The notes under the pieces were generated by a model. The model saw nothing but the letters and a program-made list of their open reading frames with translations, was not told the origin of the DNA and searched no databases. Made by a program: the position numbers and the translations under genes. From an uncultured cyanobacterium (GTDB taxonomy: Bacteria; Cyanobacteriota; Cyanobacteriia; Cyanobacteriales; Microcystaceae), in NCBI GenBank assembly GCA_963807635.1, contig CAWEDJ010000069.1, forward strand, positions 38,348 through 102,347: DNA of 64,000 nt, given 5' to 3'. The first letter of the stretch is position 1; each line of letters starts with the position of its first letter. Positions 1-64,000 of this stretch are shown in pieces.

Positions 1-1128
1 AGAGACTTTCATAAAAGAAAAAAGAAACCCCTGCAAATTTTTCAGATCGCACAAAATTAACTTGTTCTTGGATTTGGGTCATGGGTAGGGGACGATTTTT
101 CAGTCCTGATAAAATGCCGATCGCGACGGGAATCTTTTGTTTCGTGGTTTGGACTTCGGGTTTTTGTAATTCTCGCTGAAAATCGCTGAGTTGATTGCGA
201 TAGACTTGCAAAACTAATTGATCGATTAATCCCTGTTGTTGCCAGCTTTGCCAATCCATTAGAAAACAATTTTTAGAAAATCCTTGGGGATTAGGGGAAA
301 CGGAGACTAAAATCTGGGGTTTAACCGCTTTGATTTGTTGGGATAACTTGGCCATATATTCCGTGATTTTCTGCGATCGCCAATCGACCCAGGCTTGCCA
401 TTCAGGATCATTGACCACACAATCCTCGACGGGTTTTAATACGGTTGGATTCGGCGGTAATTTTCCCGAATGTTCCCCTTGATAAAGCTTGAGCGTCAGG
501 GGATCATAACCAAAATCGGCAGGATAACCAAAATGATCATCAAACTGAATGCCGTCAATATCGTACTGATTAACGATTTCGAGGACTAAATCACTAATAA
601 ATTGCTGGACTGCTGGATTGAGAGGATTGAGCCAGACCCGTTCATGGGTTTTACCTTCTAACCAAACCGTTTCCCCATCAGGCTTTTGGGTCAACCAATC
701 GGGATGATTTTTTGCCAAAATTGAATCAACAGGAGCCATAAACCCAAATTCAAACCAGGGAATGACGGCCATTTTTTCCCGATGTCCTTGCTTTACGATT
801 TCCTGCAATAGATCCCTATTTTGTAAACCTTCGCTGGGATCGACCAGTTTTCCTGTGTGCAACTCGGCAATCTGACTGGGATAGAGGGTATGTCCCCAAT
901 TCCAAACAGTGGGATAAAGGCTATTAAATTTGAGCTTGCGAAATCGGCGATCGCGTTTTCGGTTTGTTCGGCCTTGAATAATACGTCACTGTCGATATTG
1001 GTTAACCAGACTCCTCGTATTTCCCCCAAGCTTGAATTTTCGCTCAAGGAAGGGCGAATTGTCAGGGTCACAAATAGAACACAGATACCCAAGATGACTA
1101 AAAACAGCGATCGCTTCATTCGATTCAT
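1..1128 (-). CDS. Glycoside hydrolase family 10-like (GHL10/YddW, UPF0748) protein; frameshift near 945; runs off the left window edge
   Basis: Signal peptide followed by EIRGVWLTNIDSDVLF. After a frame change it reads FNSLYPTVWNWGHTLYPS, then IPWFEFGFMAP, DGIQFDDHFGYP and KFAGVSFFFYESL at the edge. Confidence 0.8.
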
Positions 1129-1241
1129 CTTTTTTAATACTTAATAACTGAACAATGGCCAAGACTGCTCTTTGGCGATCGCTAAAACGACATGATACCA
1201 TGATAGACATATCAAGATAATTAGTAATCCCTCCAAAAACC

Positions 1242-2369
1242 ATGCAGACTGTTGATACCCAACCCGCACCAATTAGCACCATAGACGCACCGAAACAGGG
1301 TTTACCCGTAACGATTATTACAGGATTTTTAGGCAGTGGTAAAACGACGTTATTAAATCATATTTTAACTAACCAAAAAGGCTTAAAAGTTGCCGTTCTA
1401 GTCAATGAATTTGGCGAAATTGGTATTGATAATGAACTGATTATTACCACAGGCGAAACGATGGTAGAACTCAACAATGGTTGTGTTTGTTGTACCATTA
1501 ATGATGATTTAATCCAAGCAGTTTATAATGTCTTAGAACGTCCTGAAAAAGTCGATTATCTAGTAGTAGAAACGACAGGATTAGCCGATCCCTTGCCCGT
1601 TGCCCTCACTTTTTTAGGGACAGAATTGCGGGATATGACTCGCTTAGATTCCATTGTGACAATGGTGGATTGCGAGAATTTTAGTCTGGATTTATTTAAT
1701 AGTGAAGCCGCCCAGAGTCAAATTTCCTACGGTGATATTATTGTTCTCAATAAAACCGATCTCGTCGATGAAGCCGATGTGGATGCCCTCGAAATTAGAA
1801 TCCGTGATATGAAGGATTCAGCCAGAATTCTCCGTACCACAAAAGCGGAAGTTCCTCTGCCCTTGGTGTTAAGCGTGGGTTTATTCGAGTCGGATCAATA
1901 TTTTAAAACGGAAGAAGTTAAGGATGAACACCATGATCACGATCACGCCCATGAGCATGATCATGAATGTACTCCCGATTGCGGCCATGATCACCATCAC
2001 CATGACCACGATCATGACCACCATCACCATGACCACTCCAGTCATTTAGAAAATGATGGCTTTACCTCTATTTCTTTTGAGAGTGATAAACCTTTTTCGA
2101 TTCGTAAATTTCAACATTTCCTCGATAATCAATTACCCAGTAATGTTTTTCGCGCAAAGGGAATTCTTTGGTTTAAGGAAAGCCCTAAACGTCATATCTT
2201 CCATCTCAGTGGTAAACGCTTTAGTTTAGAAGACAGTGAATGGAAAGCTGAACCCAAAAATCAATTGGTTTTGATCTGCGAAGATTTGGATCATGACCGT
2301 TTACGCCAACAAATCGAAAGCTGTCTGAATGCGCCTGTTGCTACTCGTGGTAAGGGTTTTGGTCGTTAG
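1242..2369 (+). CDS. COG0523/CobW-family G3E GTPase (metallochaperone) with a His-rich insert
   Basis: ITGFLGSGKTT, NEFGE, GCVCC, ETTGLADP and NKTD motifs; His/Asp-rich tract at about 1925-2047; CobW_C-like FRAKG. Confidence 0.92.
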   Translation: MQTVDTQPAPISTIDAPKQGLPVTIITGFLGSGKTTLLNHILTNQKGLKVAVLVNEFGEIGIDNELIITTGETMVELNNGCVCCTINDDLIQAVYNVLERPEKVDYLVVETTGLADPLPVALTFLGTELRDMTRLDSIVTMVDCENFSLDLFNSEAAQSQISYGDIIVLNKTDLVDEADVDALEIRIRDMKDSARILRTTKAEVPLPLVLSVGLFESDQYFKTEEVKDEHHDHDHAHEHDHECTPDCGHDHHHHDHDHDHHHHDHSSHLENDGFTSISFESDKPFSIRKFQHFLDNQLPSNVFRAKGILWFKESPKRHIFHLSGKRFSLEDSEWKAEPKNQLVLICEDLDHDRLRQQIESCLNAPVATRGKGFGR

Positions 2370-2390
2370 AGATTAATATTATTGTTTATT

Positions 2391-2434
2391 CCCCGCGATG
2401 TGGCACATTATGCTTATTGTCGGGGTTTTTTTTT
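2391..2434 (+). terminator. Putative intrinsic terminator after the COG0523 gene
   Basis: CCCCG...CGGGG stem followed by a 9-T run. Confidence 0.55.
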
Positions 2435-2549
2435 GTGGTTGCGATCGCAAAAAAAGGTGTTTATTTTGAATAATTTTCTGATGAACTTTTAAGTTTGGCA
2501 AGTTTCGGTAAGAAATCGCTGATAATTGAGTGTTTAGTCCCAAGCAAAA

Positions 2550-4694
2550 TTGTATAATGGCACTATCAAAAAAAATGAGGTTTTGGGTATGCTAACAGGA
2601 GTAGAGCCTTTAATTGTTGATGCCTTAGCCAAAGGATTAATCGGGCAATTGGTGAAGTCGGGCTGGGAAGGTATTGCGAACAGTGAGTTACTCCAAGCCA
2701 ATGTGGGGGATTTATGGCGAGATGGAAAATATCTCTTTGTCAGGGAATATGCTCAACGGTATTGGGGTCGGCACGGGCTCGTCAGAGTGTTGAAAATGGC
2801 TAAGCCGATGGATTTGGAATCAATTTATATTAATGTGCAATGTTTGGATAAATTTACACGCGACAAATATGAATCCAGTCTCAACTTAGAAAAAGCATTT
2901 CGAGAAAGTAATCAACGGCGGTATCGTTCTCAAAAAGACGGCAAACAAGAGGGCATGATGTTTGCGAATCAGGAAAAATATTTGATGGTTTTTGGAGAGC
3001 CTGGTATTGGCAAATCTACTTTTTTGCGGAAGGTTGGTTTAGAGGCAATGAAAGGAAATAATGAAAAATATCAACCTAATTTAACCCCTGTTTTATTAGA
3101 GTTAAAGCACTTTAAAGAAGAGCAGATTGATATTCAGGGATTAATCCAAAAAGAGTTTGATATTTGTGGTTTTCCTAACGTAGAAAAAGCCATTCCTGAT
3201 AAATTAAAGAAGGGTGAGTTATTAATTTTATTGGATGGTTTAGATGAAGTTCCTGATGCTAATACCAATAATGTAATTACAACCATTCAAAATTTTGTCG
3301 ATCAACATAACAAAAATCGCTTTATCATTTCCTGTCGCACGGCGGCTCGTACTCATTTTAGACAATTTACGGATATTGAAATTGTCGAGTTTGATGATCA
3401 ACAAATTGAGACTTTTATTAAGCATTGGTTTAGGGATGAACCAGAAACAGCGCAGGAATGTTGGCAATTGTTACAACAACCTAAATATGCCAGTGCTAAG
3501 GAATTGGGACAAACGCCCTTATTATTAACATTTCTTTGTTTAGCTTACGATGAAAATCAAGCGTTTCCCACTAATCGTAGTCGTTTGTATGGGGATGCTT
3601 TACGAATTTTATTAGAACGTTGGGCGGCAGAAAAAAGTTTACCCAATCGGCGACAAATTTACGAGAATTTGAGTATTGAAAATGAAGAAATTTTACTGTC
3701 AGAAATTGCCTATTTTTATTTTAGTGAAGACCGATTATTTTACAATCAAGGGGAATTAACGGATCAAATTAAAACTTTTTTAAGGGATAGTCTCAATGCC
3801 CCCCATTATTTAGATGGTGAGCAGATTTTAAAAACGATTGAAAAAGAGCAAGGAATTTTTGTGGAACGGGCGCGGGGGGAATATTCTTTTTCCCATTTAA
3901 CGTTACAGGAATATCTGACGGCGAAATATATTGTCGATAATAATTTGGTCGGGCAGGTGGTGAAAGCTCATCTCACGGAACCTCGTTGGCGAGAAGTTTT
4001 TTTGCTGATTGCGGGCTTGATTTTAGGGAAACAACAAACCAGTGACTTTTTTGGGGTAATGGCCCAGATGGCCAAAGATTTTCTTCAAACTCAACTGGGA
4101 AAAAAATTCCTACCTGTTTTAGAATGGGCAGACCGCATGACCAAAGATTCGGTGAATAGTCCCATTAAACGCCCAAGAAGAAGAGCGATCGCCTCCACCA
4201 CCGTCACCACCGTCGCCGCCGTCACCGCCTACACCAATGCCTTCGCCAACGGCTACACCTATGTCACTGCCAACCCTTACGACACTCACGCCTTCGACTC
4301 CGTCACCGTCAGCCTCAGCTCCAACGCCAATGCCAATGCCAAATTCATCGAATCTTGGATAACATTGACTGAATTATTTCAAAAAGACCAAATTTTTTCG
4401 ACCGTTAATTATCAGTCTTTAAGCACAAAATTAAGAGAAGAGCAAGACTTTTTTAACACGAAACCTCAATTAACAGACAAAGAATTTAAGGAAAGAATCG
4501 AGGCTATATTTCAAGTTTGGAATCAAACCTTTTCCCTAACTCCAGACTTATTAAACTTTGGGTTTGAGGAAATAGGCAACATTGATCAGCAGTATTTCTA
4601 TATTTATCGCTTGATGTTGGACTGCCAAAAAATCGCGCCGAATTTGGCTCCTGGGGTTTGGGCAGAAATTGAAAACGGAATGTTATTGCCTTAA
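2550..4694 (+). CDS. NACHT-domain (STAND) NTPase; start may be the ATG at 2589
   Basis: Walker A GEPGIGKST, Walker B LLILLDGLDE, FIISCR, TPLLL, YSFSHLTLQEYLTA and WREVFLL. Confidence 0.9.
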   Translation: MYNGTIKKNEVLGMLTGVEPLIVDALAKGLIGQLVKSGWEGIANSELLQANVGDLWRDGKYLFVREYAQRYWGRHGLVRVLKMAKPMDLESIYINVQCLDKFTRDKYESSLNLEKAFRESNQRRYRSQKDGKQEGMMFANQEKYLMVFGEPGIGKSTFLRKVGLEAMKGNNEKYQPNLTPVLLELKHFKEEQIDIQGLIQKEFDICGFPNVEKAIPDKLKKGELLILLDGLDEVPDANTNNVITTIQNFVDQHNKNRFIISCRTAARTHFRQFTDIEIVEFDDQQIETFIKHWFRDEPETAQECWQLLQQPKYASAKELGQTPLLLTFLCLAYDENQAFPTNRSRLYGDALRILLERWAAEKSLPNRRQIYENLSIENEEILLSEIAYFYFSEDRLFYNQGELTDQIKTFLRDSLNAPHYLDGEQILKTIEKEQGIFVERARGEYSFSHLTLQEYLTAKYIVDNNLVGQVVKAHLTEPRWREVFLLIAGLILGKQQTSDFFGVMAQMAKDFLQTQLGKKFLPVLEWADRMTKDSVNSPIKRPRRRAIASTTVTTVAAVTAYTNAFANGYTYVTANPYDTHAFDSVTVSLSSNANANAKFIESWITLTELFQKDQIFSTVNYQSLSTKLREEQDFFNTKPQLTDKEFKERIEAIFQVWNQTFSLTPDLLNFGFEEIGNIDQQYFYIYRLMLDCQKIAPNLAPGVWAEIENGMLLP
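4191..4340 (+). repeat. Low-complexity in-frame tract of 50 NNY codons inside the NACHT gene
   Basis: 43 codons end in C and 7 in T, against A/T-ending codons in the flanks; ends in AAC GCC AAT GCC AAT GCC. Confidence 0.85.
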
Positions 4695-4871
4695 TTTTGT
4701 CCTGCACTTTTTTAAAATTTACCCATCATGACAATTGCGATCGCGTTTTTACTGGAGTTTTAGGGAGCGATCGCGTAATACTCACTCTCAAAACCAGTTG
4801 AATCAATGATGATTTTTACTGATTAACTCAGTTATCCTATAGTAAAGTTACAAATCTTAACCTCAAGCCTT

Positions 4872-5835
4872 ATGCCTACCGTTAGTCTATTGCGTGCTGA
4901 TTCCTACGAAATTGAACGTTTATCCGCTTCCGTCCAAGCCTTGCTCGAACCCCTGGGCGGAATCGAAGCTTTCGTTAAAAAAGGCGATCGCGTTTTACTC
5001 AAACCCAATCTGTTAACGGCGGGTCGTCCAGAGAGAGAATGTATCACCCGTCCCGAACTGGTTTATTGTGTGGCAAAGCTAGTGAAATCAGTGGGAGGAA
5101 AACCTTTTTTGGGAGATAGTCCCGCTTTTGGAAGTGCTAGGGGCGTAGTGGAAACCAATGGCTATCTGTCCTATTTAGAAGAATTAGACATTCCCGTTGT
5201 GGAATTTCGAGGACAATCGTTATCAAACCGAAAGCGATAATTTCAATCATTTGCGTTTATCCAAGGAAACAATGGAAGCGGATGTGGTGATTAATTTACC
5301 GAAAATTAAATCCCATGTTCAATTAACCATGACCCTGGGCGTGAAAAACCTCTTCGGTTGTGTCCCTGGCAAAATGAAAGCCTGGTGGCACATGGAAGCA
5401 GGCAAGGACAGCGATCGCTTTGGCGAAATGTTAGTAGAAACGGCTAGGGCAATTAATCCCAATTTGACTATTTTAGACGGAATTATCGGTCACGAAGGCA
5501 ATGGCCCGATGAATGGGGTTCCCCGCGCTCTGGGAATTTTAGGAGCTTCTAGCAATGTGTTTGCTCTGGATTGGGCGATGGCAGATATTATCCAAGTGAA
5601 TCCTGCCGATGTACCGACCTTAGCCGCTCAACAACGCTTAGGTCTCGGTTTTGATCTGGCTGATCTAGATTTTCCCCTAGAGCATCCCCAGCAATTACAA
5701 GTGAGTGACTGGAAACTGCCCGAAGCTCTGATGCCCATTGATTTTGGCTTACCCAGGGTATTGCGATCGACCTTTAAGCACTTCTATATTCGCTTTATCA
5801 AGGAACCGTTAAACACCTATGCGTTGAAACCCTGA
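4872..5835 (+). CDS. DUF362 family protein; frameshift near 5210
   Basis: VLLKPNLL and GDSP in the first ORF; VINLPKIKSH, TLGVKNLFG and EGNGP in the second, overlapping ORF. Confidence 0.85.
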
Positions 5836-5861
5836 CATTGATTGAATTTTTTGTCACATCA

Positions 5862-5968
5862 ACTACATAAATTTCTAGGGTTTAGCCATAACTTAGGAAC
5901 AAGACATAAAGTCAATATCACCCTCCGATTGCTAGAGAGCCGCCCATCCTTCAGTGGCGGTTTTTTAT
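5862..5968 (+). ncRNA. psrR1: Probable PsrR1 (SyR1)-like small RNA; 5' end approximate
   Basis: Core AAGACATAAAGTCAATATCACCCTCCGATTGCTAGAG matches my recollection of the conserved PsrR1 core and includes an anti-SD-like CCCTCC. It is followed by a CCGCC/GGCGG hairpin and T-run at 5940-5966. Confidence 0.6.
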
Positions 5969-6314
5969 TGCCTCCAGATCTCCCCCCTTCAAGTTCCCCC
6001 ATTTTTTTCTGTCAAACAGGCGATCGCGATCGCAGATCCCAGTAATGTTAAGAATTTTTAGATAAGTTTACATAAAAAAGTTAAGAAAGTTACAGCCATT
6101 GAGATCCGCTTAATATTTTGAGATCCTTTGATAAGGCTGAATCCTTTTTTTAGCGATAAGTCTTACTGTGAAAGGATTTAAAGCTCATCTTCATTTTTCT
6201 GTTGTCATGACTTTTCTTCAAAATCTCTGCCTATTTATAGACATAAACAAGCGATCAGCCCATACATAATTATTTTTTTTTCGTCAAGGGGGTTGTCATT
6301 TATCTTAATATAGT

Positions 6315-6332
6315 GTTACATTAGTTTACATA
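6315..6332 (+). promoter_or_regulatory. HLR1 (RpaB-binding) motif upstream of hliB
   Basis: GTTACATT-AG-TTTACATA is a perfect match to the (G/T)TTACA(T/A)(T/A)-N2 direct repeat. Confidence 0.85.
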
Positions 6333-6367
6333 AAGACAAAAGCACATAACTCAACAGGAAATTAACA

Positions 6368-6586
6368 ATGACTTCTTCTACACGCGGATTTCGCCTCGAC
6401 TCTGACAATCGTTTAAATAACTTCGCGATCGAACCCCAAGTATATGTTGATGAAACCGTCCAAGCAGGTTGGACTGAATACGCCGAGAAAATGAATGGAC
6501 GCTTTGCCATGATCGGTTTTGTTTCCCTCCTAATCATGGAAGTTGTGACGGGTCACGGTGTCATCGGTTGGTTAACTAGCCTCTAA
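6368..6586 (+). CDS. hliB: High-light-inducible protein (HliB/ScpD type)
   Basis: [18 protein letters not shown] and the chlorophyll-binding motif [13 protein letters not shown]; directly upstream of lilA, as hliB is in Synechocystis. Confidence 0.85.
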
Positions 6587-6723
6587 TCGAAAAACTGGGC
6601 TTTGCAGGCGAACGGAAACCTTTACTTAAAAGGAACCCCAGCCATTTATGAGAAAAATTAACGCCCCCTTCTCATTATTTTTAAACTTTACAAAAATTCT
6701 TTCTATACTCTGGAGCTACTACT

Positions 6724-6999
6724 ATGAATTCTGATTATGATATCTACGCCAACAAAGACCTTTTTGCTCCCGTTGTTTTCCGCTCGGACTTTAATAGCTT
6801 TAAACCCATTTCGGGAAACCAAGCTTGGTCACTATTTTTCACAGGCGGCCAAGAAGACAAGGAATTAGGTGCTAATCCTGAAACGGGACGCTTTTTTACC
6901 AATACTCTAGCCGCGATCGGCGTTGTGGGAATTGTCTGGGCTTTCTGTTTTAGCCACCCCCAACTCTTCGGTTTTGCTCACACGCCCTTTATTGGTTAA
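6724..6999 (+). CDS. lilA: LilA (Slr1544-like) single-helix membrane protein
   Basis: DLFAPVVFR...QAWSLFFT.GQEDK...RFFTNTL plus a C-terminal TM helix; follows the hli gene. Confidence 0.75.
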   Translation: MNSDYDIYANKDLFAPVVFRSDFNSFKPISGNQAWSLFFTGGQEDKELGANPETGRFFTNTLAAIGVVGIVWAFCFSHPQLFGFAHTPFIG

Positions 7000-7229
7000 T
7001 TGCATGAAAAAACATTAATCCTCTGTCAACAATGAACTCGAACTTTCCTCTCAAGATAATTGGGGGGATTTTTTATCTATTTCCGATAAATTCAATAACC
7101 GTAAACTTGGTTAAAAGGCTGAAGTTTGGATTGAGCCGCGATCACCGCTTAAAATCTGGTGTGGCTTTTCGTTCATCCGTAACCCAGGAAATCAGCTACA
7201 ATTTCAGATGATCTGTAATGGCCTAAGCG

Positions 7230-9097
7230 ATGACTGACCTGATTCTAGATGTTCGTAACTTGCAAATTGAATTTGCCAGAGAAGGAAAAACTGCCCCCAT
7301 CATCGCGGTTGATCGCATTGGCTTCCAATTGCAACGGGGAAAAATTCTGGGCATTGTGGGTGAATCAGGTTCGGGCAAATCTGTCACGTCTTTGGCGATT
7401 ATGGGACTGATTCCCAAGCCAGGTAGAATTGCAGAAAGCAGTGAAATTTATTTTTACCCCACTGAGGGCAGTCATGACGTAAATTTAGTCACTTTAAATG
7501 ACGACGAAAAACGTCAGTATCGCGGCGGAAAAATTGCCATGATTTTCCAGGAACCCATGAGTTCCCTTAATCCCGTTTACAATATCGGTTTTCAAATTAC
7601 AGAAGCGATCCAACTCCATCAAAAAGTTACTCCCGAACAAGCCAAACAACAGGCGATCGCCTTATTACAAGAGGTTCGTGTTTTAGCGAGTGATGAGACC
7701 TTAGAAGAAACTTTTTTAACGAAAAATTTAGCGAAAAATCCCCAGAAATCGGGTGCTGTGACCGAGCAAATTAAAGCTTATATTAAACAACAAAAACAAG
7801 ATTTTTTAAAACGCTATCCCCACGAACTTTCTGGTGGTCAACTGCAACGGGTGATGATCGCCATGGCCATTTCCTGTAATCCCAGTTTATTGATCGCCGA
7901 TGAACCGACCACCGCCCTAGATGTCACGGTGCAAGCAGAAATTCTCAACTTCTGCGGGATCTCTGCACCAGCGATGAGCGCAATATGTCGATGATTTTTA
8001 TTTCCCACGATCTAGGGGTAATTAATGAAATTGCTGACCTGGTGGCGGTCATGTATCAAGGTAAAATTGTTGAAAATGGTAGTAAAGAGCAAGTCCTCTA
8101 TGCTCCCCAACACCCCTATACCAAGGGATTATTAGCCTGTCGTCCTCGGTTACAACCCCAACTGGCCCAATTGCCGACAGTGGCGGATTTTATGGAATCG
8201 GATCAGCCCGCCAAAACCTATGCAATTATTAGTCCCGAAGAAGAACAGCAACGATTAACCCGTTTAGCGAAACAGGAACCTCTGCTCAAAGTGAGAGCAT
8301 TAACGGTTGAATTTTCTAAGTCAGGATTACTCGGAAAGCAGGATTCTTTTAAGGCGGTTGATAATATTAATTTTCAAGTTTTTCCAGGGGAAACTTTAGG
8401 ATTAGTGGGAGAATCGGGCTGTGGAAAATCAACCTTAGCCCGTACTCTTTTGCGGTTAATTCCTTCCCAATCAGGAGAAATTATATTTGGGGGAGAAACG
8501 ATTTCTAAGTTAGAGATGAGAAGTAAAAAATTGCGAAACCTACGAAGAGAAATGCAAATTGTTTTCCAAAATCCCTATAATTCCCTAAACCCTCGCATCA
8601 GCATCGGTAAAGCGATTATGGAGCCGATGATTATTCACCAAATCGAGAAGAGCGATCGCAAACGGAAGGAAAGAGTTTCGTCTTTATTAGAAAGAGTCGG
8701 TCTTGCTCCCGATTGGTTTAATCGCTATCCTCACGAATTATCGGGCGGTCAGAGGCAACGGGTTTGTATTGCCAGAGCCTTGGCCCTCAATCCCCAATTT
8801 ATTATTTGTGATGAATCGGTATCTGCTTTAGATGTTTCTGTTCAAGCTCAGGTTTTAAATTTATTTAAAGATCTCCAACAGGAATTCCAATTAACCTATA
8901 TTTTTATTTCCCATGATCTGAGTGTGGTTCGTTTTATGAGCGATCGCATCATGGTAATGAATAAGGGCAAACTCGCTGAAGAGATTAATTCTGCCCAGGC
9001 GATCATTACCCAACCCCAGAGTGCCTATACCCAAAAGCTGATCAATTCTATCCCCCAATTCCCCGACGATATGCAGTGGTTAAATGAGCAAAATTAG
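7230..9097 (+). CDS. Peptide/nickel-type ABC transporter ATP-binding protein with two ATPase domains; frameshift near 7950
   Basis: [13 protein letters not shown] and DEPTT in the first half; [16 protein letters not shown] and DESVS in the second; HPYTKGLL linker. Confidence 0.88.
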
Positions 9098-9203
9098 TTG
9101 AGCGATCGCATCAAATCACCTCAAATTAAATCAAAAAATCGAGAATCTTAGGATTAAAAAACCATTCCTCATTCTCGATAATTTAATTCATTAACAAAAA
9201 CGA

Positions 9204-10784
9204 TTAGCCCACTAAAGCTTCCTGTTTTTGCTCTACTGCCTGACGTTGAGCCTCCTGAGCCAAATATTCCGCTAATTGAGCTTCAATTTCGTCACGGACA
9301 ATCTGACGATATTCCATAAAATGCTCGTTGTGGGCGCAGAGGGTTAGATAATGCTCAAAAACGGCGGGATTGTGACGAATAATGCCAAATAAGTGATGCC
9401 AAAAACGCCAACGAGTATCCCGTTTAATGCCTTGTCTCCAAATGACGATCGCCAACGCTTTGATATCAATGAAGCTGGGTAATTTGGCGGGGGGATGACA
9501 TCGGGGCGCACCCAATTTAAGGAAACAACGATAGATGCGGTCTAAATATAAATGGGGATCATAAAGTTGCCAAAAAGCATGGACGTATTCGTTGGCAATA
9601 TCCTCTAGGGGACGGGTGGGGATAAAGTTCATCAAGGTAGTTTGATTAATGTTGCCGTCTTTTTCTGCCCTGAGTCGATTTTCCCGTTCGAGACGATGCC
9701 ACAGTGCCGTATTGGGTAACGCCTGAAGCATGGCAAAAGTGGTGGTCGGAATGGCAGTTAGTTCGGCAAACTGGATAATGCGATCGCCCGCGCCTTTTTT
9801 CTCCCCATCAAAGCCGATAATAAAACCAGCGATAGGACGTAAACCAATTTTAAGCAGTTTATCGATGGAATCGACGAGGGAATTGCGGGTATTTTGGAAC
9901 TTTTTAGTTAATTGTAAACTTTCTTCATCGGGAGTTTCGATGCCCAAAAAGACCGCATCAAAATAACAATCCACCATCAATTCCATCAATTCTTCATCAT
10001 CGGCTAAATCAATAGAAGCTTCTGTATTAAAGCGGAAGGGATACTGATGTTCTTTTTGCCAGATTTTGAGTTCTTTTAACAGTAATTTAACGTTGCGTTT
10101 GTTACCGATGAAATTATCATCCACCATGAAAACACCTCGTCGCCAGCCGAGTTCGTAGAGATAATCTAATTCCTTAAGAAGCTGTTCGGGGGCTTTGGTA
10201 CGGGGTTTGCGTCCGTAGAGAACAATGATGTCGCAAAATTCGCACTGGAAAGGGCAACCTCTGGAAAATTGCACCGACATAGAATCATACTGATCCAATT
10301 CCAGTAGGTCATAGCGAGGAACAGGGGTAATCGTGACATCAGGTTTTTCTTGGGTACGGAATACGCCAGAAGTCTCACCCTTGGCGATCGCCTCAATAAA
10401 CATGGGGATGGTAATTTCGCCTTCATCCAAAACCATGAAATCTACGCCTGCACCCTGTACTTCGTGGGGAACAGAGGTAGGATAGGGGCCGCCGACAGCG
10501 ACTAATTTATTGCGTCGTTTTGCTTCTTTGATTTGATCTAATAAATCTTCTTTTTGGACAATCATGCCCGATAAAATCACAATTTCTGACCATTCCCATT
10601 CTTCTTCGGTGACGGCTCTGATATTTCGGTCAACTAGCTTAAATTCCCACTCCTGGGGCAAAATCGCGGCGACGGTAATCAATCCCAAGGGCGGCAGTAA
10701 AACTTTGCGATTTACGAGTTGGAGAATCTTTTCGTAAGACCAAAAAGTGGGGGGGAAAACGGGATAGATAAGTAATGCTCGCAT
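9204..10784 (-). CDS. B12-binding radical SAM protein (DUF4070 C-terminus)
   Basis: RGCPFQCEFC (CxxxCxxC), N-terminal PPLGL and GGPY, and FIIGFDGE. Confidence 0.88.
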   Translation of the reverse strand: MRALLIYPVFPPTFWSYEKILQLVNRKVLLPPLGLITVAAILPQEWEFKLVDRNIRAVTEEEWEWSEIVILSGMIVQKEDLLDQIKEAKRRNKLVAVGGPYPTSVPHEVQGAGVDFMVLDEGEITIPMFIEAIAKGETSGVFRTQEKPDVTITPVPRYDLLELDQYDSMSVQFSRGCPFQCEFCDIIVLYGRKPRTKAPEQLLKELDYLYELGWRRGVFMVDDNFIGNKRNVKLLLKELKIWQKEHQYPFRFNTEASIDLADDEELMELMVDCYFDAVFLGIETPDEESLQLTKKFQNTRNSLVDSIDKLLKIGLRPIAGFIIGFDGEKKGAGDRIIQFAELTAIPTTTFAMLQALPNTALWHRLERENRLRAEKDGNINQTTLMNFIPTRPLEDIANEYVHAFWQLYDPHLYLDRIYRCFLKLGAPRCHPPAKLPSFIDIKALAIVIWRQGIKRDTRWRFWHHLFGIIRHNPAVFEHYLTLCAHNEHFMEYRQIVRDEIEAQLAEYLAQEAQRQAVEQKQEALVG

Positions 10785-11045
10785 GGGAATTGATAAATGC
10801 CCTTATTTAGGAGATTGAAGATGGTTTTGTCATCATTGTTTAACCTGTTATACCATAAATTTCAGGAAATGACCGAGTTTATACGGATTTTTTAAGTTTC
10901 TCTTTTCGGGAACTTTTTCCCCTCAGTTCTCGTAATTCTTCAACAATCAGCAAGATTAACTCCGATTTTTCTTGAATGCCTAAAACCTTTGGATTAGACG
11001 GTGCGTTAAACTCCAGGGTGAACTATTCGTCTCGTCCTTTCTTTT

Positions 11046-11879
11046 ATGTCCAGTGTTTCTGAAAACCTCGAACCCAATTCCCAAGCGATTCTTGACGCGC
11101 TCCAGCATTTAATTGAGGTGGTGGCTAAACTGCGATCGCCTGATGGCGGATGTCCCTGGGATTTAGAGCAAACCCAGCAAACTCTGATTCCCTACATTAT
11201 TGAAGAAGCCTACGAAACCGTTCATGCGATCAAAAGTCAAGACCAAAACGCGCTCGCGGAAGAATTAGGAGATTTACTGTTACAAGTGGTATTGCAAGCC
11301 CAAGTTGCTCAGGATTCGGGCTATTTTAGCCTCAAAGAAGTCGCCCAGGGCATTACGGAAAAACTCATCCGTCGTCATCCCCATGTCTTTGGAGAAATCG
11401 AAGTGGATAGCGTAGAAACCGTTAAGGAAAATTGGGAGAAGATTAAAGCGACGGAAAAGGGAATTAATCCAGAAGAAAAACAACTTTTAAGTGCGAAATT
11501 AACCCGTTATACCCAAAACTTACCACCTTTAATGGCAGGCACTAAAATTTCCCAAAAAGCGGCGACTGTTGGTTTTGAGTGGGAAAATATTGAAGGCGTC
11601 TGGGAAAAATTTGAAGAAGAATTGGCAGAATTTAAGGAGGCTTTACAAACAGAAGATAAACAACATCAAGAATCCGAATTAGGCGATCTATTTTTTACCT
11701 TAATTAATTTAGCTCGTTGGTATCAACTTAATCCTTCGGATGCTTTGGATGGAACCAACCAACGCTTTATTCAACGTTTATCTTTGATGGAAAACTTTGC
11801 TGATAAACCCTTACAGGATTATACGTTAGGTGAATTAGAAAGCCTCTGGAAAAAAGCCAAATATAAACTTAATCATTGA
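11046..11879 (+). CDS. mazG: Nucleoside triphosphate pyrophosphohydrolase MazG
   Basis: GCPWDLEQT, IEEAYE, EELGDLLLQV, KLIRRHPHVF and a second ELGD motif. Confidence 0.93.
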   Translation: MSSVSENLEPNSQAILDALQHLIEVVAKLRSPDGGCPWDLEQTQQTLIPYIIEEAYETVHAIKSQDQNALAEELGDLLLQVVLQAQVAQDSGYFSLKEVAQGITEKLIRRHPHVFGEIEVDSVETVKENWEKIKATEKGINPEEKQLLSAKLTRYTQNLPPLMAGTKISQKAATVGFEWENIEGVWEKFEEELAEFKEALQTEDKQHQESELGDLFFTLINLARWYQLNPSDALDGTNQRFIQRLSLMENFADKPLQDYTLGELESLWKKAKYKLNH

Positions 11880-11920
11880 TTTTTTATAACGAAGATACAG
11901 ATCTTTGTGTGTAAACTGAG

Positions 11921-11949
11921 CAAAGGACATAATACCATTATGTCCCTAC
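11921..11949 (-). repeat. GTAG-type REP-like palindrome between convergent mazG and bioD
   Basis: The minus strand reads GTAGGGACATAATGGTATTATGTCCTTTG, with a GGACATAAT/ATTATGTCC stem. Confidence 0.5.
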
Positions 11950-11972
11950 AAATCAATGCAATCTACTGTTAA

Positions 11973-12674
11973 TTATTGAAGATTAGTAGGTTCTAATCCC
12001 AGTTTCTCCCAATTTAAGTTTGTCGCAACTTTCGCTAAATAATCTAAATCTTTTAATTGCTCAGAGGATAAATAAGGTAATACTCCCAAAACGGGTAATT
12101 GGGTTAAACTTTGGATTAAATTCGTCGGAGCCCAATCTTCTATTTTTTCTTCTGCTTCTGGTTTATTACAACTTAAAATAATGCCTTTTAACGTCACTTT
12201 GGTTTGGCGAGCTAGAGCAACATTAGCTACTGCCTGCGCGATCGCACCTAATTTGACGGGAACCACTAACACCGCGTCTAAATGCCATAAACCTGCCAAA
12301 TCTGCCACCGTTAATTCAGCCGTCACAGGAGAACCCAAGCCGCCCAAAGCCTCCACTAAAACCCATTCATGGTTATTTTGTAATTGGGTTAACGTTTGCC
12401 AAACGACATCCAAGGCGATCGCTTTATTTTCTCTTTCTGCGGCAATGGGTGGAGCAACGGGTTCTTTAAACTTCAGAGGAGTGACAATTTCCCAAGTGTC
12501 TTTCTGAGCAAAAAGAGATTGATAATGTTCATCATCGCCAACTCCCGTTTGTAACAATTTCATTAACCCCAAAGAGCGATCGGAGCGGTATTGATGCCAA
12601 TAGGCCGCCAAAACTGTTGTTAAGACGGTCTTGCCTACATCCGTATCTGTTCCCGTAATCAATAATGTTTTCAT
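11973..12674 (-). CDS. bioD: Dethiobiotin synthetase
   Basis: ITGTDTDVGKT, VEALGGL and KLGAI. Confidence 0.92.
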   Translation of the reverse strand: MKTLLITGTDTDVGKTVLTTVLAAYWHQYRSDRSLGLMKLLQTGVGDDEHYQSLFAQKDTWEIVTPLKFKEPVAPPIAAERENKAIALDVVWQTLTQLQNNHEWVLVEALGGLGSPVTAELTVADLAGLWHLDAVLVVPVKLGAIAQAVANVALARQTKVTLKGIILSCNKPEAEEKIEDWAPTNLIQSLTQLPVLGVLPYLSSEQLKDLDYLAKVATNLNWEKLGLEPTNLQ

Positions 12675-12902
12675 CGGTTTAAAATGGATCGAATCCCGAA
12701 AATTCAACCACAGAAATAAGTTCAGTAAATTTGTTTAACTTTAAATAATCTTTAAATCAGTTTTATCGCGTTTCTACGGAGTTAAATGGGTGGGTGATCA
12801 TTAAAAGTAAAGTTATCATTAAGAATGTCCAAACTAATAACTCAGAACAAACCAAACTCTGAGAAAATTAGAAAGCTATGAGTTGGGGGAAGAGTTCCTG
12901 TC

Positions 12903-13894
12903 GTGACCCGTACTGCTACTTTAACACGTCAGTCGATGCTGTCATCGCTGTCTGATAATAATCGTCTGCGTCTTTTTTCTGGATCGGCTAATTTTCCGTT
13001 ATCGCAAGAAATTGCCCGTTATTTGGGAATGGATATCGGCCCGATGTTACGAAAACGTTTTGCCGATGGAGAACTGTATATCCAGATCCAGGAATCCATT
13101 CGGGGGGGGGATGTGTACCTCATTCAACCGAGTTGTCATCCCGTCAACGACAACTTGATGGAACTGCTGATTATGGTTGATGCTTGCCGTAGAGCCTCCG
13201 CCCGTCAAATCACCGCCGTTATTCCCTACTATGGATACGCTAGAGCCGATCGCAAAACCGCAGGACGGGAATCGATCGCGGCAAAATTAGTCGCTAACCT
13301 GATCACCGAAGCAGGAGCGCAACGAGTTCTCGCAATGGATCTGCATTCTGCTCAAATTCAGGGCTATTTTGATATTCCCTTTGATCATGTCTATGGATCT
13401 CCCGTTATTATTGATTATTTACTCAGCAAAAAATTGAGTGATTTAGTGGTGGTTTCTCCCGATGTGGGAGGGGTTGCCCGTGCTGGGCCTTTGCCAAAAA
13501 ATTAAATGAGGCTCCCTTAGCCATTATTGATAAACGTCGCCAGTCCCATAATGTAGCCGAGGTTTTGAATCTCATTGGGGATGTACAGGGAAAAACGGCG
13601 GTTCTCGTGGACGATATGATCGACACGGCGGGAACCATTCAAGAGGGAGCTAGACTCCTAAAGGCACGGGGAGCAAGACAGGTTTATGCCTGTGCAACTC
13701 ACGCGGTTTTCTCTGAACCAGCGATTTCTCGGTTATCGAGTGGCTTTTTGGAAGAAGTGATCGTCACCAATACGATTCCTATTCCTGAAGATCATAATTT
13801 TCCCCAATTAACGGTTCTGTCGGTGGCGAATCTCTTGGGTGAAGCCATTTGGCGGATTCATGAAGATACTTCTGTAAGTAGTATGTTCCGTTAA
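12903..13894 (+). CDS. prs: Ribose-phosphate pyrophosphokinase; frameshift near 13483
   Basis: FADGE, YYGYARADRK, DLHSAQIQG and VSPDVGG, then VDDMIDTAGT and ATHAVFS in the next frame. Confidence 0.92.
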
Positions 13895-14047
13895 TTTTTC
13901 GTAAAATCTTCTTCTTTTGTTGCGATCGCGATTTTTGTGACCATATTTTTGTGACCATAGAAGTGTGTGAGTCTACTCTCCGAAATCCGTAAAATATCTT
14001 TGCGGATTTTTATTTTGTCAATTTATTGTTATTATTCTTAATAGTGT

Positions 14048-14065
14048 GTTACATTTATTTACATA
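14048..14065 (+). promoter_or_regulatory. HLR1 (RpaB-binding) motif upstream of hliA
   Basis: GTTACATT-TA-TTTACATA, a perfect consensus match. Confidence 0.85.
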
Positions 14066-14095
14066 AGGCAAAACATTAAATTAAGGAAATCAGTC

Positions 14096-14314
14096 ATGGC
14101 AAGTAATACTCGTGGATTTAGACTCGACTCTGATAATCGTCTCAACAACTTCGCGATCGAACCCCAAGTTTACGTTGATGAAACCGTACAAGCAGGTTGG
14201 ACTGAATATGCAGAGAAAATGAATGGACGCTTTGCCATGATTGGCTTTGTTTCTCTCTTAGCAATGGAAGTAATTACGGGTCACGGTCTTATTGGTTGGT
14301 TAACCAGTCTTTAG
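14096..14314 (+). CDS. hliA: High-light-inducible protein (HliA/ScpC type), near-identical paralogue of 6368-6586
   Basis: Same 72-aa frame with [13 protein letters not shown]. The A/B naming rests only on the absence of lilA downstream. Confidence 0.8.
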
Positions 14315-14497
14315 TCTTTTAGTATATTGGCGATCGCTCACTCATACTAAACGAGATTACCTGACTCAGGTAAATGCTCCTATTAGGGCGGACTAAAGCG
14401 ATAGAAATAAACGACACCAATATTTTTTATAACATTAATTTATATAATGTAGTTTTTAAGTTTTAACTCACTTTTCAACAATGAACTTTTTGTAACT

Positions 14498-14524
14498 CTT
14501 CCCTATTACTGGGAGGAGTTTTTT
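14498..14524 (+). terminator. Putative intrinsic terminator between hliA and aroH
   Basis: CTCTTCCC...GGGAGGAG stem followed by a T-run. Confidence 0.5.
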
Positions 14525-14564
14525 GTTATTGAGTCCCAGATAATATTGATGATTAAATTGATAG

Positions 14565-14948
14565 TTAATTGACCTGGGCTAAATAGAGATCGGGTCTCAA
14601 ATTTTGGGCCTGTCGGAGATAGGAATGATGGATTTCTGCCTGGGTTTTAGGGGTATTGATATAAATTAACACTCGAATACATTTTTCTAAGCTACCTTCT
14701 ACAGCCATCTGTTGCACATCCAAGAGAGGTACATTGTCCCATTTGGGTCTTTCCCTGGCGATCGCGGCGGGAAAAATCGCATCGAGATCGCGGGTAGTCG
14801 TAAAAATCACACTAACAATCTCTTCAGGATCAACTTGATTGCGGAATTCGATTGCGTCTAACAATTCACTGACAGCTTCTCGGATAGGGGGGATCGCATT
14901 TTCTGAAACCGTTGTTGCTCCCCGAATTGCCCGCACTTTCCACTCCAC
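14565..14948 (-). CDS. aroH: Chorismate mutase, AroH class (GTG start at 14948)
   Basis: VRAIRGATT, DLDAIFPAAIAR, CIRVLI and YLRQAQNLRPD. Confidence 0.9.
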   Translation of the reverse strand: MEWKVRAIRGATTVSENAIPPIREAVSELLDAIEFRNQVDPEEIVSVIFTTTRDLDAIFPAAIARERPKWDNVPLLDVQQMAVEGSLEKCIRVLIYINTPKTQAEIHHSYLRQAQNLRPDLYLAQVN

Positions 14949-15076
14949 AGTCCTTGACCTCCAGCGTATCAAAATCAATTTTAAGCATATCACTGCTAGG
15001 CAATTGACCCACAGAAAATTGCGATCAATTTCCGATTTTTAGATCAAGTGTCTCGATTAAGTCGCGATCGCCGAAT

Positions 15077-15415
15077 TCAGACAGATTCAACAGACAATTG
15101 GGAAGGAATGACCGTGAGAATGTGGTGCAGATCTTCCCGTACCTTAAATTCTTCTAATCGTTGGATGACTTGTCCTTGGGCAAATAGCAGTAGGGTAGGC
15201 AAATTTTTCAGACGATAGGTATTAGCCAATTGAAAATTACTATCAGCATTAACATTGACGACCATTAGATGGTCTCCCCAATCCGATTGCAATTTGGCTA
15301 AAACTGGATTTACAAAGCGACATAACCCGCACCAGGGTGTCCAGAAATAAACTAGAACAGGTTTGGGAGATTCTAAAACGGTTTCGTTAAATGTCTTTTC
15401 ATTAACGGACAACAT
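15077..15415 (-). CDS. trxC: Atypical cyanobacterial thioredoxin C
   Basis: WCGLC active site, which is characteristic of TrxC. Confidence 0.8.
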   Translation of the reverse strand: MLSVNEKTFNETVLESPKPVLVYFWTPWCGLCRFVNPVLAKLQSDWGDHLMVVNVNADSNFQLANTYRLKNLPTLLLFAQGQVIQRLEEFKVREDLHHILTVIPSQLSVESV

Positions 15416-15672
15416 TGGATGCAGTCTCGATAACTTATCCAAGATCATGCTACAACTAATCGGGATCAAGGGGAATAGATAATTTCGATATTACCTGCCC
15501 AAAAATTGATGGCTAAGTAGATAGGATATTGATAGGAGTGTGGCAGCGATTTTTGTGAGACAACTTTGGAGCTGTTAGGGATAACGAGTAAGGCAGAAGT
15601 TCAATCGCTAAATCTAATTGAATTTTGGTAAGATATTTGATCTAACAAACCCTTAGAAACCAGTCTGAATCC

Positions 15673-16317
15673 TTGCCTTATTATTCTCAGTATGCCAACA
15701 CTTTTTCAGCAACCTATCTTAGGGAGTTGCAGGGAGAAATTTTAGCCTGTCCCTATTTTGCTGTTAATAATCTCAATCGGGATTTTGTGAATACCAAGGG
15801 TTTTTCGGTGGTTTTTCGGCGATCGCATTTAGCCACCGTTGAACAAAAATTTCCCTATTTTAAACCCTATTTAGACCGTGCTTTGTTACCTGAATGTAAT
15901 GCTTTTTATCTTAATCCTTTGTTGTTAAAGACGGGTTCTAAAGTTGATCCCCACATTGATCGATCGCTCCGTTCCTATTGCAAAACTATTAACCCGCCGT
16001 TGTTTGTTAGTGTTCTCTATGTGGAGGTTCCCTCGGATTTAGTGGGAGGAGAATTAATTTTGCGATCGCCGAAACGTCAGGTGGGAAAAATTGTACCTCA
16101 ATCTAATACATTGTTATATTTTCAGGGTGATCTCACCCATTCGGTTAATCCCGTCAGCAGTCGGGCAATTCGTCTGAGTCTGGTTTGTGAGCAATATAGT
16201 TTAGAAGATGAGCAATTGGAAGAAATTCCGACTTTTCAGATAGAGTCTAGGGTAAACCCCGTTGAAAGACAGAAAAAGAAACCAGGCAAAACGCGATCGC
16301 AAAGCGGCACTGTGTGA
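15673..16317 (+). CDS. 2OG-Fe(II) oxygenase family protein
   Basis: HID (HxD), GGEL, distal H in THSV, and RLSLV. Confidence 0.8.
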   Translation: MPYYSQYANTFSATYLRELQGEILACPYFAVNNLNRDFVNTKGFSVVFRRSHLATVEQKFPYFKPYLDRALLPECNAFYLNPLLLKTGSKVDPHIDRSLRSYCKTINPPLFVSVLYVEVPSDLVGGELILRSPKRQVGKIVPQSNTLLYFQGDLTHSVNPVSSRAIRLSLVCEQYSLEDEQLEEIPTFQIESRVNPVERQKKKPGKTRSQSGTV

Positions 16318-16321
16318 TCGC
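16293..16321 (+). repeat. HIP1-flanked 21-nt short dispersed repeat (SDR5-like), copy 1
   Basis: GCGATCGC-AAAGCGGCACTGT-GTGATCGC; a similar copy lies at 23398-23426. Confidence 0.65.
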
Positions 16322-16392
16322 ATTTTATTTAAGAAAGCAATCGCTTTTTAAGTGTATTTGAAAAAGACTTACTAAAATAGTTAAACAAAAAG

Positions 16393-17085
16393 ATGAAAAT
16401 TTTAATCATTGAAGATGATGATCGCATCGCAAAACCCTTAGCAAAAGATTTAAGATATCAACACCATACCGTTGACTTAGCTAAAGATGGTCTCGAAGGT
16501 TGGGAATATAGTCAAGCGACGAAGTATGACCTAATTTTATTAGATTTAATGTTACCTAAATTTGATGGAATTACTTTATGTAAAAAATTGCGAGAGAGTA
16601 AATGTCAAGCTTTAATTTTGATGCTAACAGCTAGAGATACCACTCAAGATAAGGTCATTGGTTTAGACGCTGGGGCAGATGATTATTTAGTTAAACCTTT
16701 TAAATTAGAAGAGTTATCTGCTAGGATCAGAGCTTTATCTCGGCGACACTCAGAGCTTATGCCTGCAAATTTAAGTCATGGCAAACTACAATTAAATCCG
16801 AGTAATCAAGAAGTAACTTATGATGGTAAAATTCTAATTTTAACACCTAAAGAATATATGATTTTAGAATATTTTCTTAAGCATCCCAATCAAGTATTAA
16901 GTCGTTCAGCAATTTTAGATAAACTTTGGAATTTTGAAGATTCATCAGGAGAAGAAACGATTAGAACCCATATCACTAACTTACGAAAAAAAATCAAAAG
17001 CGCAGGTAGCCCAGAAGATTTTATTGAAACAGTCTATGGCATTGGTTATAGATTAATTCCTGTCACTGACAATACTGAAAAATAA
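16393..17085 (+). CDS. OmpR-family response regulator
   Basis: IIEDD, LDLMLP, GADDYLVKPF and the winged-helix end IETVYGIGY. Confidence 0.93.
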   Translation: MKILIIEDDDRIAKPLAKDLRYQHHTVDLAKDGLEGWEYSQATKYDLILLDLMLPKFDGITLCKKLRESKCQALILMLTARDTTQDKVIGLDAGADDYLVKPFKLEELSARIRALSRRHSELMPANLSHGKLQLNPSNQEVTYDGKILILTPKEYMILEYFLKHPNQVLSRSAILDKLWNFEDSSGEETIRTHITNLRKKIKSAGSPEDFIETVYGIGYRLIPVTDNTEK

Positions 17086-17129
17086 TTTTATTAATTAGCT
17101 CAACTCTTTATTGAAACCTATTTTAGATT

Positions 17130-18377
17130 TTGTTTAAACAGACTCGTTACCAACTACTATTATCATATCTTTTGATTTTCGCGACTATTCTAGGCGTATT
17201 TGCTTTGGGTGTTCGTTGGGCCTTTTCCTATAGTTTAAAACAACAAATTATTAGCAAATTAAGAGTATTAGGTCAAGGAATTTCCTCTGGTGTCGAATGG
17301 GAACATAATCAAATAAAAACAGATAATGATTTTAATGTTGAGAAATTACTCAATCAAAATCAATCACTGCAATGGTTCGATTCTCAAGGAAAATTATTAT
17401 CAAACCAGGGAAAAACTTTAATTAATCTGCCTTTATTTAAAGAAAATTCTGGAAAATTTCAAGAAGAAAATTCTAAAGTTCAAGTTGTTATTCTGCCCAT
17501 TATTGATAGTGACAATAATAGGTTAATTGGTTATCTCAGAGTGAGTCAATCCTTAGAAGAACTCCATGAAATTGTAGAAAAGCTGGATTGGGGTTTAGGG
17601 ATAGGAATTATAGTAGCTTTGGTCTTAAGTGGTGTTGGTGGAATTATTTTAACGAATCAAGCAATGCGACCGATTGAAGATAGTTTTAAACGCTTAAAAC
17701 AGTTTACAGCCGATGCTTCCCATGAATTTCGGAGTCCTTTGATGGCGATCGCCAGTAATGTGGAGGTTTCCCTTAAATATCCCGTAGGAATGAGAGAAAC
17801 AGACCGAGAAAGTTTTGAGGTGATCGCAAGTGCAACCAATCAAATGACTCAGTTAACGGAAGGATTGCTTTTGTTAGCAAGGACAGAAAACAATAATATT
17901 GATCAACAAGAAATAGTCAATTTAAAAACGATTATTGAAGAATTAGTTGAATTTTATCGACCTCAATTTACTGGAAAAAATATTAATTTAAAAACTGAAT
18001 TAGATCAGTCCTTGTCGATTCAAGGTAATGCTGTGCAACTATCTAGACTTTTTAGTAATTTAATTGAAAATGCTCTCCACTATACCCCCGTAGAAGGATT
18101 AATTGAAATCCAAGGAAAGCAAAAAAAAGATTTTATTGAAATTCAAATAAAAGATACGGGGATAGGCATCGCAACGGAAAATTTAGATAAAATTTTTGAA
18201 CGATTTTGGAGAGCAGATACTTCTCGATCCTATTGGGATGGTGGTTCTGGTTTAGGATTATCAATTGTTGATGCGATCGCCCAAAATTATGGAGGAAAAA
18301 TTACTGTTACCAGTCAATTGGAGATCGGCAGTTGTTTTACGGTTTCTTTACCGATTAATCTCCGATCTAATCTTTGA
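17130..18377 (+). CDS. Membrane sensor histidine kinase
   Basis: Two TM segments, ASHEFRSPL, NLIENALHY, DTGIG and GSGLGL. Confidence 0.92.
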   Translation: MFKQTRYQLLLSYLLIFATILGVFALGVRWAFSYSLKQQIISKLRVLGQGISSGVEWEHNQIKTDNDFNVEKLLNQNQSLQWFDSQGKLLSNQGKTLINLPLFKENSGKFQEENSKVQVVILPIIDSDNNRLIGYLRVSQSLEELHEIVEKLDWGLGIGIIVALVLSGVGGIILTNQAMRPIEDSFKRLKQFTADASHEFRSPLMAIASNVEVSLKYPVGMRETDRESFEVIASATNQMTQLTEGLLLLARTENNNIDQQEIVNLKTIIEELVEFYRPQFTGKNINLKTELDQSLSIQGNAVQLSRLFSNLIENALHYTPVEGLIEIQGKQKKDFIEIQIKDTGIGIATENLDKIFERFWRADTSRSYWDGGSGLGLSIVDAIAQNYGGKITVTSQLEIGSCFTVSLPINLRSNL

Positions 18378-19119
18378 GAACCCTAATTGGAGCAAGTTTT
18401 CTTTGTTGTAGCGTCGTAAAAATAATACAGACTCCCAAAATAGACAGTAGAACAATCGAAGAACCAATCGTGCCATAGCCCAAGCCTCCTTTTTCGTGAG
18501 GTTTTGTTAAAAAATCTCCTAACGTTGCACCAAAGGGACGAGTGAGAACAAAGGCAATCCAGAACAACAAAATACCAGAAATTCGAGTATGATAATGAGC
18601 CGCTAATACAATTGCAAGTAAGCCAGAAATAAGCAATGCTCCACCCGCAAATCCAAGACCTGAACTATCTGCTAAAAAGTCTCCTAAAGCTGTTCCCAAG
18701 GTATTAGAAAAAAGAATCGTAATCCAATAAAGGATTTCAATTTTGGGGGTTTTAACGTTATCAACTGAGAGTGAGCCTAGCGTAAATCGCCAAAAAGCTA
18801 AGGTTGCCAAAAGAATGGTCACTAAAATAGCCGATCCTGTCGCGTATCCCAATCCCAAAGTACGATCCATAAAATCTGATATGGTTGTGCCAGCCGTACT
18901 CGTTGAAAGAATGACAGTCCAATACAGCAATGGGTTGTATTTTTTTGACATTAATTGAGTAACCAGAGTGACTAAAAAGATACTAATCAAGATAGTAGAA
19001 CTCATTGCATAGCCTATCTTTAGGGTCATCGATAATAGATCGCCTGCTGTTTCGCCAAGGGTCGTAGCGCAGATCTTCATGATCCAGAAAAAAGCGGTAA
19101 TTTGGGGAAGTTTACTCAT
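18367..19119 (-). CDS. COG4705/DUF347 multi-pass membrane protein
   Basis: Repeated units KICATTLGETAGD, STAGTTISD, NTLGTALGD and TRPFGATLGD. Confidence 0.82.
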   Translation of the reverse strand: MSKLPQITAFFWIMKICATTLGETAGDLLSMTLKIGYAMSSTILISIFLVTLVTQLMSKKYNPLLYWTVILSTSTAGTTISDFMDRTLGLGYATGSAILVTILLATLAFWRFTLGSLSVDNVKTPKIEILYWITILFSNTLGTALGDFLADSSGLGFAGGALLISGLLAIVLAAHYHTRISGILLFWIAFVLTRPFGATLGDFLTKPHEKGGLGYGTIGSSIVLLSILGVCIIFTTLQQRKLAPIRVLKD

Positions 19120-19272
19120 TTTACTCCGAGTTATTGTTGAATAATCCTATGTTGTTTGACTTAATTTATCCTAAAGATCAAAAGTCAAGAACTTTAAAAT
19201 ATTTGGCTAGGAATCAGAGTTTTTTATCTAAATTCCTAGCTACAGTTTTAGAGAGCTAAAAGTTTAAAAAGC

Positions 19273-19488
19273 CTATTTTTTTCCGTCATCGTTGGTTTCA
19301 CCGTCATCATCAGAATCCTCTGTCTCTTGATCCTGTTGATGGTTTGGCGCGATCGCCTTGATGCTTGCTGGTTTAACTGACTCGCCTAAATTTGGGATCT
19401 GGGTGGCATGAACTGCCTTAATTAAAGTCCCCGCCCCTAAAATACCGAATAAAGCGATAGTTAAGCCGATTTTAGCTGAATTTTTCAT
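19273..19488 (-). CDS. Small secreted or membrane-anchored protein with an acidic tail
   Basis: Signal-peptide-like N-terminus, GGAAG RBS-like sequence upstream, and C-terminal QETEDSDDDGETNDD. Confidence 0.6.
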   Translation of the reverse strand: MKNSAKIGLTIALFGILGAGTLIKAVHATQIPNLGESVKPASIKAIAPNHQQDQETEDSDDDGETNDDGKK

Positions 19489-19679
19489 GATTTTCTTCCT
19501 CGATTGGAGTTGATAACCATACTTTAGGGAAGAAATATAAAGAACTTAGAAAGTTTGGCATTATTTATTGCAAATCAAAAAATCAACACAAGTTTGAAGA
19601 TATATCAAGGAAATTCTGGGGATCATCATAGACTGCGAAAATGGAATTAATGCAAATCAATCCCTAACGGTGTTATTTC

Positions 19680-20642
19680 ATGCTCCCGAACGAAATGTCA
19701 ATCCTATCAGTTAAGGAAATTCCTGAGAAAAAAGCGATCGCCTATCAGGATTTTAATTGTTTGCAAACCCTAACGGGACATTCAGGATCGGTCTATGCGG
19801 TAACCTTGACCCCCGATAACCAGCAAATTGTGAGTTGGAGTTTAGATAAAACCTTAAAAATCTGGAATTTAGCAACGGGAGACTGTTTGAGGACGCAAGC
19901 GGGCTTTTCGAGTGTAAATTCTTTCAGTATTACGCCGAACGGTAAAACCTTAATTAGTGCGAGTTGGGATGAAACCTTGACGCTGTGGGAATTGGCAACG
20001 GGAAAATGCTTGCAACGTTTAGCCAACTTGACGGGAGAAGACGCTTTTGTCAGTTCTATGGTGATTACCGCAGATGGAAAGAAAATTATCAGTAGTAGTT
20101 GGGATAAAACCCTTAAAATCTGGGATTTGGAGACGGGAGAGTGCCTGAGCCAACTGGAAGGACATATTGGGGATGTGAACTCCGTGATTTTAAGTCCCGA
20201 TGGTCAACAGATTTTTAGTGGCAGTTGGGATGCAACCATTCGGCGTTGGGATCTGGCAACGGGTGAATGCTTGCAAATTCTCAAAAGCCGCTCCCATCAA
20301 TTTGATTGTTTAGCGATCGCGCCCGATGGACAAACCCTCGTAGCCTCTAGTAAGGATAAGGCTCTAACTTTTTGGGATTTAGCGACAGGCAAACGTTTAA
20401 AAATTATTCGGGGTCATTCCAAAGAAATTGTCGGTATTTTGATCACTCCCGACGGAAAAACCCTCATTACGGCGAGTTGGGATGAAACGATCCGCTTTTC
20501 AGACTTGGCAACAGGAGACTGTTTTAAAATTCTCAAAGGACATTCAGGTAGAATTTGGGCGATCGCCTTAACTAGGGACGGCCAAACTTTGGTGAGTGGT
20601 AGTCAGGATAAAACCATCAAAATTTGGGGAATAAGTCCTTAA
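19680..20642 (+). CDS. WD40 repeat protein
   Basis: About seven GH...S.D.T.KIW repeats. Confidence 0.92.
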   Translation: MLPNEMSILSVKEIPEKKAIAYQDFNCLQTLTGHSGSVYAVTLTPDNQQIVSWSLDKTLKIWNLATGDCLRTQAGFSSVNSFSITPNGKTLISASWDETLTLWELATGKCLQRLANLTGEDAFVSSMVITADGKKIISSSWDKTLKIWDLETGECLSQLEGHIGDVNSVILSPDGQQIFSGSWDATIRRWDLATGECLQILKSRSHQFDCLAIAPDGQTLVASSKDKALTFWDLATGKRLKIIRGHSKEIVGILITPDGKTLITASWDETIRFSDLATGDCFKILKGHSGRIWAIALTRDGQTLVSGSQDKTIKIWGISP

Positions 20643-20686
20643 TGCGGCATTCCCCAAAGATTTAGTTTTTAAATTGAATCCTCTCG

Positions 20687-22260
20687 TTATTTTTGGGAAC
20701 CATCAGACAAAATTCGACCAATAGTACGATTTTCTGGCGTAAAAGTTTCTTTAGCTACCCGTTGAATATCCGCAGGAGTCACCGCCGCGATCGCCTCCAA
20801 TTGATTGAATAAATTGCGCCAATCCCCTGTTTTAACCTGATATTCTGCTAATAAACGAGCCATCCCTGAATTAGAGTCTAACGCACGGAGTAAACCCGCT
20901 TGCAGTTGATTTTTTGCTCGTTCTAACTCTTCCTGACTAACAGGCTCAGTTTTCAGGCGGTCAATTTCCTGACGTAACGCTTCTTCCGCTTGCTCCACCG
21001 TTGCTTTCGGGGCAGTTTGGGCATAAAAGAGCATTAAATTAGGATATTTATCGCCAGGAAAACCATTTTCTCCCTCTGCGACCAAGGCAACCTGTTTTTT
21101 TTCTACTAACGATTTATAAAGACGGGCGGTGCGACCATCGCTCATAATCGTTGAAATGACTTCATAAACCGCATTATCAGGACTATTCAACGCAGGACGG
21201 TGATATCCTTCCAAATACCAAGGTTGGGAATTCAATTTGAGCGTTACTTCCTTGGTTTGCGTTTGTTTCGGTTCGACTTTAGCTAATTTCGGTGGCGCAG
21301 ATTTTTTCGGGAATCGTCCAAAATATTCATGGGCTAATTGTTTCACTTCTTTAGGATCAACGTTCCCCACGATCGCGATCGTTAAATTACTGGGCCATAG
21401 TACTGCTGGAAAAAATCTTCTATATCTTTGCGTGTCAGATTACGAATATCCTGGTCATAACCAATCGTCGGACGCTTGTAGGGGTGGACATTGTAGGCTT
21501 TATCCAGAAAAGCTTCCACCATCAGCCCAATGGGACTATTATCCGTCCTCATCCGCCGTTCTTCGAGGATCACCTGTTGTTCCTTATGAAATTCTCGAAA
21601 AACAGGTTCCAAGAATCGCTCTGACTCTAAGGACATCCAGAGTTCTAGTTTATTGGAAGGGAAACTATAGAAATAAACGGTAGAATCGGTAGAAGTTGCC
21701 GCATTAATCCCAACCCCGCCTGATTGCTCAACAATTTGACCAAATTCATTCCGTTTAACGTATTGTCCTGCTTCGGCTTGGAGTTGCTCGAATTCTTTGG
21801 CCAGGGCTTTAGTAGCGGCTTGATCTTTCTGTTTTTCAGCTTGATGAAGTTTGTTCGCAACTATATCTAATTTATCTAAAAGTATTTCTTCCTTTTGATA
21901 ATTGGTCGTTCCAATCCTGGGGGTTCCCTTAAAGGCTAAGTGTTCTAAAAAATGAGCAACGCCCGTTTTACCATCGGGTTCATTCGCGCCGCCCACGTCT
22001 GCATAGGTAAAAAAGGAAACAACGGGAGCATCATGATTTTCCATGACAATAAATTTCATGCCGTTGTCTAACTTAAATTCGGTGACTCGACCGATCGCCC
22101 GATTGAGATAGGGTTTAATTGAGGTATTCGTCGTGGTGGGAACTGGAGGAGAGTCTGCCTGGACGATGAGAGGAAAACCTGTCCAAATTAGAGTAATGAG
22201 AATGAAAAGTACTGCAAATCGGGGATAATTCCGAGAAAGTTTCGGGAGGAGATTCAACAT
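20687..22260 (-). CDS. M16 family zinc peptidase; frameshift near 21390
   Basis: GVAHFLEHLAFKG (HxxEH) and VILEERR; the C-terminal M16 domain is in the adjacent frame. Confidence 0.88.
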
Positions 22261-22349
22261 AGAGTCGTTAAAATTGCCAAGATCTAGGTTCTATCATAAC
22301 CGTTACCGCAAAACATTTAATGATCCGCACAATTCGGCGATCGCGATCT

Positions 22350-23330
22350 TTATTTTGTTTGAAAAATATTTTGCACCATTTTTTTATTGCTCTTAGCGGC
22401 TAGTTGGTCTAATTCCGTTATTTCACTAGAACTTAATTGCCAAGCGATCGCGCCTAAATTTTGTTTTGCCTGTTCCACACTTTTGGCTCCTGGAATGGGG
22501 ATCGTTGCTTTGGCAATACACCAGTTGAGGGCAACTTGGGCGATCGTTTTATCTCTCAATTGGGCTATTTCTTGTAAGGTATGTAAAAGTGGTTGAATTT
22601 CAGGAATGATCTGTCGAAAAAGCCAGCCACGAACACCGTTAGGAAACGGGCCAGATTTTGTATATTTTCCAGTTAATAATCCCAGAGCTAAGGGACTATA
22701 GGCAATGAGTCTAATTCCTACTTGATCACAAATTTCTTTGAGTCCTAATTCAGTGACAGGATAGGTAGAAAGGAGAGAATATTGGACTTGTAAACTGGTG
22801 ATGGGAATGCCTCTTTCCGCCAATTTTTTCTGGACTTTTTCTAATCGTTTGGGGCCGTAATTAGAAAGTCCTACGCCTTTGACTAAACCCTGTTCATAGA
22901 GATCCGCTAGCCCGTCCAATAAAGCCCATTCTTGCCAGGGTGCGTAATTTGCCGTTGACCAGTGCATTTGTACCAAATCAATATTTCTACCTAACCGTTG
23001 GGCTGAAGCTTGAGCCGCAGTAACAAAAGATTGACGGGTTAATCGCCAAGGATAGGGAGCCAATTTAGTGGCAATACAGATTTTTTCACTGTTAGGAACT
23101 TGACATTCTTGAGCAAATTTTCCTAACAAACTTTCACTGCGTCCATTTAATTTCCCTGTGCCGTAGGAATCTCCTGTATCAAAGAGAGTTACGCCATTTT
23201 CCACACAGAGATTAAAGACGGCTTGTAATGCTGTGTCCATGCTCTCGTTGTAGTCCCAAAGGAATCGGTTTCCCCAGGCCCAGGTTCCACAGCCCATGAC
23301 GGGAAGCAATAATTTTTGATCGGTTGACAT
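22350..23330 (-). CDS. Aldo/keto reductase
   Basis: GCGTWAWG, FDTGDSYG, GVGLSN, YSPLALG and PIPGAK. Confidence 0.92.
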   Translation of the reverse strand: MSTDQKLLLPVMGCGTWAWGNRFLWDYNESMDTALQAVFNLCVENGVTLFDTGDSYGTGKLNGRSESLLGKFAQECQVPNSEKICIATKLAPYPWRLTRQSFVTAAQASAQRLGRNIDLVQMHWSTANYAPWQEWALLDGLADLYEQGLVKGVGLSNYGPKRLEKVQKKLAERGIPITSLQVQYSLLSTYPVTELGLKEICDQVGIRLIAYSPLALGLLTGKYTKSGPFPNGVRGWLFRQIIPEIQPLLHTLQEIAQLRDKTIAQVALNWCIAKATIPIPGAKSVEQAKQNLGAIAWQLSSSEITELDQLAAKSNKKMVQNIFQTK

Positions 23331-23397
23331 TGGGAAATTATTTAGGGCTTTAGGAATTTGCAGAAGCTATTAAACATGGCTAAATTCTAACATTCCC

Positions 23398-23426
23398 GCG
23401 ATCGGAAAACGGCACTGCGCGATCGC
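23398..23426 (+). repeat. HIP1-flanked 21-nt short dispersed repeat (SDR5-like), copy 2
   Basis: GCGATCGG-AAAACGGCACTGC-GCGATCGC. Confidence 0.65.
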
Positions 23427-23510
23427 ACTTTTTCTAGCTTTTTTGGAAAGGGGTCGTCTGCAAAAAGATAGACTAAAATGAGTGTACCAGCCTGATTAAC
23501 AAAATGAGTT

Positions 23511-23795
23511 ATGCCGACACCGACGATTATCGAAACTGATTTGCGCGAAGTTCTAGCAGAAATGAACAAGAAGCTAGATACAATTTCTAAAGATGTCAAT
23601 CAAGTGCAGATTCGATTGGCTACTGTGGAGACTAAAGTTGATAATATAGAAAAACGATTCGACAAAATGGAACAACAAATTGAAAAGGTCGAAGGTAATC
23701 AAAGTAAACAGGTTTGGGCTTTGATTGGGATTTTGTTTACGGCTGTCGTGGCAACGTGTATTCGTTTTGTTTTAACAGCTTTACCTCCGACTTAA
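23511..23795 (+). CDS. Small coiled-coil protein with a C-terminal TM helix (XhlA-like)
   Basis: Heptad-rich central part and QVWALIGILFTAVVA. Confidence 0.7.
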   Translation: MPTPTIIETDLREVLAEMNKKLDTISKDVNQVQIRLATVETKVDNIEKRFDKMEQQIEKVEGNQSKQVWALIGILFTAVVATCIRFVLTALPPT

Positions 23796-23828
23796 AAGGG
23801 AAACCTGATGCTCCATTTCTGGGTTTAA

Positions 23829-24028
23829 CTATTCTTCTTTCTTGTTCTTTATTCGATTAAAGGCGGCCAGAAAACCTGTTGCTGTGATAGAACCCAGGAT
23901 AGTAAGCGGTTCGGGGACAGCAGTTGCTGTTGCATATGTGATATTAGGCAAGGTTTGACCGACTAAAGTGACTCCAGGTGGTGATCCTCCTGGAAAACTA
24001 ATGTAACCATTATTTGAGTAATAATTAA
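23829..24028 (-). pseudogene. 3' fragment of the IS-interrupted PEP-CTERM gene
   Basis: Reads ...TYATATAVPEPLTILGSITATGFLAAFNRIKNKKEE* and joins in frame with 27934-28297. Confidence 0.88.
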
Positions 24029-24044
24029 CAATACCTTTGCCAAA

Positions 24045-24399
24045 TTACGAGAGTTCAATTGTTGTAGAAACATTGTGAATACGACCAAGAGAAGTAAGCT
24101 TGGCAAAAATCTGGGCTAATAAAATAGGCTCTGGCTGTTCGGGAAGCATTTTTAACATTGCATGAGCATAGTTCAAACCACGGTAGTAAGCTTTAAGATC
24201 AACAATGCCAGAGCCAGGATTATCTTCACGGAACTGAGCTAGAAGAAGATGGGATAAATTGACCATGAAAAAAGAAAGGTTAGCCGCATTAGTAACAGAG
24301 GTTTGACCGAGGTTCATAAAATCTTCCAATCCCCAAAACTGCTTGGCATCACGAAAATTAAATTCGATTTGGAAGCGTAGTTTATAGTAGTCGATAATT
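24045..24399 (-). pseudogene. IS4-family transposase, 3' part
   Basis: YKLRFQIEFNFRDAK fits the IS4 Y(2)R(3)E(6)K motif. Confidence 0.85.
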
Positions 24400-24406
24400 G
24401 AGAGTT

Positions 24407-24969
24407 TCAAGCAAGTAATGCTAACTTCCAGTTGCGTAACAAATGAATACTACCATTGACTCTAAATCTGGCGAATAAAGCCATAGTCCGGTCAACCATT
24501 TCTACTGAGCGAGACACAACTTTCGTTTTTCGATGAAAACGGGCAAACCAATGGCGATTATCCGAATTATTCCTTTCTATCCCCACTGTTTCGCTCTTCG
24601 TAATTACATGAAACGCATCGGGATGCTCGTCTAGCAATTCTCTATAGGGCTTCCAATCATCTGTGCAGTAGACGGTTACTTTCCATGACAACAACCGTTT
24701 CAGCATTTTTGCTAAGGTTTGACTATCACGACCTCCTAACTCCCAGTCGATAAGTCTCCCACTATTACGGTCATAAGCTTTCCACACCCACAATTTATTC
24801 TTTTTTTTTCTATGAAATGCCAGAGTTCGTCTAACTCAACAACTACGGCTATCCCAGGTTCTGGCTTTTCCTTGTTCAGCTTAGCGAAATCTCTAATCCA
24901 ATTTAAGATGGCTTGAGCGGAAACATTGAGATGATTAGCGATGGCGTTCATCGACATCCCTCCTAAATA
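24407..24969 (-). pseudogene. IS1 transposase, HTH and DDE (InsB-like) part, with an A9 slippery site near 24801-24809
   Basis: GMSMNAIA...ILNWI and VELDELWHF, then after the frame change WVWKAYD, YCTDDW and IERNNSDNRH. Confidence 0.82.
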
Positions 24970-26620
24970 GAGCTTGCTGAAAAAAGCTGAAAGCCTTATA
25001 AGAAAAGAGATGAGGGGATTTAGAGAGCAAAAAAAGTGCAAAAAAAAGGTCTAAAATGAGTGAAAAGGCTTGCACCCCTCCCCTTCCAGAGCATTGAACG
25101 ATGTACCCCAAAAAAGAATCCGAAAAATCGACTGTTGAAAACTTCAAAATACCAAGTGAGTGGAAGCCAAAAGAAGAAAATCGTTGGGTAATCATGTCAA
25201 AAATAATTCCGTGGGAGGAATTTGAAGAAGAATATGCAAAACAATTTTCAGAAAATAAAGGAGCGACAGCCAAACCATTTAGGATGGCATTAGGGTCATT
25301 AATAATAAAAGAAATATTGAGAATAAGTGACCGAGAAACAGTAGAACAAATAAAAGAAAACCCTTACTTACAATATTTTATAGGACTAGAAGTATATGAA
25401 AATGAGGAGGCATTTGATGCGTCACTGTTAGTACATTTCTGTCAAAGAATAGGAATGGACTTGGTGAATCAAATAAATAAAGCAATGGTAAAAAAAGAAG
25501 AAGAAATATTATCAGAAGTAAAAGAAAAAAGTGAAGGGGAAAATCAGAATAGAGGAAAGCTATTAATAGATGCAACCTGTGCACCAGCAGACATCAAATA
25601 TCCAACAGGTATAGGAATCTTGAATGAGGCAAGAGAAAAAACCGAAAAAATAATAGACAACTTGTATAAAAAAACTAAAAAAAAAGGAAAAAAACCAAGA
25701 ACCTATAGAATAAGAGCCAGAAAAGATTACTTAAAATTGTCAAAAAAACGCCGTCCGTCGAGAAAAGAAAGGAGAAAGGGCATAAAAAAACAAATCCAAT
25801 ATATCAAAAGAAACCTTTCCCATATAGAAAAATTAAGAGAAGATAAAGAGGTCGCAAAATTAAGTAAAAAAGACGAAAAGATACTGTCGATAATACAAAA
25901 AGCCTATGAGCAACAAGTAGGAATGTATGAAAATAAAGAAAATAAGGTAGAAAATAGAATTGTGAGTTTGACTCAACCTCATGTTCGTCCCATTGTTAGA
26001 GGAAAAGCGGGAACGCCAGTAGAGTTTGGTGCAAAACTATCAGCAAGTTATGTGAATGGATATCTTTATTTATACCGATTAAGTTGGGATAATTATAATG
26101 AATCAGGCGACTTCAAAGGACAAATAGAAGAGTTTAAACGTGAGACAGGCTACTATCCCCAGTCTGTTCATGCTGATGCAATCTATCGCACAAGGGAAAA
26201 TCGCGCTTTTTGTAAGGAGAAGGGAATTCGATTGAGTGGCCCACCCTTGGGAAGACGACCCACAAATATTAGTCCAGAAAAAAAGAAAGAAGCTCTTCAA
26301 GATGAAAGAGACCGTAATGCTATTGAAGGCAAATTTGGTCAAGCAAAGAGACGATTTAGCCTCAATCGAGTTATGACAAAACTTCCTGATACCTCTGAAA
26401 CCGCTATTGCTATCACCTTTTTAGTCATCAATCTTTTTGCCCTGCTTCGGCAGGTTTTACGTTTTTTTTTGTCTTTTTCGGAAGAAGAGCTTATTTTTCT
26501 GCCCTCTTATTAGCCCAGCTTATGCTTTGTGTTGACAATTCATTTAACCCTTATGTTTTACTCGCCTTAAATTCATAAATTAATCCCCTCTTCCTGTTTT
26601 TTGACTTTTTCAGCAAGCCC
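24970..26620 (+). mobile_element. IS5-family element inserted in IS1; ends ambiguous by a few bp
   Basis: IR core GCTTGCTGAAAAA at both ends; CCTAAATAGAG at 24962-24972 and 26619-26629 overlaps the IR/target boundary. Confidence 0.88.
25101..26513 (+). CDS. IS5-family transposase, apparently intact
   Basis: ENPYLQYFIG, LIDAT, HVRPIVRGKAG..VEFGAK and RNAIEGKFGQAKR. Confidence 0.9.
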   Translation: MYPKKESEKSTVENFKIPSEWKPKEENRWVIMSKIIPWEEFEEEYAKQFSENKGATAKPFRMALGSLIIKEILRISDRETVEQIKENPYLQYFIGLEVYENEEAFDASLLVHFCQRIGMDLVNQINKAMVKKEEEILSEVKEKSEGENQNRGKLLIDATCAPADIKYPTGIGILNEAREKTEKIIDNLYKKTKKKGKKPRTYRIRARKDYLKLSKKRRPSRKERRKGIKKQIQYIKRNLSHIEKLREDKEVAKLSKKDEKILSIIQKAYEQQVGMYENKENKVENRIVSLTQPHVRPIVRGKAGTPVEFGAKLSASYVNGYLYLYRLSWDNYNESGDFKGQIEEFKRETGYYPQSVHADAIYRTRENRAFCKEKGIRLSGPPLGRRPTNISPEKKKEALQDERDRNAIEGKFGQAKRRFSLNRVMTKLPDTSETAIAITFLVINLFALLRQVLRFFLSFSEEELIFLPSY

Positions 26621-26788
26621 TAAATAGAGTAAGACGGCATCAAGTTTCATCCAAAGGGGCTTACCTCGTTCTGTCGTTGGCTGAGTAAATTGGTAATTAC
26701 ACGATTTACACTTATATCGCTGCTTTCCCTTGACAAAGCCACTTTTGATGATGTGCTGATGTTCGCATTTTGGACATTGGTTCATCAT
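26621..26788 (-). pseudogene. IS1 transposase, 5' zinc-ribbon (InsA-like) part
   Basis: CPKC...KQRYKCKSC; LLYLG joins GMSMN across the IS5. Confidence 0.85.
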
Positions 26789-26843
26789 TCTGTTCCTTGA
26801 ACTTTACTCTTTTACAGACTAGCATTATCTACTTGATACTCTC

Positions 26844-27837
26844 CGATAATTTTGTCATAGGATAAAGTTAAGTCACTGGAAAAGAGAATTACGTGACTGC
26901 GTGCATTAGTTTTGAGATTGGTTTTCACCAAAATCACTACATTCAGGGACTGGGCAAATTCTTTGTGCAGTAAGGTAGCTTGATAAGTATCGGTTTGGAT
27001 ATCTTCCTCAATAATACTTTGACGCAAATATTCATCAGAAATATTCCGCCAGTTCAGCTTATCCCCGTATTTACGACGAGAGGGATGATTCGGGTCAGAA
27101 TGTTGGTAAGGTATATACAGTGCTGAATCATGACGTAACTTGGAAATGATGTGGAAGTTAACCTGCTTCGCCATCTGTAAAGCATTGTTGTTTCCAAAAT
27201 GACCGTCTAAGACCAAGTAAGTGAGGGGAATAAAGTTTGCTATTAACTTGACTAACTCATTAATCATTTTCTTAATTCGTAATAATTCAGGTGTAAGAAC
27301 TACCTCTTTTTTATTTTTGTTCTTACTTCCTTTTGGTCGTCCTCGTTCCCGTTTTTCTTGAGGTTTTACTTCTGGAATTGGCGAGATACTACTTTTTTCT
27401 ACATCCCTCTTGATTACCTGTTCTATCTGAATCGGAAATGAGTGTCTTTGTTCAACACTTACTAACGATAATGTAAAGAAAGATAGTCCCGATATTGGTT
27501 TACTGAATAGACTTGAAAAGAACCTATCTAATCCATAAGTTTTTTTGCCCGCTTTCGTTATCACTACCTCGTCTCCTGCCAGCAAATAAACATCGTTTGG
27601 AGAGAACAAATGCCGACGAAAAAATATCCAAAATACTGTTGCCCAGGGGATGACTGTATGAAAAAATCTCATCACTGTCCGATAACTACCACCAGTTCCT
27701 GCCCAACGGGAGATTCCCAACATTGTCACTCGTCCGCTCATGCCTAACATTGCCATGATAATACGCCTCAACTGACGCATCGTTGTCACTTTTATTTCTG
27801 GTACTAGGCATTGCAAGAGTGTTAGTATGTCCAACAT
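26844..27837 (-). pseudogene. IS4-family transposase, 5' part
   Basis: LAGDEV and VLDGHFG DDE motifs; YDKII continues as DYYKLR at 24391 after removing IS1. Confidence 0.85.
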
Positions 27838-27933
27838 GGGCTGTCTGTGGTTTTCGAGGTGTTGTTTTTGAAGACTATCACTCTACTACATTCAGTCCTC
27901 TCTCTTCATCCGCTTTTTTTGGCTAAGGTATTG

Positions 27934-28297
27934 AATTAAAGCTAACTATATAGGCATCGACCACAAAATAGTCAGTTGGTGGTGTGTTGTTATAGCTGTT
28001 ATATGCAAAGTAAGGCCCTATCACTGACTGCCCATCATATGGCGAAGGTTGATAACCCAAATCCCCTTTAACCACCCCAGCCAAGCCTTCAGCAAGATTA
28101 GGGTTTCCCCACAATGCGTTGTTTGATGAGGTTAGCGTTGACTTTAAATCGGTAAACGATCCAGTGTGCGTAGTTACATCGTAGGTGACATTATCGTAAA
28201 CAAAATTAAAAGCACCAGCAGGTGAAGCAATACCGATCGCTGAAGCCAAGGTAGCACCCGCGACGGACAAAGCGAAAACGGACTTTGACTTTTTCAT
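27934..28297 (-). pseudogene. 5' fragment of the PEP-CTERM surface protein gene
   Basis: Signal peptide ending ASPAGA followed by a Tyr/Thr/Asn-rich domain; cut at the IS4 target duplication. Confidence 0.85.
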
Positions 28298-28639
28298 GGT
28301 TAGTTTTCCTCAAAAGATAATTAAAATTATAACTGCCATCAGCGAAGCGAAACAATAAAACTTTTGCCATTGCATTGGACATAAATCACAGAATTTGGAA
28401 GGTTAACAATTACAACACTGATAGACAGGTTGCAACCGATTATTTTTTAGTGAAAAGGCGAAATGCTCACCCTCTGAGAACCTTCTTTTGTAGTAAGACT
28501 TTCAAAATAACCTTCCAAGAACTGTTACCTGTAGTATCTTTCTTTTTCTTTAAGCCGTAAATATAGAAAGTTCATCTCTTTTAAGAGAAGCAAGTAAGTT
28601 CAATTTTCTCTGTTTTGTTTATTAAACAATTTACTGTAA

Positions 28640-30164
28640 CTAGATTAAGCAACGAATGGCTTCCAGTAATCCCCTGGCTTTATTGATGGTTTCTTCGTAT
28701 TCTTTTTCAGGATCGGAGTCAGCCACTAAACCTGCCCCTGCTTGCACAGTCACTAAATGTTGATTATTGCCCTGGGGTCGCACTACCATTGTCCGAATGG
28801 CGATCGCGGTATTTAACTGACCTTCAAAATCATAGTAACCATAAACGCCTGAATAGGGGCCACGCCGTTCGGGTTCGAGTTCGTTGATAATTTCCATTGC
28901 CCGAATTTTGGGTGCGCCACTGACGGTTCCCGCAGGAAAACAGGCTTTGAGCAAATCCCAGGCGGTTTTATCAGGATCTAATTCGCCGATCACGTTACTA
29001 ACAATGTGCATCACGTGGGAATAGCGTTCAATCACCATCAATTCATCGACTTTTACCGATCCTTTGACACAGACACGACCTAAATCATTGCGCCCCAAAT
29101 CCACCAACATAATGTGTTCAGCAATTTCCTTGGGATCTTGCAATAAATCTTCGGCGAGGGCATTATCTTCGGTTAAAGTTGCACCGCGTTTTCGGGTTCC
29201 TGCGATCGGTCGGACGGTGGCTTGAATGCGACCATTTTCTAATCGTTCAGCTTTGACCATGACTTCAGGACTAGAGCCAATAATCTGCCAATTACCCAGG
29301 TTAAAATAAGCCATGTAGGGAGAGGGATTAATCAATCGCAAAGAACGATAAAGATTAAATGGTGCATCGCAATAATGGGTCGTCAGGCGTTGAGACAGAA
29401 CGACTTGAAAAATATCTCCTGCTTTGATGTATTCTTTGGCTTTTTTAACATTTTCACAAAACTTTTCCCGACCAATATTACTGCTGTAGTTCAAATCCTG
29501 ATTTTCGACAGGACGGGGATGTAATTCTAGGGAGGTGGCTTCCCTGGGTAGAGGTAATTGCAGTTTTAAAACTAATTTGGTGACGCGATCGCAAGCTTCT
29601 TGATAGGCGGCTTCTAAGATCAACCTTATCGCCCCGTAAATCCGCATAGGCGATCGCCCAAATCTTGCGCTTAACCTGATCAAAAATAATGAGATTATCT
29701 ACCTGCATCCAAACGCCATCGGGCAAATCCTTTTCTGTGGTGGGATAAACAGGAACACGGGGTTCCATCCATTGAATTAATTCATATCCCCAAAAACCAA
29801 ACAATCCCCCAATCCCAGGGGGTAACTGCGGTAATTTAACGGGATGGATAGGGGCCAGACAAGCGGATAAAACTTCGAGAGGATTGCCCTCAAATACTTG
29901 CGTTTTACCAGTGCGATAGGTCTGGGTGGTTTGATTTCCCCTAGCTTCTAATACCCAAACGGGATCACTGCCCAAAAAACTGTAACGACCCAGTTTTTCT
30001 CCCCCTTCTACCGACTCTAATAGAAAACTGTAGGCTTGACCCGTACAAACTTTATACCAAGCTGAAACGGGCGTTTCTAAATCGGCGACCCATTCTTGAT
30101 AAACAGGGATAAAATTGCCCTGATTGGCTAAAGCCTTGAACTCGGAAAATTCTGGAAAAATCAT
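28640..30164 (-). CDS. trpE: Anthranilate synthase component I; frameshift near 29620
   Basis: FLLESVEGGEKLGRYS, GDIFQVVLSQR, NPSPY, AEHIMLVDLGRND and FPAGTVSGAPK. Confidence 0.92.
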
Positions 30165-30289
30165 AATGGGTGATAATTCGGGATCAATGCCCCAGAATTC
30201 AGTGAAGTGGCTATTTTGTCCATAGTTAATCATAATTCACTACCAACTATTAACAATTCACGCTTCACCGAATCTGGGTTCACTGAAAA

Positions 30290-30715
30290 TTAGGCACTAT
30301 AGGGAGTTTTACCCGAAAATTTCAGAGTAACGGGTTCAGGATTTTTACCGATACTTCTGGCATTTGAACCAACGGCGACCCGACCAGCATTTACTTTTTC
30401 TGGGAAGACACCGTCTGCGGGGTGGAGGTATTGAACTTCACCACTGGGGAAAACGCGATAGATTTTGTAATCTTCGATTTTTGGTTTGAATTTTGTCCGT
30501 AACTGAGTTCCCAAGGCGAGACACTGTTCTTTACGGGCAAGATAGAGGAGGTTTTCACCTGCATTCATGATGGCTGCGCCACCTGTGGGCATTTCAAACA
30601 CTTGTTCGGTGCTGCTTGTCCAGGTGATAGCATATTTTTCTTCGCGGTCAGCTTTGGAGAGTAAACCGCCGGTACTGCCGCCAAATTTGGGGGGTTGTCC
30701 AGAAAGCTCAGTCAT
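30290..30715 (-). CDS. psaD: Photosystem I subunit II
   Basis: [27 protein letters not shown] and [12 protein letters not shown]. Confidence 0.97.
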
Positions 30716-30783
30716 ATAATGATAAGTTGATTACAAAGGTATTTTAGGGAATCCTATCACTGAGAAAGCCTCTCTCTTATCAT

Positions 30784-30801
30784 TTTGTCAAGAACTGTAA
30801 C
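30784..30801 (-). promoter_or_regulatory. HLR1-like (RpaB) motif upstream of psaD
   Basis: Minus strand GTTACAGT-TC-TTGACAAA, two mismatches to consensus, about 70 bp upstream of the start. Confidence 0.55.
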
Positions 30802-31010
30802 AAAACGAGATGTGAGCGTTTTCCTGGGTGAATTCTGATTGCTTTTTTTTGATGCTTTGAACAAATTTTAACTTTTGCTGGTATGATGACAGGGTTTAGC
30901 GATCGCCTAAATTAAGATTAAGCCCAAATTAAGATTAATTAGTCTCAAATTGCTTTAATTATCTAGATCAGCTTGACTTTAAGGAATGGGAGATTCTTGT
31001 GAGCTATTGC

Positions 31011-31114
31011 ATAAGCTGTTAATCATCTAAATTGCATAAAGGCAAGGGGCTTAAGCCCCTTGTTACAGAGCTTTCAGAAAAATCGCTACGCAATCTAAAT
31101 GGACAACAGCTTAT
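31011..31114. mobile_element. MITE-like element, copy 1
   Basis: Terminal IR ATAAGCTGTT/AACAGCTTAT with an internal perfect 20-bp palindrome CAAGGGGCTTAAGCCCCTTG at 31043-31062. Confidence 0.7.
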
Positions 31115-31448
31115 CGGGATCGCCTCCAAAAGTCTAGAGACTGAAATAATGATTTTTGCAAGAAATTTTTTAAAGAAAGTTATGAAACATAGAAATTTAG
31201 AAGTCAGTCAACGGAGGGAATTAGGGTATAACTAAGGGGTTCCCCCCTATGATTAATTGTTAATTTTAAATTTGTAGATACATAGACAAAGAATAAACTA
31301 GACAATCCTGAAAAATAAGGTTGGAAGGCGATGACTGTCAGTATGGTTTCCGTTCCGACCATCGACACTTAAATTTCAATACAATATTCAAGAATCACTG
31401 ATTGATTTTTTTACTATCTTTACTATCAAAGTTATTGAAAGTCCACCT

Positions 31449-34400
31449 ATGGAAATTCGTCAGATTGCCCTAGTCGTTAACATTAATGCATATCCCGTTT
31501 TATCGTCGTTACAAACGTCAACTTTTAATCGAGAAAGATTGGGGCAGTATTTGACAGAATACGGTAATTTTCAGGTCAGATTTCTCCCTAATACCCAAAA
31601 AGCAGCAGATCAGGCTCCCCCTGTTCAAATCCCTGTTTCCCAAAAGGAACTGGAAAATGCCATTCTCAGTTTGTTTCACCCGCAACGTGATCGCCTTCCT
31701 CAAACCGCGTTACTGTATTTCACGGGTCACGGACTGCGAAAAAAGAAAGGCATCGTTGAAGAATTTTTAGCCGCTAGTGATTCCAATCCCGCCCAGGGCA
31801 ATTGGGGAATTAATCTGCAATGGTTACAAAAAGTTTTTGCTAGCAGTCCAATTCTTCAAAAAATGATTTGGTTGGATTGCTTTTATGGGGAAGAACTTGC
31901 CTTTGATTTCGATGAATGTTTACCCCCATCAGGAGGCGCATCTTCTTTTCTGGCCACACGTCGGGGTGTAAAACTGACCGAAGCGGGAATCGATGTCCAT
32001 AATGATTATTTTGCCCAGGCACTACTCGAAGGATTAAATCCCTTCAATCATTTTGAAAACACTATTACCACGACGGATTTAACGAACTTTGTTAGGGATT
32101 ATTTGCGAGAACATCAACAAAAACTGCATTATTTTAATTTAGGACAGGCGATCGCCCTGACCCATAAGCCCAACGTGGTAAAAACGCCTCCTGTTCAATC
32201 CTGGAGTGCCAAGAATTTTTGTCCCTATCCTGGACTCGCCACGTTTCAAGTAGAAGATGCTCCCTACTTCTATGGCCGAAACGATCTGATAGCCCAATTA
32301 CTCAAGGAAGTCCATCAGACTAATTTTGTCGCCCTAGTCGGCAATTCAGGAACGGGTAAATCTTCCCTATTACGAGCGGGATTAATCGCCCATCTACAAT
32401 CAGGTCATTCCCTAGCAGGTAGTGAAAATTGGTCGGTGCGTATCTTTCATCCAGGCGATCGCCCCTTAATGAATTTGGTCTGGACGCTCTGTGATACCAA
32501 CCTGCCCTATGGGGAACGGGCTAGACAATTGAATAAACTGCAAACCTTAGTTCAACAGGGTGCGAGTGGATTTCAGAAACTATTGGAATTGTATTATCCC
32601 AATCGCCTGGTTTTAATCATTGATCAGTTTGAAGAATTGTTTACCCTTTGCCAAAATTCTCTTGAAAAACAAACCTTTTTAGATTGTCTATTGGGGGTTT
32701 TGGATTTAATAGAAAAAAATAACTATCTAGGCAATTCAAAAAATAGCAATTTTGTACTTGTTATCACTATGCGGTCTGACTTTTTAGAAAACTGTCTAGA
32801 GTTAGCCGATAATCGCCTTGCTGATCGATTACAAAATCATTTAGTGACCATTACACCGATGGCCGAACAAGCCTTAATCAAAGTGATTACTAAACCTGCA
32901 AAACAAGTTGATTTAGCCTTAAATTTTGACCTAGTTACTGAAATTCTTCAGGACTTAGATTACAGTTCTAGTAGTTTAACCCTCTTGCAATATACTTTAC
33001 GAAAACTCTGGCGACAGGAAGATAATCAGGGACTACAAATTCCTGCCTATCGTCTCTTAGGGGGAGTCAAAAACGCATTAGATAAACAGGCGACGGCGGC
33101 CTACCATGCCTTCTCAGAACTGGAACAGGAAACGGTACAGCATATTTTTCTTGCCCTAGTGGAACAAACGGAAGGACGCAATGCCTTAGCACGGGGAGTA
33201 ATTAATCGGGAATTAGTCACTCCCCGTTATAGTATTGCCCTCATCGATTTAGTCGTGCAAAAATTAGTCTATGAACAGTTAGTTTTTACCGAACCTGTCC
33301 CCCTATCGAGTGGTGAACTAGAACAGCCCTTTTTCATTCATCTGGCCCAGGTCGCTCTGATTCAACACTGGAAACTTTTGCAACAGTGGATAAAAGAAAG
33401 ACGGGATTATCTACAAAGAAAACAGAAAATCGAAGATACCGCGAAGGAGTGGCAAAATTCTACTCTCGAAAATCAGAAAAGCTATTTACTATCGGGTAAG
33501 GCTTTAGCAGAGGTGAAAAAATTTCAAGAGGAACAGGGCGATCGCTTTCCTTTGTCCCAGGTTGCCGAAGTTTTTATTCAGGCCAGTAGTCAAACTCAAC
33601 GGATTGACCGCGTAAAAATGGCAGCTTTGATTGGGATTCTACCTCTGATAGGATTAATCTTTCTGGGATGGCAACTTTATCGATATAGCCAGACCCAGGG
33701 CGATTGGAAGGTGATTATTGACAATCAGGGCAAACGAGAAAGTTTACCTCGAATCCAGGCCCTAGAATCATTAAATAAAGCAGGAGTTGCGTTAAATCAG
33801 AAACAATTTAATGGATTAAATTTACAAAAAATCAATCTTGCCAACGCGAATCTGAGTAATAGTAACTTTACCGAATCTTTCTTAACCGATGCTAATCTGG
33901 TTAATGCCAATTTAACGGAAGCTGATTTATCCCAAATCGAACTAACGGGGGCCGATTTGAGTGGGGCAAATCTTAGTCAGAGCAAGTTGATTGGGGGTTA
34001 TCTGACGGGAGCGAATCTGGCAAAAAGTAATCTAACCAATGCAGATTTGACTGGGGCGAATCTAATTCGAGCCTCTTTGACGGGAGCAACATTACAGGGA
34101 GCCAACTTTTTAAATTCTGAACTCACTGGAGCAAAACTTACTGGGGCGGATTTAAGCCAAGCTAAATTTAACAATGCAAATCTCTGGGGGGTCGATCTCA
34201 CAGGAGCTAATCTAACTTCAACAGAACTCAATCAGGCGAATCTAACACGGGTGAGTTTTTCGGGAGCAAATCTCACGAATGTGAATTTAAGAGAAGCCAA
34301 TTTAACGACAGCAGATTTTTCTTCGGCTAAAAATATTCCCCTAGAGCAAATCAAGTCTGCTTGTTTTTGGGATAAAGCCATTTTTACAGAAGAGATCCAA

Positions 34401-34457
34401 CAAAAATTGGCCAACACTGCGGCGGACAAATATCCTAGTTGTCAGAAATGGCGTTAA
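31449..34457 (+). CDS. Caspase-like domain + STAND (nSTAND1-type) NTPase + TM helix + pentapeptide repeats
   Basis: LLYFTGHG and WLDCF; CPYPGLATF, GNSGTGKSSL and IIDQFEELFT; TM AALIGILPLIGLIFLGW; A(N/D)L repeats from about 33810 to 34320. Confidence 0.88.
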   Translation: MEIRQIALVVNINAYPVLSSLQTSTFNRERLGQYLTEYGNFQVRFLPNTQKAADQAPPVQIPVSQKELENAILSLFHPQRDRLPQTALLYFTGHGLRKKKGIVEEFLAASDSNPAQGNWGINLQWLQKVFASSPILQKMIWLDCFYGEELAFDFDECLPPSGGASSFLATRRGVKLTEAGIDVHNDYFAQALLEGLNPFNHFENTITTTDLTNFVRDYLREHQQKLHYFNLGQAIALTHKPNVVKTPPVQSWSAKNFCPYPGLATFQVEDAPYFYGRNDLIAQLLKEVHQTNFVALVGNSGTGKSSLLRAGLIAHLQSGHSLAGSENWSVRIFHPGDRPLMNLVWTLCDTNLPYGERARQLNKLQTLVQQGASGFQKLLELYYPNRLVLIIDQFEELFTLCQNSLEKQTFLDCLLGVLDLIEKNNYLGNSKNSNFVLVITMRSDFLENCLELADNRLADRLQNHLVTITPMAEQALIKVITKPAKQVDLALNFDLVTEILQDLDYSSSSLTLLQYTLRKLWRQEDNQGLQIPAYRLLGGVKNALDKQATAAYHAFSELEQETVQHIFLALVEQTEGRNALARGVINRELVTPRYSIALIDLVVQKLVYEQLVFTEPVPLSSGELEQPFFIHLAQVALIQHWKLLQQWIKERRDYLQRKQKIEDTAKEWQNSTLENQKSYLLSGKALAEVKKFQEEQGDRFPLSQVAEVFIQASSQTQRIDRVKMAALIGILPLIGLIFLGWQLYRYSQTQGDWKVIIDNQGKRESLPRIQALESLNKAGVALNQKQFNGLNLQKINLANANLSNSNFTESFLTDANLVNANLTEADLSQIELTGADLSGANLSQSKLIGGYLTGANLAKSNLTNADLTGANLIRASLTGATLQGANFLNSELTGAKLTGADLSQAKFNNANLWGVDLTGANLTSTELNQANLTRVSFSGANLTNVNLREANLTTADFSSAKNIPLEQIKSACFWDKAIFTEEIQQKLANTAADKYPSCQKWR

Positions 34458-34539
34458 TAATAGTTTTTTAGCAGCGATCGCTTCTTACCATAAAGAAAAA
34501 ACGCGATCGCCTTTTTAAAAAAATTCAAATTTTGTTAAA

Positions 34540-36219
34540 TTATCGAACTACGCCCGACGTTGAAGCAAGTTCAGAATTTGCGATCGCAGGAGCCTTCAGG
34601 AAATCAGCATAAATATCAGGATTAGCTTGGGCAACTTCCGCACGAGACTCAAGTAATTGAGTATTAATCGCCACCGTCGTCGCATCATATACTTGGGTTG
34701 CTAACTTGGGATACAAACCGATCGCGATAATCGGAACAATAAAACAAGCCGCGATAAACACTTCCCTCGGTCTTGCATCTTCGTAATTTGCATCCCCAGG
34801 TAACACACAACTGGTTCCAAAACAAACCGCTTCTTGCAATCCTGGCTCCATAACCTTTGGCTCCAAAGAACAAGACGGAAACCCCTCGGTTGCGTAGAAT
34901 AGCTGACGGAGCATAGAGAGCAGATAAATCGGAGTTAGCATCAAGCCCACCGCCGCGAGAAACACCGTGCCAATACGGAAAGTCGTGCTATAAACATCAC
35001 TGGTTGCCATACCTACGAAAACCGCTAATTCACTGACAAAACCACTCATTCCAGGCAATGCTAAAGAAGCCAGCGCACCAATGGTAAACAGGGCAAACAC
35101 GGTCGGCATGAACTTTCCGATATTCCCCATTTCCATCAAAGATAGGGTATGGGTGCGATCATAGGTGACACCCGCGAGGAAGAAGAGAACAGCCGCAATT
35201 AGTCCGTGAGAAATCATCTGCAACATCGCGCCACTAATGCCTAAATCGGTAAAAGAAGCGATCCCCAACAGCACAAAACCCATGTGAGAAACGGAAGAGT
35301 AAGCCAAACGGCGTTTCATATTGTTCTGGCCGAAAGAGTTGAATGCGCCATAGACAATATTAATGACCCCTAAAATCGCTAACAGGGGAGCAAAATAAAC
35401 ATGGGCATGGTCAAGAATGCCGAGATTAATGCGAATTAATCCGTATCCTCCCATTTTTAATAACACTCCTGCCAGAATCATCGAGACAGGTGCAGAAGCT
35501 TCCCCGTGAGCATCAGGCAACCAAGTGTGGAGAGGGAAAATCGCCAACTTGACTCCAAAGGTAATCAAGAGACCTGCATAGAGAAAAATTTCTAAACCCA
35601 GGGGATAGTCTTTTAATCCCAACTCTGCCATATCAAAAGTCATATTGTCGCCCGTCAAGGCCATGCCCAAAGCGGCAACCAAAATAAAAATAGAAGCGGC
35701 GGCAGTATAGAGCAAAAACTTCATCGCAGCGTACTGACGTTTTTGACCACCCCAAATAGAAACGAGTAAATAAACGGGAACCAGTTCGATTTCCCACATG
35801 ATAAATAAAAGTAAAATATCCTGGGCAACAAATACCCCGATTTGTGCTGAATAAAGCACTAGCATTAAAAAATAAAAAAGACGGGGCTTATAGTTAACTT
35901 GCCACGCCGCGAATAAAGATAAGGTTGTAACGAGTCCCGCTAAGAGAACGAGGGGAAGGGAAATACCATCGACGGAAACCGCCCAACTAAGCCCAAATTG
36001 GGGTATCCAATCATATTTTTCGACCATCTGGAAACTAGATTGATTAACGTCGTAATTTTTCCAGAAGACGTAACACATAAGAACGAAATCAGCGAGTCCT
36101 ACACCGAGGGCATACCAACGAAGTTGTTTACCATCCTTATCGGGTATTATCGGTATTAAGAGTGCGGCAAATAGGGGAAAGAGCAGGATTGTGGTCAGCC
36201 AGGGAAATTGGTGGGTCAT
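34540..36219 (-). CDS. ndhD2: NDH-1 subunit 4 (NdhD2 type)
   Basis: [15 protein letters not shown] and [11 protein letters not shown]; the Cys-containing C-terminal insert and 559-aa length fit NdhD2. Confidence 0.85.
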
Positions 36220-36272
36220 TATAATAATGAGAATAAATACCTATTTTGTTGATGACCTTCATTATATTAAAC

Positions 36273-36290
36273 TTTGTAAATTTTTATAAA
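36273..36290 (-). promoter_or_regulatory. HLR1-like motif upstream of ndhD2
   Basis: Minus strand TTTATAAA-AA-TTTACAAA, one mismatch, but in an AT-rich context. Confidence 0.45.
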
Positions 36291-36465
36291 TAATTTTTCT
36301 TTCAGGTTGAAATAGATAATGTCTATCGTTTACAGGGTTACAGGGGAAGATTTTTCAGGCTTGTGTGATGTATTCGAGAAAATTTGCTTAATAAAGCCAT
36401 CGTTCTTTCCTCCTCAAAATTTTGAATTGTAGAGTAGTATTTATTCACGAAAGAATAGTCAGTCT

Positions 36466-36969
36466 CTAAACAGGACTCACCAGGCGATCGCAGTCTAAAA
36501 GAAATACCGTTAAAGAATCCTCTTTGTAGGGAATAATCATCACATGACTCGCAATATTGAGGGTATCATTTTGTCGATAGGAAGCAGGTAAAATCCGAAT
36601 TTGGGAAAGAGAAACATCAAATAACGTCGGCGTTTCATTAATGACAATGCCAAAGGATTCATGATCACTATTTTTCGCTAAAATCAAAAATTGTTTAGCG
36701 TGGGAAATATTGGCTTGTTTGATATTAAATAAACGCTGATACAGATCAATCACCGTAACAGAACGATTTTCTAAATGGACAATGCCCGTTGCTGTTGTTC
36801 CACTACTATGAATCGCTGTGTAGTTTAGGATTTTTTCAACAATGGGAACCGAGAGCGCGAGATTGAGTTTCCCCACCGAAAAAACGAGGAATTTTTCAGT
36901 TTTACTCACAGAAGCTTGATCAATCGCGTTATCCGTAAATACTGAGGGAAAAGAAGTAGTTGTGTTCAT
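36466..36969 (-). CDS. CheW-like protein at the end of the pix cluster
   Basis: FLVFSVGKLNLAL and VTVIDL...FGIVI; last gene after the CheA. Confidence 0.8.
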   Translation of the reverse strand: MNTTTSFPSVFTDNAIDQASVSKTEKFLVFSVGKLNLALSVPIVEKILNYTAIHSSGTTATGIVHLENRSVTVIDLYQRLFNIKQANISHAKQFLILAKNSDHESFGIVINETPTLFDVSLSQIRILPASYRQNDTLNIASHVMIIPYKEDSLTVFLLDCDRLVSPV

Positions 36970-37043
36970 CGGTCAAAGGGTTTTAGATAATTGGATTCTG
37001 ACTATTCACTATTTAGGTGATTCCTGACACATTTAATACTATT

Positions 37044-37076
37044 AAGTCCCCCAGCATTGGGGGATTTAGGGGGCTT
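37044..37076. repeat. Short G/C-run palindromic repeat of a type common in cyanobacteria
   Basis: AAGTCCCCCAGCATTGGGGGATTTAGGGGGCTT, intergenic between cheA and cheW. Confidence 0.45.
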
Positions 37077-37092
37077 GATGATGATTAACGCC

Positions 37093-40000
37093 CTAAACCT
37101 TAGCCAAGCTAGGACTGAGTAACTTTTGAATATCCATCAAGAATTGTTGTTCAATATAGGGCTTGGTGAAGTAGGCACTGGCTCCTAAGTGCATGGCTAA
37201 TTGTCGATGTTTTTCGCTTCCACGAGAAGTCAACATGGCGACAGGAATTTTCATCATGTCGGGATTTCGACGACACTGGCCCAAAAATTCAAAGCCATTG
37301 AGGTTTGGCATTTCTACGTCACAAATAACAAGTTGAATTCCAACGGTCTCGCCGAGAGTCAGCAGAGCTTCTTGACCATCTTTTGCCTGAATAACGCGAT
37401 AACCTGATTTTTCTAGAGTTAAAGCCAATGTCCGACGGAGAGCCGCAGAGTCATCCACCACCAGAACAGTAGGCGGTTGATTTTGATCCGCAAATCCATC
37501 AATTTCTTCCCCATCTTCGCCGAGAGAGGAAATCGTGGAGGAAATGCCAGATTCTCCTTTGTCCCAATACCATTCCAAGAGCAAACCACCATTGATCACG
37601 GGAATCAGGGTTCCATCCCCCAGGATCGTACAACCATAGAGATAATCAGGAGACGCGATCGCGCCGCCAAAGGGTTTAATGACTAATTCTTGCTCGGTCA
37701 ACAGACGAGTCACTTCTAGGGCGTAGTAGTGATCCCCCCGTCGGATTAAAATTAACGGTAAATTCCAATCTTCGGGCTGGGGGACGGTATTTAAGGATTT
37801 GCTGTCCAGCCGTTCCGTCAACATCAAGTTATAGGGCAACAGATTATTGAGTTGGTAGATGGGAATCATCTGTTGTTGCCAAATCAAAAAGCGTTGTCCC
37901 CCCGATGATTTGATCTGATCGTTGCGGGGAACCATCAATTCCGACACACTGTCCGAGGGGATCGCCACGACCGTACTGGTTCGGTTATTATTTTGGCTGA
38001 TTAAACAGACTAATAATTTGGCAATGGTTAACGTTAAGGGTAAACGGAGAGTAAAAGTACTGCCCTTACCAGGTCGGGAAGAGACACTGACATTACCCTT
38101 CAGGGATTGGATTTGCTGACGAACCACATCTAAGCCCACGCCCCGACCCGATAATTCACTCACCTTATCGGCAGTCGAAAATCCAGGTTCAAAAACTAAG
38201 TTATAGATTTGTTCAGGAGCCAAGTATTGCGATTGTTCTTCACTAATTAAACCGACTTCGATTGCCCGTTGGGTGATTTTTTCTAGTTTTAAGCCACCGC
38301 CATCATCCTGAATTTCGATAATGGTCTGGTTTCCCTGGTGGTAGGAATGAATTTCAATGGTTCCTGTTTCGGGTTTTCTGTTTTGTCGGCGGACTTCAGG
38401 CGATTCAATCCCATGATCAAAGGCATTCCGCAAAAGATGGAGCAGAGGATCATAGAGTTTCTCTAGGGCGAGTTTATCTACTAAAACCGCCGTTCCCCGT
38501 AATTTAAGTTGGACGGGTTTGTGATATTTCGTTGATAAATCCCTTAGCATACGGGGGAAACGATTTAATACCTCTCCCAGGGGCAACATCCTCGCCCACA
38601 TGAGTTCATCCCGTAGAGAAAAGAGCATTTGACGTTGGGATTCTAATCCTTGATCCGTTGCCCTGGCGAATAGGACAATATCATCGACGGCTTCTTCCAG
38701 TTGCATCATTTCTTCGAGAATATCCTGCAATTGACCCGATAAGGCTCCATAGGAGTCCATTTCTAGGGCATCAAAGGCAGTAGAAATCCAGGCTGCTTGT
38801 TCCCGTCGTTCAGGCATAATCACCAGTTGATCGGCTAATTCGCGCAATTTACCCGTCATGTTCTGGAAACGACTAAAACGGGACAGGAGCGATCGCACGG
38901 AACCCTGGAGTTGTTCGTTTTGTAGGGATAAACTATTACGATTGATGGCTAATTCACCCACCCAGTTGTTCATCCGTTCGAGGCGATAGAAGTCAACCCG
39001 AATGGAGAGATTGGCCGCAGGGGCGGTCGTTTTGGCCGCAGGTGTTGCTTTTTCGGCTTTTTCTTCAACGGTGGGGATTTCAGGTTGTTCTGCGATCGGT
39101 TGCTGGACGGTGAGGGGAACTTGTCCGTTTGTAACAACCTTGGTCGGGGCAATCGCATTAATCTGATTCGCTTCAAAGGTCGGTAATTCAGCAAAGGCCT
39201 GTTCAACGGATTGCACCATGTCCGCCAAAGCTAATTCATCGATCGCGGGAATATCCGTTACTTCAGCCAAAATTTCTTCTGGAATCACTGCCGAATCAGG
39301 TATCAGTCCCCCAAAGACATCTTCTAAATTGGGCGCGATCGCCGCTTCTTCTGGTATTTCTACAACCGTTTCGAGGACAGTGGGTAACTCTTCTAGTTCA
39401 GGGAAAGCAAAGGTATCTAGATCGATTTCCGCCCCAAAGACATCATCTAGGGAGGCAGCAATGGGTTCGGCTAATTCGGTTTCTTCTAAATTAATACTGG
39501 CGGCAAGTTCTGGTTCTGGGACAACTTCTTCCTCCTCCTCTTCTCCCCAAAATAGATCACTAATGGTGGACATTTTTGGAGCTTCTGCTTCGGTCAGGAG
39601 GGGAATTTTTTCTTGGACTACGGTAAAAGCAATCAGTTGTTCAGAAGGACTACCCCCTATTTGGCGATCGCCATTTTGCAGAACTTGGTTACAACCCTTT
39701 TGCCAATGGCCAGGGCTAATTCAGCAATTAAGAGGGATTGATCGGGACTCAGTTGTAGGGCAGTTTCGGGCGGCGGCAGTAATCGCTTTAAAGCCTGATA
39801 AATTGAGTAATTCAGCGAGTCCCAAGAAAACTTCCGTTTGGGCTGTGAGGATCGTTTTGATTTGTTCCGAATCCCCCGTTGCGATCGCCTGGGCGACCTG
39901 CTGTAAACCCTGGGTGATATCCACTTCAAAAATGGAAGAAACAATATCAACACCCAAATCTGCTGAACTGGGTAAATACTGATCCCCTTCTGCCAGGCGA

Positions 40001-41486
40001 TCGCCTAGAATAACTTCGATTAATTCAAAAACAGGTCTTGCTTTAGCCAGAGCCGCTTTGCCGTCGAAATGCCCTTCCGATAACTGTTGTAAAAGGGTTT
40101 CTTTCAAACAGTCAAATCCCTGTAACAGAAGACTTTCCATGTCTTCATCTAGGACAGTTTCTTCGTTATAAAACGCCTTGATAATATCTTCTAGACGATG
40201 GGAAAGGGTTTTAATGGTTGTTAAGCCCACACTAGCCGATCCTCCTTTAAGAGAATGGGCCGCGCGCATAATTTCATGGACTTTGGCTGAACTGCGATCG
40301 CTTCTCAGGGTTAATAAACCATCTTCAATAATTTGCAGTAATTCAGGAGCTTCTTCAATAAAGAATTGGTAACTGGGTTCATTAATATCTGCATTGTCAT
40401 TCGTTTCCTCGTCATCTTTTGAGACAGAAATCGGTTCAACGCTCAACGGTTGGGGTTCCGACCAGTCTAATGCGCCCGTTTCCATCGCAGGTACGGGATC
40501 TGACCAGTCGAAAGATCCGTTTTCCATTGCAGGAGTCGCTTCTAACCAGTCTAATGCGCCCGTTTCCACTAGAGGAGTGGCTGCCGACCAGTCCAATAAA
40601 CCATTTTCTACCGCAGGAGTCGAGTCTGCAAAATTAAAATCAAAGGCATTATCCAACCCACCTAAAAATGACTCGTCCAAACTAACATCGGGTAAAGCTT
40701 GGTTTTGAACGAGAGCTAATAACGCCCCTGACGGATTTCCCCCCGCACGCGATCGCCGTGTTGAAGAACCTGTTCACAACTGCCTTGCCAATCCGTGAGG
40801 GCTAATTGGGCAATCTCAAGCATTTGATCAGGATGTTCTTGGATGGCTTGATTTACCAGATCCGTAATCGCTTTAAAGCCCGTTAAATTTAATAATTCTG
40901 CTAAACCGCCGAAAACCTCAGTCTGCGATCGCAACGTTTCCGTAATTTGAGTCGAATCTCCAGTTTCCAAGGCACTTGCAATTTGTCCCAATCCCTCGGT
41001 AATATCCACTTCAAAAATGGAAGAGACAATATCAACCCCCAAATCGGCCGAACTGGGTAGGTATTGATCTCCTTCTGCCAGGCGATCGCCTAATAAAAAT
41101 TCGATCGCTTCTAAAACAGGTTGCGCCCGATTTAAAGCCGCTTCTTCGTCAAAACTTCCCTGGGAAAATTGAGTCAACAGAGGTTCTTTTAGGCAATCAA
41201 AACCCTGCAATAAAAGACTCTCCATGTCTTCATCTAGGACAGTGGCTTCATTATAAAAAGCCTTAAAAATATCCTCTAAACGATGGGCGAGATCTTTAAT
41301 GGTGGGCAACTCCACACTGGCCGCCCCGCCTTTCAGGGAATGAGCCGCCCGCATGATGTCATGAACCTTGGCCGATGTCCGCTCGGCACGCAGGGTTAAT
41401 AAACCATCTTCAATGATTTGGAGTAGCTCAGGGGCTTCTTCCACAAAGAATTGGTAGGCATGGTCGCGGATGTCGGGATTCATCAT
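37093..41486 (-). CDS. pixL: CheA-like hybrid kinase (2 Hpt, acidic linker, HATPase, CheW, REC); frameshifts near 40740, 39765 and 39708
   Basis: Two MRAAHSLKGG Hpt motifs, HLLRNAFDHG, SGRGVGLDVV and a C-terminal receiver with CDVEMP. Confidence 0.85.
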
Positions 41487-41511
41487 GATGATAGAGGGGT
41501 TATCGCATTAT

Positions 41512-42165
41512 TCAGGCTTTACTATTAAATTCTCGTTGAATCACCTGGGCCGCCTGGGTCTGTTGATGGACGGTTTCAGCTATTTTTTGCATAAGAGCGG
41601 GAAGTTGCAAGCTGGAAAGGGAAGCTTCCTGCACTTGCTGGCGAGATTTTTCCAGTCCCTTACTTTCTCGGTCGAGTTGTTGCTTGCCTTTGGTAATCGT
41701 TTCAGCCACTTCACGGGCTTCTGTCTGAATACTGACCACCAGGGCTTCAATGGAGGCTGTGGCTTCGGCGGATTGGGCGGCCAGGGTTCGGACTTCATCG
41801 GCGATTACCGCAAATCCCCTGCCCCCTTCCCCTGCTCGTGCGGCTTCAATGGAAGCTTTCAGAGCTAAGAGGTGGGTTTGGGCCGCAAACTGACGAATGA
41901 GGGTGACTACCTGGGCAATTTGCTTGGTGGAGTTATCTAATCGTTCAATTTGACCCGTTGTGGCATTGACGGTTTCTCGGATCTCTTTCATTCCGCCAAC
42001 TTGATCGCTGAGGGTTTGTTCACCTTCGGCGATCGCGTTTTGGGTTGTTTGGGCCGCAGAAAGGGCGATCGCAGACTGATTGCTCAAACGTTGACTGGTG
42101 GTCAAGATACTGGTAAGACTATCGGTCGTTAGGGAATCAGATTCCGTTGTCAGGGTAGGATTCAT
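41512..42165 (-). CDS. Short soluble MCP signalling-domain protein in the pixJ2 position
   Basis: [31 protein letters not shown]; no TM or sensor domain. Confidence 0.8.
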
Positions 42166-42210
42166 AAGAGTTAGATTTGAGTGACCAAGGGAAGAACAAA
42201 TTGCATCCGT

Positions 42211-45200
42211 TTATTCAACTTTGAACTGACGGACGCTATCTTGCAGAGATTGGGCAACGGCCAAGCAATTCCTTAAACGTATTAGAAACCTGGGCGGCTT
42301 CCAAGGAGGTTTTATCCGAGACCGCCGCGACTTCGACCATCGTTTGGGTGACGGATTGGCTAGTTTGGGATTGTTCTACTGCCGCCGCCGCGATCGCCCC
42401 GACCAATTCACTAATTTGCGCACTAGCCGCCGTAATTTGGTTCAAACTCTTACGGGTTTCATCCACGAGCCTCGTCCCCGTGACCACCTGCTCCGTTCCT
42501 GATTCCATCGCCGCAACCACTTCATTGGTTTCTGACTGAATACTGGCAACTAGATCGGAAATTTCTGCCGTCGCTTCTGCCGACTGCCGAGCAAGAGAAC
42601 GAACTTCATCCGCAACCACCGCAAAGCCTCGACCTTCTTCTCCCGCGTGAGCCGCCTCAATCGCCGCATTCAACGCCAAGAGGTTCGTTTGATCAGCAAA
42701 ACTACTAATCAGGTTCACGACCTTAGAAATCTTTTGGGACGATTCTCCTAACCGTTTGACCTTTTTCGCCGTAGCCGCGACCGTTTCCCGAATGGCTAAA
42801 ATACCATCTACGGTTCGGTTCATGGCATCTTCTCCCATGTCCACCGTTTTGGTCGCTTGTTGAACGGCCGTTTCGGCAAGTTCCGCGTTGGCCGCCACCG
42901 CCTGAATAGATAGGGTCATGGATTGGAGTCTTTCTACCGCTTGTCCCACATCATCGGCTTGGCGAACCGCTTCTTCAGAAAGATTGCGAACGGCGGTTTC
43001 ATTGGTATTGGTTGTTGTCGCAAACTGTGTGGTGGCGGTTTGTACCTGGGTTACAATGCGTCGTAGGTTTTCAATGGTGGCATTATAGGAATCCGCGATC
43101 GTCCCAATTTCATCTTCGGTAACGTGGGCGCGAATCGTTAAATCGCCTCGGCTGACGGGGTCAACTTCCATCAGTAATTCAAAGGCGCGTTTTTGTAATT
43201 TTTCTTTTTCTAGCCGTTGTTCAATTTCTCCCAAGCGTTGTTGCTCGATTAACCCCGCCCGCTCTAGGGCAGACCGGACCTGGGTTGCCAACTGACCGAA
43301 AAAGTCGATTTCTCCCTGTTCCCAATCACGCGGCCCAGAGCATTGATGGGCGATCAGTAAACCTAATAATTCTCCACTGCGAATAATGGGAGCGACGATA
43401 TTCGCTCGAACAGAAAAAGGAGTGAGTTGCCCCAAGTGACAGGGAGTGAGTCCCGCTTTCAGGATATCGGATGTTGCTTGAACTCTTCCCCGTAGATATT
43501 TATTGAGGTAGTTTTTCTCAAAACAGGGGTCATTGATTTCGGCTCCCAGGGCGATGGGGAAACCTTCGGCAACGGATTCGGCGATAATCGTTCCCGCCCA
43601 AGTTTCATCAAAGCGATAGACAATGACGCGATCGGATTTTAAACCCCGTCGGATTTCGTTGACGGCCACATCAAAGACTCCTTCCGTATTGAGGGCAGAG
43701 GAGATTTTGAGGGTAATTTCCTTGAGGATTTGCGCTCGTTTGGTGGCATCCCGCCGTTGTTGCAAGAGGGCCACTCGGTCTAACAAGGTTTGTAATTGCT
43801 CGGTGAGTTGTTGCAGGAATTGCCGATCGCGATCGCGCCATTGATAAGCTTTGTCGCAACGATGGGCCGTTAGTAGCCCGACTAGTTCATTTTGTCGGAA
43901 CAGGGGAACCGTTAAACTTGCCCTGACTTGATAACGCTCAGACCATTGCCGATGATTTTCGTGCAGATTGGAACTAGCAACATCATTGATGACGATGGTT
44001 TTGGGGGAGAGATCACCGTCAAATAGGGGATGGGGTAAATTCTCGGTCAGCACACTAGAAGTATTCCCCGCGATCGATTCATAGATGGTGGCTTGATCCT
44101 GATACTTGGCGCAATGGTAAAACAGTAAGCGGTCTACACCCAAAAGGTTTTTAGCTTGCTCCAAGCCCCGTTGAATAATGGATGATAAGGCCGCCTGATC
44201 GGGAATATTACTGTTGGCCATCTCCGTGAGCAGTTGGGATTGCTGGGTAAAGAGGGCTTGTTCTTGACGGAGTGTCTGAATTTGTTGACTCATACCCGTC
44301 AGAGTCTCATCCACCAGGTCTAACTCATTATCTCTTTGAAAACTAACGGGCTTATCGAGGTTTTCTTGATTGAGATTTTTAGCCCGTTGGGAGATTTTTC
44401 GGAGTTTTTCAGTCTCTTTTCCTGCGATCGCATAGGCCAATCCTCCGACAACCCCTGCGGTGACCAGAATCCCCAATAATAAGCTGGACTGCAATTTGCC
44501 TTTGACCGTTGAAGCGACCTCTTGCTGATTCGTGGATACGGGTTGTTCAAAAGTCTTATTGATCAGGGTGTAGTTGATGCCTCCGACAAACGCCAAGGGA
44601 AGCACCCCCGCCAATAACCCCAAGAAAACGGCCTGATTCTGAGCGGTCAAACTTCCCCACCAGGAATATTTTTCGGGAGCGGAGGAAGGTGTGGTCGTAG
44701 AAATCGGTCGAGGAACAGAAACGGAAGGGCTGAAAGAAGGAATGGATAATTCAGGCGCGATCGCCGTTGCCGACGGCATCTCCTGTTTAACTGCAACGGG
44801 CAAATCCGAAAAAGAAGGAGGTTTAATCTCCTCTGGCTTTTCTGCTTTTAATGCTGGGGAACTAGATACATTCCCAAAAGTCGGGGGTGCGAGCGCTGAC
44901 GGTAATTCTGTTTCTTTTGCTTCTGAATCTTTAGTTCCAAATAGATCGGAAAAAGCAGGGGGCGCGATCGCAGAAGGGCTTTCTGTTTCAGTTTCCGAAT
45001 TATTAAGGGGTGATACCTCGTCGGAGTTTAATTCTGCAAATAAATCAGGCAATTCTTCTGACGCAACTTCTTCTAGAATAGGGGCTTCTGTTTTGAAGTC
45101 GTTCCTACTTTCCAAAGGCTCTATAGGGGGAGGCGAGAAAAAGGCATCCTCTCCAAACAAAGACTCTTCCTCTGGTTCGGTCGGTGTTTTTGTCGAAGAG

Positions 45201-45367
45201 TTATCCAAAGGAAAAGAAGGCAATTCTAAGGAAGGAATTTCTGGAAAATCTCCAAAATCTTCGGTCGAAAGAGGGTTTTCATCCCAAGAAAGGGAAGGCG
45301 TTTGATTCGGATCTGGGGTGTTGGATTTCGGAGAAGTCTGAGTCATGAAATATAACCTCTCAATCAA
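42211..45367 (-). CDS. pixJ1: Photoreceptor MCP (2 TM, HAMP, GAF, CBCR-GAF, MCP); frameshift near 42262
   Basis: Second GAF has DPCF and TPCH; MCP core [14 protein letters not shown]; the corrected end reads ...[15 protein letters not shown]. Confidence 0.85.
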
Positions 45368-45431
45368 GGCTAGAAACTGTAGGGTGAAAAAAGTTAATAA
45401 AATTTAAAAACGATGATTAAAATAACAAAAA

Positions 45432-46001
45432 CTATTGGCTTTTTATATTGGCAACAATCGACTGACCATCTAAGGTGGTAATAATGTCGCCATTGGGTTT
45501 AACCCAAAAGCCCTTTAAATAGGGAATTAATTTAGCACTAACGCTGGCGGTCGGTGGAGATTGAATATCATCAGGGTTACACCATTCGATATCTTCTACT
45601 TGATTGACTACTAAACCCAGCATTTGGTTGCGATCTTGGCTTTTAAATCCTGATTTTCTTTGTTTTTCATTGTAGCCAATATCCCCATTCAAAATAATGG
45701 TGCGATAGTGCGATCGCCGCGTGGATTGCTGATGCCAAGGGGTTAGTCCTAATAAATGACCCAAATCTACCATCCATAAAATTTCACCCCGCCAATTGTA
45801 AACACCCAATACCCAAGGGGGCAGATGGGGAATGGGGACGATTTGCCCCAGAGCAATGGTGAGGACTTCAGAGAGTTGGGAAACAGGGATCATCGCCTCT
45901 GTATCAGGCTCTAGATGAAATCTCAAAAACTGCTGCTGAGAACGGCGTGATGCTTTTGGGGTAGTAAGGGAATCAAATGACGGACGAAACTCGGATACCA
46001 C
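45432..46001 (-). CDS. pixI: CheW-like coupling protein
   Basis: VPIPHLPPWVLGVYNWRGEILWMVDL. Confidence 0.85.
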   Translation of the reverse strand: MVSEFRPSFDSLTTPKASRRSQQQFLRFHLEPDTEAMIPVSQLSEVLTIALGQIVPIPHLPPWVLGVYNWRGEILWMVDLGHLLGLTPWHQQSTRRSHYRTIILNGDIGYNEKQRKSGFKSQDRNQMLGLVVNQVEDIEWCNPDDIQSPPTASVSAKLIPYLKGFWVKPNGDIITTLDGQSIVANIKSQ

Positions 46002-46113
46002 GATAACGACTCCTAAGAGGACAAATTCAAAAATAAACTAATGATTCATTGAGTAATTAAGATTAATTTCAGTAAATAAATTTAGGGTTTAACCATTCTT
46101 TAATATTTTTTAA

Positions 46114-46479
46114 TTAAGATTTTAAAAATTGTTGTATGGTACTGTTAAAAATATCTTGATCAATGGGTTTCGTGATATAGGCATCTGCCCCTTGACGTTT
46201 TCCCCAAAATTTGTCCATGTCACTACTTTTGGTAGAACAAAGGATGACGGGAATGGTTTTAGTTTGTTCAGTCGCTTTAATTTCTCGACAGACTTCAAAT
46301 CCACTTTTTCCAGGTAACACCACATCGAGGACGATGACATCAGGATGGTTGTTATGGAGTTTTTCTAGCCCCTCTTCTCCACTGGTGGCAACGGTGACAT
46401 TAATGCCCAGGGTTTTGCAGAAATCCGTAATGATTGTTCGTTCTGTGATGGAGTCTTCAATTAATAAAATGGTTCCCAT
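46114..46479 (-). CDS. pixH: CheY-like response regulator
   Basis: IEDS, LDVVLP, GFEVCR and GADAYITKP. Confidence 0.85.
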   Translation of the reverse strand: MGTILLIEDSITERTIITDFCKTLGINVTVATSGEEGLEKLHNNHPDVIVLDVVLPGKSGFEVCREIKATEQTKTIPVILCSTKSSDMDKFWGKRQGADAYITKPIDQDIFNSTIQQFLKS

Positions 46480-46575
46480 GTCTATCTACCTCTCAAGGTT
46501 AAAAAATCAAAAAAATAGTGATGAACAACTTTAGAATAAACACAGCAGTTTAGGATTCTCTTTGGACTGAAATGG

Positions 46576-47778
46576 CTAAACTGGCTCATCTTGCTTGATG
46601 TATTTGAGGATGGTACTGAGAACTTGGTCAGGATTCACGGGTTTTCCTAAAAAATCAGTCGATCCTACCATTTTAGCCCTAACCCGATCCACGATGCCAT
46701 CGTTTCCTGTCAAAATCACAATGGGAGTATTTTTGAAAATGGAAAGCCTTCTGAGTTGGCCACAAATTTCGTAGCCATTAGCATTGGGCATCACTAAATC
46801 CAGAAAAATGAGTTCTGGTTTTCGTGCCAATAAAATGGCGATCGCCCGTAACGGGTCATTAATGCCAATGAATTGATAATTGGCGGTGGTTAGAATTTTT
46901 TCCAGGGTTTGACACATGAGCGGGCTGTCATCGATACAAGCAATCAATGGCCCAGTGGGAACATCGGGAGTCGCCACAACCCCCGTAGAAGGCGGCGTAA
47001 CGGGTGGAGCTAAATCAGGAATCTTGATTAACTCGACTAATCCCAATTGCAAATAGGGCAACAGAGAAGTGGTCACACTCAAAACATCCCGCTTCATGCG
47101 AACGGATAAATCCCGCAGAGTTTGATTTCCATCCAATAATTGCTTCAAAGTCTGGAAAACCTGGGGAGACGTTCTTTTTTGCAATTCCTCGTGCTGACGA
47201 ATCACAGGGGCCATATTGGGGGAACGGTCTGCAATTTTCGCTGATTGCCAATTGTGCCAAAATTGCTGGGACTCAGCGATCACTTGATCCGCATCAATTA
47301 GAACCAGTCGGGTAGATAACAAATTATCCTGACGGAGTTCACAGGAAACTTCCATCGTTTGGGTGATATCAAATAACACTTCTGCGATCGTGGCTCGAAT
47401 CAGGCGGGCCGCTTGTTCCCTAGTGACTTTTTGTTGTTCAACCCAAAGACACAACAACTGATATTCCCAACAAAGTTGTAGATCATGGGGGTCTAGACTG
47501 GCTAGATCCAACTGAACAGAAGAAAGGTTGGCAGCAATTTGGGGTAAATACAGCGCAATCTGTCGTCTCCACCGTCGAACAGCATGAACTCCCCCCGTTG
47601 CGTACATAATCCGACCGAGGTAGAAGTAGAAAAACCACTGCTCCCCATTGGGATTTTTCAGCACTAGTTGGCCGCTAAATCGAGGTTGCTTCAAGCCATC
47701 GAAAAAGCTTGTCTGTCGAGAAGCTGTAAATTCCTGAATAGGAATGGAATGAGACGAAGGAAATTGAGCAGTCATCAT
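46576..47778 (-). CDS. pixG: PatA-family response regulator (PATAN + REC)
   Basis: FSGQL, YLGRIMYATGG..RRWRR and CWEY; C-terminal receiver with CIDDS and LDLVMP. Confidence 0.87.
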   Translation of the reverse strand: MMTAQFPSSHSIPIQEFTASRQTSFFDGLKQPRFSGQLVLKNPNGEQWFFYFYLGRIMYATGGVHAVRRWRRQIALYLPQIAANLSSVQLDLASLDPHDLQLCWEYQLLCLWVEQQKVTREQAARLIRATIAEVLFDITQTMEVSCELRQDNLLSTRLVLIDADQVIAESQQFWHNWQSAKIADRSPNMAPVIRQHEELQKRTSPQVFQTLKQLLDGNQTLRDLSVRMKRDVLSVTTSLLPYLQLGLVELIKIPDLAPPVTPPSTGVVATPDVPTGPLIACIDDSPLMCQTLEKILTTANYQFIGINDPLRAIAILLARKPELIFLDLVMPNANGYEICGQLRRLSIFKNTPIVILTGNDGIVDRVRAKMVGSTDFLGKPVNPDQVLSTILKYIKQDEPV

Positions 47779-47989
47779 TTAAAGAGTATTTCTGGTCAGG
47801 ACATAAAGCTCAGAGGTCACAGTTATAGCTTGCCCTGTAATCAAACAAAACTAACAGACATCGCAAACAATCTCAACAAATATCGCTGAGAATTCCATTA
47901 TCTCAAATAGGTTGGGTTTTGTCCGTGAGAACAGAGGGCGATTGCACCAATTCTTCACACTTCATCATATTTTGTGAAGATTAAAAACC

Positions 47990-48418
47990 CTATTTATTGG
48001 GTTGAGTCGGTTGAGCAGGTTGGGCAGGTTGAGCTACACCACTAGGAGCTTTCCCTGTTTTGACTTGTTGCTTGATTGCGTCTAATAGTCCTTTTAATTT
48101 TGTCTCTTCGGGGTAAAGGGCGACTAATTTCTCCATTGGCGCGATCGCTCCTTTGAGGTCATTCATTTTCAGTCTAACCTCTGCTAAACCTTGGAGAGCA
48201 GTGGGATTATTGGGTTCTCGTTGCAGAACTTTTTCATAACCATCGGCAATTTTGCTCAATTGTTCCTGGGGGTTCGTATTGGCAGAGGTGGCTTGGGTTT
48301 GTTCGGGTGTCTCTTTAAACATATTGAGCATCGGCAGGGTCATCATACCCAAAAAAGCAAAACCAGAGCCGATGATAAAAACCTTCTGTAAAATAGATTT
48401 CGTGGAATTTTCTGACAT
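47990..48418 (-). CDS. Membrane-anchored TPR protein
   Basis: N-terminal TM, YEKVLQREPNNPTALQGLAE, and a QPA-repeat tail. Confidence 0.8.
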   Translation of the reverse strand: MSENSTKSILQKVFIIGSGFAFLGMMTLPMLNMFKETPEQTQATSANTNPQEQLSKIADGYEKVLQREPNNPTALQGLAEVRLKMNDLKGAIAPMEKLVALYPEETKLKGLLDAIKQQVKTGKAPSGVAQPAQPAQPTQPNK

Positions 48419-48438
48419 AATCTTATTTTTAGTATTAG

Positions 48439-48957
48439 CTACCTTGTTTTTAAAACACTGGGATCAAAGTAATAGAAGTAACTCATCGCTCCACTACCAA
48501 AACCGATGAGGCCCAGTATAGTTAAGATTCCAAGGGTTTGCGATCGGCTGTAACCAATATAACGTAGTTCTAACCTTCCTAAAATTGCCGCACTCAGCAG
48601 TACCAAAAATTGAATAAAGACATCAAACCAGCGCAGGATGAGAACCAATAAAAAAGACCAAGCAATCATTGCCATTATCGATTGCAACTCCGATTTTATC
48701 CAACTGCTCACAAAAAACGTCATCAGTGTTAAGGGCGCAGTCAAAGCGAGGGACGTGAGAACAATGATCAAAATCGCAAATAAATGAATAGCCAGCATCA
48801 AAGATTCATCCTTTAGCCCCAATCCTAAACCATTGGTTTGAACAACAACAGAGTGGCTCCAGTTGATACTGACTGCTGCGATGTGCCAGCCAAACACCAC
48901 ATAGGTAATTAGCATTATGGTCAAGGAAAGCCAAGGAAATGTCTTTAGCCAGGTCAT
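48439..48957 (-). CDS. Hypothetical multi-pass membrane protein
   Basis: Several hydrophobic segments; co-oriented between apcD and the TPR gene. Confidence 0.7.
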   Translation of the reverse strand: MTWLKTFPWLSLTIMLITYVVFGWHIAAVSINWSHSVVVQTNGLGLGLKDESLMLAIHLFAILIIVLTSLALTAPLTLMTFFVSSWIKSELQSIMAMIAWSFLLVLILRWFDVFIQFLVLLSAAILGRLELRYIGYSRSQTLGILTILGLIGFGSGAMSYFYYFDPSVLKTR

Positions 48958-49081
48958 GGATTCACGCTTAAGGGATAAGGGGAAAAATAAAATTAGGGGC
49001 AGTTGAAGAACAAAAAACTAGAAGCTACTAAGGCTTTTCGTTCTTGTTTCCCTCTTCCCCTAATAATAATACTTAATTTCC

Positions 49082-49567
49082 CTAAGACATTGTTTGAATG
49101 ATGTAATCAAAATAGGGAGCCGCCTCTTGAGCGTCCTCAGCATTGAGTTGACCCAATGCGGCTTCTTTGAGAAAACGAATCGCTTCCACCATGCCTGGAA
49201 CAGGTACATCGAGGGAGTTATACATTTCCTTTACGCCAATCAAACCAATGCTTTCAATCGGTTCTTTATCACCAGAGAGAACACCGTACGTGACTAGACG
49301 CAAGTACCAACCATAGTCACGCAAACATTGGTTATATTGGCGTTGACCGTAGGCATTGCCACCTGGGGCGCGGTAATCGGGACGTTTTTTAAATAACTGT
49401 TTTTGAGCTTGATCGACAATTTTCTTTTCATTTTCAGACAGAGTTTCAGCGATACGGATACGCTGCTGGCCTGTTTTTAAAAAGTTTTCAATACCCCGAA
49501 GTTCACCACTGCTGGGATAGCGGAGTTCGTCGTCTGCTTTAAGAATGACTTGGCTAACTACACTCAT
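49082..49567 (-). CDS. apcD: Allophycocyanin alpha-B subunit
   Basis: [23 protein letters not shown] and [15 protein letters not shown]. Confidence 0.95.
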
Positions 49568-49869
49568 GGTATCAACATAAATCTCATATCATATGTAGTA
49601 GTTTATCCTGAGTTGTGGTCTAAGTCGGTAAAAATTCAGCAATAAACTCTGTGAAGCAATGGGGCGATCGCGAAAACCCAGTAAACAAGGCAGTTACATC
49701 GAGTTTACAAAACGTAATATTGGGGGATCTTGCCATAGAGGAACGGTCGGAATTGCCCTTGGGGGAATTATCTGGTAATGTTCCAAATGTGTTGACCCTA
49801 TGATTGAAACGTACTCAGTGTATTGGTTAGGAAGGATCTTATCCATCGATTCAGTACGTTACCTTGCGA

Positions 49870-50448
49870 TTATTCCGCGTCAAAATCAACTTTGTTGTAG
49901 ATATCTCCTAAGACAATTTCAAAGGGAACTTTGTGGAATTTTAAAACACTCTCTTCTCCGTCTTCTTCTGAAAAAATCCACTGGTTAGACTCAGTTTTAT
50001 AATATTGTTCAACATGAATTGAATACTGATCGATCAATATATACTCTTGAAAACTGGGAATGGTGCGATAAAATTTGAATTTATTTCCCTGGTCATAGGT
50101 CTGAGTTGATTTCGATAAAACTTCGACGATCAACAGTGGATTAGTAATGGTATCTTTTCGCCCTGTCTGGAGTTGTAATACCCCTTCGACGACCATAATA
50201 TCGGGGTAGGTATGAATGCGTTGCTTGGGTATCCAGACTCGTTGATCTGTGACAAAGACAAAATAGGGTTCACGTTTAAGCAGAAAATTTAGAGCGGCAT
50301 AAAGATTTCCGATAATTAGATTGTGATTGGGCAGTCCTCCTGTCATGGGAATAATTTCTCCATTAATGTATTCGTGTCGTTCGGGGGAATTGATCTCAAA
50401 TTCCAAGTATTCTTCGGGGGTATAATAGTCGTATTCCTTGGCTTGCAT
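49870..50448 (-). CDS. Uma2 family (DUF820) endonuclease-fold protein
   Basis: HEYINGEI, YPDIMV, IVEVLSKST and QEYILIDQ. Confidence 0.9.
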   Translation of the reverse strand: MQAKEYDYYTPEEYLEFEINSPERHEYINGEIIPMTGGLPNHNLIIGNLYAALNFLLKREPYFVFVTDQRVWIPKQRIHTYPDIMVVEGVLQLQTGRKDTITNPLLIVEVLSKSTQTYDQGNKFKFYRTIPSFQEYILIDQYSIHVEQYYKTESNQWIFSEEDGEESVLKFHKVPFEIVLGDIYNKVDFDAE

Positions 50449-50616
50449 AATCTTGACCTAGATGATTTCTGTGTTCGGGGAAGCTACACCTTTGGCAATT
50501 TGGCGATCGCGTTATTATTGCATTTTAACGGTTATTTAGACACGGTGACTAATGGTAATTTAGTTCAGAAAAAAAATTATTGCAAATTGCTTGGTGATAG
50601 TGAGACTTGTTTGAAA

Positions 50617-51117
50617 TCAATTTTTTGCAGCTAGATAATCCCCTGATTTTCCCCCCGTTTTGCTGACTAAATGAATATTTTCTATCTGCATCGATTTTTC
50701 TAACCCCTTGGCCATGTCATAAAGCGTCAATGCGGCGACAGAAACGGCTGTCAGTGCTTCCATTTCTACGCCTGTCTCGGCTTTGATGGTCACGGTTGCT
50801 TGGATGCGATAGCCAGGTAAATTTTCATCTGGCCATAGTTCTACGGCAATTTTTTGTAAGGGTAGGGGATGACAGAGGGGAATTAACTGGGAAGTTTGTT
50901 TCGCGCCCATAATCCCTGCTAATCTGGCGGTTCCTAATACGTCGCCCTTGGGAGCATTGCCTGCTTCAATAGCCTGTAAGGTTGCTAAGGACATTCTTAC
51001 TTCACCAACCGCGATCGCTTCTCGCTTGGTGGCAACTTTTTCGGAGATATCAACCAGGTGGGCTTCTCCTTGGTCATTTAAATGGGTCAGAGAAGAGTTT
51101 TCAACAGATGGATTCAT
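50617..51117 (-). CDS. moaC: Cyclic pyranopterin monophosphate synthase
   Basis: [26 protein letters not shown] and KTGGKSG. Confidence 0.95.
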
Positions 51118-51153
51118 GGTGAATTTTAGAATGAAGATTGTAGAAAAAATAGA

Positions 51154-52488
51154 CTAGGGACGACGGTAAAATTTTACTTTCAGACCATCCCGTGTACGGG
51201 GAGTTGGCATGGACATAATCTCTAAATTTTGATCGGGCAATAAATCCCATTGATAATTTTTAATTAGATAACTGGCAAAAATTTTCATTTCCAAACGAGC
51301 AAATTCTTTTCCTAAACATTCCCGCAATCCTCCTCCAAAGGCGACGTAACCAAAACTTTGTTGTTTATCTTCAGCCCGTTCGGGGTTAAATCTTTCGGGG
51401 TCAAATTGATCGGGTTCGGTATAAAAATCGCGATCGCGGTGAGTGGCTCCAATTTGATATTGCACCAACCAATTTTTAGGAAATTGATACCCCTGAAATT
51501 CGCAATCAGCAATCACTTTACGAAAACCACCACCGACGGGGGGCAAAAAACGCAGGACTTCTTTTAAAACCTGATCGAGATAGGTCAGGGATTTAAGACT
51601 ATCCAGGGTGAGGGGAAATTTTAAATTCACTTCTTCCTGTTCTGCTCGAATTTTTTGGCAAACATCGGGGTATTGGGACATTAATAAACAAAAAGAGGCG
51701 ATCGCAGAAGTGAGGGTTTCGTGGCCCGCAAACAAGAGTAGGAGAATTTGATCTTTTAGTTCCGCGAGTTCTAAGCCTTGACCATTTTCATCTTTCGCTT
51801 GTAATAATAAACCCAGGGCATCTTCTCCTAGTTGCTCGGTTTGTTGACGTTTGAGGATGATTTCTCCAACTGCTTGTAATAACTTTTCACGACTTCTTAA
51901 CGCTTTTCCAAACTTTGTCCAGGGCAAATTCAGGGGAATACTAAATAAACCTGCATTCCAATCTTCAAAATCATCAAAAATAGCAGGATGGGTCTGGCGA
52001 TCGCCTCCAACAAAAAGGGTACTGGCAATATCAAAGGTATAACTCCTCACTTCGGGATACCAGGTGATATTTTCTTCTTTTTCCCATTGATCTAAATATC
52101 GTTGCGTAATTTCTTCCATTTGAGGAATATAACTCGCTAAAGCTCTGGGTTGAAAGGCTTGGAACAGTAATTTTCGGCGATCGCGGTGAAAGGTTCCTCC
52201 CTGAATGGCTAAGGAAGCAGGGCCCAATAAGGTTTTAGTGCTGGGGGGCCAGGTTGCCTCAAAATATTTATTTTCATTGGTAAACAAAAAGCTATTGGCG
52301 GCGGCTCCCGACAAAAAAATAGTGGGACTCCCAAAAATATGACTTTTGAAGACTGGGCCGTATTTCGCCTGCCGTTTTTGGGAATAGTTTTTTTCCCTCA
52401 GAAAATTTAGCGTTTCACCAATCAGGGGCAAACCAAAATCGCCAGGGGGCAAGGGAAGACGGGATTTTTTAGCGGCGATCGGAGACAT
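51154..52488 (-). CDS. Cytochrome P450 (CYP120-like)
   Basis: AGHETLT, EVLR, PERF and the heme ligand motif FGGGLRECLG. Confidence 0.92.
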   Translation of the reverse strand: MSPIAAKKSRLPLPPGDFGLPLIGETLNFLREKNYSQKRQAKYGPVFKSHIFGSPTIFLSGAAANSFLFTNENKYFEATWPPSTKTLLGPASLAIQGGTFHRDRRKLLFQAFQPRALASYIPQMEEITQRYLDQWEKEENITWYPEVRSYTFDIASTLFVGGDRQTHPAIFDDFEDWNAGLFSIPLNLPWTKFGKALRSREKLLQAVGEIILKRQQTEQLGEDALGLLLQAKDENGQGLELAELKDQILLLLFAGHETLTSAIASFCLLMSQYPDVCQKIRAEQEEVNLKFPLTLDSLKSLTYLDQVLKEVLRFLPPVGGGFRKVIADCEFQGYQFPKNWLVQYQIGATHRDRDFYTEPDQFDPERFNPERAEDKQQSFGYVAFGGGLRECLGKEFARLEMKIFASYLIKNYQWDLLPDQNLEIMSMPTPRTRDGLKVKFYRRP

Positions 52489-52576
52489 AGCAGTGAATTC
52501 TCAAACGGAATGTTAATTTTTATTAACTTTAGTATGACGAAGATCAACGGCTCTAGACAACCTGAGAGGGTCATGA

Positions 52577-52875
52577 TTAAACTTTCGCTTTGGCCAACTC
52601 ATTGGCTTTTTTCGCAAGATCCACATCTTTTGTGGTGATACCGCCTGCGTCATGGGTCGTGAGGTCAATGGTCACGCGATTATAGACATTAAACCATTCG
52701 GGATGGTGTCCCATCGATTCGGCAACCGGGCCAGACTAGTCATAAAACCAAAGGCTTCAACAAAGGATTTAAACTGAAATTGACGGTGCAGTTTTCCTTG
52801 AACAATTGTCCATCCCTCTAGGGAGGTAAGGGCGATCGCGATTTCGTTAGCTGATAGGGGCTGGAGTTTATTCAT
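52577..52875 (-). CDS. Pterin-4-alpha-carbinolamine dehydratase; frameshift near 52728
   Basis: [17 protein letters not shown], then [25 protein letters not shown] in the next frame. Confidence 0.88.
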
Positions 52876-53356
52876 GGGGATTTAATCTTTTTTCAATAAA
52901 TGAGTATGGTCTTATTTTAGTTTACCGAATTGTTTAACTAGACAAATCCTGCGATTAAAACGCGGTTCTCAGTTAAAGCTCCTAGACAACGGGAAGACTA
53001 AAAAGTGATTGATGATGACTGGTGGAGGTAGTATTCTAAAAAAAATGCTTAGTGGAATTCACCTAAGTATTATAGCTTGTATTAAATAGATTAAAAAATC
53101 TAGCATAAATTGTTAGGCATTTAGGGTTCCTTGTGTCCCATTATAGAACCATGATAACAAGGGATTTAAGCTTTTTTCTACAGTTTTTGGAGAATGAATA
53201 GCTGATTGATCCAGCAATGCTTTTTTGCGGAAAAATAGGGTTTAAGATTTCAGGATAAATTGTATATTTTTAGGCAAATTATATTGAAATAATAATGTTT
53301 TTTTTGTAAAATGGAAAATATTATTAATCCGTTGTTCCTGTTGGGGGATCTGTAAA

Positions 53357-54417
53357 GTGCCAGCCATTCTTATTGTTGACGATAACGCAAGTAATTTAGA
53401 TACTATCGAAAGTATCTTTGCCCATGAAGATTTAGATTTATTCTACGCTTCTAGCGGCCTTCATGCTTTGGATTTATTAGAAACTCTAGCAATAGACACA
53501 ATTTTGTTGGATGTGATGATGCCAGACATGGATGGAGTTGAAGTTTGTCGTCACATTAAAACCAATCCCCAATGGTCTTGTATTCCCGTCATTATGGTGA
53601 CATCCCTGAATTCCAAGGAGGACTTGGCTTTTTGTTTGCAATCGGGAGCCGATGATTTTATCGAAAAACCCGTAAATGCCTTGGAATTAAGAGCCAGAGT
53701 GCGTTCGATGTTACGCATTAAAGAACAATACGACGACCTCCAAAATCTTTTACAAGCCCGTTCCGATGTGACTAATATGATCATTCGCGAACTACGGAAT
53801 CCTCTTACAACCATGATGTTAGCGAGTGCGGTTTTACAAAGAACCTCTTTAAGCGAGACCCAGCAAAAAAAAGTTGATCAGATTTATATCAGTGGAAAAC
53901 AGGCGATCGCGTCCATTGATACTCAGTTAATTATGTCTAAGATTGAACAGGTGTCCCTGACATTAGAATGTATTGATGTGAATTTGGTCACCATGCTCCA
54001 GCTAGTGGTTGAGGATTTTCAAGTTGTTATTGATAATTATGGGTTACAATTGGTGAAGGAGTTTCCCCAGGAATCCCGATTTATCAAAATCGATGAAAGT
54101 TTATTCAGACAAATTATCGAAAATTTGATTACCAATGCGATTAATTCGTCTAATACGGGGCAAACAATCACCATTCGCCTGGAATATCCCCTGGCAATAC
54201 AAGCTAGAATTAGTGTTATCGATGAAGGTCGGGGTTTAAAGGATGAGGCTAAACACGCTATCCTTAATCGCTTTGAAAAAAATGATCTGTTCGTCAATGT
54301 TCAAAACACTGGATTAGGATTCGGCCTTTTTGTAAATTAGCCACGGAAGCCCAGGGTGGGAAATTTGGGGTAACAGATAATCAGCCCCAGGGTTCTATTT
54401 TTACGGTAGAAATCTAG
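53357..54417 (+). CDS. REC-HisKA-HATPase hybrid protein lacking the phosphoacceptor His; frameshift near 54325
   Basis: Receiver with IVDD and LDVMMP; H-box reads IIRELRNPL; NLITNA, DEGRG and GLGFG; the shifted end reads ...GSIFTVEI*. Confidence 0.82.
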
Positions 54418-54479
54418 AATTGCCTAACTTTCTGTCCTATGCAGAGTTTTCCTTGCTCCCCCCTTGCTTCCCAGTAATC

Positions 54480-57400
54480 ATGCTAGATCTAGTGACAAAT
54501 CAACCCATTAATCTCGATAAAGCGATCGCCCGTGAACCCTTATTAACGGTTAGTTCTGATACTTCCTTGCCTGAAGTCATTGAACTATTTCATGGAGCAA
54601 GGGGAAAAGCCTGTGATTTAGTCAGCACCCCCAAGGAACTTCAGATTATTCCGACCTGTGTTTTTGTGGTGAACCAGGAAAAACTGATTGGTATTATCAC
54701 GGAACGGGATCTGGTGAAGCTGGTCGCCAAGGGCGTGACTATAACAGACACGAGTACGGTGGCGGAGATTATGAGTCATCCCGTCATTGCCCTACCCTAC
54801 GAAGACTTAAAAGATGTTTTTGAGGTCTTAGGTTTATTTCGAGTGCATGGATTTCGACACTTACCCATTTTAAATAAAGAGGGGTCTCCCATTGGGTGTA
54901 TTACTCACTCAACCCTACGGCAGGTTTTGCGTTCAGTGGATCTACTGAGATTGCGGGCTGTCAAAGAAGTTATGCACTCCAATGTCATTCATGCTCCTCC
55001 GACAACGCCAATTTTGGGGATTGCTCAATTAATGGCCCATCATCGGGTCAGTTGTATTGTCATTGCAGAAGCCCTGAGTTTACAGGCTCCTTCTGCCAAG
55101 GTTCACTATCATCCCCTGGGCATTATTACCGAACGAGATATTATCCAATTTCAGGCTTTAGGTCTAGATGTCCGACAAATAATGGCCGAAGAAGTCATGA
55201 GCTGTCCTTTAACGCTGATTTCTTCTAATGAAGCCTTAGATAATGCCTATGGCATCATGAAGGAAAAAAGGATTCAACGACTGGTGGTGACGGGGGAACA
55301 GGGAGAGTTGGCAGGAATTATCACCCAAAGTAGTGTTTTACAAATTCTCAATCCGTCAGATATGTATGGTTTGATTAATGTATTACAGGACAAGGTTACT
55401 CAACTAGAAACGGAAAAAATTCATCTTTTAGAAAGTCGTAATCATGAGCTAGAAAAACTGGTTGAAGAGAGAACGGCTAAACTAAAAACCCAAGCCCAAA
55501 CTGAACAGTTGAAATCTGAGCTGACATTAAAAATTCGGGATAGTAATCAATTATCAACGATCCTAGAAAACACCGTTGCCGAAATTCGGGACTTTATTCT
55601 CGTTGATCGCGTCCTGATTTATCGCTTTAATGGGGATCTGAGTGGCACAGTGGTAGCAGAGTCGGTGGGGGAAAGATGGACAGCTTCTATGGATCAAACG
55701 ATTAAAGATACTTGTTTGCAAGGAGGCTTAAATGTTCGTTATCATCGGGGTTGGTATTGGAAAGTAGAAGACATTGAGCAAGCGAGATTAACCGATTGTC
55801 ATCGAGAGTTATTAAGTCAATTTGAAGTAAAAGCGGCCCTTGTTATTCCTATTATTGTTTCCGAAATAGAGTCGGTCTCTTCTCTGCTGGTTGTTGATGA
55901 TCCCGTACTCGCCAATCTGCCTTCTTCCCAGGGTCAGGTTTGGGGGTTGCTAATTTTGCATCAGTGTGACCAAGGCCGGTGAGTGGCCGACGGAAACGAT
56001 CGCCTTACTGGAAACCTTAGTGGATCAACTCGCGATCGCCATTCGTCAGTCTTTAGCCCTAGAGATGGCCAATCAAGAAATTGCGAATAGACAACTGATC
56101 GACCAAAAATTACAGGAAGTCAACTCGAAATGGACTTCTTTTGTGGAAAATTCTCCTAATACGGTATATACCTTAAATCGAGAGGGCATTGTGCTTTCTG
56201 TGAATCATTGTTGTCAGGGAGAAACCTTTGAATCAGTTATTGGAACCTCTTTTTATGATCTTACTCCCAGCTATTTAAGAAAAAAAAGAAAAGAACAAAT
56301 TGAGAATGTTTTAGAGATAGGAATCGTTATCACCGATGATGGTGAAAGACCGAATCCAGATGGTTCTTTAAATTATTATCAAGTTCAGATTATTCCTGTT
56401 TGGCAATTCCGTAAAATTACGAAGATTTTAGTGGTTTTGATTGATGTGACTGAACGCCGAAAAGTAGAAGTTCAATTACATCAACTCAATGAAGAATTAG
56501 AAGACCGAGTTGAACAACGCACCGCAGAAGTTATTGAACGGGAAACTCAGTTACGGGACTTTTTTGATAATGCAACGGATTTGATTCAAAGTATTACCCC
56601 TGAAGGTAAATTTTTGTTTGTTAATCGGGCCTGGAAAGACACCTTGGGTTATAGCGATCAGGATTTAATGAATCTGACGATTAAAGACGTGATTCATCCC
56701 AGAAGCCTTAATCATTGTATGGAAATGATGCAATCGATTCTCGTTGGCCAAGAAGCGGAAAGTATTGAAGCAACCTTTGTCACTAAAGATGGCAGAGAAA
56801 TTATTGTTGAAGGTAATGTTAATTGTCGGGTGGAAAATGGAAGGGCGATCGCGACACGGGGAATTTTTCGAGATATTAGCGATCGCAAAAAAACGGAAAC
56901 CACTCTCAAGCGTCAAATTGCGGCGATCGAAGCGACGAGTGAGGGCATTGGCATCGTCAATGAAAATGATGAATATATTTATCTGAACAAAGCCCACTAT
57001 GAAATGTTTGGCTATGACAAAGCAGAAGATTTACTCGGAAAAACCTGGCGAGAAATTTATTATCCCGATGAAATTCAGCGCATTGAGCAGGAAGTGCTTC
57101 CTTTATTGTCACAAAATGGTCACTGGAAAGGGGAAGTGGTCGCTAAACGTCGGGACGGCTCGACTTTTGCGGAAGACATTGCCCTAACCCTGATTGATGG
57201 TGTGGGATTAATCTGTGTTGCCAGGGATATCAGCGATCGCAAAGAATCAGAAAAACAATTACAAAATAGCTACGAACAACTCGCCATCACCAATGCGGAA
57301 TTAGCCCGTGCAACCCGCCTCAAGGATGAATTTTTGGCGAACATGAGTCATGAACTCAGAACCCCCCTAAACTCAATTTTAGGCTTCTCTGAATCCTTAC

Positions 57401-58458
57401 AAGAAGGGGTTTTTGGAGAAATTTCAGAAAGACAACGAAAACCTCTCAGGACAATCGAAGCCAGTGGAGAGCATTTACTCTCACTGATTAATGATATTCT
57501 CGATCTTTCTAAAATTGAAGCAGGAAAACTAGACATGGCGAAAAACTCAATTTCCCTAGTTTCCCTCTGTGAATCCAGTCTCAATTTTATTCGACAACAG
57601 GCATTCAAAAAACGAATTAGTATTCAATTTAGTCCTCCCACTCAAATTAATGACTTTGTCGCTGATGAGCGTCGCCTGCGTCAGATTTTAATTAATTTAC
57701 TGAACAATGCGGTTAAATTTACGCCCAATGGAGGAGCGATCCGTTTAGAAGTGAGTCTCGATCTTTCTGTAGAGCAACCGATGCTCAATTTTATGATCAA
57801 AGACACTGGTATTGGGATTGCTAAAGAAGATTTACCCAAACTTTTTCAATCTTTTATGCAAATTGATAGCCGTTTAGCCCGTCGATACGAAGGAACGGGG
57901 TTAGGATTAGCCTTGGTGGAACGGTTAGCCAAATTACATGGAGGTCGTGTCAGCATTGAAAGTAAGGTGGGGGAAGGCAGTTGTTTTTCCGTGCATCTGC
58001 CCTATTATCCCGTGAGTGCGATCGCCGCTAATCCAACGATTTCTAGCACCACTGAAACGGAGGTCAATCAGTCTTCTTTTATCAAATCCGCTTTGATTTT
58101 ATTAGTAGAAGATAATCCCAATAATGCTCAAACGATCAGTGCCTATTTAGAACATAAAGGCTATAGTTTAATGTCGGCTAACAATGGACAAGAAGCCATA
58201 GAAGTGATTAATCAAAGGAAACCTGACTTGATTTTGATGGATGTGCAAATGCCTATCATGGACGGCTTCGAGGCAACTCGACAAATTAGAACAAATCCCG
58301 AATTTGCTGAAATTCCGATTATTGCTCTGACGGCGTTGGCCATGCCTGGTGATCGCGATCGATGTTTCGCGGCAGGGATGAATGATTACTTGAGTAAACC
58401 TATTCGGATGAGACAATTAACGATGATGATTGAACAAAATTTACCAAAAGAAAATTAA
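54480..58458 (+). CDS. Hybrid sensor kinase (4 CBS, CBCR-type GAF, 3 PAS, HisKA, HATPase, REC); frameshift near 55975
   Basis: CBS repeats GIITERD, GCIT and GIITQ; GAF with DRVLIYRF, DTCL and DCH; MSHELRTPLN; GTGLGL; LMDVQMP. Confidence 0.87.
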
Positions 58459-58461
58459 GAT

Positions 58462-61400
58462 TTGAGTAACAAGCTGTGGAGGATTATGATGTTGATTCGG
58501 CTGCGATCGCCCTGGCAAATCCTAATAATCATCCTGATAGCGGGAATCGGTCTTGAATTAGTCGCTCAACTGTGGGCGGAAATTTTATGGTTTCGGGAAT
58601 TGGGTTATTTATCCATTTTTCTGACGCGATTAGGTTGGCAATTGACCTTATTATCAGGATTTACCTCGCTTTCTCTTGTTTTTTGTTGGCGTAATCTAGC
58701 GATCGCCCAAAAGCTATCCCAGGCTCGGACTGAACTTAAAGCGACTGACCCCATTTTTACCCCAACGATTGAATCTCGATTCTTGCCCCTACCCGATTTT
58801 TCCCAAGCCCTCCGTCCTGCCAAAACCCCTGCCCTTAAACTTCCTTTGCTCTTGCCTTTGGTGATTGGCCTGAATGTGGTGATTGCAGTCATGGTCATTT
58901 ACTACAGCAAAGTCGCGATCGCCGATTGGACATCGGATTTTACTCTCCCCGACCTCACGCCCTCTGTTCCCTCTCCCTTTAATCTCAGTTTAATTCCCCG
59001 ATTTATCAAAAATTTTCAGCGATATTCTGGGTTCGCGATCGCCATATTTTGTCTTGTCCTTTCTTTAATTACTAAACCCCGTTTATCTCTCCGATTAATC
59101 TCTCTTTTGTTCAGTTTAATTTTAGGCACAATCATCACAGGAAACTGGACAAAAATCCTAAAATTTCTCTATCAAACTCCTTTTAATCAAACCGATCCTC
59201 AGTTTAATCATGACATGGGTTTCTATATCTTTAGTCTTCCTTTTTGGAAATTAATAGATGTTTGGTTAGGCGGTTTATTTTTATTTGGATTACTCTCGAT
59301 TTTAATTCTCTATCTCCAGGGAAATAATCACCTTTCCGAAGGCAAATTTCCAGGCTTTAATGTTCTTCAATTACGTCATCTTTGTCGTTTAGGGTCATGG
59401 ATGATGTTGGCGATCGCCCTACGCCATTGGATCAATCGTTATCAATTACTCTATTCTCCCCACGAAGTCGTTCATGGAGCCAATTATACCGATATTCATA
59501 TTCATCTACCCTTTGAAACAACCCTGATGTTCCTGAGTTTAGGAATCGCCCTTTGGTTAATGTATCAAGGCTTCTATGGATGGAAAAACAATCTTATTTC
59601 TGATCTACAAAAACGTAAAAAAAGATTACTATTATCCATCAATTTATTCCCCTTGTATTTGTACCTCACCTTAATTATTCTCAACTTTTGCCTAAGTATT
59701 GGTCTAGAATTACTCATCGTTGAACCCAATCAACTAAGTAAAGAATCTCCCTATATTAAACGCAGTATTACGGCGACCCGCGATGCTTTTAATTTATCAA
59801 AGATTCAACCCAAAACCCTCTCAGGAAAAGGAAAATTAACCCAATCCGATCTAGAAAATAATCGCTTAACTTTAAATAATATTCGTCTCTGGGATCCTAT
59901 TCCCCTACTTCAAACCAACCGTCAACTACAGCAAATTCGACTCTATTACAAATTTTCGGATGCGGATTTAGACCGCTATAGTATTCAAATCAAAACTCCT
60001 AATCAATCTATTGAAAAAACAAAACAACAAGTCCTCATTTCACCCAGAGAATTGGATTATAATGCTGTTCCTGCTGAAGCTAAAACCTGGGTCAATAAAC
60101 ATTTAGTCTATACGCATGGTTACGGTTTTACCCTTTCCCCCGTCAATTTAGCCGATGAAGGAGGACTTCCTTTTTATTTTGTGAAAGATATTGGAACCTC
60201 AACGGAAGAGTCAGCTTTAAGAACTTCTAGTGAGTTAATTCGTGCCAGCATTCCCATCGGAAAACCTCGTCTTTATTTTGGAGAATTAACAGACAATTAT
60301 ATTATGACCAATACGAAGGTCAAGGAATTTGATTTTCCCAGTGGTCAAGATAATGTTTATAACGTCTATGGTGGGACAGGGGGTATCACCTTAGGCAATG
60401 GATTAAATCGTTTATTATTTGCCATTTATCTCAGGGATTGGCAAATGATTTTTACCCGTAATTTTAATCCTGATACTCAGATTTTATTTCGTCGCAATAT
60501 TAACCTCCGCATTCGAGCATTGGCTCCTTTTTTGCGCTTTGATCGTGATCCCTATCTGGTAACGGCTGACACTGATCCGTCGGGACAAAATACCCTTTCC
60601 TGGATTATTGATGCCTATACCACAACCAATTATTATCCCTATTCTGATGGAGGCGATCGCAATTTTAATTATATTCGTAACTCAGTGAAAATTGTGATCG
60701 ATGCTTACAACGGTAATGTAGATTTTTATATTATGGATGAGCAAGATCCCATTATCCAAAGTTGGCGAAAAATTTTTCCGAATTTCTTTAAATCTTTTAG
60801 TGAAATACCCGACGTATTAAAAAGTCATATTCGTTATCCCGTTGATTTATTTAGTACCCAATCAGAAAGGCTATTAACCTATCACATGACTGATATTAAT
60901 GTCTTTTATAATCGAGAAGATCAATGGCAAATTCCCAAGGAAATCTATGGAGATCAACAAAAGCCTGTTGCACCCTATTATCTAATCATGAAACTAGCAG
61001 GAATAGCAAATAAATCCGAGGAATTTGTCCTTTCCCATGTCTATACTCCCAATGGTAGAAATAATTTAATTTCCCTCTTATTTGCCCGTTCTGACCAGGG
61101 AAATTATGGTAAATTGCTCCTCTATAAATTACCGAAAGAACAATTAGTTTATGGGCCAGAACAAATTGAAGCTTTAATTAATCAAGACCCTGTGATTTCT
61201 GAACGGATTACCCTCTGGAATCGAGAAGGTTCACGGGTAATTCAGGGAAATTTATTGGTGATTCCCATTGAGCAATCTTTGTTATACGTTGAACCCCTCT
61301 ATTTAGAAGCGGAAAAAAATAGCTTACCGACCTTAGCAAGGGTGGTTGTGGTTTATGAAAATCAAATTGCGATCTCGGAAACCTTAAATGGTGCTTTAGA

Positions 61401-61470
61401 GGCTATTTTTTCACCCTCAAAAACTCCTCCTACAACAATTTTACGGAAAGTCAATCCTGAAAGTAATTAA
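58462..61470 (+). CDS. UPF0182 family membrane protein
   Basis: WFRELGY, NIRLWD, HLVYTHGYG, WIIDAYTT, NYIRNSVK and YVEPLY. Confidence 0.9.
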   Translation: MSNKLWRIMMLIRLRSPWQILIIILIAGIGLELVAQLWAEILWFRELGYLSIFLTRLGWQLTLLSGFTSLSLVFCWRNLAIAQKLSQARTELKATDPIFTPTIESRFLPLPDFSQALRPAKTPALKLPLLLPLVIGLNVVIAVMVIYYSKVAIADWTSDFTLPDLTPSVPSPFNLSLIPRFIKNFQRYSGFAIAIFCLVLSLITKPRLSLRLISLLFSLILGTIITGNWTKILKFLYQTPFNQTDPQFNHDMGFYIFSLPFWKLIDVWLGGLFLFGLLSILILYLQGNNHLSEGKFPGFNVLQLRHLCRLGSWMMLAIALRHWINRYQLLYSPHEVVHGANYTDIHIHLPFETTLMFLSLGIALWLMYQGFYGWKNNLISDLQKRKKRLLLSINLFPLYLYLTLIILNFCLSIGLELLIVEPNQLSKESPYIKRSITATRDAFNLSKIQPKTLSGKGKLTQSDLENNRLTLNNIRLWDPIPLLQTNRQLQQIRLYYKFSDADLDRYSIQIKTPNQSIEKTKQQVLISPRELDYNAVPAEAKTWVNKHLVYTHGYGFTLSPVNLADEGGLPFYFVKDIGTSTEESALRTSSELIRASIPIGKPRLYFGELTDNYIMTNTKVKEFDFPSGQDNVYNVYGGTGGITLGNGLNRLLFAIYLRDWQMIFTRNFNPDTQILFRRNINLRIRALAPFLRFDRDPYLVTADTDPSGQNTLSWIIDAYTTTNYYPYSDGGDRNFNYIRNSVKIVIDAYNGNVDFYIMDEQDPIIQSWRKIFPNFFKSFSEIPDVLKSHIRYPVDLFSTQSERLLTYHMTDINVFYNREDQWQIPKEIYGDQQKPVAPYYLIMKLAGIANKSEEFVLSHVYTPNGRNNLISLLFARSDQGNYGKLLLYKLPKEQLVYGPEQIEALINQDPVISERITLWNREGSRVIQGNLLVIPIEQSLLYVEPLYLEAEKNSLPTLARVVVVYENQIAISETLNGALEAIFSPSKTPPTTILRKVNPESN

Positions 61471-61636
61471 CTTTGAAAACCTGATCATAGCCAAGTTCTG
61501 AGCCAATTTACTTATCCCAGGTCGCTTTCATGGAGGTTTCCTGAGAAGTTGGAATAAAAATGAAGGTTTTGATGATCATAATTGATGGTTGATCGGGAAA
61601 ACTAAATAAAGTAGAAAAAATCGGGATTTCTTCTGG

Positions 61637-61730
61637 TAAGCTGTCACGAATTTAGACTGTTTCGCTGAAAGTCTTGTAACAAGAGGCTTAAGCCCCTTGC
61701 CTGTAGCTTTTTAGATAATGAACAGCTTAT
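61637..61730. mobile_element. MITE-like element, copy 2, inverted relative to 31011-31114
   Basis: TAAGCTGT...ACAGCTTA ends with an internal CAAGAGGCTTAAGCCCCTTG. Confidence 0.68.
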
Positions 61731-61955
61731 CACTCTAAAATCTGCTGATCCTAGTCAATCATTGCTCTCTTTAGAGATCTTTAACTGCGCGAATCGCATC
61801 AAAGAGTCCCAAAGAGTTACAAAAAACTTAACTCAACTGCAATTCGATGACAATTTTCGCTATTATAGGTAAAGACCGTAAATTCTTGTCGTAATTTTAC
61901 CCATTATCTAGAAATAATTAGAATGAATCAATAGCGAAGGAAAAATCGCTTAAAA

Positions 61956-64000
61956 ATGGCAAAAAAAATCTTATTTACCCCAAAAATTCTCAAGAATATT
62001 CCCCTGGGATGGGTGCTGGTTATTCCCTTTGTGCTACAAATCGTTGGTGCTGTCGGATTAGTCGGCTATTTATCCTATCGTAGTTGCCAAAAATCGACCG
62101 AAGAGATGGCCAATCGTCTCATGGTAGAAGTGGGTGATCGCGTTGATCAACATTTAGATAGTTATTTGGGGGAATGCCCAGAAGATTAACTACCTGAACC
62201 TAGATGCTGTGAAGGCAGGAATTTTAGACCTGAAGGATTTTAAAGCGTTGGGGAAATATTTTTATCATCAGGGGCGTTCCTTTGATTTTGCCTACGTCAA
62301 TTTTGGTAGTAAAGCAGGGGGATTTATCGGATCAGGGAATAGTGAGAATAATGACCTAGAAATTGGCGAAATTTCTCCCTCTAATCCCGATATATTTAGA
62401 TATTATGCCGTGAATCAAGCAGGCGATCGCGGAAAATTATTAGGAACCATCAAAAATTCCCAAACCAACAATCGAGCTTGGTATTTAGATGCCGTCAAAG
62501 CGGGTAAACCGATCTGGAGTGAAATTTATACCTGGGCGATCTACCCGATCACATTAGTCTTTCTGCTAGTACACCTGTTTATGACGCACAAAAAAATTTG
62601 CTGGGTGTTCTGGGTATTGATTTAGAATTGTCGCAAATTAGTCGTTTTTTAAGAGATTTAAAAAGTAGTAAATCGGGTATAATTTTCATCGTTGATCGCA
62701 CAGGATTAATGGTAGCGAGTTCAGACAATAAATCCCCCGCTCCCGTTGTTAATGGCAAAGCCCAACGATTAGCCGCAATCAATAGCAATACCCCCTTAAT
62801 TCGTGATGTCATGCGTGATTTAATGGATCGATTTGGGGATTTACAATCCATTAAAAATTCTCAATTTCTGCGTCCGTCTCTACCCCAAAATCCCTTTGTG
62901 AAAGTTACTCCCTACCGACAGGGCAATGGTTTAGATTGGTTGGTGGTGACAGTGATTCCTGAATCGGAATTTCTGGGGGATATTCAAGCTAATACCAATC
63001 GGACGTTGCTTCTGTGTGGAATAACCCTTGTAGTCGCGATCGCCAGTGGATTAGGGACAACTCGTTTAATTGTCCGCCCCATTCGACGGTTAAGTGAAGC
63101 GAGTTCCGCCCTCGCCCAAGGGGAATGGCAAGAAAATTTATCGGAAGAAAACGCGATTGCCGAAGTGCAAACCCTTTCTATTTCCTTTAATCAAATGGCG
63201 ACCCAAATCCGTCAATCTTTTGCCCAAGTAGAAGGCGAATTACAAGGTTCACGGGAAATGTATGAACAGATGTATCGCAAAGTGGTGCAGACCCAAACGG
63301 ATTTTATTTTGCGATCACAACCTGATACGACCATTCTCTTTGCCAATCCCGCCCTCTGTAAAGCCCTAGGGACTTCTTTGGAACAGGTTATTGGACAAAA
63401 ATGGATTGACTTTGCTGATCCTGGGGATCTAGAAACTATACTCCAGCAAATATCACAGTTAAGCCCAGAAAATCCTAGTTTTATCGCTGAAAATAGAGAC
63501 CGACGCGCTAATGGACAAATTGGGTGGACACAATGGATTAATCAAGGGTTGTTTAATGAAGAAAGTCAACTAATCGAAATTCAGTCCGTTGGTAGGGATA
63601 TTACGGAACTCAAACAAAGTGAAACACAACTCCGCGAAAATAAACGCTTTATTGAAAAAATTACAGAAGCCACGCCCACCCTACTTTATATTTACGATCA
63701 CACTGGCCAACAAAAATATCTATGCCAATCGTTCTGTTGCCGAAATTTTGGGTTATTCCTGCACAGAAATTCAAGCAATGGGATCTGATCTCTTCAGCAC
63801 GATTTGTCATCCCGAAGATTTGCCTAAGCTTTACGGCGCAATCCAAAAAATTCGTAGTCTCGAAACCGATGAAATTATTGAAACAGAATATCGCGTTAGG
63901 GATGTCCAGGGCCAATGGCATTGGCTAATGAGTAGAGACTTGGTTTTTTCTCGCACGGAAGATGGTCGGGTTTGGCAAACCCTGGGAACGTCCCAGGATA
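61956..64000 (+). CDS. Cache-HAMP-PAS membrane sensor; frameshifts near 62175, 62535 and 63710; runs off the right edge
   Basis: TM LVIPFVLQIVGAVGLVGYLSY; Cache motifs WYLDA..AGKPIWS and GLDWLVVTVIPE; HAMP SFNQM; PAS segments. Confidence 0.8.

Follow-up and report, generated by a model that had tools for sequence, protein, structure and literature searches.

A hypervariable codon tract of hexamer-repeat ancestry in a cyanobacterial NACHT-NCH2 gene

Results

The NACHT-NCH2 gene and its surroundings

The DNA analyzed here (a stretch of 64,000 nucleotides, referred to as the window) originates from a Snowella-like cyanobacterium, whose 4.03 Mb genome assembly (G000) is 94% complete. It contains a gene encoding a NACHT-NCH2 protein, flanked by cobW and a DUF362 gene, with the following features (positions are those of the window):

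2589..4694, plus strand: NACHT-NCH2 gene, 701 aa from the ATG at 2589; the frame is open from a TTG at 2550
2589..2960, plus strand: N-terminal helical region, matching no Pfam or NCBIfam family and weakly resembling NNH3/NNH1
2982..3440, plus strand: NACHT NTPase domain (PF05729, E 4.5e-12) with intact Walker A (GEPGIGKST) and Walker B (LLDGLDE) motifs
4185..4192, unstranded: HIP1 site bordering the tract on its left, read as Ala-Ile-Ala
4188..4340, plus strand: NNY tract of 51 codons (residues 534-584), a hypervariable (Ala-X)n segment encoded by a degraded (GCC-WWC)n hexamer repeat
4196..4226, plus strand: 9-bp tandem sub-repeat (3.4 copies) inside the tract
4227-4263, plus strand: 12-bp sub-repeat inside the tract
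4321-4342, plus strand: 6-bp sub-repeat at the tract end
4464..4691, plus strand: NCH2 helical domain (PF22727, 27.4 bits, cut-off 27)

The gene is accessory. In two of five congeners (G002 and G003) cobW directly adjoins the DUF362 gene, which represents the empty site, a NACHT-NCH2 gene occupies the same site in G001, and in G004 and G005 the two flanks sit on different contigs. The named homologues of the protein come from Snowella (the closest) and Microcystis, and of 301 genomes sampled across the order, 57 have a homologue at E 1e-25 or better.

Several other features of the locus were observed. One relative (L057:5199-5887, compared with window 4742-4825) has approximately 600 additional bases 3′ of the NACHT gene, which are absent from the window. 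Seven close alleles (P0123, P0127, P0130, P0132, P0134, P0121 and P0138) stop early and end in short foreign tails, five of them in one common 494-aa form, which suggests that they are insertion-disrupted copies present in the population. Within the window, the DUF362 gene (4872-5835), the gene of an ABC transporter ATPase (7230-9097) and a gene which we take to be PRPP-synthetase-like (12903-13894) are each broken into two ORFs, which suggests indel errors in the assembly; the NACHT gene is intact. The His/Asp-rich linker of CobW (1968-2045) is itself a 26-codon NNY run, which is ordinary for this family of metal chaperones.

The N-terminal region is weakly similar to the NNH3 cluster (0.89), which serves as a lead only. 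Neither an enzymatic effector nor a partner gene was identified. PADLOC returned no match for any of the three proteins submitted, and the NCBIfam match to EruA (52.5 bits) was far below its cut-off of 1000.

A structure model based on 143 sequences shows an NLR-type fold and reached a mean pLDDT of 90.7 (a model from 18 sequences, with a pLDDT of 34.8, was unusable). The best solved structures retrieved with Foldseek were NLRC4, NOD2 and NLRP3 (E about 1e-11, TM 0.3-0.46), and a sequence search of the PDB gave no matches. In the model, the tract lengthens helix 528-553, continues as a loop to residue 579 and then begins helix 580-599. In terms of codons, the first 20 or so are predicted to extend the upstream helix, those at about 4248-4325 to form a low-confidence loop (pLDDT below 50 for residues 564-574), and the last ones to open the next helix; the tract is thereby predicted to be a helix-loop-helix of variable length preceding NCH2.

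The NNY tract and its repeat ancestry

The original prediction described 50 consecutive in-frame NNY codons at 4191-4340 (43 ending in C, 7 in T). This run, its translation, its (AAY GCC)x3 end and the HIP1 site overlapping its left edge are all present as described, and the run in fact begins one codon earlier, with ATC at 4188, which gives 51 codons (4188-4340) within ORF 2550/2589-4694. The GC content of the tract is 63%, versus 37% in the remainder of the gene. With the gene's third positions being pyrimidines at a rate of 0.477, the chance of a 50-codon NNY run is ~9e-17. No frame of the 4.03 Mb assembly has a longer run (51 codons, the next being 30, among 61 runs of at least 22 codons). 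The single HIP1 site is unremarkable, since the assembly contains 4738 such sites, or one per 850 bp; a HIP1 site nonetheless borders 19 of 41 homologous tracts on the left, its bases coding there for a conserved Ala-Ile-Ala. An antisense reading frame was also considered, and in a relative (L026) the opposite frame has stops just upstream.

The original prediction also described, for the first half of the tract, GCC-like codons alternating with freely varying ones. This pattern is blurred in the window allele, which is among the most degraded tracts, and it is plain in the relatives, whose DNA alternates between GCC and AAC/TAC/ATC and is read as (Ala-X)n. In most of these homologous GCC-WWC arrays the third-position C reaches 0.8-1.0, against about 0.1-0.2 in the flanks, and Tandem Repeats Finder (TRF) detected periods of 6/12/18/30/54 in L057. 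As shown by the arrays of the relatives, the tract descends from a (GCC-[AAC/TAC/ATC])n hexamer repeat, of which the window allele is a degraded copy. The third-position C is explained by ancestry, each of the two codons in the ancestral unit having C as its last base.

Of the two origins originally suggested, one was that a GCC-based hexamer repeat had recombined and decayed, and the relatives' arrays, the unit-wise changes and the mosaic alleles bear it out. Close alleles (P0011, P0126, P0129 and P0131) differ by 2-aa units and by one block duplication, and 17 of the 23 distinct Snowella-type tracts have an even length. One allele, P0088, consists exactly of P0143 residues (the first 23 aa) followed by the last 39 of P0066; a mosaic scan yielded 10 candidates, most of them less clean than this one. 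We infer from these comparisons that slippage and homologous recombination are the engines of tract change, with selection acting as a filter.

The hexamer pattern matched 92 of the 301 genomes. Thirty of these loci were inspected and comprised 7 NACHT-NCH2 genes, 5 genes of pentapeptide-repeat proteins (Pfam confirmed 3 of them), 14 Pro-Thr/Pro-Ser linkers, in which the same hexamer is read in another frame, and 4 others. Scans of a metagenome and a genome collection gave one locus each, and no NACHT domain was found near the pattern at 120 loci in viral contigs, within the DNA fetched. Some contigs of the viral collection (L164:1444-2283 on the minus strand, L200, L202 and L213) carry Ala-Tyr/Asn-like tracts whose match to the profile is limited to its low-complexity part, and the ORF of L164 has no Pfam match.

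The pentapeptide-repeat proteins (L062-L064, L085 and L086) carry the same GCC-based hexamer in the same frame, between hydrophobic segments, as (Ala-Ile/Phe/Ser)n tracts of 24-120 codons whose length varies widely among homologues; they are possibly a second family using the same diversifier. The unit GCC-ATC-GCC differs from HIP1 by one base, and some tracts (L098, L107, L088, L099 and L108) contain internal HIP1 sites, five of them in L098; 10 GCG codons of the Ala slots are due to these sites.

Variability of the tract among alleles

The predicted hypervariability is evident when homologous proteins are compared. Among 194 proteins, 27 of the Snowella type contained both anchors and carried 23 distinct tracts of 38-100 aa, with a mean pairwise identity of 0.45 in the tract, 0.96 in the 250 residues upstream and 0.84 downstream. 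The Microcystis type comprised 63 distinct tracts among 148 proteins. The homologue list consists of representatives of clusters at 90% identity, which favors distinct alleles in these counts, and cluster membership revealed that some alleles are unchanged across many records. At the DNA level, 55 of 57 loci examined yielded the segment, and in 44 of them the same site held a clearly bounded C-ending tract that was not a duplicate, in most cases 105-125 residues from the C-terminus. More distant relatives vary at the same place, some with Ala/Asp/Arg-Leu dipeptides, as read by eye (automatic classes caught 16 of 149). Two or three tract-bearing matches each are present in G001, G027 and G031. 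The search for sister cassettes suggested with the prediction found none in the source genome, whose four distant NACHT-like paralogues have no tract.

Population variation was analyzed with assembled contigs, of which the covered stretches alone were counted as evidence. The window allele was recovered in data from three studies: X1 (4193-4694, one difference), X3 (4220-4377, none) and X9 (4146-4296, none), of which one may be the window's own source and the latter two are shallow. In X4 and in X6/X7 (apparently one data set) the sequences depart from the reference at 4194 into different GCC-WWC tracts. The occurrence of an unchanged window allele in runs from three studies argues for standing allelic polymorphism and against per-cell hypermutation, and the variants fit stable alternative alleles.

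Selection on the tract and on the NCH2 domain

Single changes in the Ala slots were classified as non-silent or silent; the p values given below are optimistic, because the tracts are related and unit amplification inflates the counts. With a division into Microcystaceae (the host family) and other families that was chosen after seeing the data, the 19 anchor-defined Microcystaceae tracts gave a non-silent:silent ratio of 59:10 (p 3e-4 vs 2:1). Counted once per tract, their transversions gave 18:1 (p 0.005) and their transitions 18:6, which is not significant (p 0.26). The 22 tracts from other families showed no non-silent excess (59:72; transversions 14:5, p 0.35). The transversions of all 41 anchor-defined tracts (out of 55 loci, after dropping two near-duplicates and the loci without an anchor) were not significant (32:10, p 0.12), some of the silent GCG changes in this pooled test being ones that create HIP1 sites. 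When tract limits were set by C content, a method that favors C-ending codons, 43 tracts gave a transversion ratio of 38:4 (p 3e-4), again with one count per tract.

Ordinary genes provided a control. Between G000 and G001 the non-silent:silent ratio at GCC codons was 52:343 (98 genes, 35,617 codon pairs, 197 kb of G001), so position 3 is not spared genome-wide. Context-dependent mutation sparing a third C was rejected, as the C/T difference rate between these genomes was 0.135 after C and 0.113 after G.

The C-terminal region diversifies faster than the NACHT core, as judged from identity, pN/pS and column entropy. Upstream, four allele pairs had a pN/pS of 0.24-0.33, and their last 108 codons one of 1.29-1.78 (p 0.025 at a transition weight of 3, p 0.37 unweighted); in the pair that includes the window allele, the last 108 codons gave 0.53-0.77. 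The most variable NCH2 residues (column entropy of 22 close alleles) were 630/634/638 and 660/663/664/667, spaced i/i+4 like one face of each helix. These comparisons point to selection for amino-acid change in Microcystaceae and give no sign of it elsewhere.

Search for a diversity-generating retroelement

The other origin originally suggested, template-directed mutagenesis in trans by a diversity-generating retroelement (DGR), is not borne out. Adenine-tolerant scans and blastn of the 94%-complete G000 assembly, including the proposed search for an A-rich near-copy beside a reverse transcriptase (RT) gene, returned nothing above shuffled controls, and a pattern search of the relatives found no template. 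The five RT matches of G000 are spread over two contigs; two ORFs were scanned, and both fit the group II intron model best. The one Avd-like match reached 22.8 bits, below the cut-off of 40. No Avd match occurs in three single-contig carriers (G044, G046 and G054), the first two of which have the repeat pattern solely within the NACHT-NCH2 gene. Avd exceeded the cut-off in 22 of 89 host-family genomes overall, compared with 7 of the 20 genomes whose homologue reaches at least E 1e-49 (hand count), and in five of these seven carriers the Avd contigs had no repeat match among the matches listed. Six atypical RTs of G001/G031/G046 were best matched by group II, AbiA or Drt4 models, in a run without a DGR-RT positive-control model. 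G031 also has a 329-kb replicon on which one RT (L256:1022-3120) adjoins a Cas1 gene.

The codon spectrum was determined in 44 tracts. GCC fills 452 of 768 Ala slots, and the commonest changes are at G or C. The 518 X slots contain AAY (190), TAY (181), ATY (73), GAY (9), CAY (3), AGY (3) and ACY (0), with 35 purine-ending codons, which is not the outcome of random A-to-N mutagenesis. Out-of-register templated repair between codons was also considered and rejected, since it predicts more GAC than GTC, and GTC occurred 41 and GAC 12 times. Neither a CLec nor an Ig fold surrounds the tract: Pfam detected no CLec domain, and the C-terminus of the model is all-helical. Together with the changes in length, these observations largely refute a DGR origin of the tract.

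Discussion

Proposed role of the tract

The explanation that we hold to be probable is that a degraded hexamer repeat, diversified by slippage, mutation and recombination, encodes an Ala-X segment that contributes to the recognition surface of an NLR-like defence sensor. The original prediction spoke of a diversified recognition segment: that the segment is diversified stands, and a role in recognition is suggested by its position, by the selection signal limited to one family and by the helix-spaced variation of NCH2. Unit turnover would copy repeat units faster than silent decay removes them, and in Microcystaceae selection would retain amino-acid changes at codon positions 1-2; acting together, these two processes would create the appearance of position-biased mutagenesis. 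The tract and NCH2 are predicted to form the recognition surface jointly. In other NLRs ligand binding activates the NACHT switch, and by analogy it may here lead to NACHT oligomerisation and to signaling via the N-terminal helical region. The tract alleles would be long-lived population variants and not per-cell products. More tentatively, and with somewhat less confidence than doubt, we suggest that the 6-bp coding microsatellite sets an antibody-CDR-like loop in cyanobacterial NACHT-NCH2 receptors, so that the population holds, under selection, a repertoire of specificities generated by slippage, point change and recombination of alleles.

Alternative explanations

A slippage-prone hexamer located in a permissive loop could also drift under relaxed constraint, as a low-complexity insert with no part in recognition; being in frame and free of stops, it would owe its third-position C to ancestry alone. 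The tracts outside the host family and the pooled anchor-defined test, the low model confidence of the loop, the toleration of lengths from 38 to 100 aa and the use of the same DNA hexamer in ordinary linkers at nearly half of the inspected loci are all in keeping with such drift. We nevertheless consider it unlikely, because silent third-position changes in the host family fall below the neutral expectation (59:10; 18:1), whereas ordinary genes accumulate them freely. Moreover, the same site is variable in the wider family with other dipeptide alphabets, the adjacent NCH2 helices vary at i/i+4 positions, and allele families recur unchanged in many independent records. Selection of this kind would equally be expected if the tract and NCH2 varied to escape phage inhibitors or to tune auto-inhibition, the trigger being sensed elsewhere or indirectly. 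Such a surface for counter-counter-defence is suggested, in the text available to us, by Kibby et al. (10.1101/2022.07.19.500537) for the rapidly diversifying SNaCT domain of bNACHT01, and the selection ratios, pN/pS and helix-face variation found here do not separate it from sensing; no inhibitor of the NACHT-NCH2 family appeared in the literature searched, and we regard this possibility as improbable.

Least credible of all is a remote DGR that rewrites AAC codons in trans. A-to-N mutagenesis of AAC would yield NNC codons, Avd is present in about a quarter of the family genomes, and an element could be missing from the incomplete G000 assembly. According to the accessible parts of the respective papers, DGRs can have remote targets and indels linked to AAC, with indels in 7% and non-A changes in 23% of them (Wu et al., PMC5758913), and DGR-diversified NACHT proteins exist (PMC10907252). 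Given these rates no single point excludes a DGR, but the points taken together (no near-copy beyond shuffled controls, single-contig carriers without Avd, no repeat match listed on the Avd contigs of five carriers, changes at G or C, an X-slot spectrum unlike A-to-N, no CLec domain and an identical allele in runs from three studies) leave it very little room. No retroelement is needed to produce an NNC run whose third position is fixed, which is relevant to scans that search for DGR targets by codon pattern only.

The recognition-surface reading lends itself to experiment: dozens of natural alleles are ~96% identical outside one sharply bounded cassette, so tests of specificity by tract swapping are straightforward. 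The allele set comes from bloom-forming freshwater cyanobacteria.

Comparison with known systems

Coding short tandem repeats also generate strain-level variation by slippage in simple-sequence contingency loci. In the NACHT-NCH2 genes, in contrast, the unit length is divisible by three and preserves the reading frame, the units diverge in sequence and there is no on/off switching.

In anti-phage NACHT proteins, the rapidly diversifying C-termini are the likely sensor, according to the portions of Kibby et al. (10.1101/2022.07.19.500537) available to us. The proteins described there resemble ours in their NLR-like NACHT core, short and fast-diversifying helical C-terminus, frequency in cyanobacteria and accessory distribution. 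Here, however, the diversity is concentrated in a variable-length, hexamer-encoded (Ala-X)n insert, which those portions do not mention, no enzymatic effector was seen in the protein, and we found no assayed member with the insert among those they report. A search of the full-text literature, in which few subscription papers were included, yielded no description of a hexamer-encoded insert in NACHT-NCH2 proteins, and none appears in the accessible text of PMC7159879 or of the other papers cited here. The NACHT/STAND-CLec sensors of multicellular bacteria diversified by DGRs (PMC10907252; for cyanobacterial DGRs, PMC7517822; both seen in part) likewise combine NACHT with a hypervariable C-terminal segment of NNC codons. 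They differ from the present system, in which a CLec domain, template, DGR RT and Avd were not found and which shows G/C changes, changes in length and stable alleles.

The fungal HNWD/het NLRs, as presented in the accessible text of PMC13449251, also have a sensor that is diversified by repeat gain, loss and shuffling, with length polymorphism of the alleles, and the repeat-number polymorphism and shuffling seen between NACHT-NCH2 alleles are as in such NLRs with high-internal-conservation (HIC) repeats. Their hypervariable positions are under diversifying selection, which in our case is significant in the 19 family tracts and not in the 22 others. The fungal units are whole, near-identical WD40/ANK/TPR/LRR repeats, whereas the unit here is 6 bp (2 residues) and the product is a predicted helix and loop, not a solenoid or propeller. 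Repeat-driven diversification has also been noted for bacterial NLRs, again with WD40/ANK/TPR/LRR units. The present findings bear on the question of how bacterial NLR-like proteins gain and alter specificity and, if the reading as a CDR-like loop is true, the hexamer-encoded tract would represent a third route to bacterial receptor diversity, beside DGR-diversified CLec domains and the shuffling of whole repeats.
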